From an uncultured Clostridia bacterium (GTDB taxonomy: Bacteria; Bacillota; Clostridia; TANB77; CAG-508): 64,000 bases of DNA. Location of the stretch: positions 3,942 through 67,941 of the forward strand of contig CAKPGC010000006.1 in the NCBI GenBank assembly GCA_934154445.1. Direction: 5' to 3'. The notes under the pieces are model-generated. The model made no database searches. It was not told where the DNA came from and saw only the letters and a list, made by a program, of their open reading frames with translations. Positions 1 through 64,000 of the stretch are shown here, piece after piece. Both the position numbers and the translations under genes were made by a program. Position 1 is the first letter of the stretch. Each line of letters begins with the position of its first letter.

Positions 1-456
1 AATGACAAACTAACAAATCAAATTCCAAAAGAACAAAAATACAAAATATATATTAGTGCATTAACTGTATTAAACATGGATAGATATAATAGAATATCAA
101 CAACAGATACAAGATTGATAAGAAGAATAGTGAGAGATTATCAATTCAGAAGTTATTCAGCAGTACATACACTAGATACATGGCATAAAGTAACAGAAGG
201 AGAAGAAAAAAATATATTTCCATTCCAAGAAGAAGCAGATAAAATATTTAATACTTCGCTAATTTATGAATTAGGAGCATTAAAACCAATTGCAATGCCA
301 TTATTGGAAGAAATAACAAACGATTATAAAGAATATGCTGAAGCACAAAGATTAATTAATATATTAAAATATTTCAGAGAAATACCAAATGAATATGTAC
401 CAAACAATTCATTACTAAAAGAATTTATAGGAGGCGGAACATTTGATTTACACTAG
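1..456 (+). CDS. uridine/nucleoside kinase family protein, C-terminal part (5' end outside window)
   Basis: Frame 1 is open from nt 1 into the listed ORF 76..456; DTRLIRRIVRDYQFR resembles the Udk-family D-x-R-L-x-RRI-x-RD segment. Confidence 0.55.
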   Translation, partial: NDKLTNQIPKEQKYKIYISALTVLNMDRYNRISTTDTRLIRRIVRDYQFRSYSAVHTLDTWHKVTEGEEKNIFPFQEEADKIFNTSLIYELGALKPIAMPLLEEITNDYKEYAEAQRLINILKYFREIPNEYVPNNSLLKEFIGGGTFDLH

Positions 457-760
457 TAAATTTACAGAAATTGATGAAGAATTTATATGTGAGAATTGTG
501 GAAAAAAAGTTCCCAAGTTAGGATATTCATGTAGAAATCATTGTCCATATTGTTTACATTCAAAACATGTAGATAAAAATCCAGGTGATAGAGCAGAACA
601 ATGTCATGGAGATTTAGAACCAGTGAGCATGGAAATTGATGGTAAAAAAGGATATGTAATTGTTTTTAAATGCAAAAAATGCGGAGCAATAAGAAAAAAT
701 AAAGCAGCAAAAGATGATAATATGGATTTATTAATTGATTTAAGCAGTAAACAAATATAA
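443..760 (+). CDS. RNHCP domain zinc-ribbon protein
   Basis: Literal C-RNHCP-YC motif plus CENCG and CKKCG cysteine pairs; overlaps upstream CDS by 14 nt. Confidence 0.75.
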   Translation: MIYTSKFTEIDEEFICENCGKKVPKLGYSCRNHCPYCLHSKHVDKNPGDRAEQCHGDLEPVSMEIDGKKGYVIVFKCKKCGAIRKNKAAKDDNMDLLIDLSSKQI

Positions 761-806
761 AAAAAGTTACCCCGAAAGGATAATTTCCTTTTTGGGTAAC
801 TTTTTT
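761..806. terminator. bidirectional intrinsic terminator between convergent genes
   Basis: AGTTACCC...GGGTAACT stem flanked by an A-run and a T-run. Confidence 0.6.
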
Positions 807-3216
807 ATATTTCTCTATTTAGATTTCCATTTGTATATTCTTTGCCTTCTAGTCTTGAACCATTTAAAACCTGTTTAACAATAAAATTAATAGTATTAAT
901 ATCTTCATCTAAAATATCTATTCTTGAACAATCAATATTAAATTCGTTTGCATCAATAGAAGTAATTTTACTATTATAGATAGTTGAAACTGTTTGAATA
1001 TTATCAAACAAAATTCTAAAATTCATATTCAATCTATCTTTTAAATAATATTTATTATCAGAATTGCATTTAGACTTACAAGTTGGATAACATTTATTTG
1101 ATTTACCATTTACACAATAATTCATATTCATTAAAGGAATATTGCCATATACAATAAGCTCTTTAGGCAAACATGAATTTTCACATAGACTTAAGATAAT
1201 ATTTTTATTAGATTCTGGTGAAATAGTAAACCTCGAAATATCAAAATCATGTAACTCCTTTACACTGTATTTATTAAATACATTAAATGTATAATTTGCT
1301 ATTAAATCAAAATGATCATTTTTTAAAACATTTTCCAATAATTTTAAATTGGAAATATTTGAAATAACAAATCCTTTAATATTATATTTTTCAATAGTAT
1401 TTTCTATATTATTATAAAATAAATTTCTGTAATTAGCTTTTATTATAGTAGGCATATAGATATACATTTTAAATTTTTGCTGTAAAGTCTCCAAAATTTC
1501 AGAATATTTTATATTAGAAAAATATTTTAAAGGAATATAAATATTATCAATTCCTTCTAATTTAGAGTAATCAAAATTTATATTTAAAATATTTAATAAA
1601 ACTGAAATTTGCTTCTTAACGGGTGTATTGTAAGAAGAAACCTTGATTTTATCACAATCAATTTTTTTATAATCTCTTTTTATATTTTCAATAGCAAAAT
1701 TATAAACTTGTTCTAAAACATCTCTTCGAAGTTGATTTAAAGAACTTATTTTAGGTAAGAAAAGACCTTCATCCAAGTCAATATCTATATTTTTAAAGTT
1801 ATATATAGAATCATTTGTTTTACTAATTTGTGCCAAGATTCTATCCTTATCTATAGGTCTGTTTTTAGCGTTTTCTGGAATAGTATCAGATTTATAAGAA
1901 ATATTCATATTAGAATAAATATCCAAACTATTAGCAGAAGTTACATTTATTTGAATAGGAGAGCCACGTTTAATAATTACTTTACAATTTAAGTCAATCT
2001 TTCTATTTTCACATTTTATACTTTCCTGAGCTATTAAATTTAGCTTTTTAGATGACATTTTGTAAATTTTATCACCTAAATTGATATTACCTTTCATTCT
2101 TCCAATAACAACAGTTTGACCAATTGATGTCTCTCTAATGTTTTTATCTTTTATCATTAGCTCCGAAACATTATATGAACCACTTTCTTTTTCTAACGAA
2201 ATAGTATCGCCAATTTCAATAGGCTCTTGTAATTTTAAAGTTATATAACCTTTGTTTTTATTATATTTTTCTACTTTTCCTAAAAATAAACCAATATTAT
2301 TAGGTCTTTCTTTAAATACTAAATCATGATTAGCATCATTTGACAAATGACCAGTAGAAGACATGCCTCTATTAAAAACTTGTAATAAAGTTTTACGATC
2401 CTCTTCATCTATAACATAATCTTCACCACTTTGGGCTAAATCTATATACTTTCTATATATTCGAGTAACTGTTGCAACATATTCTGGACTCTTCATTCTA
2501 CCTTCAATTTTTAGGCAAGTAACTCCAGCATTTATTAAATTTGGGATAAAATCTAATCCACATAAATCACGAGTACTTAAAATATGTCCTTGGTCGATTT
2601 TTTGGTCATTTTCTAATAGTTGATATGGAAGCCTGCATGGTTGAGCACATTTACCACGGTTACCAGAACGTCCACCAATCATACTAGAAAAAAGGCACTG
2701 ACCTGAATAAGAAATACATAAAGCCCCATGTATAAATACCTCTGTTTCTATATTGGAATTATTACAAATATATTCAATTTCTTGCATAGAAAGTTCACGT
2801 GCTAATACTACTCTTTTAAAACCTAATTGTTGTAATTCCAACACACCCTGCAAATTATGAATAGACATTTGAGTACTTGCATGGATGTCCAAATCAGGAA
2901 AATGTTTAATTAGTTGTTTAGCCAATCCTAAATCTTGAACAATTATACTATCAATTCCAAATTCATAAGCCTTTTTTGCAAGTTCAAAAGCATCATTAAA
3001 TTCGTCATCAGTAATTAATGTATTTAATGTTAAATTTGTCTTAACACCACGAATTTTTGCATATATAATTGCATTTTTCAAATCTTCTAAGCTAAAATTA
3101 GAAGCAAAAGCCCTAGCACTAAATAAATCTGCGCCAAAATAAACACTATTTGCACCATTTTGAACAGCAGCCTTTAAACAATCAAAATCACCAACTGGTG
3201 ACAATAAATCAATCAT
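805..3216 (-). CDS. U32 family peptidase (collagenase-like, long form)
   Basis: EVFIHGALCISYSGQCLFS matches the U32 signature; 803 aa. Confidence 0.85.
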   Translation of the reverse strand: MIDLLSPVGDFDCLKAAVQNGANSVYFGADLFSARAFASNFSLEDLKNAIIYAKIRGVKTNLTLNTLITDDEFNDAFELAKKAYEFGIDSIIVQDLGLAKQLIKHFPDLDIHASTQMSIHNLQGVLELQQLGFKRVVLARELSMQEIEYICNNSNIETEVFIHGALCISYSGQCLFSSMIGGRSGNRGKCAQPCRLPYQLLENDQKIDQGHILSTRDLCGLDFIPNLINAGVTCLKIEGRMKSPEYVATVTRIYRKYIDLAQSGEDYVIDEEDRKTLLQVFNRGMSSTGHLSNDANHDLVFKERPNNIGLFLGKVEKYNKNKGYITLKLQEPIEIGDTISLEKESGSYNVSELMIKDKNIRETSIGQTVVIGRMKGNINLGDKIYKMSSKKLNLIAQESIKCENRKIDLNCKVIIKRGSPIQINVTSANSLDIYSNMNISYKSDTIPENAKNRPIDKDRILAQISKTNDSIYNFKNIDIDLDEGLFLPKISSLNQLRRDVLEQVYNFAIENIKRDYKKIDCDKIKVSSYNTPVKKQISVLLNILNINFDYSKLEGIDNIYIPLKYFSNIKYSEILETLQQKFKMYIYMPTIIKANYRNLFYNNIENTIEKYNIKGFVISNISNLKLLENVLKNDHFDLIANYTFNVFNKYSVKELHDFDISRFTISPESNKNIILSLCENSCLPKELIVYGNIPLMNMNYCVNGKSNKCYPTCKSKCNSDNKYYLKDRLNMNFRILFDNIQTVSTIYNSKITSIDANEFNIDCSRIDILDEDINTINFIVKQVLNGSRLEGKEYTNGNLNREI

Positions 3217-3329
3217 TATTATATCCTCCAGACAAATTATAACATTTTTTGATAATAAAGTAAAATGTTGATTTTTTAAAATTAATTTAGTATATTAATA
3301 GTAGATAAAAAATAACAGAAGGTGAAAAT

Positions 3330-5090
3330 ATGATATTAAACTTTGAAGATCTATTAATAAAAGAAGTAAACAATAGTGAAGTTATAAAATTAAAAAAAGA
3401 TGTATTTGATATGATAAAATATTTGCAATCAATTCAAAAATATTTTAATGGAAATCTTATGCAAATGAGAGAGGTTGTATTTGAAGAATTAGATAAACAA
3501 TTAAAAGAATATTTAAAAATATTATCAACAGATTTAATACAAAAAGAAGTAAGTGCTTTGGATACACTAAATAATAATCAACATCTATTAAAAAGCTATT
3601 ATGAAAAGTTAAAAGATGTAGATTTAGAAGGATTTGATTTAAATAGAGATAAAAATGAATTAAATGGTAACGAAGTAGATTGTCAAAGTTTTGAAGTAAA
3701 GGTTCTAATACAAAGCATTAGAAGAGAAAAAGATGAAATAAATCCAATGATAATGAATTCAGTAAGAAAAATATATGAATGCAAAGATTCTAAAGAAAAA
3801 GAAAAATATAAAGAAGAATTTGAAAAAGATCCAGAACTTAAGCAAATATACGAATATGTAGAAATTTTCCTACCGGATTCAGAAGAAGAAAGCTTGAAAA
3901 TGTACACTAAATACAGACTAGAAAAAGCCAAAACAATGCTTAAAGACAATGAAAAAAGAAGATTGAAAATTGCTGGAAAATTTTTCAAGAGATACAATTT
4001 ATTAGAAAAAATAAGAAACAAAGTAAACAGTGATTACCAAAAAGTCGGACTAGAAGAAATGCAGTACTCACTAAGGACCGATGGGATACAAGAAGATGTT
4101 GGAGTAGAAAATATATTTGAGGATGAATATATAGACACTTTAACCGAAGAACAACTATCAGTTCTTAACGCATATTGGCAAAATAGATACACAAAAGAAG
4201 CGGAAGACATTAAAAATTCTTTGTTTGTAATTGAATGCTTACAATTATGGGAACATATATTAGATGATAATGTTTTAGAAAGTATAACTAGTGATGATTT
4301 AGAAAACTCATGGAGAAAAATTCAAATATGCAATAAAGTATTCAAAAAAATAAAAGATACAAGTACTATACAAGAAAAAATAGCTCCAAACATCATGTAT
4401 AACATATTGGATTTAAACCAAATTAATGATGAATTTAAACAAGAATATAAAAAATATTTTAATAAAGCATTTGCACAAAATGAAAATAATTTTAATCAAG
4501 ACTTTTGTGTTGGACAATCAACAAGAAATATGATTGACACAATATATCAGATGAAAAGAACAAATATAAAACAATTATTATTAAACATAGAAAGAAATGG
4601 TAAAATAACTAATTGGGGATATATACAAGAAAAAAAGCAAGGCAACAACTCAATAAAAAGAGAAAAAGATAATATATTAATTGGAATAGATTATCCTGGA
4701 TTTAATAGCCCAATAATGCTTCACACAGATAGAAAATTACTGTTAGAATACTTTGATAAAACAAAAGAACACACTATTATTCCAATATATGAGGGGGAAA
4801 AGGATGGAGAATACGAAGGAAAATTGAGGGCAAGAGCTATATTGATGCCATTAACGGAAAAAAGAGAATCATATATTATAAAAATGAACAAACAGGCCAA
4901 AACAGTGGATAAAAATTATATATTCATCAGACATCTAGGAAATTTAGTAACCAAAAAAGTAAAAAGTATTTCTAAAATTTACCCTACAGAATATGTGGAT
5001 TTAAAAACTGGAAATACAGGACATAAGGTAAATGGAGAATTCATAGTTGAAAACATAGAAGAAAGAGAAAATGAAAAAAACATAAAATAA
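3330..5090 (+). CDS. hypothetical protein, 586 aa, no domain recognised
   Basis: Long uninterrupted ORF with GAAGGTG RBS 7 nt upstream; Lys/Glu-rich, no TM segment or catalytic motif seen. Confidence 0.6.
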   Translation: MILNFEDLLIKEVNNSEVIKLKKDVFDMIKYLQSIQKYFNGNLMQMREVVFEELDKQLKEYLKILSTDLIQKEVSALDTLNNNQHLLKSYYEKLKDVDLEGFDLNRDKNELNGNEVDCQSFEVKVLIQSIRREKDEINPMIMNSVRKIYECKDSKEKEKYKEEFEKDPELKQIYEYVEIFLPDSEEESLKMYTKYRLEKAKTMLKDNEKRRLKIAGKFFKRYNLLEKIRNKVNSDYQKVGLEEMQYSLRTDGIQEDVGVENIFEDEYIDTLTEEQLSVLNAYWQNRYTKEAEDIKNSLFVIECLQLWEHILDDNVLESITSDDLENSWRKIQICNKVFKKIKDTSTIQEKIAPNIMYNILDLNQINDEFKQEYKKYFNKAFAQNENNFNQDFCVGQSTRNMIDTIYQMKRTNIKQLLLNIERNGKITNWGYIQEKKQGNNSIKREKDNILIGIDYPGFNSPIMLHTDRKLLLEYFDKTKEHTIIPIYEGEKDGEYEGKLRARAILMPLTEKRESYIIKMNKQAKTVDKNYIFIRHLGNLVTKKVKSISKIYPTEYVDLKTGNTGHKVNGEFIVENIEERENEKNIK

Positions 5091-5175
5091 AAACATTGAC
5101 AAACATTTTCATTTAATATATTATAACTACTGAAAAATTATTATATAGAATAGAAAAAAATAGGAGGAAATAGTA

Positions 5176-5715
5176 ATGGAATTAAAAGGTTCAAAAACAG
5201 AAAAAAATCTAATGGAAGCTTTTGCAGGAGAATCACAAGCAAGAAATAAATACACATATTTTGCAAGTAAAGCAAAAAAAGAAGGATATGAGCAAATAGC
5301 AGCAATATTTCAAGAAACAGCTGATAATGAAAAAGAACATGCGAAAATGTGGTTTAAGTTATTACAAGGTGGAGATATAAAAACAACAGCAGAAAATTTA
5401 AAAGCAGCAGCAGAAGGAGAAAATTACGAATGGACTGATATGTATGATAGAATGGCACAAGAAGCCAAAGAAGAAGGCTTTGACCATATTGCATATTTAT
5501 TCTCAGCAGTTGGAAAAATAGAAAAAGAACATGAACAAAGATATTTAAAATTATTAGAAAATGTAGAAAATGGATTAGTATTTAGTAAAGACGGTGACAG
5601 AATTTGGAAATGTAGAAACTGTGGACACATAGTAATAGGAAAAAATGCACCAGAAATTTGCCCAGTATGTGCACATCCAAAAGCATATTTTGAAATAAAA
5701 GCTGAAAATTATTAA
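5176..5715 (+). CDS. rbr: rubrerythrin
   Basis: N-terminal ferritin-like E-x-x-H pairs (ESQARNKY, NEKEHAKMW, EKEHEQRY) and C-terminal rubredoxin CRNCG...CPVC. Confidence 0.9.
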   Translation: MELKGSKTEKNLMEAFAGESQARNKYTYFASKAKKEGYEQIAAIFQETADNEKEHAKMWFKLLQGGDIKTTAENLKAAAEGENYEWTDMYDRMAQEAKEEGFDHIAYLFSAVGKIEKEHEQRYLKLLENVENGLVFSKDGDRIWKCRNCGHIVIGKNAPEICPVCAHPKAYFEIKAENY

Positions 5716-5743
5716 TATGTTTTAAAATCAACACAATTTTAAG

Positions 5744-5780
5744 AAAAGAAATGGATTTTAAGTCCATTTCTTTTTCTTCT
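5744..5780 (+). terminator. intrinsic terminator after rbr
   Basis: AGAAATGGA-loop-TCCATTTCT hairpin followed by T-rich run. Confidence 0.6.
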
Positions 5781-5841
5781 AAATTTATTTGAAAAAGAAA
5801 TAATAATATGTTATAATTCTAAATATATGCGGAGGGAAAAT

Positions 5842-6609
5842 ATGCCAAAATTTTTTATAGAACAAAAACAAATAAAACAAGATAAAATAACAATATATGG
5901 GCAAGATGTAAATCACATAAAAAAAGTTTTAAGAGCAAAAAAAGGTGAAGAATTAGAAGTATGCAATAAAACAACAGGAGAAAATTATTTATGTGAGATA
6001 CTAGAAATAGAAAACGAAAAAATAGAATGTAACATAAAACAAAAATTAAACATTCAAACAGAATCAAATATAGAAGTTACAATATTTCAAGGATTACCAA
6101 AAGCTGACAAAATGGAATATATAATACAAAAATCAGTTGAACTTGGGGTATATGATATAACTCCAGTAGAAATGAAAAGATGTGTTGTGAAATTAAATGA
6201 AAAAGACAAGGCAAAGAAAACAGAAAGGTGGCAAAAAATATCCGAAGTAGCCGCAAAGCAATGTGGAAGAGATATAGTTCCACAAATAAATAATACAATA
6301 AATATCAAAAATCTATGTAATTTAATAGAAAAATATGATATAGTATTAGTAGCTTATGAAAATGAAACTGAAAACACATTAAAAAATGAATTAGAAAAAG
6401 TAAAAGAAAAATATTCGTTTAAAGAAAAAGACGATAAAATAAAAATAGGAGTTGTTATTGGACCAGAGGGAGGACTAGAAAATCAAGATGTTGATCTTTT
6501 GAAAGAAAACGGAGCCCAAATAATAACGTTAGGAAAAAGAATATTGAGAACAGAAACAGTAGCACTAAATGTTTTAAGTATAATCATGTATGAACTGGAA
6601 AATTTATAA
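5842..6609 (+). CDS. rsmE: 16S rRNA (uracil1498-N3)-methyltransferase
   Basis: MPKFFIE... N-terminus and C-terminal GPEGGL...LGKRILRTETA motif typical of RsmE; GGAGGG RBS favours ATG 5842 over ORF-track start 5827. Confidence 0.85.
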   Translation: MPKFFIEQKQIKQDKITIYGQDVNHIKKVLRAKKGEELEVCNKTTGENYLCEILEIENEKIECNIKQKLNIQTESNIEVTIFQGLPKADKMEYIIQKSVELGVYDITPVEMKRCVVKLNEKDKAKKTERWQKISEVAAKQCGRDIVPQINNTINIKNLCNLIEKYDIVLVAYENETENTLKNELEKVKEKYSFKEKDDKIKIGVVIGPEGGLENQDVDLLKENGAQIITLGKRILRTETVALNVLSIIMYELENL

Positions 6610-6633
6610 TAAACAAAAGAAAGGATTCCATTA

Positions 6634-7296
6634 ATGAAAGAAGTAAAAGAAAAATATTTAAAAGAAATATATTTAAACATATTAAAAGCAATAATTATAG
6701 TACTATATTTTTTTATACTAAACCAAGCCTATGAAAACATAAGCAATGAACATCTAGAATTAGGAATAGAAATATTAACAATGATATTTTTATTTATATC
6801 AATTTTTATTTTTGAAAAAGCATATAAAAAAGATGATGGAAACCTTGCCATACAAGGAATAGAAATTTTAGTATTATCAACATACACATTAACAAGTAGG
6901 CATATAACTAACAAGTTTAATTTTGAATTTAAAAGTTATTCACTTGTAGCATCTTATATATTTGCTATTTATTTTATATTAAAATGTATAATTATATATA
7001 CAAAAGGAAGAAAAGAAGAAGCGGAGAGCCTTAGTGATATAAGAGAAATTGTTAAAAAGGATGAACCAATAATAAAAGAAGCAACCAAAAAAAGTTCAAA
7101 TAAAAAAGTCGAAGAAGCAAATAAAAAACAAGAGGAACAAGAAAATAAGGAATCAAAAAGCAAAAAACAAAGCGGAACCAAAAAAAATAATTCAAAGACA
7201 AAAAAGCAAAGTGAACAAAAAACTGATACGAAAAGTAGAAAACGAGAGAATGTAAAAACACAAAGTAGTAAAAAAGAGGTAAAAAAGAATGATTAG
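6634..7296 (+). CDS. membrane protein with Lys-rich C-terminal tail
   Basis: About four hydrophobic segments then ~80 aa K/E/S/Q-rich low-complexity tail. Confidence 0.55.
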   Translation: MKEVKEKYLKEIYLNILKAIIIVLYFFILNQAYENISNEHLELGIEILTMIFLFISIFIFEKAYKKDDGNLAIQGIEILVLSTYTLTSRHITNKFNFEFKSYSLVASYIFAIYFILKCIIIYTKGRKEEAESLSDIREIVKKDEPIIKEATKKSSNKKVEEANKKQEEQENKESKSKKQSGTKKNNSKTKKQSEQKTDTKSRKRENVKTQSSKKEVKKND

Positions 7297-8167
7297 AAGT
7301 ATGACAGGATATGGCAAAGAAACATTATGCATAGAAGAAAGAGAATACCAAGTAGAAATAAAAAGTGTAAATCACAGATATTTAGATATTAATATAAAAA
7401 TACCAAGAACTTTGAGTTACTTAGAAGAAGAAATAAAAAAAGAAATCGCTAAAAAAATAAAAAGAGGAAAAATCGACGTATATATAGCTTATGAAAATAA
7501 TAGTCAAGAGGGAAAAAATATAAAAATAAATAAAGAACTTGCAAAAATATATATAGAACAATTAAAAGAATTAGCACAAGAGGAAAAAATCTCAAGCAAT
7601 ATTGAAGCAATAGATATAGCTAAGTTTCCTGATATATTAACAATAAAAACGGATGAAGAAGATGAAAAAATAAGAGATGAAATTATACAAACAACCATAA
7701 ATGCAACAGAAAAAATAGTAGAAATGAAAAGCGTAGAAGGAGAAAAAATATTACAAGACTTATTGAGAAGAATAGAAAAAATAGAAAATGAAATAGAAAA
7801 AATATCTAAAAAATCTACTGGACTTATTGAGGAATATGTAGTAAAATTAGAAAAACGAATAAAAGAAATATTAAAAACAGAAGAAATAGACAAAACAAGA
7901 CTAGCCCAAGAAGTTGTAATATATGCAGATAAATGTTCAATCGAAGAAGAAGTCACAAGACTAAAAAGTCATATATATCAATTTAAAAATTTAATAAATG
8001 ACAACAATGAAACAAAAGGAAAAAAATTAGACTTTATAATACAAGAAATGAACAGAGAAACAAATACAATAGGATCCAAAGCAAATAGCCTAGAAATAAC
8101 AAATGGCGTTATAGAAATAAAAACAGAATTAGAAGACATAAGAGAACAAATACAAAATATAGAATAA
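7289..8167 (+). CDS. yicC: YicC/YloC family stress-induced protein
   Basis: MIRSMTGYGK start and C-terminal QEMNRETNTIGSKAN motif. Confidence 0.85.
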   Translation: MIRSMTGYGKETLCIEEREYQVEIKSVNHRYLDINIKIPRTLSYLEEEIKKEIAKKIKRGKIDVYIAYENNSQEGKNIKINKELAKIYIEQLKELAQEEKISSNIEAIDIAKFPDILTIKTDEEDEKIRDEIIQTTINATEKIVEMKSVEGEKILQDLLRRIEKIENEIEKISKKSTGLIEEYVVKLEKRIKEILKTEEIDKTRLAQEVVIYADKCSIEEEVTRLKSHIYQFKNLINDNNETKGKKLDFIIQEMNRETNTIGSKANSLEITNGVIEIKTELEDIREQIQNIE

Positions 8168-8182
8168 AGGAGATGGAAGATT

Positions 8183-8455
8183 ATGCAATTAGTAAACATA
8201 GGATTTGGAAATATAGTTTCAGCAGAAAGAATAGTGGCAATAGTAAGCCCAGAATCAGCACCAATAAAAAGAATGGTACAAGAAGCAAAAGACAATAAAA
8301 CAGCAGTTGACGCAACATGTGGTAGAAGAACAAGAGCTGTTATAATAACAGATTCAGGACACATTATATTATCAGCAGTACAACCTGAAACAGTTGCTGG
8401 AAGATTAGATAAAGACATCACAAGTGCATCAGCACAACTACAAGATGAAGAATAA
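8183..8455 (+). CDS. remA: RemA/DUF370 family regulator
   Basis: [28 protein letters not shown]...[14 protein letters not shown] is the conserved RemA core; canonical position after yicC. Confidence 0.85.
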
Positions 8456-8474
8456 AAATATGGAGGGAAAGAAA

Positions 8475-8702
8475 ATGATAGTAAAACCAACAGTTACAGA
8501 ATTATTAAAAAAAGCAAAAAACAGATATGAACTTATAATAGCAACATCAAAAAGAGCTAGACAAATTTCAATGGGAGATGAACCTTTAACAAAAGTTAAA
8601 GAAGAATCACCAGTTACTTTAGCTGCCAATGAAATTGCAGAAGGTAAAGTTACAATTATAAGAGATGAAGATTCTGACGAAAACAAAGAAGACGAAGAAT
8701 AA
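8475..8702 (+). CDS. rpoZ: DNA-directed RNA polymerase subunit omega
   Basis: NRYELIIATSKRARQI motif; GGAGGGA RBS selects ATG 8475 inside ORF 8424..8702. Confidence 0.85.
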   Translation: MIVKPTVTELLKKAKNRYELIIATSKRARQISMGDEPLTKVKEESPVTLAANEIAEGKVTIIRDEDSDENKEDEE

Positions 8703-8721
8703 AAATTAAGGAGAGTAAATA

Positions 8722-9297
8722 ATGTTAGTAATATTATCTGGCGTTTCAGGAGCAGGAAAAGACACAATAAAAAAAGAATTAATAAAAAGGATGGAAAATG
8801 TTATATCTCTTCCATCTTTTACTTCTAGAGGTCCAAGACCAGGAGAAGAAGAAGGCATACAATACCATTTTATAACAAAAGAAGAATTTAAAGAAAAAAT
8901 AAACAATGGAGAATTTTATGAGTATGATTTACACCATGAAAATTATTATGGAACATCAAAAAAACTAATGAATGAAAAAATTCAAAGTGGAAAAATAATA
9001 GTAAAAGATATAGAAGTAAATGGAACAGAAAATCTAATAAAAACATTAAGAAATGAAACAAAATTAGTAACAATATTTTTAAAAGTAGATAAAGAAGAAT
9101 TAAAAAACAGACTTATAAATAGGGGAGATAATTTATCAGAATCAGAAATGCAATTAAGATTAGATAGATTAGAATATGAAGAATCAAAAATAAAATTATA
9201 TGATTATGTTATAAAAAATGACGACTTAGAAAAAACTGTTCAAATAATTATGACAATAATTAAAAATGAAGAGAGAATTGAAAATTCTGAAAACTAA
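8722..9297 (+). CDS. gmk: guanylate kinase
   Basis: P-loop SGVSGAGKDT, SFTSRGPRPGEEEGIQYHF and YYGTSK motifs. Confidence 0.8.
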   Translation: MLVILSGVSGAGKDTIKKELIKRMENVISLPSFTSRGPRPGEEEGIQYHFITKEEFKEKINNGEFYEYDLHHENYYGTSKKLMNEKIQSGKIIVKDIEVNGTENLIKTLRNETKLVTIFLKVDKEELKNRLINRGDNLSESEMQLRLDRLEYEESKIKLYDYVIKNDDLEKTVQIIMTIIKNEERIENSEN

Positions 9298-9389
9298 TAA
9301 AAAAGATATATAATATGAAAAATTTGCAAAAAAATATCTTATGTGTTATACTTAATAAGTACAATCGAAAAAACCAGAAGGTGGTAAAA

Positions 9390-9722
9390 ATGGAATTATT
9401 AGTTATAATATATATATTAGTTTTTATAGTAATTGCTTTGGTATTATATGCAATAATGCAAATGAAATTATTAGGAATAAAAGTAAAAGACTTTTGGGAT
9501 TTTATAGAAGCAAACCAAATGCTAGATAAATTATATTATTTTGCAAAACAATATCAAAATATGTCTCCACAAGAACAAGTAATATACTTATCAGAAGCTG
9601 AAAAAATATTCACTGCTTTTGATAAGATGCCAGCAGAATTGTGGGAAGACGAATATGATAAATATAAACAAGTTTTAAAAAAATACAAAGATATAAAAAT
9701 GTTTAGATGGGCACAAGAATAA
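9390..9722 (+). CDS. small membrane-anchored hypothetical protein
   Basis: One N-terminal TM helix; AGAAGGTGG RBS precedes ATG 9390 (ORF track starts at 9315). Confidence 0.5.
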   Translation: MELLVIIYILVFIVIALVLYAIMQMKLLGIKVKDFWDFIEANQMLDKLYYFAKQYQNMSPQEQVIYLSEAEKIFTAFDKMPAELWEDEYDKYKQVLKKYKDIKMFRWAQE

Positions 9723-9756
9723 AAACTTTTTAAAAAAATATATAAGCTATTTACAA

Positions 9757-9820
9757 AAGCTACTAAATGTGTTATATATAGTATATTCTATTAAGCACAG
9801 TTAGTAGCTTAATTTTTTTT
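9757..9820 (+). terminator. intrinsic terminator
   Basis: AAGCTACTAAaTGTG / CACAGTTAGTAGCTT 15-bp stem (1 mismatch) followed by T8. Confidence 0.6.
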
Positions 9821-9841
9821 AAATCAATAAATTTTAAATTC

Positions 9842-9880
9842 AAAAAAATTTAATCTAAAAAAATTTAATCTAAAAAAATT
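9842..9880. repeat. tandem 15-nt A/T repeat (AAAAAAATTTAATCT x2.6)
   Basis: Two perfect units 9842-9856 and 9857-9871 plus a 9-nt partial third. Confidence 0.85.
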
Positions 9881-9979
9881 CCAGAAAACAAAAAATATAA
9901 AAAGGAGGTTGTAGTTTGTAATATAATAGCTACTTTTTAACTTATTAGAAAATATTTATTTTAAAATTATAGTAAAGTA

Positions 9980-10008
9980 TTGAAATATTTTAATATGATT
10001 GATATAAT
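9980..10008 (+). promoter_or_regulatory. sigmaA-type promoter for the coiled-coil gene
   Basis: TTGAAA, 17-nt spacer, TG-n-TATAAT. Confidence 0.5.
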
Positions 10009-10069
10009 GAAGGAGGAATGTAAAAGTAAAATATAGAAATAAAATAAATTTTTGAAAGGAGCTAGGCAA

Positions 10070-10534
10070 ATGAGTGAAAATTTTGAAAAAATAATGTTGC
10101 AAGAATTTAAAAAAGTTAACGACAAATTAGATAATATAGAACAAGATGTTACAATATTAAAAGAAGATGTATCAGAGCTAAAACAAGAAGTTGCCGAATT
10201 AAAAGAAGACGTATCAGGTCTAAAACAAGATGTTGCAGTATTAAAAGAAGACGTATCAGGTCTAAAACAAGATGTTGCGGTATTAAAACAAGATGTATCA
10301 GGTCTAAAGCAAGATGTATCAGAATTAAAAGATAGAATGGATAGATTAGAATATAAGATGGATATTTCGAATACAAACATATCAAGTATATTAGAAAGAC
10401 AAAACAACCTATCAAATGAAATAAAAATAGGGCATAAAGAATTATTAAATAAATTTGAAAAATATGAAGAAACAAATGAATTAGAACACAGTCGATTAAA
10501 TTATGAAATATGCAAATTAAAAGCACGAGCATAA
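10070..10534 (+). CDS. coiled-coil protein with tandem 14-aa repeats
   Basis: AAAGGAG RBS before ATG 10070; repeats LKEDVSGLKQDVAV; no TM or signal peptide. Confidence 0.65.
   Translation: MSENFEKIMLQEFKKVNDKLDNIEQDVTILKEDVSELKQEVAELKEDVSGLKQDVAVLKEDVSGLKQDVAVLKQDVSGLKQDVSELKDRMDRLEYKMDISNTNISSILERQNNLSNEIKIGHKELLNKFEKYEETNELEHSRLNYEICKLKARA
10157..10324 (+). repeat. four tandem 42-nt units inside the coiled-coil CDS
   Basis: Units at 10157, 10199, 10241 and 10283; the middle two differ at one position (a/g). Confidence 0.85.
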
Positions 10535-10539
10535 ATATA

Positions 10540-10579
10540 AAATACACCTAAAATGAAAAAATTATAGGTGTATTTTTTA
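10540..10579 (+). terminator. intrinsic terminator
   Basis: ATACACCTA / TAGGTGTAT stem followed by T6. Confidence 0.65.
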
Positions 10580-10668
10580 TAGAAAACCAAATTTATGCAA
10601 TATACAAAAATTCCTTGAAAATGAAAAATATATATGCTATAATTTTACAAGAAAAAACAAAATAGGAG

Positions 10669-11712
10669 ATGAATAAAATGACAGAAGAAAAGAAAAAAGG
10701 ATTAAGTATATTTTTAAGAATAGTTATAGCACTAATATTAATATTGGTAATAATATTTGGTTTTATATTTTTTTATGTAAAAGGAAAATTAGATAAAATA
10801 CAAACAATAGATTTACCAAAAGATGAAGATCTAGGAATTACAGAAACAGTATCTCAAAATTTAACAGGATATAGAAATATTGCAATATTTGGAGTGGATA
10901 GTAGATCAGATGACTATGGAGTTGGAAATAGAAGTGATTGTATAATAATAGCAAGTATAAACAATGATACAGGAGCAATCAAACTAATATCAGTATACAG
11001 AGATACTTATGTAAAAATTGATGGACATGGACTTGACAAAATAACACATGCATACTCTTATGGTGAAGCACCACTTGCAATAAAAACACTTAATACAAAT
11101 TTGGATTTAAACATAAACGAATTCGTAACAGTCAACTTCGATTCTGTAGCAGAAGCAGTTGACCAATTAGGAGGAGTACAATTAACAATTACATCTGATG
11201 AAATAAAATATATAAATGGATACATAGACGAAACATCAAAAGTAACAGGAAAAACTTCAAAACATATAACAGAACCTGGAACATATAATGTAGACGGAGT
11301 ACAAGCTGTTTCATATTCTAGAATTAGATACACAGATGGTGGGGATTATAAAAGAACTGAAAGAATGAGAACTGTAATAGAAGCAATGTTTACTAAATTA
11401 AAAACAAAAAATATAGCTGAAATAAATTCATTTGCAGATAAAGTGCTACCTCATGTATACACAAATATATCAGCAACAGATATTCTTTCAATGGTACCAA
11501 GTATGACAAAATATAAAGTTACAGAGAGCATTGGATGGCCATATAACACAAAAGGAAAAACAATGGACAGATGGTACGGAATTCCAATTACACTTGAATC
11601 AAATGTAAAACAATTACATCAAGAGGCATTCGGCAAAGAGGATTATGAACCATCAGATACTGTAAAAAACATAAGCCAGAGTATTATAAATAAAACAGGA
11701 TATACAAAATAA
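10669..11712 (+). CDS. LytR-CpsA-Psr (LCP) family protein
   Basis: N-terminal TM then NIAIFGVDSRSD...RSDCIIIASIN...ISVYRDTYV core. Confidence 0.85.
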   Translation: MNKMTEEKKKGLSIFLRIVIALILILVIIFGFIFFYVKGKLDKIQTIDLPKDEDLGITETVSQNLTGYRNIAIFGVDSRSDDYGVGNRSDCIIIASINNDTGAIKLISVYRDTYVKIDGHGLDKITHAYSYGEAPLAIKTLNTNLDLNINEFVTVNFDSVAEAVDQLGGVQLTITSDEIKYINGYIDETSKVTGKTSKHITEPGTYNVDGVQAVSYSRIRYTDGGDYKRTERMRTVIEAMFTKLKTKNIAEINSFADKVLPHVYTNISATDILSMVPSMTKYKVTESIGWPYNTKGKTMDRWYGIPITLESNVKQLHQEAFGKEDYEPSDTVKNISQSIINKTGYTK

Positions 11713-11784
11713 AAATGATTTGTAAAAGTTACTATAATGTGATGGTTATAGTAACTTTTAATATTTATTTAGGAGAAAATAAAA

Positions 11785-12267
11785 ATGAATTTAAAAATAC
11801 AGAGAATAATATTTGGAATTCTTACAGTAATAACATTTATAACAATATTTATATTTTCAAACCAGAATGGAGAAAAATCGGGATCTGTAAGCAGAGATTT
11901 TACAAAGAAAGTAATAGATATATTACATATAGACAAGAATTTGAACGAAATTGAAAAAGAAAATTTAATAGAAAATTCACAATTTATTGTAAGAAAATTA
12001 GCACATTTTACAATATATACCATTGCAGGAATAAATTTATACGAATTCATAAATACATATAACATAAAAAACAAATACAAAATGATAGGTGCATTATTGG
12101 TAGGAATTATTTATGCAACATCTGATGAAATTCATCAGATGTTTTCGGGAGGACGAACACCAGCTGTAATGGATGTATTTATAGATTCTTGTGGTGTTCT
12201 ATTTGGGATAAATATGTTTCTAATAACAAATAAAATTATTAAAAATAAAAAGCAAAAGTTGTATTAA
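11785..12267 (+). CDS. VanZ family membrane protein
   Basis: KLAHFTIY...SDEIHQMFSGGRTPAVMDVFIDSCG motif. Confidence 0.75.
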   Translation: MNLKIQRIIFGILTVITFITIFIFSNQNGEKSGSVSRDFTKKVIDILHIDKNLNEIEKENLIENSQFIVRKLAHFTIYTIAGINLYEFINTYNIKNKYKMIGALLVGIIYATSDEIHQMFSGGRTPAVMDVFIDSCGVLFGINMFLITNKIIKNKKQKLY

Positions 12268-12294
12268 TAATTGGTGAAATTTACTTGAAATATA

Positions 12295-12323
12295 TTGACA
12301 AAAAAAGACAAGATTTTTATAAT
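12295..12323 (+). promoter_or_regulatory. candidate distal promoter of the EPS operon
   Basis: TTGACA, 17-nt spacer, TATAAT (perfect consensus hexamers). Confidence 0.5.
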
Positions 12324-12361
12324 ATAAATGAAATTAATTTTATGAAAATGGGGATATAAAC

Positions 12362-12412
12362 ATGATAAGACAGCAAAACGTTGCAGGGGTACACACACAC
12401 ACACACAGGTAA
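12362..12412 (+). other. candidate 16-codon leader ORF (MIRQQNVAGVHTHTHR) containing the (AC)8 tract
   Basis: GGGGA 7 nt upstream of ATG; stop TAA at 12410-12412; coding status unproven. Confidence 0.25.
12391..12407. repeat. (AC)8 dinucleotide microsatellite
   Basis: acacacacacacacaca read directly; unusual in this AT-rich context. Confidence 0.95.
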
Positions 12413-12544
12413 TTCTAAAAAATAATATAAATTCTATAATATATAATAGGATAGGGGTATTATGCGTTTTTAAAATGCAAAATAATATTGCTATCTTTTT
12501 GGAGTTTATAAATTTGTAAATTTGTCAATTTTTGATGAAAAAAC

Positions 12545-12573
12545 TTGAAAACATATATCAGTTATTGTATAAT
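12545..12573 (+). promoter_or_regulatory. candidate proximal promoter of the EPS operon
   Basis: TTGAAA, 17-nt spacer, TATAAT preceded by TG. Confidence 0.45.
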
Positions 12574-12630
12574 TAAATATGGGAATGAACTTATAATTTA
12601 AAATAGGTTTTATAGGGGGATTGAAAAGTT

Positions 12631-13350
12631 ATGAGAGTTATAAAAGATTATAACTTTGCTAATGAACAGGCTATTAATGAAAGAGTAGTAGAAGATAATG
12701 TTACTATTGATAATAAAAAGGTAAGAATAAATATAGAAAAAGGAATAAAAAGATTAGTAGACATTATTGCAGGATTAGTTGGAACGATATTACTAATTCC
12801 AATTACAATATGCATATACATAGCAAAAAAAATATTAAAAGAAGATGATGGACCAATATTTTATGAACAACTAAGGATAGGAAAAGATGGAAAGCATTTT
12901 AAATTGTATAAATACAGATCTATGATAATAGGTGCAGATGAAATATTAAAAGAATATTTATCAGAAAATGAAGAAGCAAGAATTGAATTTGAAAAAAATC
13001 AAAAGTTAAAAAATGATCCTAGAATAACTAGATTAGGAAATTTTTTAAGAAAAACAAGCTTAGATGAATTTCCACAATTTATAAATATTCTAAAAGGTGA
13101 TATGAGTTTAGTTGGGCCTAGACCAATTGTTGATAGGGAAATAGAATTATTTGGAGATAAAATGAAAATAGTACATAGTGTTAGACCGGGTCTTACTGGA
13201 TATTGGGCAGCTAATGGAAGAAGTGATACAACTTATGAACAAAGAGTAGAAATGGAAGCATATTACGCTGAAAACTTCTCATTACTTTTAGATATAAAAA
13301 TTATATTAAAAACAATAAAATCAGTAATAAAAAAAGAAGGAGCAATATAA
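12631..13350 (+). CDS. undecaprenyl-phosphate sugar phosphotransferase (initiating bacterial sugar transferase)
   Basis: One TM then DGPIFYEQLRIGKDGKHFKLYKYRSM...DEFPQFINILKGDMSLVGPRP. Confidence 0.85.
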   Translation: MRVIKDYNFANEQAINERVVEDNVTIDNKKVRINIEKGIKRLVDIIAGLVGTILLIPITICIYIAKKILKEDDGPIFYEQLRIGKDGKHFKLYKYRSMIIGADEILKEYLSENEEARIEFEKNQKLKNDPRITRLGNFLRKTSLDEFPQFINILKGDMSLVGPRPIVDREIELFGDKMKIVHSVRPGLTGYWAANGRSDTTYEQRVEMEAYYAENFSLLLDIKIILKTIKSVIKKEGAI

Positions 13351-13354
13351 GAGA

Positions 13355-14203
13355 ATGAATATTGATATTATATGCCCGTTATACAATGCAGAGAAAGATA
13401 TAGAGGGACTTCATAAATCGTTATTAAAACAAAAAAATGTAAAAATAAATGAAATAAAGTATGTTTTAACAGAAAGCAAAGATAATACTGAAGAAAAACT
13501 AAAAGAATTAAATATGAATTTTAAAAAAATAAAGAAAGAAGAATTTTCACATGGTCTTACTAGAGAAAATGAAGCTTTTGATAGTAAGGCTGATATTCTT
13601 GTGTTTATTACTCAAGATGTAAAAATAGTAAGAGATGATTGGCTATACAATTTAACAAAAGACATAGCTAATGGAGAAGTGGATGCTTGTTATAGTAGAC
13701 AAATATGCACTAATAACACAATTGAAAAATATACAAGAGAATGCAATTATCCAAAAAATTCAAAAATAGTGACTAAAGACGATGTTGAAAAATTAGGCTT
13801 AAAAGCATTTTTCTTTTCAGATGCTTCATCTGCAATAAAAAGAGAAACGTTTGTTAAACTAAATGGATATGATCATAAAAAATTAATTATTAATGAAGAT
13901 ATGTATATTGCGTATAAATTGATAACTAATGGATATAAAATAAAATATTGTGCAGATTCAGAAGTCATTCATTCACATGTCTTTACATTAAAACAATATT
14001 ATGATAGATATAAAGATACAGGAAAGTTTTTTAAAGAAAACAGTTATTTAAATAATTATAAAGTAAATCAAGCAGGCGGAAATATGGCTAAATATGTTTT
14101 AAAAAGAGCATGGCAAGATAAAAATTGGAGCGTTTTGATAAGATTTGTTCCTAATATGGCTGCTAGATTTATTGGAATGAAAGTTGGAAGAGTTACTAAA
14201 TAA
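13355..14203 (+). CDS. glycosyltransferase family 2
   Basis: N-terminal IICPLYNAEKDI GT-A start, FITQD and NEDM acidic motifs. Confidence 0.7.
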   Translation: MNIDIICPLYNAEKDIEGLHKSLLKQKNVKINEIKYVLTESKDNTEEKLKELNMNFKKIKKEEFSHGLTRENEAFDSKADILVFITQDVKIVRDDWLYNLTKDIANGEVDACYSRQICTNNTIEKYTRECNYPKNSKIVTKDDVEKLGLKAFFFSDASSAIKRETFVKLNGYDHKKLIINEDMYIAYKLITNGYKIKYCADSEVIHSHVFTLKQYYDRYKDTGKFFKENSYLNNYKVNQAGGNMAKYVLKRAWQDKNWSVLIRFVPNMAARFIGMKVGRVTK

Positions 14204-14214
14204 AGGGGTATACA

Positions 14215-15387
14215 ATGAATGTAAAAACAGTAGTTATTGTAAATGACTTTAATTATACACAAGGTGGAGCAAGCAAGGTTGCAATAGATACAGCAAGAAT
14301 TTTAAATGAAGAAAATATAAAAGTTATATTTTTTTCTGCTGTTAATAAAGAAGATGAAAAAATAGATGGAATAGAATATGTTTCTACAAATCAAAATGAA
14401 GCTTTAAAAGAAAAAAATAAAATTAAAGGTGCTTTAAACGGGATATATAATTTAAAGGCAAAAAAGGAATTTAAAAAATTGTTAAAAACATTAGATAAAG
14501 ATACAACTATAATTCATGCTCATGGATGGACAAAAGCTTTGTCTAGTAGTGTTTTTGATATTGCTTTTAAAATGAAATTTAAAGTTGTGCTAACATTACA
14601 TGATTATTTTACAGCTTGTCCAAATGGGGGATATTTTAATTATAAAAAAAATGAAATATGCCATTTAAATCCATTATCTTGGAAATGCATAAAATGTAAT
14701 TGCGATTCAAGAAATTATGGATTTAAACTATATAGAGTTGTAAGACAATTTGTGCAAAATAAAATTGTAAAACTTAATGATAGATTAGAAAATGTAATTA
14801 CAATATCAGAATTTAGTGAAAAAATATTAAAACCCACTTTAGGAAAAAATACTAAAATTACAAGAATATACAATCCAATAGAGATAGATCAAAATGCAGA
14901 GAAAGTTGATCCTAGTAAGAATGAATATTATTTATATGTGGGGAGAATTTCTAAGGAAAAAGGGGTAGACCTATTTTGTCAAGCGATAACAGAGTTAGGA
15001 TTAAAAGGAATTGCTGTTGGAGATGGGGATGAAAAGAAAAAATTAGAAAAACAATATCCTAATATAGAATTTACCGGTTGGAAAAATAAGGATGAAATTA
15101 AACAATATATGAGAGGAGCTAGAGCTTTAATTTTTCCGAGTAGATGGTATGAAACAGCTGGACTTACAGTTTTAGAAGCACAAAGTTTAGGAATCCCCGT
15201 AATTGTTAATAAAAATTCTGCAGCGAGTGAATTCATTGAATGTCAAGAAGCTAAATATGATAATTTTGAAGAAATGAAACAAAAAATAACTAATTTAAAA
15301 TTAGAATATATAGAAGTAAAAGAAAAACGAAAATATAATATAAATATGTATTATAAAAAAAGTATGGAGTTATATAATAATATATAA
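14215..15387 (+). CDS. glycosyltransferase family 4 (GT-B)
   Basis: C-terminal VGRISKEKG...FPSRWYETAGLTVLEAQSLGIPVI E-x7-E region. Confidence 0.8.
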   Translation: MNVKTVVIVNDFNYTQGGASKVAIDTARILNEENIKVIFFSAVNKEDEKIDGIEYVSTNQNEALKEKNKIKGALNGIYNLKAKKEFKKLLKTLDKDTTIIHAHGWTKALSSSVFDIAFKMKFKVVLTLHDYFTACPNGGYFNYKKNEICHLNPLSWKCIKCNCDSRNYGFKLYRVVRQFVQNKIVKLNDRLENVITISEFSEKILKPTLGKNTKITRIYNPIEIDQNAEKVDPSKNEYYLYVGRISKEKGVDLFCQAITELGLKGIAVGDGDEKKKLEKQYPNIEFTGWKNKDEIKQYMRGARALIFPSRWYETAGLTVLEAQSLGIPVIVNKNSAASEFIECQEAKYDNFEEMKQKITNLKLEYIEVKEKRKYNINMYYKKSMELYNNI

Positions 15388-15400
15388 TTGTGAGGGGAAT

Positions 15401-15941
15401 ATGGAATTATATGAGATAAAAAAACAGTTAAAAAAAGAAAAAACAAATTATTACGACAAAAATTTATTTAAGAGAATTTTTCGTATTCTAGTAGGACATC
15501 CTGATATGAAATTGTATAAAATAATGAAAGATGCAAAGATGTACAGATTTTATAAAGAAAATCATAAAAGTATTTTTAGAAAAATAAAATTAATATATTT
15601 TGCAAAAAAAGTTAATAGCAATTCAAAAAAATATTCTATTGAATTATATGGAAAATTTGGAAAAAATTTGTTATTATGTCATGCTCCTATAATTGTTAAT
15701 GGATATAGTTCAATTGGAGATAATTGTATATTACACCGGAATGAATTGTATTGGAGCAAAACATTATATAGATGATGCTCCAATTATTGGAAACAATGTT
15801 GATATAGGTTTTGGGGCAACATTGATTGGAAAAATAAAGATAGCAGATGGGATAAAAATTGGAGCAAACTCAGTAGTAACAAAATCTTTTTTAGAACCTA
15901 ATATTACAATAGCTGGAGTTCCTGCAAAGAAAATAAAATAA
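15401..15941 (+). pseudogene. hexapeptide-repeat (serine-acetyltransferase-like) O-acetyltransferase, frame broken once (+1)
   Basis: ORFs 15401..15775 and 15693..15941 are the two halves of one LbH protein (IGDNCILH | GMNCIGAKH...IIGNNVDIGFGATLIG); 541 nt is 180 codons plus 1 nt; in-frame CGG at 15737-15739. Confidence 0.7.
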
Positions 15942-15961
15942 TTTAATAGAAAGGATAAAAT

Positions 15962-16876
15962 ATGTATAAAATTTTTTTTGTTATATTACATTATCAGAAT
16001 GTAGAAGATACCATTAATTGTATTGAAAGCATCAATAAATTAAAGAAAAATAGTGAAATTGAAGTAAACTGTTTAGTTATAGATAATAAATCTCCTAATA
16101 ATAGTGGAGATGTTTTAAAAGAAAAATATAAAAATAAAAAAAATATTAATGTAATGTTATTAGATAACAACTATGGATTTTCAAAAGCCAACAATATTGG
16201 ATATAAATATTGTAAAGAAAAAATGGCTGATTTGATACTGATTATTAACAATGATATTGTATTTGAAGATAGCGAATTTTTAATAAAATTAATTAAATTT
16301 TATAAAGAAAATAATAATTACGAAATAATATGTCCAGATGTAATTAATTTGAAAGATATGCATCAAAATCCAATGAAACTTAAACCTATGACAATAAAAA
16401 AAGCATATAAAAATTTAATATATAAAAAGATTATCTCTATATTATTAAATATTCCTATTATTAATATAATTACTTATAATATTGAAAAAAATAGGGAAAA
16501 TAAATGGCTTGAATCTTACTATAAAAATAATGAAATAAAAAAAGATATTGAAGAAAGTTTTATTCCAATTGGAGCATTTTTAATATATACAAAGAAATGG
16601 ATATTAAATGAGGATATTGCTTTTCCAAGTGATACTTTCATGTATTTAGAAGAAGATTTTTTAGGTATATATATTTTAAATAAGAAGTATAAAATTTTTT
16701 ATTTAGATAATTTAAAAGTGAGACATCTGGAAGGACGAAGTGTAAGTAGCAAAACCTATAATAAATATAAAAATTTTGCATTTAAATATAGAAACCAATC
16801 AATTGCTATAAAAAGATATATTAAATTTTTACAAGAGATAAGAAAGGAATATAAATATGGAAATAAAAATGATTAA
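15962..16876 (+). CDS. glycosyltransferase family 2
   Basis: FFVILHYQNVEDTINCIESI...VIDNKSPN...GFSKANNIG GT-A motifs. Confidence 0.75.
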   Translation: MYKIFFVILHYQNVEDTINCIESINKLKKNSEIEVNCLVIDNKSPNNSGDVLKEKYKNKKNINVMLLDNNYGFSKANNIGYKYCKEKMADLILIINNDIVFEDSEFLIKLIKFYKENNNYEIICPDVINLKDMHQNPMKLKPMTIKKAYKNLIYKKIISILLNIPIINIITYNIEKNRENKWLESYYKNNEIKKDIEESFIPIGAFLIYTKKWILNEDIAFPSDTFMYLEEDFLGIYILNKKYKIFYLDNLKVRHLEGRSVSSKTYNKYKNFAFKYRNQSIAIKRYIKFLQEIRKEYKYGNKND

Positions 16877-18188
16877 TGTATTTTTACTTTTAATATTAAT
16901 AATAGGTACTTACATATTTATTAAGAAAAAAGAAAAATACAAGCAATTATTAAATGAAAAGTTTTGGATTTTTTTATCTTGGACAAGTTGCCTAATACTA
17001 TATTTTTTTAGTGGAATAAAATATACTTTTAATTTAGATATTTATAGTTTTGGATATATAATTTTATTTTGGTGTATTTTCTTTTTTGGAGAGTACATTG
17101 GAAAAATAGTAAAAAGAGAGAAAAAAAATCAAAATAAGAAAATAGATTTTAAGAAAAAAATTAATTTTTTTCCATTTTTTATTATATCTTTAATTTGTTC
17201 TTTTATTTATATTATTTATATGATGAAAAGCAATGATATTATTATAGGAACAACAAGAAATATAAATACTAATTCAATATCAACAGCATTATTGATGTTA
17301 TCAAGTGTATCTTTAGTAATTTGGTTATATGAATTAGCTTATTCATTAATAAATGAAACTAAATTACCTATATATGGATTCCTTTCTGCAATAATTTATA
17401 ACTTACCAGGAATATTAATTTCAGGTAGAGATGCTCTTATAATTTTTGTTATTTCAACAATTATTATAATTGTATATTGTGGAAACTATGCAATAAAAGA
17501 AATGAATTCTACAGGAAGAAAATATAAGAAAATAAAAAGATATACAGTGTATTCTGTTATAATAATATTAATGTATTTAGTATTATTATCAAATAATAGA
17601 TATGGTACAAATGAAAGTTCAGCTCTTAATATGTTTAAATGGAGTGCTGGATGTGAATTTCCTGAATATTTAGAAAATATATATTATAATTTTGGAGGAA
17701 TTGGAAAAGTAATAATAAACGTTGTATTCTATTATTCATCACAACTTAGTAAATTTTCGCTTATTTTTAATGAATATAGAGGACCATATATGTTTGGACT
17801 ATATGAGCTACATTATATTTCTAGGCTATTTCCTAATTCATGGGCTATGAGTTATAGTCTTGTTACACAACAATTAACAATAATTACAGCAAATTCTGGA
17901 TTACCAGGAATTAGAATATTTTGGGAAACAGCAATAGGATATTTGATATATGACTTTGGAAAGATAGGAACATTAATAATGAGCTTTTTATTTGGAATAT
18001 TAATAAAAAAGATATCAGTCTGGAGTAAATACAATAGAAATATTCTAAAGATAATAGCTCAAGCGTTTGTATGTGTAGCGATGTTTTTAACAATTGAAGT
18101 TTCACCAGTGTTTGATTATTTTTTTATTTTTCCAACTATTTGGCTTATAATTGTTATTTTAATATATAATAAAAAAATATCAAATTAG
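16857..18188 (+). CDS. Wzy-like repeat-unit polymerase (polytopic membrane protein)
   Basis: At least 10 hydrophobic segments, no soluble domain, located inside a Wzx/Wzy-type locus. Confidence 0.55.
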   Translation: MEIKMINVFLLLILIIGTYIFIKKKEKYKQLLNEKFWIFLSWTSCLILYFFSGIKYTFNLDIYSFGYIILFWCIFFFGEYIGKIVKREKKNQNKKIDFKKKINFFPFFIISLICSFIYIIYMMKSNDIIIGTTRNINTNSISTALLMLSSVSLVIWLYELAYSLINETKLPIYGFLSAIIYNLPGILISGRDALIIFVISTIIIIVYCGNYAIKEMNSTGRKYKKIKRYTVYSVIIILMYLVLLSNNRYGTNESSALNMFKWSAGCEFPEYLENIYYNFGGIGKVIINVVFYYSSQLSKFSLIFNEYRGPYMFGLYELHYISRLFPNSWAMSYSLVTQQLTIITANSGLPGIRIFWETAIGYLIYDFGKIGTLIMSFLFGILIKKISVWSKYNRNILKIIAQAFVCVAMFLTIEVSPVFDYFFIFPTIWLIIVILIYNKKISN

Positions 18189-18205
18189 AAAGGGGAAATA
18201 AGTTT

Positions 18206-19294
18206 GTGATTAAAAATAGAGATGAACAAATGGATATTTTAAGAGGATTAGGAATAGTTTTTGTAGTTTTAGGGCATACAGTATCTCCAATAAATCATTT
18301 TATATACTTATTTCATATTATTATTTTTTTTATAATATCTGGGTATTTTTTTAAAGATGATAATATAAAAGATGAAAAATCTTTAAAAAAATTTATGTTA
18401 AAAAAAGTAAAAAGATTATATATTCCCTATATTTTAGTAAATATAATATGTGTTTTACTAAATAATTTTTTTATAAGAATTAACATGTATAGTATTTCTA
18501 CTCACTATTATTTTACAATAAAAGATATAGTTAAAAATATAGTTAAAATATTATTATTTAACGGAGTTACTGAAATGGCAGGAGCTACGTGGTTTTTACA
18601 AATATTATTTGTAGTAACCATATTTTACGGAATGATAGAGTTTTTAATAAAAAAATTTGAAATCAAAAACAGTAATATCATACAAATGAGTATATCAATA
18701 ATATTTTTGCTTTTTGGATACTTTTTGGCGTTAAAAGAAATCAATCTTAAAATTATAAATATATCTGTTTTCACATGTTATATTTTCTTTGATTTTGGAA
18801 GAAATTTTAAAACTTTTAAAATAGAGTTAAGTAAATATAAAAGATTATTATTATTATTAATTTCTTTTATTTTACTCTTAATATTAAATAATTTAGGAAC
18901 AATAGAAATATCTAAAAATATCTATACAAATTTAACATTCTATATAAGTGTTTCAATTATTGGATGGATATTTGTATATGAATTATCTTACTTTTTTACA
19001 AAAACAAATATAATAAAAAATATATTTATTTATATAGGACAGAATACGATGTCAATATTAATATTGCATTTTTTTATATTTAAAATTATTAATTTTATAG
19101 GAGTAATAATAACTAAAGAGGATATTTCATTAATGTCTGCTTTTCCAGTATTATTTACAGGAAAATATTGTTGGATAATTTATACATTATTTGGAATTAT
19201 TATACCAATTATATTAGAAAAAATACTAAAAATATTAAAAATAAATTTTGAAAGGAAAAAATATGAAATTAGGAGTAGTAATAGTAACGTATAA
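18206..19294 (+). CDS. acyltransferase family 3 (membrane O-acyltransferase)
   Basis: N-terminal DILRGLGIVFVVLGH motif, ~10 TM; GTG start 8 nt after AGGGGAAA. Confidence 0.75.
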   Translation: MIKNRDEQMDILRGLGIVFVVLGHTVSPINHFIYLFHIIIFFIISGYFFKDDNIKDEKSLKKFMLKKVKRLYIPYILVNIICVLLNNFFIRINMYSISTHYYFTIKDIVKNIVKILLFNGVTEMAGATWFLQILFVVTIFYGMIEFLIKKFEIKNSNIIQMSISIIFLLFGYFLALKEINLKIINISVFTCYIFFDFGRNFKTFKIELSKYKRLLLLLISFILLLILNNLGTIEISKNIYTNLTFYISVSIIGWIFVYELSYFFTKTNIIKNIFIYIGQNTMSILILHFFIFKIINFIGVIITKEDISLMSAFPVLFTGKYCWIIYTLFGIIIPIILEKILKILKINFERKKYEIRSSNSNV

Positions 19295-20183
19295 TAGGTT
19301 AGAGTTATTAAAAGAATGTATTAGTGCATGTATAAATCAAAAACAAAAATTTGAAAAAATTTTTGTAATAAATAATGCTAGTACGGATGGTACAAAAGAA
19401 TATTTAGAAGAATTAAAAGTTGAAAATTTAGAGATTATTAATTCAAAAGAAAACTTAGGCGGAGCAGGAGGATTCTATTTAGGTATAGAAAAATCAATGC
19501 AATATCCTTTGGATTATTTATTACTTATTGACGATGATGCTATACTTGATTATAATTATAATAAGGAAATTATTAAATTCATGAAAAAAAATGAAGGAGA
19601 TATATGTGCATATTCTGGTACAGTAAAAACAAATAATATTATACAAACTGAACATAGGCGTCATTTGAATAAAGGATTTAAATGCATTGATAGTAATTTG
19701 AGCGAGTATAATTTAGATTATTTTGATTATGATTTATCTACATTTTGTGGAATATACATATCAATGGAAATCATAAGAAAAATTGGTTTACCATGTAAAG
19801 AATTTTTTATATGGTTTGATGATACAGAATATTCATTAAGAATTAGAAAATATGGTAGAATACGAAATGTTAATAAAGCATATCTTAATCATAAAACCAA
19901 AATTTTCAATTCAAAAGGGTATAATTGGAAGTCTTATTATGGATTAAGAAATCAAATTGTAATAATAAGAAAGTATTTTTCTAAATTTACGCTTATAAAA
20001 TTTACTACATTAATGTGCTTTTATATTATAGCTGGTAAAATTATGAGAATATTAAAAAATGATGAATATTATAACAAAGTTTCAGAGATATACAAAGATT
20101 CTTTATTAGATGGAATTAATGATAATATGGGAAAAAATGATAAATATATTCCAGGAGTTGAGTTTAAGAAAAGGAGAGAGTGA
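19263..20183 (+). CDS. glycosyltransferase family 2
   Basis: MKLGVVIVTYNRLELLKECI...NNASTDGT...LIDDD motifs. Confidence 0.75.
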   Translation: MKLGVVIVTYNRLELLKECISACINQKQKFEKIFVINNASTDGTKEYLEELKVENLEIINSKENLGGAGGFYLGIEKSMQYPLDYLLLIDDDAILDYNYNKEIIKFMKKNEGDICAYSGTVKTNNIIQTEHRRHLNKGFKCIDSNLSEYNLDYFDYDLSTFCGIYISMEIIRKIGLPCKEFFIWFDDTEYSLRIRKYGRIRNVNKAYLNHKTKIFNSKGYNWKSYYGLRNQIVIIRKYFSKFTLIKFTTLMCFYIIAGKIMRILKNDEYYNKVSEIYKDSLLDGINDNMGKNDKYIPGVEFKKRRE

Positions 20184-20185
20184 TT

Positions 20186-21508
20186 ATGAAAATAGTTTAT
20201 GTTGGAGATAATAGAAATAGAGGAAATTTTGGTTGCCGTGCTACAAGTACAGCCTTATCACAGATAATTTCTAAAGACAACGAAATTGTAGGTAGAATTT
20301 ATGGCAAATATACAAATGTCGACACTGGAGAATTGTTTTTTTATCAGCATTTTCCAGCTTGGATATATAAAAGGTTATCCAAATTTAAATATTGGGATTA
20401 TTTAAAAAAGGGTTTATATTTATTTAATAGAATGTTAAAAAAAGGACATTATTATTTCAGTAACTTTGACTTTATTGATTATGATTTTGATAAATCGATT
20501 GAAAATTTAATTAGGTGCTTACCAGCAAATCCAAATTTAAGAGAGTTTGATTTAAGACAATACGATTTTGATGCTTTAGTAGTAAATGGCGAGGGGTCTT
20601 TTATATTTGCAACACCACCATGGAGAGAATGTTTAGTAGAAGCAATGTTGATGTATTGGGCAGAAAAAATGGGTAAAAAGGTATATTATCTAAATGGAAT
20701 GCTCTCTGATGATCCATATTCAGAACATAATAAAAAAACAATAGAATTAATAAAACCAATTTTTAGTAAAGCAGAAGTGGTTTCAGTTAGAGAAAAATAT
20801 TCATACAAATATGCGGAAGAAAATTTTTCAAATATAAACTTAAAACATTATCCAGATGCACTTTTTTCATGGTATAAATATGTAAATGATGAATTTAAAA
20901 TTAATGATGGAAAGTATATTATGGGAATGTCAGGAGCAACAGATAGTTCATTTTATGAATTTGATTTTTCTAAACCATATATATGTATTTCTGGATCATC
21001 ATCGGTTGGTGTAGCTGCATCATCTAAAGAAGAAATAATATATATATATAAACAGTTAGTAACAGAAGTAAAAGAAGCATTTCCAGATTTAAATGTTTTC
21101 TTAGTGGACGTATGTGAAGGAGATGATTTTTTGAATGATGTATCAAAAGAAACAAAGACACCTATAATTTCAATTGATACACCTATTTTATCTGCTGCGA
21201 AAATTTTGGCAAATGCTAGAGTATATATATCTGGAAGGTATCATCCTTCTATTTTAGCATCATTAGGTGGTACACCATGTGTGTTTATGTCATCAAATTC
21301 TCATAAAACATTAAGTGTGCAAGAACTATTGAAATATGAAATAATTAAAGAATTTAATGTTTTACCAGATAAAGAAGAACGAAAAAAAATTATTGAATTA
21401 GCTAGAAATAGAATTAATGAAGGTGAAACACTTAGAAAAAAAATTCAAACAAGATGTTATGAACTATCAGAAGAAACATTAAAACAACAAGAATTATTTA
21501 AGGAGTAA
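20186..21508 (+). CDS. polysaccharide pyruvyl transferase family protein
   Basis: VGDNRNRGNFGC N-terminus and C-terminal SGRYHPSILASLGGTPCV motif; AAGGAG RBS 9 nt before ATG 20186. Confidence 0.6.
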   Translation: MKIVYVGDNRNRGNFGCRATSTALSQIISKDNEIVGRIYGKYTNVDTGELFFYQHFPAWIYKRLSKFKYWDYLKKGLYLFNRMLKKGHYYFSNFDFIDYDFDKSIENLIRCLPANPNLREFDLRQYDFDALVVNGEGSFIFATPPWRECLVEAMLMYWAEKMGKKVYYLNGMLSDDPYSEHNKKTIELIKPIFSKAEVVSVREKYSYKYAEENFSNINLKHYPDALFSWYKYVNDEFKINDGKYIMGMSGATDSSFYEFDFSKPYICISGSSSVGVAASSKEEIIYIYKQLVTEVKEAFPDLNVFLVDVCEGDDFLNDVSKETKTPIISIDTPILSAAKILANARVYISGRYHPSILASLGGTPCVFMSSNSHKTLSVQELLKYEIIKEFNVLPDKEERKKIIELARNRINEGETLRKKIQTRCYELSEETLKQQELFKE

Positions 21509-21511
21509 TAA

Positions 21512-22930
21512 TTGAATATGGACAAGAATAAAATTTTAGCAAAAAATACAATAATTTTAGGTATAGGTCAATTTATACCTAAAATTATTGCTATGATAAC
21601 ATTACCAATTTTAACAAAAGCGTTTACAACAGATGAATATGGTATTTATGATTTAATTATTTCTTTTTCTAGCTTAGCGCTCCCATTGATGACATTATTA
21701 ATACAACAGGCTGTTTTTAGATTCTTAATTAATGAAGAAAATGAAGAAAAAAGCAAATTATATATAACTAATTCAATAGTATTTATAAGTTTACTTTCTT
21801 TAAGTTTATTTTTTATAATTATTATTGTAGGTAGTTTTATAGGTATAGATTTAAAGCTTCTGATTATTGCTTTTTTGGTTTATTTTGCAGAATCACTGTA
21901 TGACTTGTTTGGACAGATTGCAAGAGGATATGGAAAGAATATGTTATTCTCTACAGCTGTAATAATGTATTCAGTAGTAAATATGATATTGTTGGTTGTA
22001 ACTCTTTGGATTAATAATATTAATATTATTAATGTATTAATTATAATACTAATTTCTTATATAATAGCATTAATATATTTATTTTTAAAGTTAAATATAA
22101 AAAACGTATTTAATAAAAAATATATATCTTTTTCAGTTATAAAAGATTTATTAGTTTACTCAATTCCAATTATTCCAAGTTCAATATCGTTATGGGTGGT
22201 TAATTTATCTGATCGTGTTGTTATTACATATTTTTTAGGTGCAGCATACAATGGAATTTATGCTGCGGCATCAAAAATTCCAAATTTATTTGGAACAGTA
22301 TATAATGTATTTAATTTAGCTTGGACCGAATTAGCATCAAGAAGTATTAAAGAAAGTGACATCTCAGATTATTATAGTAGATTATTTAATAGTTTATATT
22401 CATTTTTAATAGGGATAATGATTCTACTTATCACTGTATCACCTATAATGTTTAATGTATTAGTTGATAATAAATTTAGTGAAGGATATTTTCAAATACC
22501 AATATTATTTATCGGAGTTCTATTAAGTTGTTTTGTATCATTTTATGGTGGATTGTATATAGCATTAAAGAAAACAAAACAAGTTGGGATATCATCATTT
22601 ATGGGATGTATTTTAAATGTTGCTATTAATGTTGTCTTTATAAAAAAAGTGGGAATATATGCAGCATCTATTTCAACATTAGTATCATTTCTTGTTATTT
22701 TAATTTATAGATTTTTTGAAACAAAAAAATTTATAAAAATAAAATACAATTATTATAATATATGCATTGGAATTATTTGTTTATTAATTAGTGTTTTTTG
22801 TTTTTATGAGAATAACTTTTTATTTTTTATTTTTAATATAATTATAACCATAATTTATAACTGCTTTTTTAATAAATTTTTAATTTCTATTAAAAGTATT
22901 ATAGTATCTAAATTAAAAAAGAAAAATTAA
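21512..22930 (+). CDS. Wzx-type oligosaccharide flippase (MOP superfamily)
   Basis: About 12-14 TM, typical KNTIILGIGQFIPKII N-terminus; TTG 21512 or ATG 21518. Confidence 0.75.
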   Translation: MNMDKNKILAKNTIILGIGQFIPKIIAMITLPILTKAFTTDEYGIYDLIISFSSLALPLMTLLIQQAVFRFLINEENEEKSKLYITNSIVFISLLSLSLFFIIIIVGSFIGIDLKLLIIAFLVYFAESLYDLFGQIARGYGKNMLFSTAVIMYSVVNMILLVVTLWINNINIINVLIIILISYIIALIYLFLKLNIKNVFNKKYISFSVIKDLLVYSIPIIPSSISLWVVNLSDRVVITYFLGAAYNGIYAAASKIPNLFGTVYNVFNLAWTELASRSIKESDISDYYSRLFNSLYSFLIGIMILLITVSPIMFNVLVDNKFSEGYFQIPILFIGVLLSCFVSFYGGLYIALKKTKQVGISSFMGCILNVAINVVFIKKVGIYAASISTLVSFLVILIYRFFETKKFIKIKYNYYNICIGIICLLISVFCFYENNFLFFIFNIIITIIYNCFFNKFLISIKSIIVSKLKKKN

Positions 22931-22985
22931 ATATTTAATACACATAAAAAAATTAAATAAATGTAATAAAGAAAGGTGAACATAT

Positions 22986-24131
22986 ATGAAATATGATTAT
23001 TTAGTTGTAGGCTCAGGCTTATTTGGTTCAATATTTGCTTATGAGGCAAACAAAAAAGGAAAAAAGTGTTTAGTAATAGATAAGCGTTCACATATTGGAG
23101 GAAATATATATACAGAAAATATAGATGGAATAAATGTGCACAAATATGGAGCACATATATTCCATACAAGTAACAAAGAAGTATGGGATTACATACAACA
23201 ATTTGCGGAATTTAATAGATATACAAATTCTCCGGTAGCAAGATATAAAGATGAGTTATATAATTTGCCATTTAATTTAAACACATTTTCACGTATGTTT
23301 AATTTAATAACACCTAAAGATATAGAGAAAAAACTTAATGAAGAAAGAAAAGAAGGATTAGAAAAATTAAATGGAAAAGAACCATCTAATCTAGAGGAGC
23401 AAGCTATATCTTTAGTTGGAACAACAGTATATGAAAAATTAATAAAAGGATATACAGAAAAACAATGGGGTATGCCTTGTACAGAATTACCATCATTTAT
23501 TATTAAAAGACTACCTGTAAGAATGATTTATGACAATAATTATTTTAATGATAAGTATCAAGGTATTCCAATAGGAGGATATACACAAATAATAGAAAAA
23601 ATGTTAGATGGAATAGATGTAAAATTAAATTACGATTTCTTTAAACATAGAGATGAACTAGAAAATATAGCAGAAAAAATAGTATTTACAGGACAAATTG
23701 ATAAGTATTATGACTATAAATTTGGAAAACTTGAATATAGAAGTGTAAGATTCGAAACAGAAGAATTAGACATAGACAATTATCAGGGGAATGCAGTTGT
23801 AAATTACACAGATAAAGAAGTACCATATACTAGAATAATAGAACATAAACACTTTGAACAAGGAAAACAATTGGGAAATGAAATAACAGAAGGACCATCT
23901 TTGGGAAAAACAATTATTTCTAAAGAATATTCAGATAAATGGGATGCTTCAAAAGAACCATATTATCCAATAAATAATGAAAGAAATAATAAACTTTATT
24001 TAAAATATGAAAATTTAGCAAAAGAAGATAAAAATATTATATTTGGTGGAAGGCTAGGACAATATAAATATTTTGATATGGATAAAATAATTGTTGAAGT
24101 ATTAAAATGCGTAAAGGAAGAATTAAAGTAA
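22986..24131 (+). CDS. glf: UDP-galactopyranose mutase
   Basis: YDYLVVGSGLFGSIFA...IDKRSHIGGN...HKYGAHIFHT...YYPIN...GRLGQYKY. Confidence 0.9.
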   Translation: MKYDYLVVGSGLFGSIFAYEANKKGKKCLVIDKRSHIGGNIYTENIDGINVHKYGAHIFHTSNKEVWDYIQQFAEFNRYTNSPVARYKDELYNLPFNLNTFSRMFNLITPKDIEKKLNEERKEGLEKLNGKEPSNLEEQAISLVGTTVYEKLIKGYTEKQWGMPCTELPSFIIKRLPVRMIYDNNYFNDKYQGIPIGGYTQIIEKMLDGIDVKLNYDFFKHRDELENIAEKIVFTGQIDKYYDYKFGKLEYRSVRFETEELDIDNYQGNAVVNYTDKEVPYTRIIEHKHFEQGKQLGNEITEGPSLGKTIISKEYSDKWDASKEPYYPINNERNNKLYLKYENLAKEDKNIIFGGRLGQYKYFDMDKIIVEVLKCVKEELK

Positions 24132-24292
24132 AAATAATACAAAATATAGTGAATAAAAAACAATTAAATAAATCTACACATTAATATTGCTTCGAATAAA
24201 ATGGTTCAACAAAACGAGAAGTAGAAATTTTAGTTATGCAAAATTTTGGAATATATAAAAAATTAATAAAGTGTAAATGTAAATAAAAAATA

Positions 24293-24339
24293 TACATTTT
24301 TAAATGTAAAAGTAAAATACATTTAAAAATGTATTTTTT
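24293..24339. terminator. 16-bp perfect inverted repeat (terminator-like, all A/T-rich) splitting the EPS locus
   Basis: TACATTTTTAAATGTA (24293-24308) and TACATTTAAAAATGTA (24318-24333) followed by T6. Confidence 0.45.
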
Positions 24340-24384
24340 GAATTAATTTAACAAAAAAATTATCAACTTTTTATAATAAATTAC

Positions 24385-24413
24385 TTGATACAAAAAACAC
24401 AATATGATAAAAT
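24385..24413 (+). promoter_or_regulatory. candidate promoter of the wzz/kinase/phosphatase module
   Basis: TTGATA, 17-nt spacer, TG-n-TAAAAT. Confidence 0.45.
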
Positions 24414-24450
24414 AATCACATACTGAAAATATCAAAAGAGGAGAGAAAAA

Positions 24451-25164
24451 ATGGAAGAATTAGATTTAAAAGAATTACTAATGTTATTTTGGAACAAAAA
24501 AGTAAAAATATTACTAATAGTAGCAATATTCGTACTAATCGGAATAATATACACAATAGGATTTATAACACCAGTATACACATCATCAACAACACTACTT
24601 TTAGCATCATCAGGAAGTTCTTCAGACAAAACAAACACAACAATAACAACAACTGATATAACACTAAACTCAAAACTAGTATCAACATACAGTACACTAG
24701 TACAAAGTAAAAGCGTATTAAGACAAGTTATATCAAACTTAGGAATGGATGATCTAAAAGAAGAAGAATTAAAAAATAATATAACAGTAAGCCAAGAAAA
24801 GGATACAGAAATAATAAGACTTTCTGTAACAAATAAAAATGCAACAACAGCAGCAAAATTAGCAAATGAAACAGCAAAAGTTTTCATTGAAAGAGTATCA
24901 GATATATACAAAATCAACAACGTACAAATTGTTGACCAAGCAGAAGTTGAAACATCACCATCAAATATAAATCATGCAAAAGATGTAATGATATTTGCCT
25001 TTGCGGGAATTGTTGTAGCAGCAATGTATGTATTAATTGCAAATATGTTAGATACAACAATAAAATCAGCAGAAGAAGTAGAAAAAGAATTCAAAGTACC
25101 AGTACTTGCATCAATACCATTATATAACTTTGAACCAGCAAAAAAAGGAGGTAAGAAGAAATAA
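24451..25164 (+). CDS. Wzz/CpsC-type chain-length determinant (tyrosine-kinase modulator)
   Basis: TM, ~150 aa loop, TM topology; IDLKELLMLFWNKK N-terminus typical of CpsC/YwqC. Confidence 0.8.
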   Translation: MEELDLKELLMLFWNKKVKILLIVAIFVLIGIIYTIGFITPVYTSSTTLLLASSGSSSDKTNTTITTTDITLNSKLVSTYSTLVQSKSVLRQVISNLGMDDLKEEELKNNITVSQEKDTEIIRLSVTNKNATTAAKLANETAKVFIERVSDIYKINNVQIVDQAEVETSPSNINHAKDVMIFAFAGIVVAAMYVLIANMLDTTIKSAEEVEKEFKVPVLASIPLYNFEPAKKGGKKK

Positions 25165-26123
25165 TGAAACTAAAGAAAGAACTAATTGCTCAAAGAGATC
25201 CTAAATCACCAGTATCAGAGGTATTTAGAACATTAAGAACAAATATACAATTCATGAGTACAAATAAAAAATTAAAAACATTATTGATAACATCAACATT
25301 TCCTAGCGAGGGAAAAAGTTGGGTTGCCTCTAATCTTGCTGTAACATTTGCACAAGCTGGTAATAAGGTAATTTTAATAGATGCAGATATGAGAAAAGGA
25401 AGACAATATACAATATTTGGAGTATCACCAAGACCAGGACTTTCAAATTATCTATCTGGAATAGATGCAGAAAATCCTGATGAAATAGATTTATCAAGGT
25501 ATATACAAAAAACAGAAGTAGAAAACCTATTAATAATGACAGCTGGAAATATACCACCAAACCCATCAGAACTACTAGTATCACCACAAATGAATAAATT
25601 ATTAGAAGATTTAAAAGAAGTATGTGATATAGTAATAATTGATGGAACACCATGTGAACTAGTTACAGACTCAATAATTTTATCAAGAATAGTTGATTCT
25701 ACAGTAATTGTAACAGCATATAAAGAAACAAAAAAGGACAACCTTGAAAAAATAATAAGAAACATTCAAAATGTAGGTGGACATTTAGCAGGAGTAGTTG
25801 TAAACAAAATGCCTATATCTATAAAAAAATATAATGAAAATTACTATTATGCATCTACAAGTGGTTCAACATTAGATAAAAAAGCTATAGCACAAAATAA
25901 TGCTGCTGAAATAAAAAGAAAAGCAGACAATATAATTAAGCAAAATTCAAATTCATACAAAAAACCGGAATACCCAGAAACAAATAGTATAAATAGTGAG
26001 AATTTGGCAAGACCGGATTTCCTTAAAAATAATAGGGATGAAAGTGCAGCAGTAGACAGAACAAGTGATATATTAAATCAAATAAACTCATATTTAGACC
26101 AAGAAAAGAAAAATTTAAACTAA
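25164..26123 (+). CDS. CpsD/CapB-type bacterial tyrosine kinase with extended C-terminus
   Basis: Walker A SEGKSW, A' VILIDADMRK, B VIIDGTP; Tyr cluster NENYYYAS followed by ~90 extra residues. Confidence 0.85.
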   Translation: MKLKKELIAQRDPKSPVSEVFRTLRTNIQFMSTNKKLKTLLITSTFPSEGKSWVASNLAVTFAQAGNKVILIDADMRKGRQYTIFGVSPRPGLSNYLSGIDAENPDEIDLSRYIQKTEVENLLIMTAGNIPPNPSELLVSPQMNKLLEDLKEVCDIVIIDGTPCELVTDSIILSRIVDSTVIVTAYKETKKDNLEKIIRNIQNVGGHLAGVVVNKMPISIKKYNENYYYASTSGSTLDKKAIAQNNAAEIKRKADNIIKQNSNSYKKPEYPETNSINSENLARPDFLKNNRDESAAVDRTSDILNQINSYLDQEKKNLN

Positions 26124-26145
26124 CTTAAGAAGAGGGAGAACAACA

Positions 26146-26928
26146 ATGATAGACTTTCATACACACATAATACCAAATATTGATGACGGATCAAGAAGTA
26201 TAGAAGAAACATTTAACCTAATACAAGAAGCGAAGGAAGCCGGATTCGAAGGCATAGTATTAACATCACATTACATAGAAAATTATTATGAAACTGATGT
26301 ACCAGAAAGAGATGTATGGGTAAAAGCAATAAGTGATAATTTAAGAACTAAAGGAATAGAAACAAATTTATATTTGGGAAACGAAATATATATGTCAGAC
26401 AACATGATGAATTTGTTAATAGATGGAAAAGCATCAACAATAAATAATAGTAGCTATGTTTTATTTGAAATGCCATTAAATGCAGAGCCAATGAATTTAT
26501 ATGATGTAATTTATTCTCTACAAGAAAATAAGCTTATACCAGTACTTGCACATCCAGAAAGATATAGTTTTATTCAAAAAGAACCAGAACTTGTATATGA
26601 CCTAATTGAAAAGGGAGTATTAATGCAAGCAAATTATGGAAGCATTCTAGGGCAATATGGAGAAAAAGCTCAAATAATTGTAAGAAGATTTTTTGAAAAC
26701 AATATGATACATTTCTTAGGAAGTGATGTTCATAGACAAAATACCATATATAAAAGAATTCCTCATGCTTTAGAGGAAATCAAAGAAATAATTGGAGAGA
26801 AAAAACTACAAGAAATTACAACAATAAACCCAAAATTAGCTTTGGAAAATAAAAAAATAGATATAGAAGACCCAGAGGAATTTTCATTAACATTAAAAGA
26901 AAAATTAATAATGTATCTAAAAAGATAA
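26146..26928 (+). CDS. CpsB/YwqE-type PHP-family tyrosine phosphatase
   Basis: MIDFHTHIIPNIDDGS...LAHPERY...GSDVH metal-ligand motifs. Confidence 0.85.
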   Translation: MIDFHTHIIPNIDDGSRSIEETFNLIQEAKEAGFEGIVLTSHYIENYYETDVPERDVWVKAISDNLRTKGIETNLYLGNEIYMSDNMMNLLIDGKASTINNSSYVLFEMPLNAEPMNLYDVIYSLQENKLIPVLAHPERYSFIQKEPELVYDLIEKGVLMQANYGSILGQYGEKAQIIVRRFFENNMIHFLGSDVHRQNTIYKRIPHALEEIKEIIGEKKLQEITTINPKLALENKKIDIEDPEEFSLTLKEKLIMYLKR

Positions 26929-26942
26929 TATATATTAAAAAG

Positions 26943-26980
26943 AAAACTGTTTTTTGGGACGGAGAAAAACAGTTTTTTCT
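26943..26980 (+). terminator. terminator-like hairpin at the end of the EPS locus
   Basis: AAAACTGTTTTT / AAAAACAGTTTT 12-bp stem running into a T-run. Confidence 0.5.
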
Positions 26981-27043
26981 GAATATAGAAAAAATTTCAT
27001 TTCCGTCACCAAAACACTTTAAAGTCGAAGGGAAGTAAAAGCA

Positions 27044-28408
27044 ATGAGAAAATATTTTGGAACAGATGGTATAAGAAGAATAGCTAATACAGAACTCACA
27101 CCGGAGCTAGTGTATAAAGTAGCAAAAGCAGGAGCCTATGTATTATCAAAACACACAAACCATACACCAACTATACTAATAGGAAGGGACACAAGAATAT
27201 CAGGAACTTTAATAGAAAGTGCGATGGTTGCAGGTTTTCTAAGTTATGGTGCCAATGTTAAATTACTAGGAGTAATACCAACACCAGCAGTTGCATATCT
27301 AACAAGAGCATTACAAGCAGATGCAAGTGTAGTTATATCAGCATCACATAACACTTATGAATTTAATGGTATAAAATACTTTAGTAATAAAGGAATGAAA
27401 ATACCAGATACTTTAGAAGAAGAAATAGAAGAAGTAATGGATTCTGGAAAGATAGATGAATTAACAGCAGTAAGCAATAAGATTGGTGTGTCTGAATATA
27501 GAGCTGATTTGTTAGACGAATATGTATATTTTTTTAGAAAAAATTTTGATGATAATATTGAAAAAATAAACAGAGCTGATTTTATTATAGGATTGGACAC
27601 TGCAAATGGAGCGACATCAGAGGTAGCAGAAAAAGTGTTCAAGACTTTAGGAATCAAATATAAAATAATAAATAATCATCCTGATGGGATAAATATAAAT
27701 GATGGGTGTGGATCGACACACTTAGAATCATTAAAAAAATTTGTAGTAGAAAATAAACTAAGCTTAGGTGTTGCTTATGATGGAGATGGAGACAGATGTT
27801 TAGCTGTTGACGAGAATGGTAATGAAATAGATGGTGATATGATAATGGCAATCATATCAAATTATTTAAGAAAAAAAGGAAAACTGGAAAAAAATACAAT
27901 TGTAGCAACAATAATGAGCAATTTAGGATTACACAAATATGCAAAAGACAATGGATTAGAAATTGTGCAAACAAAAGTTGGGGATAGATACGTATTAGAA
28001 GAAATGTTAAAAAATGGATATAATCTAGGAGGAGAACAATCAGGACATGTAATTTTACTAGACTACAATCCAACAGGTGACGGAATATTGACATCACTAA
28101 TGCTAATCCAAGCAATTTTAGAAGAGAATACAACAGCATCAAAAATAGCAGAAATAATAAAACTATATCCACAAGTACTAATAAATGCAAAAGTAAATTC
28201 AGATAGAAAATATGATTATGACAAAGATATAGAAATAAAAAATGCAATAGAAAAATTAGAAAAAGAATTTGCTGGAAATGGAAGAGTTTTAATTAGACCT
28301 TCAGGAACAGAACCACTTGTTAGAGTTATGATAGAAGGAGAAAACCAAGAATATATAACAGAAAAAGCAAAAGAAATTGCAGATTTAATAGAAGAAAAAT
28401 TAAAATAA
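27044..28408 (+). CDS. glmM: phosphoglucosamine mutase
   Basis: KYFGTDGIR start, active-site SASHNTYEFNGIK, GVAYDGDGDR, GEQSGH. Confidence 0.9.
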   Translation: MRKYFGTDGIRRIANTELTPELVYKVAKAGAYVLSKHTNHTPTILIGRDTRISGTLIESAMVAGFLSYGANVKLLGVIPTPAVAYLTRALQADASVVISASHNTYEFNGIKYFSNKGMKIPDTLEEEIEEVMDSGKIDELTAVSNKIGVSEYRADLLDEYVYFFRKNFDDNIEKINRADFIIGLDTANGATSEVAEKVFKTLGIKYKIINNHPDGININDGCGSTHLESLKKFVVENKLSLGVAYDGDGDRCLAVDENGNEIDGDMIMAIISNYLRKKGKLEKNTIVATIMSNLGLHKYAKDNGLEIVQTKVGDRYVLEEMLKNGYNLGGEQSGHVILLDYNPTGDGILTSLMLIQAILEENTTASKIAEIIKLYPQVLINAKVNSDRKYDYDKDIEIKNAIEKLEKEFAGNGRVLIRPSGTEPLVRVMIEGENQEYITEKAKEIADLIEEKLK

Positions 28409-28486
28409 AAATAAAAAAATATTGCAATAAAAAGAAAAAAATGATAATATATTTTTGAAAACAAAAGAAAAAGGAGAGAAAGTAAA

Positions 28487-28828
28487 ATGTTTTTATTTGA
28501 TTTAACAAACTTATTAACATTATTTTTAATATTAGTAGCAACGGTATTAATCATATACCTATCACAAGAAATTAAAAAAAGCATGGTAGCTGTAATACCA
28601 TTATTTGCATTTTTAATAGACTTAATTATACACACAATACAGATGCTAACACTAAAACCAGAATTCTCATATCTATATTCTAAATTGAGTATAAATATGG
28701 CAATCGATTTTGCATTTTTACTTCTAACATTTTTAGCTTACTTATGGGCAGACGATGTGGAAGCTAAAGCACAAAACAAAAAAACTATAAACAGCAAAGG
28801 AATAGATTGGCTATTTAAAGATATATAA
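28487..28828 (+). CDS. small membrane protein, hypothetical
   Basis: Three hydrophobic segments; GGAGAG RBS upstream. Confidence 0.5.
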   Translation: MFLFDLTNLLTLFLILVATVLIIYLSQEIKKSMVAVIPLFAFLIDLIIHTIQMLTLKPEFSYLYSKLSINMAIDFAFLLLTFLAYLWADDVEAKAQNKKTINSKGIDWLFKDI

Positions 28829-28868
28829 AGTTGTCAAAAAGGGATGCTCCTTTTTGACAACTTTTTAA
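28828..28868. terminator. bidirectional terminator
   Basis: Perfect 15-bp stem AAGTTGTCAAAAAGG / CCTTTTTGACAACTT, 6-nt loop, T-run. Confidence 0.75.
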
Positions 28869-29494
28869 GTTCTACATATAGCTTTTACTATAATTCTATT
28901 ATTATTAAAATTATTACAAGTAACAAGAGTTAGAATTTTCGAATTCCCATTAAAAATATAAATGGGTGAAAGATCATCAGGTTTAACTTCATAAATATCA
29001 CATACATAATAAGAAAATTTTTTATTATAACTATCATAAACAATTATTTCATCATTTTCATTCAAAGCTGAAATTCTACTAAAAAATTTATTATTATCAT
29101 AATTATGACCTGCAATACATAAATTTCCAATTTCTCCAGGAAAACAACCGTAAAATCTACAAGGAGAAATTTTTAAAAGTTCATCATTATAATTTGAAAA
29201 TATTGGATAATTAACATTTATTTGTGGTATTTCTATGATTCCTATAACATAAAAATTTTCAATAATTTTAGTTGAATTATAATTTTCATTTAAAGATAAA
29301 TTTGAATATAATTTTGTTATATTATAATTATCCAAAATCTGTTCAGAATACTTTTCATTATGAGACAATTTTATTCTATTATAAAGTACTAGTGTACTAA
29401 TGCAAATTATAAGTATAATAGAAAGATAAAACTGGAATTTTAAAATCCTTTTAAATTTATTATTATTTGAATTTGTTTGCAGAATTTGATTCAT
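28865..29494 (-). CDS. sortase family transpeptidase
   Basis: N-terminal TM, LCIAGHNY, catalytic TLVTCN, downstream Arg (NNRIIV). Confidence 0.8.
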   Translation of the reverse strand: MNQILQTNSNNNKFKRILKFQFYLSIILIICISTLVLYNRIKLSHNEKYSEQILDNYNITKLYSNLSLNENYNSTKIIENFYVIGIIEIPQINVNYPIFSNYNDELLKISPCRFYGCFPGEIGNLCIAGHNYDNNKFFSRISALNENDEIIVYDSYNKKFSYYVCDIYEVKPDDLSPIYIFNGNSKILTLVTCNNFNNNRIIVKAICRT

Positions 29495-29551
29495 AATTTT
29501 ACTCCTTAATATATTATTAACATTAAATTTAATAAATATATACGAAAAGTC

Positions 29552-29579
29552 TTGAAATAAAAAAAATATATGATATAAT
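29552..29579 (+). promoter_or_regulatory. promoter of the T-box leader
   Basis: TTGAAA, 16-nt spacer, TG-n-TATAAT. Confidence 0.5.
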
Positions 29580-29585
29580 TATATA

Positions 29586-29870
29586 CAAATTAAATAATAA
29601 AGACAAAAGTGAGGACAACATAAATTATATAATATCTTTAAGAGAGCCAAAGAAAGCTGAGAATTTGGTAAGTAAAAATAATTTATTATCACCTGACTAG
29701 TTTTTAAACCGAAAACTTTTATCAAGAAGAAAAGTAAGTTTAAACGTAAATCTGCGTTAAAGATATAAATAAGAGAGTAATTAAGTAAAATATAAATAAA
29801 TTACTAAATTAGGTGGTACCGCGGAAAGAATCCATTTCGTCCTAAATAAAGGAAGGAATGGATTTTTTAT
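29586..29870 (+). promoter_or_regulatory. T-box riboswitch leader, Ile specifier (AUC)
   Basis: AGAGAG and GCTGAGA Stem I elements, AUC-A at 29688-29691, T-box sequence AAATTAGGTGGTACCGCGG at 29806-29824, terminator AATCCATT...AATGGATT plus T6 at 29829-29868. Confidence 0.85.
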
Positions 29871-29922
29871 ATTTTTAATTAAAATAAAATATTTAATCAT
29901 TTAAATACAAAAAAGAAAAGAG

Positions 29923-30189
29923 ATGAATATTATGCAAGAATTAAAAATTAATGGAATTTATAAACATTTTAAAGGCGATTATTATTTAGTAGAAGGAATA
30001 GTAAAAAACTCAGAAACACAAGAAGAAATGGTACTATATAGAAGGTTATATGAAGATGGAAGTTTATGGGTAAGACCAAAAGAAATGTTTCTATCAGAAG
30101 TAGACCACGAAAAGTATCCAAATGTAAAGCAAAAATACAGATTTGAATTACAAAATATTGAAAGTGTTGCAAAAAAATTTAGAAAATAA
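29923..30189 (+). CDS. DUF1653 domain protein
   Basis: [11 protein letters not shown]...[14 protein letters not shown]...LWVRPKEMF...RF matches my recollection of DUF1653. Confidence 0.65.
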
Positions 30190-30204
30190 AAAGGAGGAAT
30201 TTTT

Positions 30205-33200
30205 ATGTACAAAAAAGTAGAATTAAAAGACGGATTTGTAGGAATGGAAAGAGAAGTTGCAGAGAATTGGAAGAAAAAAAATATTATTAAGAAGAATTTT
30301 GATATGAATAAAGGTAAAAGATATTTTACCTTTTATGATGGACCACCAACAGCAAATGGAAAACCACATGTTGGACACATCGAAACAAGAGTTATGAAAG
30401 ATATAATTCCAAGATATAAAGTAATGAAAGGATATCAAGTTATTAGAAAGGCTGGATGGGATACACATGGACTACCAGTTGAACTTGAAATTGAGAAAAA
30501 ACTTGGTATTTCTGGAAAACAACAAATTGAGGAATATGGTGTAGAAAAATTTGTTAAAGAATGTAAAGAAAGTGTTTTCACGTATGTTCAGATGTGGGAA
30601 GAAATGACAAACAAAGTTGGATATTGGGTTGATATGGAACATCCGTATGTAACATACCACAATGACTACATTGAATCTGTATGGTGGGCTTTAAGTGAAT
30701 TATGGAAAAAAGGACTTTTATATGAAGGACATAAAGTAATGCCATATTGTCCAAGATGTGGAACAGCATTATCTTCACATGAAGTAGCACAAGGTTATAA
30801 AGACGTTAAAGATTTAACTTGCATTGCCAAATTTAAAGTTTTAGATAAAGAAAATACATATATCTTAGCTTGGACAACAACTCCATGGACATTACCTTCA
30901 AACTTAGCATTATGTGTAAATAAATCATATACATATTCAGAAGTAAAAGCAAATATAGGAACAGATGATGAACCAAAATATGAAAATTATATATTAGCAA
31001 AGGATTTAATTGAAACAGTTTTAAAAGAAACACCTTATGAAATAGTAAAAGAATTTAAAGGAGAAGAACTATTAGGAACAAAATATGAACAATTAATGCC
31101 TTATGCTAAAGTTGATGGAAAAGCATTTGAAGTAATCCATGGTGATTATGTAACACTAACAGATGGTACTGGAATTGTACATATTGCACCAGCTTATGGT
31201 GAAGATGACAGTTTAGTTGCTAAACAAAATGGAATTGCATTTGTGAATTTAGTAGACAAAACAGGAAAATTTGTACCAGAAGTAGAACCATGGGCAGGTA
31301 GATTTGTTAGAGACTGTAACGAAGAGATTTGTAAATGGTTAGCAGATGAAAATAAATTATTCAGCAAAGAAAAACATTTACACTCATATCCACATTGTTG
31401 GAGATGTGATACACCACTTCTTTATTATCCAAAAGAAAGTTGGTTTGTAGCTATGAGTAAGTTAAGAGACGAACTAGTAGCAAATAACAACAAAGTAAAT
31501 TGGTATCCTGATACAATTAGAACAGGAAGATTTGGAAAATTCCTAGAAAATGTAATTGACTGGGGAATTTCAAGAGATAGATATTGGGGAACACCTCTTC
31601 CAATTTGGACTTGTGAGGATGAAAATTGTGGTCATCAAGAATGTATAGGAAGTATTGCAGAATTAAAAGAAAAAGCAATAGACTGTCCAGAAGATATAGA
31701 ATTACACAAGCCATATATTGATAATGTACATTTAAAATGCCCTAAATGTGGCAAAAAGATGACAAGAGCAAAAGAAGTAATAGATTGCTGGTTTGATTCA
31801 GGATCAATGCCTTTTGCACAATTGCATTACCCATTTGAGAATAAAGAGTTATTCGAAGAAAACTTCCCAGCACAATTTATTTCAGAAGCAATTGATCAAA
31901 CAAGAGGATGGTTCTATACTTTAACAGCTTTAGGAACAGCTCTATTTGGAAGAACACCATTCGAAAACTGTATAGTTTTAGGACACGTTTTAGATTCAAA
32001 AGGTCAAAAAATGTCTAAATCAAAAGGAAATGGTGTAGACCCAATGTTGCTATTAAATGAAGTTGGAGCAGATGCAACAAGATGGCATTTCTATACATGT
32101 AGTGCACCATGGTTACCAACAAGATTAGGATTGGAAAATGTACAAGAAACACAAAGAGGATTTTTAAGCACATTATGGAATATATACTCATTCTATGTTC
32201 TATATGCAGAAATAGACAAATTCAACCCATTAAATTATACAGATTTTAAAGTTACAAATGTAATGGATAAATGGATAATATCTAAGTTAAATACTTTAAT
32301 AAAAGAAGTAGATGAAAAACTAGATAAATATGATATAACATCAGCAGCACTTCAAATAGAAGCTTTCACAGATGAACTATCAAATTGGTATGTACGTAGA
32401 AATAGAGAAAGATTTTGGAGCCAAGAATTAACAGATGATAAGATAGGAGCTTATGTAACACTACACGAAGTATTGGTAAAACTTGCAAAAATATCAGCAC
32501 CATTTATACCTTTTATGGCAGATGAAATTTATCAAAACTTAGTAGTAGGACTAGATAACACAGCACCAGAAAGTGTTCATTTATGTACATGGCCAGAATA
32601 TAATGCTTCAGCCGTTGACAAAAAATTAGAACAAGAAATGGATTTAGCATACACAATAGTAAAACTAGGAAGAAGCGCAAGAAACTCTGTAAATATCAAA
32701 AACAGACAACCATTATCAGAAATGTTAATATCAATAGATACTTTACCTGAATATTATGAAGATATAGTAAAAGAAGAGTTGAATGTTAAAAAGGTAGAAC
32801 TAGGAGCAGAAATGTCTGACTACGTAAACTTTGAAATCAAGCCAAATTTACCAGTTTTAGGAAAAGAATATGGAAAATTGATTCCTAGAATAAAAGAAGA
32901 AATAGCTAAGAAAAATCAAATGGATTTGGCAAATACTGTAAAAAATGGCGGAGTAGAATACATTGAAATAGATGACATACAAATAGGATTAAATTCAGAA
33001 AATTTACTTATAACAATGAACGGAAAAGAAGGATTTGCATTTGCAGGTGAGGGTGAAATAGGTGTTGTATTAGATACACATATTACACAAGAACTAAAAG
33101 AAGAAGGATATGTAAGAGAAATATTATCAAAAGTTCAAAATATGAGAAAAGACAAAGGATTTGAAGTACTAGATAAAATTAATCTTTATGTATCTGGAAA

Positions 33201-33354
33201 TAAAATACTAGAAAATGTAATTAAACAAAATGAAGACATAATTAAACATGACACATTAGCTTTAGACATTATTTATGATGTAGAAAGAACGGAATATACA
33301 GAAACAAATATTAATGGAGAAAATTTAAAACTAGATGTTGAAGTCATAAAATAA
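30205..33354 (+). CDS. ileS: isoleucine--tRNA ligase, type 2 (long, eukaryote-like form)
   Basis: [18 protein letters not shown] (HIGH), KMSKSKGN (KMSKS), 1049 aa. Confidence 0.95.
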
Positions 33355-33362
33355 AAAAAGGT

Positions 33363-33395
33363 GGGATTTTAAGATAATACTTAAAATCCCTTTTC
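33363..33395 (+). terminator. intrinsic terminator after ileS
   Basis: GGGATTTTAAG / CTTAAAATCCC perfect 11-bp stem, then TTTT. Confidence 0.7.
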
Positions 33396-33482
33396 TATTA
33401 AAGTTTCTTTAAAATTTCTGGTTGCAATAATTACTTAAATATGCTAAAATCATATTTGTGATAAAGTTTTTTTGGAGGATAT

Positions 33483-34034
33483 ATGGAAGAAGAAGTTGTA
33501 GAAAAGAAAAGATTAAATGAAAATCAAAAAACTGTATTATACTTTTTCATCTATTCATTTTTGGGATGGATATTAGAAACAATATTTTGCTTAGTAACAT
33601 TAGGTGTATTTACCAAAAGAGGTTTTTTATATGGACCAGTATGCCCAATGTATGGATTTGCAGCAGTTGGAATGATTCAATTATTAAAAAATGTAAAGAC
33701 CAATACACTTGGAAAATTTGGAATTTGTATGATTGTTTTTACAGTATTTGAATATATTGTAGCAGTTTTATTAGAAAGCTTATTTGGATTAAGATGGTGG
33801 GATTATTCAAATGAGGTACTAAATTTTCAAGGAAGAGTAAGTTTACCATATTCAATTGCATGGGGAATTGTAGGCGTAATATTTGTAGATAAAATACATC
33901 CTACTGTAAAAAGAAAAACTCAAAAAATTGAAGAGCAAATTCCAAATAAAATATTAGTTGCCTTTATGTATACATCAATTGCTATAATATTAATTGATTT
34001 TATTGCATCAATAATAAAATATGCTAATTTGTAG
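33483..34034 (+). CDS. polytopic membrane protein (putative ABC-transporter type IV / CmpB-like family)
   Basis: GFLYGPVCPMYGFAAV and RWWDYS motifs, 4-5 TM. Confidence 0.55.
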   Translation: MEEEVVEKKRLNENQKTVLYFFIYSFLGWILETIFCLVTLGVFTKRGFLYGPVCPMYGFAAVGMIQLLKNVKTNTLGKFGICMIVFTVFEYIVAVLLESLFGLRWWDYSNEVLNFQGRVSLPYSIAWGIVGVIFVDKIHPTVKRKTQKIEEQIPNKILVAFMYTSIAIILIDFIASIIKYANL

Positions 34035-34052
34035 TAAAAGCAAGAGGAATAT

Positions 34053-34128
34053 GCCAATATAGCTCAGTTGGTAGAGCAACGGATTCGTAACCCGTAGGTC
34101 AGCAGTTCGATTCTGCTTATTGGCTCCA
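34053..34128 (+). tRNA. tRNA-Thr (anticodon CGU)
   Basis: Hand-folded cloverleaf: acceptor GCCAATA/TATTGGC, D arm GCTC/GAGC, anticodon loop TTCGTAA, T arm AGCAG-TTCGATT-CTGCT, encoded CCA; one A-C mismatch closes the anticodon stem. Confidence 0.85.
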
Positions 34129-34131
34129 AAA
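34118..34131 (+). repeat. direct repeat copy 1 (TATTGGCTCCAAAA, tRNA-Thr 3' end), att-like
   Basis: Identical 14-mer recurs at 36321-36334; CTGCT also precedes both copies (3-nt indel in copy 2). Confidence 0.8.
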
Positions 34132-34200
34132 TGCATTTTCGTCGAACTACTTAAAAATATTGATAGCATTTGTAAATTCTAAAAATATAAATATGTGTTT

Positions 34201-34242
34201 ATAAAGCTATAACGAGCTGATTGAGTGTTCAATCAGCTCGTT
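34201..34242 (-). terminator. terminator of islet gene A
   Basis: Perfect 14-bp stem AACGAGCTGATTGA / TCAATCAGCTCGTT with a 4-nt loop. Confidence 0.65.
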
Positions 34243-34259
34243 AATACTTTGCAATTGTA

Positions 34260-34811
34260 TCAGAACGGTCTTAAGAGGTCCAAAAGCTTAAACAGCATGA
34301 AATCTCTTCCTTTATTCCAAAATTCAATGCAAAAATCCTGTACGTCTTCGCCATAAAATTTCAGTTCAGGATACAAGAATTCTTTCGGCATTCCCTCCAT
34401 CTTGATAAAATACAACCTCGGGTCAGCCAGGTAATACCATCTGAACCATTTAGCAAATGAGAGCAATTTCTTATCGCAGAAATCATGATCTTTCACATGA
34501 ACAGATACTTCCCAACACATTTCATCATCCCAGTTATTATATGAGAAAAAGACGATAGTAAAGAAGTTATTATCTATTACATACTTAGGTTTTCTCGTAC
34601 TATGGTCTTTTAAAACCATAGGAAATGGTATAGATGTTTTGAACTGTGTGCGCTGGTTGTAGAACATCGGATAAATGACGTTTTGCAGGAAATCCTGCTC
34701 CTGATAAGAAACATACTGATGATGTTCTTCGGAGTTTTTGAACTGCTGTGTTGCAACCCAATCATAGTATTCCATGATGCTCAGTGGACTTTCTTTCTTC
34801 TTCCGAGACAT
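34260..34811 (-). CDS. islet orphan protein A, 183 aa, aromatic-rich, no domain recognised
   Basis: AAGGAGGT RBS 8 nt before ATG; own promoter and terminator; no TM or signal peptide. Confidence 0.75.
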   Translation of the reverse strand: MSRKKKESPLSIMEYYDWVATQQFKNSEEHHQYVSYQEQDFLQNVIYPMFYNQRTQFKTSIPFPMVLKDHSTRKPKYVIDNNFFTIVFFSYNNWDDEMCWEVSVHVKDHDFCDKKLLSFAKWFRWYYLADPRLYFIKMEGMPKEFLYPELKFYGEDVQDFCIEFWNKGRDFMLFKLLDLLRPF

Positions 34812-34834
34812 ACTTGCTTACCTCCTTGAATTTT

Positions 34835-34857
34835 CTTGGAGGTCAGAAACCTCCAAG
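34835..34857 (-). promoter_or_regulatory. 5' UTR hairpin with decoy SD / anti-SD arms upstream of gene A
   Basis: mRNA CUUGGAGGU-UUCUG-ACCUCCAAG lies 7 nt upstream of the true SD AAGGAGGU. Confidence 0.4.
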
Positions 34858-34896
34858 TTGTGTGGCTTATTGGTTTCTAAACAATGCTACATTTAT

Positions 34897-34925
34897 ATTT
34901 TATTATAATTTACATAAAATGTCAA
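34897..34925 (-). promoter_or_regulatory. candidate promoter of islet gene A
   Basis: On minus strand: TTGACA, 17-nt spacer, TAAAAT. Confidence 0.45.
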
Positions 34926-34981
34926 TTTTTTTCTGAAATTACTTTCTTTTTTATTCATTTGGCAAAAATAAAGCATTATTA

Positions 34982-35010
34982 TTGAAAAATTATGTAAAAC
35001 ATGATAATAT
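34982..35010 (+). promoter_or_regulatory. candidate promoter of islet gene B
   Basis: TTGAAA, 17-nt spacer, TG-n-TAATAT; back-to-back with the gene A promoter. Confidence 0.45.
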
Positions 35011-35137
35011 ATTATAAAATATAGCAAATTGCTGTGTTATTATCTTTTTTCACTAAATAGTGAGAGAAAATATTTCTCTGGCTTTTAGTTTTACATATAG
35101 TAAGTTATCAACAACAAAGCATTAAGGAGGAAAAAAT

Positions 35138-36052
35138 ATGCTTGAAAAAATTCTAACCAAAATGACTAAAGTTGTATATCCTAAACGGGATATAAATGTA
35201 GAAAAAATTGGAGGTCGATTCTTTCTTCATCCACATGATACAACTGGTTGCAACAACTATCTACTAGAAGGAACATACTCGTATGATGAAGTTGTGAAGT
35301 TGAATGATTTGACAACTTATTGTGCAGGTTTTGGATTTTGTTCAGAACTGGGACCAATTGCTTTTATAGGAATTCCTAATTCTGTATGTGCACAGAGCAG
35401 TGGATATTTCGAATATAAAGTGCATGCATACGGAACCCCTTCCGATAGGAGCGAGTACTATTTCAAAGCATACACTGAGGAGGTAGCAAAGAATATCAAG
35501 AATTATACTGTGTATGGTTTAGACGGACTCAGAGAAGTTGCAAAAGTAGCTCCTATAAGCCAGATATCCTATGTCTATGATTCTAGATTTAAGGCTAAAA
35601 CAGCTAAAAATCCAAGAATATTTGATATGGACTGTAAGTTGAAAGGAGTTTATAGTTACAATCAAGCTAAACTACTTTCAACTGGAACTCTCAAAGAAAA
35701 AGATGGTTATTCAGGAGAAGAACACCCTATTGCTTTTGCAGTTGTAGGAAATGGCCAGCATGTAGGAATTATTAACATTGCGGCTTCTGAAAAACTGGTA
35801 CGTGGTTTTAGAGATGTTTGGGAATATGGTGCTGAAGAGCCTGAAACTCAAACAATTAGCTTTCTTACTAAAGAGGAAGCATCTAAAATCAAAGATTTTA
35901 CATTGTATGTCTATATGAATGCTTGTTCAGGAATAGGTAGAGACAAATATCCAATCGAAAAACAGGATAGAACTCTTGATAAGAGATTCAAATTCCAGTT
36001 AGCTGATGGAAGTGATTATCGTCTAATCGAGCATACAGAATTGTTCAAGTAA
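35138..36052 (+). CDS. islet orphan protein B, 304 aa, internally duplicated ~130-aa domain, no family recognised
   Basis: AAGGAGG RBS 7 nt before ATG; two halves share G-x-YSY, x22-23, PIAF, x38-43, T-x-EE-x-x-K-IK-x-[YF]T-x-Y. Confidence 0.75.
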   Translation: MLEKILTKMTKVVYPKRDINVEKIGGRFFLHPHDTTGCNNYLLEGTYSYDEVVKLNDLTTYCAGFGFCSELGPIAFIGIPNSVCAQSSGYFEYKVHAYGTPSDRSEYYFKAYTEEVAKNIKNYTVYGLDGLREVAKVAPISQISYVYDSRFKAKTAKNPRIFDMDCKLKGVYSYNQAKLLSTGTLKEKDGYSGEEHPIAFAVVGNGQHVGIINIAASEKLVRGFRDVWEYGAEEPETQTISFLTKEEASKIKDFTLYVYMNACSGIGRDKYPIEKQDRTLDKRFKFQLADGSDYRLIEHTELFK

Positions 36053-36063
36053 TTAAAAATGAG

Positions 36064-36100
36064 TGGGTTGCAAATATAGAATGCAATCCATTTGTTTTTT
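36064..36100 (+). terminator. terminator of islet gene B
   Basis: TGGGTTGCA / TGCAATCCA 9-bp stem (one G-U pair) followed by TTTGTTTTTT. Confidence 0.65.
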
Positions 36101-36320
36101 CAATTATAAATAATTTTAATATAGAAAAAGCATATAAAATTTATGAAGAAAATTGTTAGTGAATATAACACAATTACAAAAGAGGAATTTGTATTTAATA
36201 ACGATTCTTATTATTAAGATATTGATAATTTATAAAAAATATGTTAAAGTAGATACAATAGATCAAGTTATATAAGAGAGCTTGAAACAGAGTATGTATT
36301 TTTTTCGCATACCTGCTCCA

Positions 36321-36334
36321 TATTGGCTCCAAAA
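36321..36334 (+). repeat. direct repeat copy 2 (TATTGGCTCCAAAA), att-like
   Basis: Identical to 34118-34131; sits 25 nt upstream of the ftsY start. Confidence 0.8.
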
Positions 36335-36358
36335 ACAATATGATTAAGGAGGAAAACA

Positions 36359-37264
36359 ATGGGATTTTTTGACAAATTAAAAACAGGACTAAACAAAACC
36401 AAAATATCATTCGATGAAAAAATAAATGATGTATTTAGTAACTTTAGAAAAGTTGACGAGGAATTTTTAGACGAACTAGAAGAAGTATTAATAATGTCAG
36501 ACATAGGAATGGAAACATCAATAAAAATAATATCAAGTTTAAGAGAAAGAATAAAAAAAGAGAATATAAAAGATGAAGAAGATGTAAAACAAGTACTAAG
36601 AGAAGAAATGCAAAAAATATTAGATATAACAGACATTAACTTACATTTAAATACAAAACCATCTGTAATCCTTGTTGTGGGAGTAAATGGAGTTGGAAAA
36701 ACAACATCAATAGGAAAAATGGCAAATAGATTAGCTAAGGATGGTAAAAAAGTTGTAGTGGCAGCAGCTGACACATTCAGAGCAGCAGCAGTTGAACAAT
36801 TAGAAATATGGGCAAAAAGAGCAGGTGCAGATATTGTAAAGAGAGAAGAGGGAGTTGACCCTGCATCAGTTGTATTTGATGCCATTAAAAAGACAAAAGA
36901 AAATGGAGCAGACATATTAATAGTTGATACAGCAGGAAGACTTCACAACAAAAAGTACCTAATGGATGAATTAAATAAAATACAAAAGGTAATAAACAAA
37001 GAAATGCCAGATTCAGATAAAGAAGTATTGCTAGTTATAGATGGAACAACAGGACAAAATGCTATACAACAAGTAAAAGCATTCAAACAAGAAGCGGATA
37101 TTACTGGAATAGTACTCACTAAGTTGGATGGTACTGCCAAAGGTGGAGTGGTTGTTGGAATAGTTGAAGAAAATAAAATTCCTGTAAAATTCATTGGAGT
37201 TGGAGAACAAATAGACGATATGGAAATATTTAATTCGGAAGAATTTGTAAAAGCAATAATTTAA
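36359..37264 (+). CDS. ftsY: signal recognition particle receptor FtsY
   Basis: GVNGVGKTTSIGK, DTAGR, TKLDGTAKGG SRP-GTPase motifs. Confidence 0.9.
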   Translation: MGFFDKLKTGLNKTKISFDEKINDVFSNFRKVDEEFLDELEEVLIMSDIGMETSIKIISSLRERIKKENIKDEEDVKQVLREEMQKILDITDINLHLNTKPSVILVVGVNGVGKTTSIGKMANRLAKDGKKVVVAAADTFRAAAVEQLEIWAKRAGADIVKREEGVDPASVVFDAIKKTKENGADILIVDTAGRLHNKKYLMDELNKIQKVINKEMPDSDKEVLLVIDGTTGQNAIQQVKAFKQEADITGIVLTKLDGTAKGGVVVGIVEENKIPVKFIGVGEQIDDMEIFNSEEFVKAII

Positions 37265-37291
37265 CAATAGGATTTGAGCAAGGAGGTAGAA

Positions 37292-40084
37292 ATGGAGAAA
37301 AAAAAGAATAAGGCAAGGATATTTATTGTATTGATATTTATAATCTTATTTGCAATAGGAACATACATAAATTTAAGAGGTACATATTTGCAATATAAAG
37401 AACTAGGTGAAAACTATGTACAAGCTTTTTTTACAAACTTGAGTTATAAATATACAATTTTTGCAATAAATTTGGTATTTTTATATATTTTAATATACTT
37501 TACAAATAAAGGAATAAAAAAGGGATTAAAAACTTTTTTTATTAAAGAAAAAAAAGAAATGCCAAAATTACTAAACAAATCAATAGCATTTGTAACTTCA
37601 GTAATTGTAAGCACAATTATGTCTAATATTTTAATGAAAAAAATTTTATTATGTTCTAGTAATGTGACTTTTGGAATAACAGATCCAGTTTTTGGTTTTG
37701 ACATAGCATTTTATATGTTTCAAAAACCATTAATTGAAACATTATTAATATATTTTATAGGAATCATTATTGGATTAACGCTATATACAGCAGGATACTA
37801 TGTAATAATATTTAATAAGTATTTTGACGGTATAGACAGAAAAATGCTTAAAGAAAGTTTACTAGTAAAAAAAATACTAAGAAATGTAGGATTAGTTATA
37901 ATTTGTATAGCTTTATATACTGCTTTAAATATAACGAATACATCTCTTAGCAAAATGTTAACAATAAAAAACGAAGTTGATTCTTCTGAAAATATAGAAA
38001 TAATAGGTGCCGGATATACAGATGTAATGATTCAAAGATGGGGGTATTTAATATTTGCAATTGTTATTGTTATAGCATCATTTAGAGCTATTAAAGCTTT
38101 CAAAAATAATAATACTGCAAAAGTACTTAGAAACATAGTTATTATTCCAGGATATTTAGTAGCAATGTTTTTGATAATAGTAGTTTTTGATCTTATTTTT
38201 GTAAATTCAAATAAACTAGACAAAGAAAAAGAGTATTTAGAAAATAATATAAACTATACAAAAGCTGCATATAACATTGATATAGATGAGGAAAACTTAG
38301 AAAATACTGGAACAATAACACAATCTGAAGTTGAAGAAAATGTTTCAATAATTAACAATATAAACACTATAAGTAGCGATGTTGTATTAAAAAATCTAGA
38401 CTATAATCAAACAGGAACAGGATACTACTCATACAGAAATGCCAATATTGCAAAGTATAAAATATCAGGAGAAGAAAAATTGGTCTACATATCTACTAGA
38501 GAAATTAGTAATTCTGGAAGAACATATAATAACAAAACTTATGAATATACACATGGAAAAGGTCAAATTGTTGTAGATAGTACATTAACAACAGAAAATG
38601 GAGGCATAAGCTATATTCAAAAAGATATCTCAGGCAAGGATGATAAATTAGGAACAAAAGCACAAGATATATATTTTGGGCTAGAAACAGACGATACAAT
38701 TGCTACAAATGCAAAAAGTAAAAAAGAATATGATTATACAGATGAAGATGGGTTAGAGCACACATCTACATATAATGGTGAAGCTGGTTTACAACTAAAC
38801 TTTATAGATAGATTAATATTAGGAATAAAAACAGGGGATTTGAAACTTGCATTTTCATCACAAGTAACTGATGATAGTAGAATTTTAATTAATAGAAATA
38901 TTATAAAAAGAGCCAAACAAGCAATTCCATATTTAATATATGATGAAAATCCTTACACAGTAGTAACAGGTGAAGGTAAAATTGTATGGATAATAGATGC
39001 TTATACTGTTTCTAATGAATATCCATACTCACAATATACATCAATTGAACATGATGGAATAAAAGAAAAAATAAATTATATTAGGAATTCAGTAAAAGTA
39101 ATAATAGACAGTTATGATGGAACAATGAAATTCTATGTAACAGATAAAACAGATCCAATTGCTATGGCATACAGAAACATATACTCAACTGTGTTTGAAG
39201 ATATAAATTCTGAAATCGCAAAAGATATATCAGAACATTTTGTATATCCACAATATTTATATAATGTGCAGGCAAAACTTTTAAAAATATACCATAATGT
39301 AAAAGCCGACATATTATACAGAACGGATGATTTATGGGATTTTGCTAAATATAACAATACAATTGTTGCTAAATCTTCAGGAACCGTATTAGAGCCATAT
39401 TATACAATGATTAATAAAAATGGTCAAAATGAAATTGGACTAATACAGATTTATACACCAAAAACAAAACAAAATCTAATATCTTATTTGGTTGGAACAA
39501 CAGATGGATATACAAATAAATTAAAACTGTATAAATTTTCACAAGACAGTAATATTTTAGGTCCAATGCAATTAGATAACCAGATTGAACAGGATGAATT
39601 TATTTCTTCGGAAATAAAAGCATTAAATACAACAGGAACAAGAGTAACAAAGAACATGATAGTAGTTCCTGTAAATAATACATTGTTATATGTAGAACCA
39701 ATATATCAAACAATGTTAAATGAAGAATCAAAAATACCAACATTAAAGAAAATTGTTGTAGCATCAGGAAATAAAGTAGCTATTGGAAATAACTTAAAAG
39801 AAGCTTTAAAAAATTTATTATCAAAAGATGCTTTGAATATTGAAGTTGAAAATACAGACGATATTGATGGACTTATTAATGCAATAGTAAAAGCTAATAA
39901 GAATTTATCTGAATCAACAAGTAATAATAATTGGGAACTTATGGGATCAGATATTAAAAAATTACAGAGTTTAATTGATTCTTTAGAAGAAGAAAAAATC
40001 AAAGAGGATAAGAAGAAAAAAGAAAATAATATAGTAAATAACACCCTAAATGAAACAATAGATAATAATGTAATAGCAAAATAA
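37292..40084 (+). CDS. UPF0182 family large membrane protein
   Basis: ~7 N-terminal TM then ~650-aa extracytoplasmic domain; AAGGAGG RBS selects ATG 37292 (ORF track TTG 37274). Confidence 0.7.
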   Translation: MEKKKNKARIFIVLIFIILFAIGTYINLRGTYLQYKELGENYVQAFFTNLSYKYTIFAINLVFLYILIYFTNKGIKKGLKTFFIKEKKEMPKLLNKSIAFVTSVIVSTIMSNILMKKILLCSSNVTFGITDPVFGFDIAFYMFQKPLIETLLIYFIGIIIGLTLYTAGYYVIIFNKYFDGIDRKMLKESLLVKKILRNVGLVIICIALYTALNITNTSLSKMLTIKNEVDSSENIEIIGAGYTDVMIQRWGYLIFAIVIVIASFRAIKAFKNNNTAKVLRNIVIIPGYLVAMFLIIVVFDLIFVNSNKLDKEKEYLENNINYTKAAYNIDIDEENLENTGTITQSEVEENVSIINNINTISSDVVLKNLDYNQTGTGYYSYRNANIAKYKISGEEKLVYISTREISNSGRTYNNKTYEYTHGKGQIVVDSTLTTENGGISYIQKDISGKDDKLGTKAQDIYFGLETDDTIATNAKSKKEYDYTDEDGLEHTSTYNGEAGLQLNFIDRLILGIKTGDLKLAFSSQVTDDSRILINRNIIKRAKQAIPYLIYDENPYTVVTGEGKIVWIIDAYTVSNEYPYSQYTSIEHDGIKEKINYIRNSVKVIIDSYDGTMKFYVTDKTDPIAMAYRNIYSTVFEDINSEIAKDISEHFVYPQYLYNVQAKLLKIYHNVKADILYRTDDLWDFAKYNNTIVAKSSGTVLEPYYTMINKNGQNEIGLIQIYTPKTKQNLISYLVGTTDGYTNKLKLYKFSQDSNILGPMQLDNQIEQDEFISSEIKALNTTGTRVTKNMIVVPVNNTLLYVEPIYQTMLNEESKIPTLKKIVVASGNKVAIGNNLKEALKNLLSKDALNIEVENTDDIDGLINAIVKANKNLSESTSNNNWELMGSDIKKLQSLIDSLEEEKIKEDKKKKENNIVNNTLNETIDNNVIAK

Positions 40085-40115
40085 AAAGAAGGATTTAAAA
40101 ATCCTTCTTTTTTTT
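40085..40115. terminator. bidirectional terminator
   Basis: AGAAGGATTT / AAATCCTTCT stem flanked by A and T runs, between convergent genes. Confidence 0.65.
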
Positions 40116-41340
40116 AAACTAATTTATAAAATATTTTTTTACCTTTTTTCAAAATAGCATAACCATCTTTAAAATCATCTTCGCAAAGAACATAAGAAAT
40201 ATCATTAATTTTTTCATCATTTAAAGATATACCACCTTGTGTAATTAATGTTCTTGCTTGACCTTTTGATGGTGCAATACCTGTTAAAATAATAGCATCT
40301 ACAATTGATATGTTCTTATTACCATTTAAATCAACAGTTGGCATATTATCTAAATTTCCTTTACCAGAAAATAGGGCATTAGCTGCTTCTTCTGCTTTGA
40401 TTGCTTCTTCTTCTCCATGAACTAATTTTGTAATTTCAAAAGCGGCAACTTTTTTAGCATCATTTATTTGTTCATCTTTTAAAGAAGATAGTTCATTAAT
40501 TGTTTTCATATCTAAGAATGTTAATAATTTTAGAACATTTTCTACACTATCATCTTCAATATTTCTCCAATATTGATAGAATTCGTAAGGAGAAGTTTTT
40601 TCTGGATTTAACCATAAAGCACCTTTTTCAGTTTTACCCATTTTCTTACCTTCTTTTGTTGTAAGAAGCTTAAATGTTAAACCGTAAGAATCATCTTTTC
40701 CTATTCTTCTTATTAAATCAACTCCACCAAGGATGTTAGACCATTGATCATTTCCACCAATTTCTAATTTACAACCATAAGTTTCATATAAATGTAGAAA
40801 ATCATAAGATTGCATTAACATATAACTCATTTCGAAGAATGTTAAACCCGTTTCCATTCTTTGTTTATAACATTCTGCTGCAAGCATTTTATTAACAGAG
40901 AACAAACTTCCAATTTCTCTCATAAAGTTAACAAATTTTAAATCTAGAAGCCAATCAGCGTTGTTTACTATAATAGCAGCATTTTCTCCTTCAAAACTAA
41001 CAAACTTTTCAATTTGCTTTTTTATACATTCTACATTGTGGTTTATAGTTTCTCTTGTCATCATTTTTCTCATATCAGTTTTACCAGAAGGATCACCAAT
41101 TGTTGCTGTACCACCACCAACTAATATTATTGGTTTATGACCGTATTTTTGCATAAGGCTTGCAACCATTAATGAAACAAAGTGTCCAACATGAAGACTA
41201 TCAGCTGTTGGATCTATTCCAATATAAAAAGGAACACTTTCCTTCCCAAAGAGTTCTTTTATTTCTTGAGGATGAGTCATTTGCTCAATATATCCTCTTT
41301 CTTCTAAAACATCAAATACATTTGTCATTTTAATTTTCAT
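40114..41340 (-). CDS. tyrS: tyrosine--tRNA ligase
   Basis: HVGH (HIGH) and KMGKT (KMSKS) motifs, C-terminal S4-like domain. Confidence 0.9.
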
Positions 41341-41357
41341 TCCCTTCCATTTTGTTT

Positions 41358-41597
41358 TTATAAAGTTATATTATTATTTCCATTATTTAACTCTGTATAA
41401 TTTAAATATCTATTTATATTTTTTACACTTATTCCAGTTTCATTAGATAAAAGGTCTAAGTTATTGTTTAATCCATTTTCTGAAATATATGATTTAAAAG
41501 TCTCAAATTCTAACATATCCTTCGTTTTGCATTTAGGACATACATCGTCATTTGATATAAAAAAATTTCCACATCTACTACATTTATTAAATTCCAT
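41358..41597 (-). CDS. small zinc-ribbon protein (YvyF/TIGR03826-like?)
   Basis: CSRCG...CPKC ribbon then a HTH-like tail; AGGAGG RBS; 17 nt upstream of tyrS. Confidence 0.5.
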
Positions 41598-41742
41598 AAT
41601 AATTCCTCCTAAAATCTTTTCTTATGTTTTATTAGTGGATATTATATCATGTTTTGTAGAAAATAGGAAGAGAAAAAAGAAAAAAATATGGTTTTTTACA
41701 GTTTATAATGGTATAATATCAAAAACAAAAGAAGGTATAAAA

Positions 41743-43209
41743 ATGAAAAAAATTAATGGAATAATAATGCAATATTTTGAATGGTATATGAACTGTAATC
41801 AAAACTTATGGAATCAAGTAAAAGAAAATGCAGAAAAATTAGCAAGTATAGGAGTTACAGCAATGTGGCTACCTCCAGCATATAAAGGAATAGGTGGAAA
41901 AGATGAGGTTGGTTACGGAGTATATGATTTATACGATTTGGGAGAATTTAATCAAAAAGGAACAATAAAAACAAAGTACGGTTCAAAAGATGAATATCTA
42001 GAAGCACTAATAGCTTTAAAACAGGCCGGAATAGAAAGTTATGCAGATATTGTTTTAAATCACAAAATGGGTGCGGATGCATTGCAAACAATACCAGCCA
42101 CAAAAGTCGATTGGACAAATCATAACATAGAAACATCACAAAAAGAAACAGTAAAGGTTGCGACAAAATTCACGTTTCCAGAAAGAAAACATAAATATTC
42201 AGACTTTGAATGGAACTGGACAGATTTTGATGGAATAGATTATAATAACCAAACTGGTGAAAATGCAATATTCAAATTTATCGATAAAAAATGGGGAGAA
42301 GAAGTTGATGAAGAATTCGGAAACTTTGATTATCTAATGGGAGCTGATTTGGATTTTTCAAATCCAAGAGTTGTAAAAGAATGTACCGATTGGGGAAAAT
42401 GGTATTTAGCTCTAACTAAAGTAGATGGTTTTAGATTAGATGCTGTAAAACATATAGATGCAAATTTTTATAAAAATTGGATACAAACCTTAAGACAAGA
42501 GAGTAAAAAAGAATTATTTGCTGTGGGAGAATATTGGTCAGCTGATGTGAATAAACTACATAGATATATTACTAAAACAGAAGGAAAAATATCATTGTTT
42601 GACGTACCATTACATTATAATTTTTATAATGCAGCAAATGACCCTAATTATAATATGTCACAAATACTAGAACATACATTAGTAAAAGAAAATCCATGTA
42701 TGGCTGTAACATTTGTAGATAATCATGATACACAACCTGGACAAGCTCTGCAAAGTTTTGTTCAGAGTTGGTTCAAACCAATAGCATATTCGATTATATT
42801 ACTAAGAAATGATGGATATCCTTGTGTGTTTTATGGAGATTATTATGGAATACCACATGATAATATTGAACCAGAAGAAAGCTTAAAAACATTAATGATA
42901 ATAAGAAAAGATAGGGCATATGGTTTACAACATGATTATTTTGACCATAATAATTACATTGGATGGACTCAAGAGGGTGATGATGAACATATAAATTCAG
43001 GAATTGCAGTTGTCATATCTAATGCAGGAGATGGATATAAAAAAATGTATGTTGGAAGTCAAAATGCAGGAGAAATATATATTGACAGCCTTGGAAATTA
43101 TGAAGAAGAAGTTATAATAGATGAAGATGGATGTGGAAATTTTAGTGTAAAATCTAAAAGTGTATCAGTTTGGATAAAAAAAATGCTAGGTCATTTGGGA
43201 AAAAAATAA
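41743..43209 (+). CDS. cytoplasmic alpha-amylase (GH13)
   Basis: IMQYFEWY, DIVLNHK, GFRLDAVKHI, EYW, FVDNHD conserved regions; no signal peptide; ORF-track start 41464 is an artefactual extension. Confidence 0.85.
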   Translation: MKKINGIIMQYFEWYMNCNQNLWNQVKENAEKLASIGVTAMWLPPAYKGIGGKDEVGYGVYDLYDLGEFNQKGTIKTKYGSKDEYLEALIALKQAGIESYADIVLNHKMGADALQTIPATKVDWTNHNIETSQKETVKVATKFTFPERKHKYSDFEWNWTDFDGIDYNNQTGENAIFKFIDKKWGEEVDEEFGNFDYLMGADLDFSNPRVVKECTDWGKWYLALTKVDGFRLDAVKHIDANFYKNWIQTLRQESKKELFAVGEYWSADVNKLHRYITKTEGKISLFDVPLHYNFYNAANDPNYNMSQILEHTLVKENPCMAVTFVDNHDTQPGQALQSFVQSWFKPIAYSIILLRNDGYPCVFYGDYYGIPHDNIEPEESLKTLMIIRKDRAYGLQHDYFDHNNYIGWTQEGDDEHINSGIAVVISNAGDGYKKMYVGSQNAGEIYIDSLGNYEEEVIIDEDGCGNFSVKSKSVSVWIKKMLGHLGKK

Positions 43210-43212
43210 AAA

Positions 43213-43899
43213 ATGGAGGATAGAATGAAAAGAACAAAATTAAAAGATAGAGTATTGCCTGATTATACAAAAGGAGAAGAAATTTTTAATATGACATCAC
43301 ATATAGTAGGTGGTAGTTTTGGAATAGTTGCATTGGTGTTATGTGTTGTTTTTTCTGCTATTCACCATAATGGATACGCCGTTGTAAGTAGCTCAATATA
43401 TGGAACAATGATGATAATTTTATATACAATGTCAAGTATATATCATGGTTTAAAACCAGAAAGAAAAGCAAAAAAAGTATTTCAAATATTAGACCACTGT
43501 TCTATATTTTTATTAATAGCTGGATCATATACACCATTTTGTTTAGTGACCTTTAGAGAGTATAATACAGCATTGGGATGGACTATATTTGGTGTTATAT
43601 GGGGAAGTGCAATTTTAGGAATAACTCTAAATGGAATAGATATTAAAAAATATAAAGTATTCTCTATGATTTGCTATTTAGGTATGGGATGGTGTATTAT
43701 ATTTACAGCTAAGCTGTTACCACAATTATTAGGAATACCGGGTTTAATATTGTTGGTTGCAGGAGGTGTAGCCTATACCATAGGAGCGGTTTTATATGGA
43801 TTAGGTAAAAAGAAAAAATATATACATTCAATATTTCATTTATTTATATTATTAGGAAGTATATTGCAATTTTTTTGTATATTATTATATGTGATTTAA
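43213..43899 (+). CDS. hemolysin III / PAQR family membrane protein
   Basis: 7 TM, SSIYHG and HLFILLGS motifs; alternative start 43225. Confidence 0.8.
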   Translation: MEDRMKRTKLKDRVLPDYTKGEEIFNMTSHIVGGSFGIVALVLCVVFSAIHHNGYAVVSSSIYGTMMIILYTMSSIYHGLKPERKAKKVFQILDHCSIFLLIAGSYTPFCLVTFREYNTALGWTIFGVIWGSAILGITLNGIDIKKYKVFSMICYLGMGWCIIFTAKLLPQLLGIPGLILLVAGGVAYTIGAVLYGLGKKKKYIHSIFHLFILLGSILQFFCILLYVI

Positions 43900-43937
43900 A
43901 AGAAATAAAAATTTGGAATAAAAAGGGGAAATAAAAA

Positions 43938-44882
43938 ATGAAAAAAATATCAATAATTGTACCAGTATATTATAATCAAGATAATTTATTACCATTATAT
44001 GCAGATTTAAAGGAAAAGGTACTTAGCAAAATAAATATAGAATATGAATTAATATTTGTTGATGATGGCTCAAAAGACAAATCATATGAAGTTATGAAAA
44101 ATTTAGCAAAATTAGATGAAAATATAAAAACAATAAGATTGTCAAGAAATTTTGGCGAACATTCAGCACTATTAGCAGGTTTGTCACAATGTACAGGAGA
44201 TTGTGCAGTAAGAAAAGCAGCAGATTTGCAAGAACCTTCTGAAGTGATATTAGATATGATGAAGAAATATGAAGAAGGAAACAAAGTCGTTTTGGCAGTA
44301 AGAGCAGATAGAGAAGAGCCAATTATGCAAAAGGCATTTTCAAATTTATATGCATTTTTAATGAGAAAATTAGCTCTTCATAATATGCCAAAAGGAGGTT
44401 TCGACACTTTTTTGATAGATAGGCAAATAATTGATTTATTAGTAAAAATGCAAGAAAAAAACACATCATTAATGAGTCAAATTTTATGGGCGGGTTTTGA
44501 AACAGCAACTGTACCATATATAAGAAAAAAAAGAGAAATAGGAAAATCAAGATGGACATTGTCTAAAAAAATAAAATTAGTATATGATTCATTACTAAGT
44601 TTTTCATATTTTCCAATAAAAATGATAACATCAGCAGGATTTTTAAGTTTCTTTATATCATTAATATTATTAATTATAATTATTGGTAAAAAAATTGCAG
44701 GAATAATTGATGTAGAAGGTTATACTTCAATCATAATGATTATGCTTATGGGGTTTGGAATTATAATGCTTTCAATAGGAGTATTAGGAGAGTATTTATG
44801 GAGAACATATGATGCAGCAAGAAGTAGACCACCATATATTATAGAAAAAGTGGAAAAAGGAGATAAATCTGAAAATGAATAA
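43938..44882 (+). CDS. GT2 polyprenyl-phosphate sugar synthase (ArnC/GtrB-like)
   Basis: ISIIVPVYYNQDNL, FVDDGSKD, C-terminal two TM helices. Confidence 0.8.
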   Translation: MKKISIIVPVYYNQDNLLPLYADLKEKVLSKINIEYELIFVDDGSKDKSYEVMKNLAKLDENIKTIRLSRNFGEHSALLAGLSQCTGDCAVRKAADLQEPSEVILDMMKKYEEGNKVVLAVRADREEPIMQKAFSNLYAFLMRKLALHNMPKGGFDTFLIDRQIIDLLVKMQEKNTSLMSQILWAGFETATVPYIRKKREIGKSRWTLSKKIKLVYDSLLSFSYFPIKMITSAGFLSFFISLILLIIIIGKKIAGIIDVEGYTSIIMIMLMGFGIIMLSIGVLGEYLWRTYDAARSRPPYIIEKVEKGDKSENE

Positions 44883-46221
44883 TATACTTGAAAAATTAAA
44901 TAAAAATAAAAGAATAATAATATTATTATTTTTAATATGCATATTTTGTTATTACTTATTATGGACAGTTTCTGAACCATATAATTCATGCCCAGATGAA
45001 GGGATGAAATGGGATATATGCAAATATATTTATGAAAATAATAAATTACCACATGGAGAAGAAGAATCAATAAGAAATCAAATTTGGGGAATATCATATG
45101 CATTTCAACCAATATTGACATATATGATAGGTGCTATTTTTATGAAAGTTGCATCAATTTTTTCTACAGAGCAATTTACGTTATTAATAGCGGCGAGATT
45201 AGTTAGTACGATAAGTATGACATTTGTGGTTTATTTTGCAATAAAAATTTCTCAAAAGTTATTTAAAGGAATTTACAAATATTTATTTATTGCTTTTATA
45301 GCATTTCAACCAATAATTGCATTTCTTGCATCATACATAAATAATGATTCAACAGCATTATTAGCATCAACAATAATAATATACTTATGGATATTAGGGT
45401 TAGAAAATAATTGGAAAACAAAACATTGTATATTATTAGGAATAACAATTGGATTTTGTTTACTTACATATTATAATGCATATGGATATATATTGTGTAG
45501 CATAATAATTTGTTTAATATCAACAATATCAAATAAAATGAAAACAAAAGAAATTGTTCAAAAAGCATTAATAGTAATGTGCGTTGCTTTTTTAATTGCA
45601 GGATGGTGGTTTATAAGGAATGCAATAATATATGATGGAGATTTTATGGGAATGCAAGCACAAAATGAGTGCGGAGATAAATATGCTATGGATGGATATA
45701 AACCATCAGAAAGAATTACAGTTCAAAATCAAAATAAAACCATTATAGATATGTTGATAAAGGAAAAATGGTTAATAATTACAATTAAAGGGTTTGTTGG
45801 AGTTTTTGGATACAATTCGATAATTATGTCAAACAAAATATATATGGCTTATTTTTTACTGTGGCTAATAGGAATAGTAGGATGTTTAATAAAATTTAAA
45901 GATTTATTTATATATAAAAAGAATGAGAAAAATAAATATTTATTGAATTACATATTTATATTATCAATAATAATTCCAATTTTATTAAGTATAATTTATT
46001 CATATGCAAGTGATTTTCAACCACAAGGAAGATATATAATAGGAATAATAATGCCATTTACCTATTTTATTGTAAATGGCATAAGCATAATTTTAGAAAA
46101 ACTTATAAAATCAGAAAAAATAAGAAATATCATTATTTTAATATTGATATTATTAATAATTGTAATTTCAATGAAAGCAATCTTTGGTTATATAATACCA
46201 ACGTATACTAACATGAAATAG
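44875..46221 (+). CDS. GT-C fold glycosyltransferase (ArnT/PMT-like) membrane protein
   Basis: ~12 TM, acidic DE motif in first loop (CPDEGMKW); overlaps the GT2 gene by 8 nt. Confidence 0.6.
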   Translation: MNNILEKLNKNKRIIILLFLICIFCYYLLWTVSEPYNSCPDEGMKWDICKYIYENNKLPHGEEESIRNQIWGISYAFQPILTYMIGAIFMKVASIFSTEQFTLLIAARLVSTISMTFVVYFAIKISQKLFKGIYKYLFIAFIAFQPIIAFLASYINNDSTALLASTIIIYLWILGLENNWKTKHCILLGITIGFCLLTYYNAYGYILCSIIICLISTISNKMKTKEIVQKALIVMCVAFLIAGWWFIRNAIIYDGDFMGMQAQNECGDKYAMDGYKPSERITVQNQNKTIIDMLIKEKWLIITIKGFVGVFGYNSIIMSNKIYMAYFLLWLIGIVGCLIKFKDLFIYKKNEKNKYLLNYIFILSIIIPILLSIIYSYASDFQPQGRYIIGIIMPFTYFIVNGISIILEKLIKSEKIRNIIILILILLIIVISMKAIFGYIIPTYTNMK

Positions 46222-46236
46222 AAGGAAGTGTAAAAA

Positions 46237-47060
46237 ATGATAGGATTTAATGTGCCAATTTTTATAGATGAGTCAGTTGACAACATCAGGAACTTCAGCA
46301 TTAGAGATGGCTGCAATATTATTGGATATAAAAGATGGAGATGAAGTAATTATGCCGTCATATACATTTGTATCAACAGCAGATGCATTTGTAATGGTAG
46401 GAGCAAAAGTTATTTTTGTAGATGTTAACCCTAAAACAATGAATATAGATGAAAATGAAATAGAAAAAGCAATAACGTCAAAGACAAAAGCAATTGTGGT
46501 AGTACATTATGCGGGAATTTCACCAGATATGGATAAAATAATGAAAATAGCAAAAGAACATAATTTAAAAGTTGTAGAAGATGCAGCACAAGGATTTATG
46601 GCAAAATACAAAGAAAAATATCTTGGGACTATAGGAGACCTTGGTTGTTATAGCTTCCATGAAACTAAAAATTATAGTATGGGCGAAGGTGGAGCAATTT
46701 CAATTAACGACCCTAAATTAATAGAGAGAGCAGAGATAATAAGAGAAAAAGGAACAAATAGAAATACAATATCTTCCAGAATATAGCAAACATAATGCAC
46801 ATATGTTTTACATAAAAACAAGGAATTTAGAAGAAAGAACAGAATTATTAAAATACTTAAAGGAAAATGGAATACAAGCAGTGTTTCATTATATTCCATT
46901 ACACACATCACCTGCTGGAAAAAAATTTGGAATATTTCACGGAGATGATAAATATACAACCGTAGAAAGCGAAAGGTTAGTTAGATTACCTATGTACTAT
47001 GAGTTAACAAGAAAAGACCAAGATGAGGTAATAAATAAAATTAAAGAATTTTATAAATAA
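46237..47060 (+). pseudogene. DegT/WecE/ArnB-type sugar aminotransferase, decayed (two internal deletions with frame changes)
   Basis: Three collinear fragments in frames 1, 2 and 0: MIGFNVPIFIDE / SGTSALEMAA...HETKNYSMGEGG...REKGTNR / LPEYSKHNAHMFYIK...FHYIPLH; ~100 aa shorter than E. coli WecE as I recall it. Confidence 0.75.
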
Positions 47061-47083
47061 TATATTGAAAAGAAAAAATAAAG

Positions 47084-48199
47084 ATGAAAAAAGTAGTAAT
47101 AATAGGAGCAAATAATTTTCAAATGCCATTAATCATAAAAGCAAAATCATTAGGATACGAAACGCATGTATTTGCATGGGAAGAAGGAGCTGTTGGGGCA
47201 AAATATGCAGATTTCTTTTATCCAATAAGTATTGTAGAAAAAGAACAAATTCTTAAAAAATGCAAAGAAATAAAACCAGATGCAGTAATTTCAGTTGCAT
47301 CAGATTTAGCTACAATCACTGTAAATTACTTAACAAATAATTTGGGACTTACAGGCAATAATTTGGAATGTACAAAAATATCTACTAACAAATACGAAAT
47401 GAGAAAAGCATTTAAAGAAAATGGAGTAGCTGTACCTCAATTTGTTGAGCTAACAAGTTTTGAGGAAATATCAAAAATAAAAAATATGAAAACTCCAATA
47501 ATAGTAAAGCCAACAGATAGATCTGGAAGTAGATCTATTACAAAAATTGAGGATTTAACTAAAATAGATGAATTAAAAAATGCGATAAGTGAAGCAATAA
47601 ATACATCGTTTGAGAAAAAAGCAATAGTAGAAGAATATATAGTTGGAGATGAATTTAGTGCTGAATGCATTTCGTATGAAGGTAATCATATATTATTAAC
47701 TGTAACTAGAAAACAAACAACAGGAGCACCACATTTTATAGAAACAGGGCATATTCAACCTGCTGGACTTAGCAAAGAAATGATTTCAAAGATAGAAAAA
47801 GAAGTTGTTAAAGGATTAAACAGTTTAAAAATAAAAAATGGAGCATCACATACTGAATTTAAAATTACACCTAATGGAGATATCAAAATTATTGAAATAG
47901 GTGCAAGAATGGGAGGAGACTGCATAGGTTCAGATTTAGTGCAAATTTCAACAGGTTATGACTTTTTAAAAATGGTGATAGATGTGGGATTAGGTAATAA
48001 ACCTGATTTTACAAAAGTTGTTAAACCAAAAAAAGCTATTGTAAAATTTATTTTTACTGAAAAAGATATACAGGAATTAGAAAAGATAAAAAAAGAAACA
48101 CCTGAAAATATTTATTATATTAGTCCAATAGATAAAATAAATTCACATGAAATTATAGATAGTTCTACAAGATATGGATATTATATTTTAGCTGAATAG
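47084..48199 (+). CDS. ATP-grasp domain protein
   Basis: KVVIIGAN start, IIVKPTDRSGSR, EEYIVGDEFS, EIGARMGGD. Confidence 0.75.
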   Translation: MKKVVIIGANNFQMPLIIKAKSLGYETHVFAWEEGAVGAKYADFFYPISIVEKEQILKKCKEIKPDAVISVASDLATITVNYLTNNLGLTGNNLECTKISTNKYEMRKAFKENGVAVPQFVELTSFEEISKIKNMKTPIIVKPTDRSGSRSITKIEDLTKIDELKNAISEAINTSFEKKAIVEEYIVGDEFSAECISYEGNHILLTVTRKQTTGAPHFIETGHIQPAGLSKEMISKIEKEVVKGLNSLKIKNGASHTEFKITPNGDIKIIEIGARMGGDCIGSDLVQISTGYDFLKMVIDVGLGNKPDFTKVVKPKKAIVKFIFTEKDIQELEKIKKETPENIYYISPIDKINSHEIIDSSTRYGYYILAE

Positions 48200-48214
48200 A
48201 AAGGAAAAAGTAAA

Positions 48215-48583
48215 ATGGATACAAAAAAAGAAGTAAAGAGGAAAACAAAATTAAAAGATATATTTATACTACAATTAGTTATTGCAATATATACATTATC
48301 AACAGTTTTTGCTAAATTTGCATCAGGACAAGAATTTCTATCTTTTAATTTTATATTATTTTATGGAATAGAAATGATGATATTAGGATTTTATGCGATT
48401 ATATGGCAACAGTTGATAAAAAAATTTGATATTTCAGTTGCATATGCAAATAAAGCGATGGGGTTGTTATGGTCAATTATATGGGCAATTTTAATTTTTA
48501 ATGATACAATAACAATAAAAAATATAATAGGAGTAATAATTGTAATAATAGGTACAATTATAGTAAATGGTGAAAATGAGTAA
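48215..48583 (+). CDS. small EamA/SMR-like 4-TM protein (ArnE/ArnF-like flippase subunit)
   Basis: 122 aa, 4 TM; paired with a second small 4-TM gene. Confidence 0.6.
   Translation: MDTKKEVKRKTKLKDIFILQLVIAIYTLSTVFAKFASGQEFLSFNFILFYGIEMMILGFYAIIWQQLIKKFDISVAYANKAMGLLWSIIWAILIFNDTITIKNIIGVIIVIIGTIIVNGENE

Positions 48584-64000: not shown

What the first reader, a model, noticed from the sequence alone, without database searches (positions are those of the whole stretch)
34053..36334. Integrase-less 2.2 kb islet at tRNA-Thr(CGU) carrying two divergent orphan genes: candidate novel two-gene system
The last 11 nt of tRNA-Thr plus 3 downstream nt (TATTGGCTCCAAAA, 34118-34131) recur exactly at 36321-36334. 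In both copies the repeat is preceded by CTGCT, with a 3-nt indel in the second. This is the classic attL/attR signature of integration into a tRNA 3' end. Without the insert, ftsY would start ~25 nt after the tRNA. The enclosed genes are richer in G+C by hand count: 200/540 over 34261-34800 and 192/540 over 35161-35700, against 165/540 for ftsY 36361-36900. The EPS genes look lower still. The islet genes also use the CGG Arg codon, which native genes avoid. Each gene has a perfect AAGGAGG RBS, a good promoter and its own GC-containing terminator. They are transcribed back-to-back from a ~325-bp control region. Neither protein (183 aa, aromatic-rich; 304 aa, internally duplicated) matches any family I recognise. 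No integrase, transposase or relaxase is present. A compact, horizontally acquired, autonomously expressed gene pair at a tRNA hotspot fits defence, toxin-immunity or other conflict systems mobilised in trans. The function is unknown.
Basis: partly seen in the sequence, partly recalled or inferred. Interest (0 to 1): 0.8.

Follow-up and report, generated by a model that had tools for sequence, protein, structure and literature searches.

The report
Recombinase-less mini mobile element at tRNA-Thr
The 2.2-kb insert after tRNA-Thr is a stripped-down, recombinase-less copy of a common gut-Clostridia mobilizable element, and its two unknown-function genes are independent cargo rather than a paired system.

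Summary
tRNA-Thr(CGU) lies at 34053-34128. An exact 14-nt repeat sits at 34118-34131 and 36321-36334. Between the copies are two divergent orphan genes of foreign composition and no recombinase. An empty allele in the same species has one repeat copy and ftsY 27 nt after the tRNA, so this is a precise 2,203-bp insertion.

The two genes are not a system. A and B homologs never co-occur outside this species (about 38 B contexts, 8 A contexts). Each gene is its own promoter-to-terminator cassette.

The islet termini (34129-34165 and 36215-36331) match the conserved ends of an abundant element. Its layout is left end, orf109, large serine recombinase, MobV relaxase, orf97, cargo, right end. It inserts at the terminal GCTCCA of tRNA-Gly, tRNA-Thr and tRNA-Cys genes. 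A and B each occur as cargo in such elements.

The window copy lacks the recombinase/relaxase module. It keeps a 25-codon scar of a deleted cargo gene. It is therefore a CIME-like mini derivative, one of many.

The functions of A and B remain unknown. Both give confident AlphaFold models with no family or fold match. Serine-recombinase action at these ends, and mobilisation in trans, are inferred and not shown.

The parts
34053..34128 (+). tRNA-Thr(CGU), intact. Its terminal GCTCCA (34123-34128) is the insertion target and attL core.
   Evidence: ARAGORN and Rfam. The tRNA and its flanks match the empty allele L032 at 99.6% over 232 bp.
34118..34131 (+). Left copy of the exact 14-nt direct repeat TATTGGCTCCAAAA
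34129..34165 (+). Conserved left end of the element family, (A/T)AATGCRTTTTCGTCGAAC.... This is the putative P' half-site of the recombination site.
   Evidence: nhmmer hit at 34123-34165, E 1.8e-12. The same motif directly follows a tRNA or a module GCTCCA in 95 of 120 metagenome loci.
34173..34938 (-). Cargo cassette A. Stem-loop at 34211-34242, CDS 34260-34811 (183 aa, aromatic-rich orphan), RBS, promoter at 34897-34925.
   Evidence: 92% nt identity over 34173-34938 to the cargo slot of element L140. 71-75% identity to L007-L012. Promoter. AF2 pLDDT 88 with no fold match.
34964..36133 (+). Cargo cassette B. Promoter at 34982-35010, CDS 35138-36052 (304 aa, tandem-duplicated orphan domain), terminator hairpin at 36065-36100.
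   Evidence: 90-92% nt identity over 34964-36133 to L036, L037 and L038, starting right after their orf97. AF2 pLDDT 92.5 with no fold match. Duplication.
36140..36214 (+). Deletion scar: the last 25 codons of the 541-aa cargo gene that precedes the right end in full-length element L037
   Evidence: tblastn 80% identity to residues 514-538, E 4.5e-6. Window 36133-36331 is collinear with L037 13498-13712.
36215..36331 (+). Conserved right end of the element family. It contains an outward-facing promoter (TTGATA-17-TG-TAAAGT, 36222-36250) and the putative P half-site ...TTTTTTCGCATACCTGCTCCATATTGGCTCCA, ending in the attR core GCTCCA (36326-36331).
   Evidence: nhmmer E 2e-30. Alignment of 28 unique right ends. 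Promoter scan.
36321..36334 (+). Right copy of the 14-nt direct repeat
36359..37264 (+). ftsY, the native gene displaced 2.2 kb from the tRNA by the insertion. It now lies about 100 nt downstream of the element's outward promoter.
   Evidence: Pfam SRP54 domains. Empty allele L032.

Best explanation
The islet is a non-autonomous, internally deleted derivative of an integrative mobilizable element (IME). In the field's terms it is a CIME-like 'mini-IME'.

The parent family is abundant in uncultured gut Clostridia. Its layout is: left end, orf109, large serine recombinase, MobV (Mob_Pre) relaxase, orf97, variable cargo, right end. It inserts immediately after the terminal GCTCCA of tRNA-Gly(UCC), tRNA-Thr(CGU/GGU) and tRNA-Cys genes. 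Insertion leaves the tRNA intact, and newer elements stack on the tRNA side of older ones.

The window copy keeps both termini and two cargo cassettes, A and B. It has lost orf109, the recombinase, the relaxase and orf97. It has also lost the cargo distal to B, apart from a 25-codon scar.

A and B are unrelated, separately promoted cargo genes of unknown function, not a functional pair.

Inferred, not shown:
- The serine recombinase cuts at the CCA|N junction.
- The mini copy could still be excised or moved by a full-length relative supplied in trans or in cis.
- The outward promoter in the right end now drives ftsY.
For: **1. Precise insertion.**
- Empty alleles exist in the same species (L032, L029, L034, L035) with one repeat copy.

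**2. Both termini are family ends.**
- The left-end and right-end profiles hit the window at 34123-34165 and 36215-36331. They also hit many elements at tRNA-Gly and tRNA-Thr sites in other species.

**3. Survey with the left-end motif (capped sample).**
- 95 of 120 metagenome loci are family members.
- 57 of 90 abut a tRNA 3' end: Gly-UCC 25, Thr-CGU 18, Thr-GGU 11, Cys 2, Gly-CCC 1. The other 33 abut another module ending in GCTCCA.
- orf109, the serine recombinase, MobV and orf97 follow at fixed offsets of +130, +575, +2680 and +4100.
- 22 elements have both ends: 8 are full length (5.1-9.9 kb) and 14 lack an intact recombinase (1.4-6.0 kb).

**4. Gene identities.**
- Pfam gives Resolvase + Recombinase + Zn_ribbon_recom for the recombinase and Mob_Pre for the relaxase.
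- The smallest complete element (L167, 5.1 kb) holds only those four genes, so the serine recombinase is the only candidate integrase.

**5. A and B are cargo.**
- B follows orf97 in L037, L073 and L083.
- A follows orf97 in L140, next to an Abi_2 gene.
- An A homolog also sits in a different serine-recombinase + Mob_Pre element inserted in aroA.

**6. Deletion scars.**
- Window 36133-36331 joins L037 position 10999 to 13498. It retains the last 25 codons of orf541.
- L065 and L066 have the left end fused to the middle of B. L036 and L042 carry recombinase and relaxase fragments.

**7. Accretion.**
- In L001 an EamA module with its own GCTCCA-terminated end sits between the tRNA and the A-B islet.
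- L102 versus L155 shows the same pattern.

**8. Symmetry of the recombination site.**
- The reconstructed attP has its best dyad symmetry centred on the CCA|T junction: 8.8 of 20 positions against about 4-5 at other offsets.

**9. Full-length-type allele in this species.**
- A full-length-type left end sits at this same tRNA in the same species (L017).
Against: - No experiment or sequence of an excised circle links the serine recombinase to these ends. The link is association plus modest dyad symmetry. A second offset, +5, scores nearly as high (8.1 against 8.8 of 20).
- The window's right half-site (CCATATTGGCTCCA) differs from the majority consensus (CGAAATCGCTCCA) at 4 of 13 positions. Only about 37 bp of the left end remain. 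The copy may therefore be dead.
- The 14-nt perfect repeat is longer than the 6-bp core seen at tRNA-Gly sites. It needs a side explanation, either resemblance of the element arm to tRNA-Thr or gene conversion.
- No recombinase gene lies in the 64-kb window.
- Published serine-recombinase IMEs mostly integrate inside genes rather than at tRNA ends (PMC5704250, PMC5357655).
- The only test I could make for movement of a mini copy (L102 versus L155) turned out to be the same locus.
Confidence: 0.8

Rival explanations
1. One reading: A and B form a novel two-gene conflict system (defence, toxin-immunity or similar) that travels as a unit.
For: - The two genes are back to back with strong promoters and foreign composition, inside a mobile islet.
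- The cargo slots of related elements do hold conflict-type genes: Abi_2, PemK/MazF-like, OLD-like TOPRIM and the YhcG nuclease.
- Elsewhere A or B sits back to back with another cassette: A with Abi_2 in L140, B with a PemK-like gene in L003.
Against: - A and B do not co-occur in about 38 B contexts or 8 A contexts outside this species.
- They are separate DNA cassettes with different GC3, 45% against 24%.
- Neither protein hits PADLOC.
- The L027 strain has lost B's promoter and start codon while keeping A.
Confidence: 0.05
2. The islet is a remnant of a tyrosine-integrase genomic island or prophage that integrated into the tRNA 3' end and lost its integrase.
For: - The 14-nt direct repeat of the tRNA 3' end is typical of such islands.
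- The tRNA is preserved.
Against: - Both termini match a family whose complete members carry only a serine recombinase. No Phage_integrase gene was seen in any full-length copy.
- At tRNA-Gly sites the repeat shrinks to GCTCCA.
- There is no match in viral contigs.
Confidence: 0.05
3. A and B are old resident genes of this lineage, and the 'empty' strains arose by deletion between the 14-nt repeats.
For: - Homologs of A or B sit between tRNA-Thr and ftsY in other species (L011, L038, L046, L058).
Against: - GC3 is 1.5-3 times the native level.
- The termini are mobile-element ends shared with tRNA-Gly sites in other species.
- The contents of this site differ completely between species, and four allele types exist within this species.
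- B at 86-88% protein identity (about 91% nt) occurs at tRNA-Gly in another species, L037.
Confidence: 0.04
4. The mini element is an active, trans-mobilised parasite of the full-length IME (analogous to a MITE), not just in-situ decay.
For: - 14 of 22 two-ended copies lack the recombinase yet keep both ends well conserved.
- A full-length-type element uses the same tRNA in the same species (L017).
- Empty and filled alleles coexist.
Against: - No identical mini copy was found at two different sites. The one candidate pair was the same locus.
- The window's half-sites deviate from the consensus.
- No oriT region is retained, so transfer between cells would need accretion with a full-length element.
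Confidence: 0.3

Closest known systems
[quoted passage not shown]
   Same: - It is flanked by both element ends.
- It has no recombinase or relaxase.
- It derives from a larger element by deletion.
- It is found in tandem accretion with another module at the same target (L001).
   Different: - Classical CIMEs derive from tyrosine-integrase ICEs (fda and tRNA-Lys sites in streptococci). Here the parent encodes a serine recombinase and the shared core is only about 6 bp.
- Cis-mobilisation was not tested here.
MOBV IMEs with a large serine recombinase, of the Tn4451/Tn4453 type (PMC5704250, PMC12084326)
   Same: - The parent family has the same two-module design: one large serine recombinase plus a Mob_Pre/MobV relaxase.
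- It has short flanking repeats and small size (5-10 kb).
- Its hosts are Clostridia.
   Different: - According to PMC5704250, Tn4451-type and streptococcal serine-recombinase IMEs insert within genes or at low-specificity sites. This family inserts non-disruptively at the CCA end of tRNA genes and stacks in arrays.
- The recombinase is only 24% identical to that of the aroA-inserted relative seen here.
Dehalococcoides ssrA genomic islands (PMC3146451)
   Same: - Serine-recombinase (CcrB-like) islands integrate at the 3' end of a small stable RNA gene.
- They form tandem arrays bounded by direct repeats.
- Some members lack the integration module and were proposed to be CIMEs.
   Different: - The target there is tmRNA with a 20-bp repeat.
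- They have a six-gene integration module with two recombinases.
- The phylum and the cargo (reductive dehalogenases) differ.
Tyrosine-integrase tRNA islands (classical attL/attR at tRNA 3' ends)
   Same: - They sit at a tRNA 3' end, with a direct repeat and a preserved tRNA.
   Different: - No tyrosine recombinase was seen in any family member.
- The conserved core is 6 bp, and the imperfect dyad is centred on the junction.

Membership tests
CIME (cis-mobilizable element) | Bounded by attL and attR of a site-specific element | tested here: met
   Left-end and right-end profiles hit 34123-34165 and 36215-36331. The empty allele has one core copy.
CIME (cis-mobilizable element) | Lacks integration and transfer genes | tested here: met
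   The only ORFs of any size are A and B. tblastn finds no recombinase or relaxase in the window.
CIME (cis-mobilizable element) | Derived from an ICE or IME by deletion | tested here: met
   The islet is collinear with L037 and L140 except for two deletions. A 25-codon scar of orf541 remains.
CIME (cis-mobilizable element) | Can be excised or transferred together with, or by, a functional relative | not testable with these tools
   Evidence is circumstantial only: accretion in L001, and a full-length-type end at the same tRNA in L017.
Autonomous IME | Encodes its own integrase, and a relaxase or oriT | tested here: not met
   Neither is present in the islet.
Serine-recombinase/MobV IME family (parent, e.g. 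L037) | Large serine recombinase (Resolvase + Recombinase + Zn ribbon) and a Mob_Pre relaxase between conserved ends | tested here: met
   This applies to the parent only. Pfam gives E 8e-34, 1e-22 and 2e-3 for the recombinase domains and 4.5e-13 for Mob_Pre. Fixed gene offsets recur across loci, with an intact recombinase in 22.
Serine-recombinase/MobV IME family (parent, e.g. L037) | Recombinase acts at the conserved ends, with the crossover at the core | tested here: inconclusive
   It is the only recombinase in the minimal 5.1-kb element. The best dyad symmetry is centred on CCA|T, but the signal is modest and offset +5 scores nearly as high. No circle junction or assay is available.
Tyrosine-integrase tRNA island | Phage_integrase-family gene in the element or in its full-length relatives | tested here: not met
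   None was found in the window or in the full-length relatives examined.
Two-gene defence or toxin-antitoxin system | Both genes co-occur and are co-inherited across genomes | tested here: not met
   0 of 33 species loci with B carry A. 0 of 8 A contexts carry B.
Two-gene defence or toxin-antitoxin system | Similarity to known defence or TA components | tested here: not met
   No hits in PADLOC, Pfam, PHROGs or NCBIfam. Foldseek against PDB finds nothing for either protein, and against BFVD (run for A only) nothing.
Integron-like cassette array | IntI integrase and attC-type cassette sites | tested here: not met
   No IntI is present. Modules are bounded by GCTCCA-terminated ends of several unrelated families, not by attC hairpins.

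The most novel reading that the evidence does not exclude
Two readings are not excluded by the evidence.

1. The parent is an undescribed class of serine-recombinase IME that uses the universal ...GCTCCA-3' terminus of tRNA genes as its attachment core. It builds cassette-like arrays there. Its recombinase-less minis, such as this islet, would be actively moved in trans, as an 'IME/mini-IME' pair analogous to IS/MITE.
2. A and B are new-fold, single-gene conflict proteins (defence or anti-defence) distributed by this platform.
Probability: 0.2. Interest if true: 0.6.

Novelty: new member of a known kind. Interest (0 to 1): 0.35.

Why it matters
- **Annotation.** It shows how a tidy 'integrase-less islet with tRNA direct repeats and two orphan genes' can be misread as a new defence system. 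The pair is an accident of cargo shuffling and deletion.
- **Element family.** It exposes an abundant, apparently undescribed family of small serine-recombinase/MobV elements in uncultured gut Clostridia. They insert at the CCA end of tRNA-Gly, tRNA-Thr and tRNA-Cys genes, stack in arrays and decay into many mini copies. This could help in delimiting strain-variable regions in gut metagenomes.
- **Orphan proteins.** It flags two narrow orphan protein families that give confident structure models with no detectable fold relatives. Both are carried as cargo.
- **Tolerated insertion.** The conserved outward promoter at the element's right end may explain how insertion directly upstream of ftsY is tolerated.

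Tried and rejected
**Searches for the function of A and B (all negative)**
- Pfam, NCBIfam, PADLOC and PHROGs found nothing for either protein.
- PDB profile searches found nothing.
- Foldseek of two confident AF2 models against PDB gave a best E of 2.3 for B and 0.32 for A.
- Foldseek of A against BFVD gave a best E of 0.14.
- A profile search of B against 1.84 billion representatives found only 70 close family members.
- A profile search of A found 63 unnamed proteins.
- Neither family occurs in viral contigs.

**Leads that did not hold up**
- Rare B fusions to HD and DnaJ domains are single cases and too weak to build on.
- Rfam finds only the tRNA in 33900-36500.
- I looked for a structured RNA in the conserved right end. 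The apparent GTATG/CATAC stem does not covary across 28 copies, so I read the region as a promoter plus a recombinase half-site.
- I tested whether a mini element had moved, using L102 and L155 (99.9% identical). They share the right flank, so they are the same locus with a later insertion on the tRNA side.
- I considered a tyrosine-integrase origin, an integron-like array and a toxin-antitoxin pair. I rejected them (see the membership tests).
- The 1-mismatch copy of the repeat at 32413-32426 inside ileS is a chance match.
Full report
**1. Observation**

ARAGORN and Rfam place one tRNA in the window, tRNA-Thr(CGT) at 34053-34128. TATTGGCTCCAAAA occurs exactly twice, at 34118-34131 and 36321-36334. 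The two copies are 2,203 bp apart.

Between them lie gene A (34260-34811, minus strand, 183 aa) and gene B (35138-36052, plus strand, 304 aa). Their composition is foreign. GC3 is 45% for A and 24% for B, against 14-17% in ileS, cmpB, ftsY and the UPF0182 gene. CGN arginine codons are nearly confined to A and B, and CGG occurs only there.

Both genes have AAGGAGG ribosome-binding sites and good promoter matches. Hairpins follow both genes, but neither passes the strict terminator scan. B is an internal tandem duplication of a domain of about 125 aa. No library recognises either protein.

**2. It is an insertion**

I looked up the exact FtsY and CmpB proteins of the window in public assemblies. 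This returned contigs of the same species.
- L032 reads cmpB, tRNA-Thr, then 27 nt later the ftsY start codon, with a single copy of the repeat.
- L029, L034 and L035 are also empty.
- Other contigs of the species carry the A-B islet at 99.5-100% identity: L016/L026, L028, L030.
- L001 and L021 carry the A-B islet preceded by an extra 1.2-kb module with an EamA transporter gene.
- L017 carries a different element end at the same tRNA.

The site is therefore polymorphic within the species, with at least four allele types.

**3. The two genes are not a pair**

B has 125 homologs and A has 47, all unnamed and almost all from gut metagenomes.
- A scan of one genome per species found B in 33 species of uncultured Clostridia and a few Bacilli/Mycoplasmatota MAGs.
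- None of those loci has an A homolog within 10 kb, by tblastn or by profile search.
- Eight independent A contexts have no B.
- At the DNA level the window splits into an A cassette and a B cassette. The A cassette (34173-34938) is 92% identical to L140. The B cassette (34964-36133) is 90-92% identical to L036-L038. Each carries its own promoter and terminator.
- One strain (L027) has a 201-bp deletion that removes B's promoter and start codon and leaves A intact.

**4. What the ends are**

Sixteen of 35 B loci have a tRNA within 4.5 kb upstream. Ten are tRNA-Gly(UCC) and three are tRNA-Thr(CGU).

The 37 bp after the window's tRNA recur directly after tRNA-Gly or tRNA-Thr in other species: AAATGCATTTTCGTCGAACTACTTAAAAATATTG. 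The 117 bp before the second repeat also recur at the far end of the same islands, ending ...TTTTTTCGCATACCTGCTCCATATTGGCTCCA. Between such ends L037 carries these genes:

| Gene in L037 | Identity |
|---|---|
| orf109 | unknown |
| 626-aa protein | large serine recombinase (Resolvase + Recombinase + Zn ribbon) |
| 448-aa protein | Mob_Pre relaxase |
| orf97 | unknown |
| B | homolog of window gene B |
| KilA-N gene | KilA-N domain protein |
| 541-aa gene | unknown |

I then scanned metagenome contigs for the left-end motif.
- 95 loci are family members.
- Of 90 with enough upstream sequence, 57 abut a tRNA 3' end: Gly-UCC 25, Thr-CGU 18, Thr-GGU 11, Cys 2, Gly-CCC 1. The other 33 abut another module that also ends in GCTCCA.
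- orf109, the recombinase, MobV and orf97 follow at fixed offsets.
- Of 22 elements with both ends, 8 are complete (5.1-9.9 kb) and 14 lack an intact recombinase (1.4-6.0 kb).
- The smallest complete element (L167, 5.1 kb) has only the four core genes. The serine recombinase is therefore the only candidate integrase.

At tRNA-Gly sites the identity between the two junctions shrinks to GCTCCA. The 14-nt repeat in the window is therefore this core plus flanking bases that happen to agree. The element arm consensus ATAATGGCTCCA resembles the tRNA-Thr end TTATTGGCTCCA, and both the left end and the native flank begin with A-runs.

The reconstructed junction of right and left ends shows its best imperfect dyad symmetry centred on CCA|T. 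This is as expected for a serine-recombinase site, but the signal is modest and a second offset, +5, scores nearly as high (8.1 against 8.8 of 20).

**5. How the window copy arose**

B sits in the cargo slot after orf97 in L037, L073 and L083. A sits there in L140, next to an Abi_2 gene. An A homolog is also carried by an unrelated serine-recombinase/Mob_Pre element inserted in aroA.

Relative to these elements, the window copy lacks everything between the left end and the cargo. It also lacks the KilA-N gene and most of the 541-aa gene. Window 36140-36214 still encodes the last 25 residues of that gene.

Comparable decay stages exist elsewhere:
- L036 and L042 carry recombinase and relaxase fragments.
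- L065 and L066 have the left end fused to the middle of B.

New modules enter on the tRNA side of old ones, as in L001 against the window and L102 against L155. This matches the published definition of a CIME and of tandem accretion (PMC5704250). It also resembles the serine-recombinase islands at ssrA in Dehalococcoides (PMC3146451). Published serine-recombinase IMEs are described as integrating inside genes. The tRNA-end specificity of the parent family appears unusual, as far as I could check. One further search found no description of it, and another query was rejected for syntax.

**6. Right-end promoter**

All 28 distinct right ends conserve TTG-N17-TATGTTAAAGT reading outward. In the window this promoter is at 36222-36250.
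- In a circular form it would read into orf109 and the recombinase gene.
- In the integrated state in the window it points at ftsY. In the empty allele ftsY has no room for its own promoter between the tRNA and its ribosome-binding site.
- This role is an inference.

**7. Function of A and B**

AlphaFold gives confident models: B has pLDDT 92.5 and A has 88.1, both with pTM 0.86.
- Foldseek finds nothing in PDB for either protein, and nothing in BFVD for A.
- Both families are small and confined to this group of bacteria.
- Neither protein is strongly charged (pI 6.2 and 7.0). No signal peptide or membrane segment is apparent in the sequences, though none was predicted formally.
- Cargo of sister elements is mixed. 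It includes Abi_2, a PemK-like toxin, OLD-like TOPRIM, the YhcG nuclease, KilA-N and Bro-N. It also includes ArgRS and TyrRS paralogs, an ABC transporter and a hydrolase.

Association with the cargo slot therefore does not fix a function. My best guess is that each gene is an independent accessory or conflict gene. I put that at roughly 0.3-0.4.

**8. Verdict**

The 'two-gene system' reading is not supported. The islet is a new member of a known kind: a decayed, att-flanked mobilizable element. Its parent family has an uncommon target choice.

Noticed in passing
L001:3774-4984 (same species as the window); also L021, L059, L066: A second module family sits between tRNA-Thr and the A-B islet. 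It carries an EamA transporter gene. Its left end is a terminator hairpin, TTTGAAATCAACTTACGGAC...GTTCGTAGGTTTTT. Its right end is ...GAGCGTTGTAGTTCGTAAGCTGTAGCTTAACCGCTCCA. At least three further right-end types also end in GCTCCA (e.g. ...ATAACTACGACRYTCGCTCCA, ...ACGTGTATAGTTAAGGCTCCA, ...ATGACCCATGTCATTGCTCCA). Several element families may therefore share this tRNA-end core.
   Followed up: partly
L027:6789-6799 (window 34947-35147 absent): One strain of the same species carries a 201-bp deletion. It removes B's promoter, RBS and start codon and leaves A intact. This suggests B is dispensable.
   Followed up: partly
window 36222-36250 (+): A conserved outward-facing extended -10 promoter lies in the element's right end and points at ftsY. 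It is conserved in 28 distinct right ends from many species.
   Followed up: partly
L145 (+1442..+3124 from the left end); L124 (+547..+1711): Some family members carry aminoacyl-tRNA synthetase paralogs between their ends. One is a full ArgRS. Another is a split TyrRS.
   Followed up: partly
P0176 (514 aa), P0186 (384 aa): There are rare fusions of the B-family domain pair. One has a C-terminal HD phosphohydrolase domain and one has an N-terminal DnaJ J-domain. In L005, L044 and L045, B also lies two genes downstream of an HD protein and an ITPase-type NTPase. These are single observations and could be gene-calling artefacts.
   Followed up: no
L190:5149-16060, L191: An A homolog (44% identity) lies inside a different element that splits an EPSP synthase (aroA) gene. 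That element carries an HTH protein, a Mob_Pre relaxase, A, DUF6076, a protein kinase and a 548-aa serine recombinase.
   Followed up: no
L011/L012, L038, L046, L058: The tRNA-Thr/ftsY gap is a hot spot in several related species, with different contents in each. L046 has B plus membrane proteins. L011 has A plus a sigma-70 region-4 protein and others. L058 has a frameshifted B.
   Followed up: partly
window 36268-36915 (-) and 32015-32680 (-): Long antisense ORFs lie inside ftsY (215 aa) and ileS. They are artefacts of the 26% GC composition, not genes.
   Followed up: no
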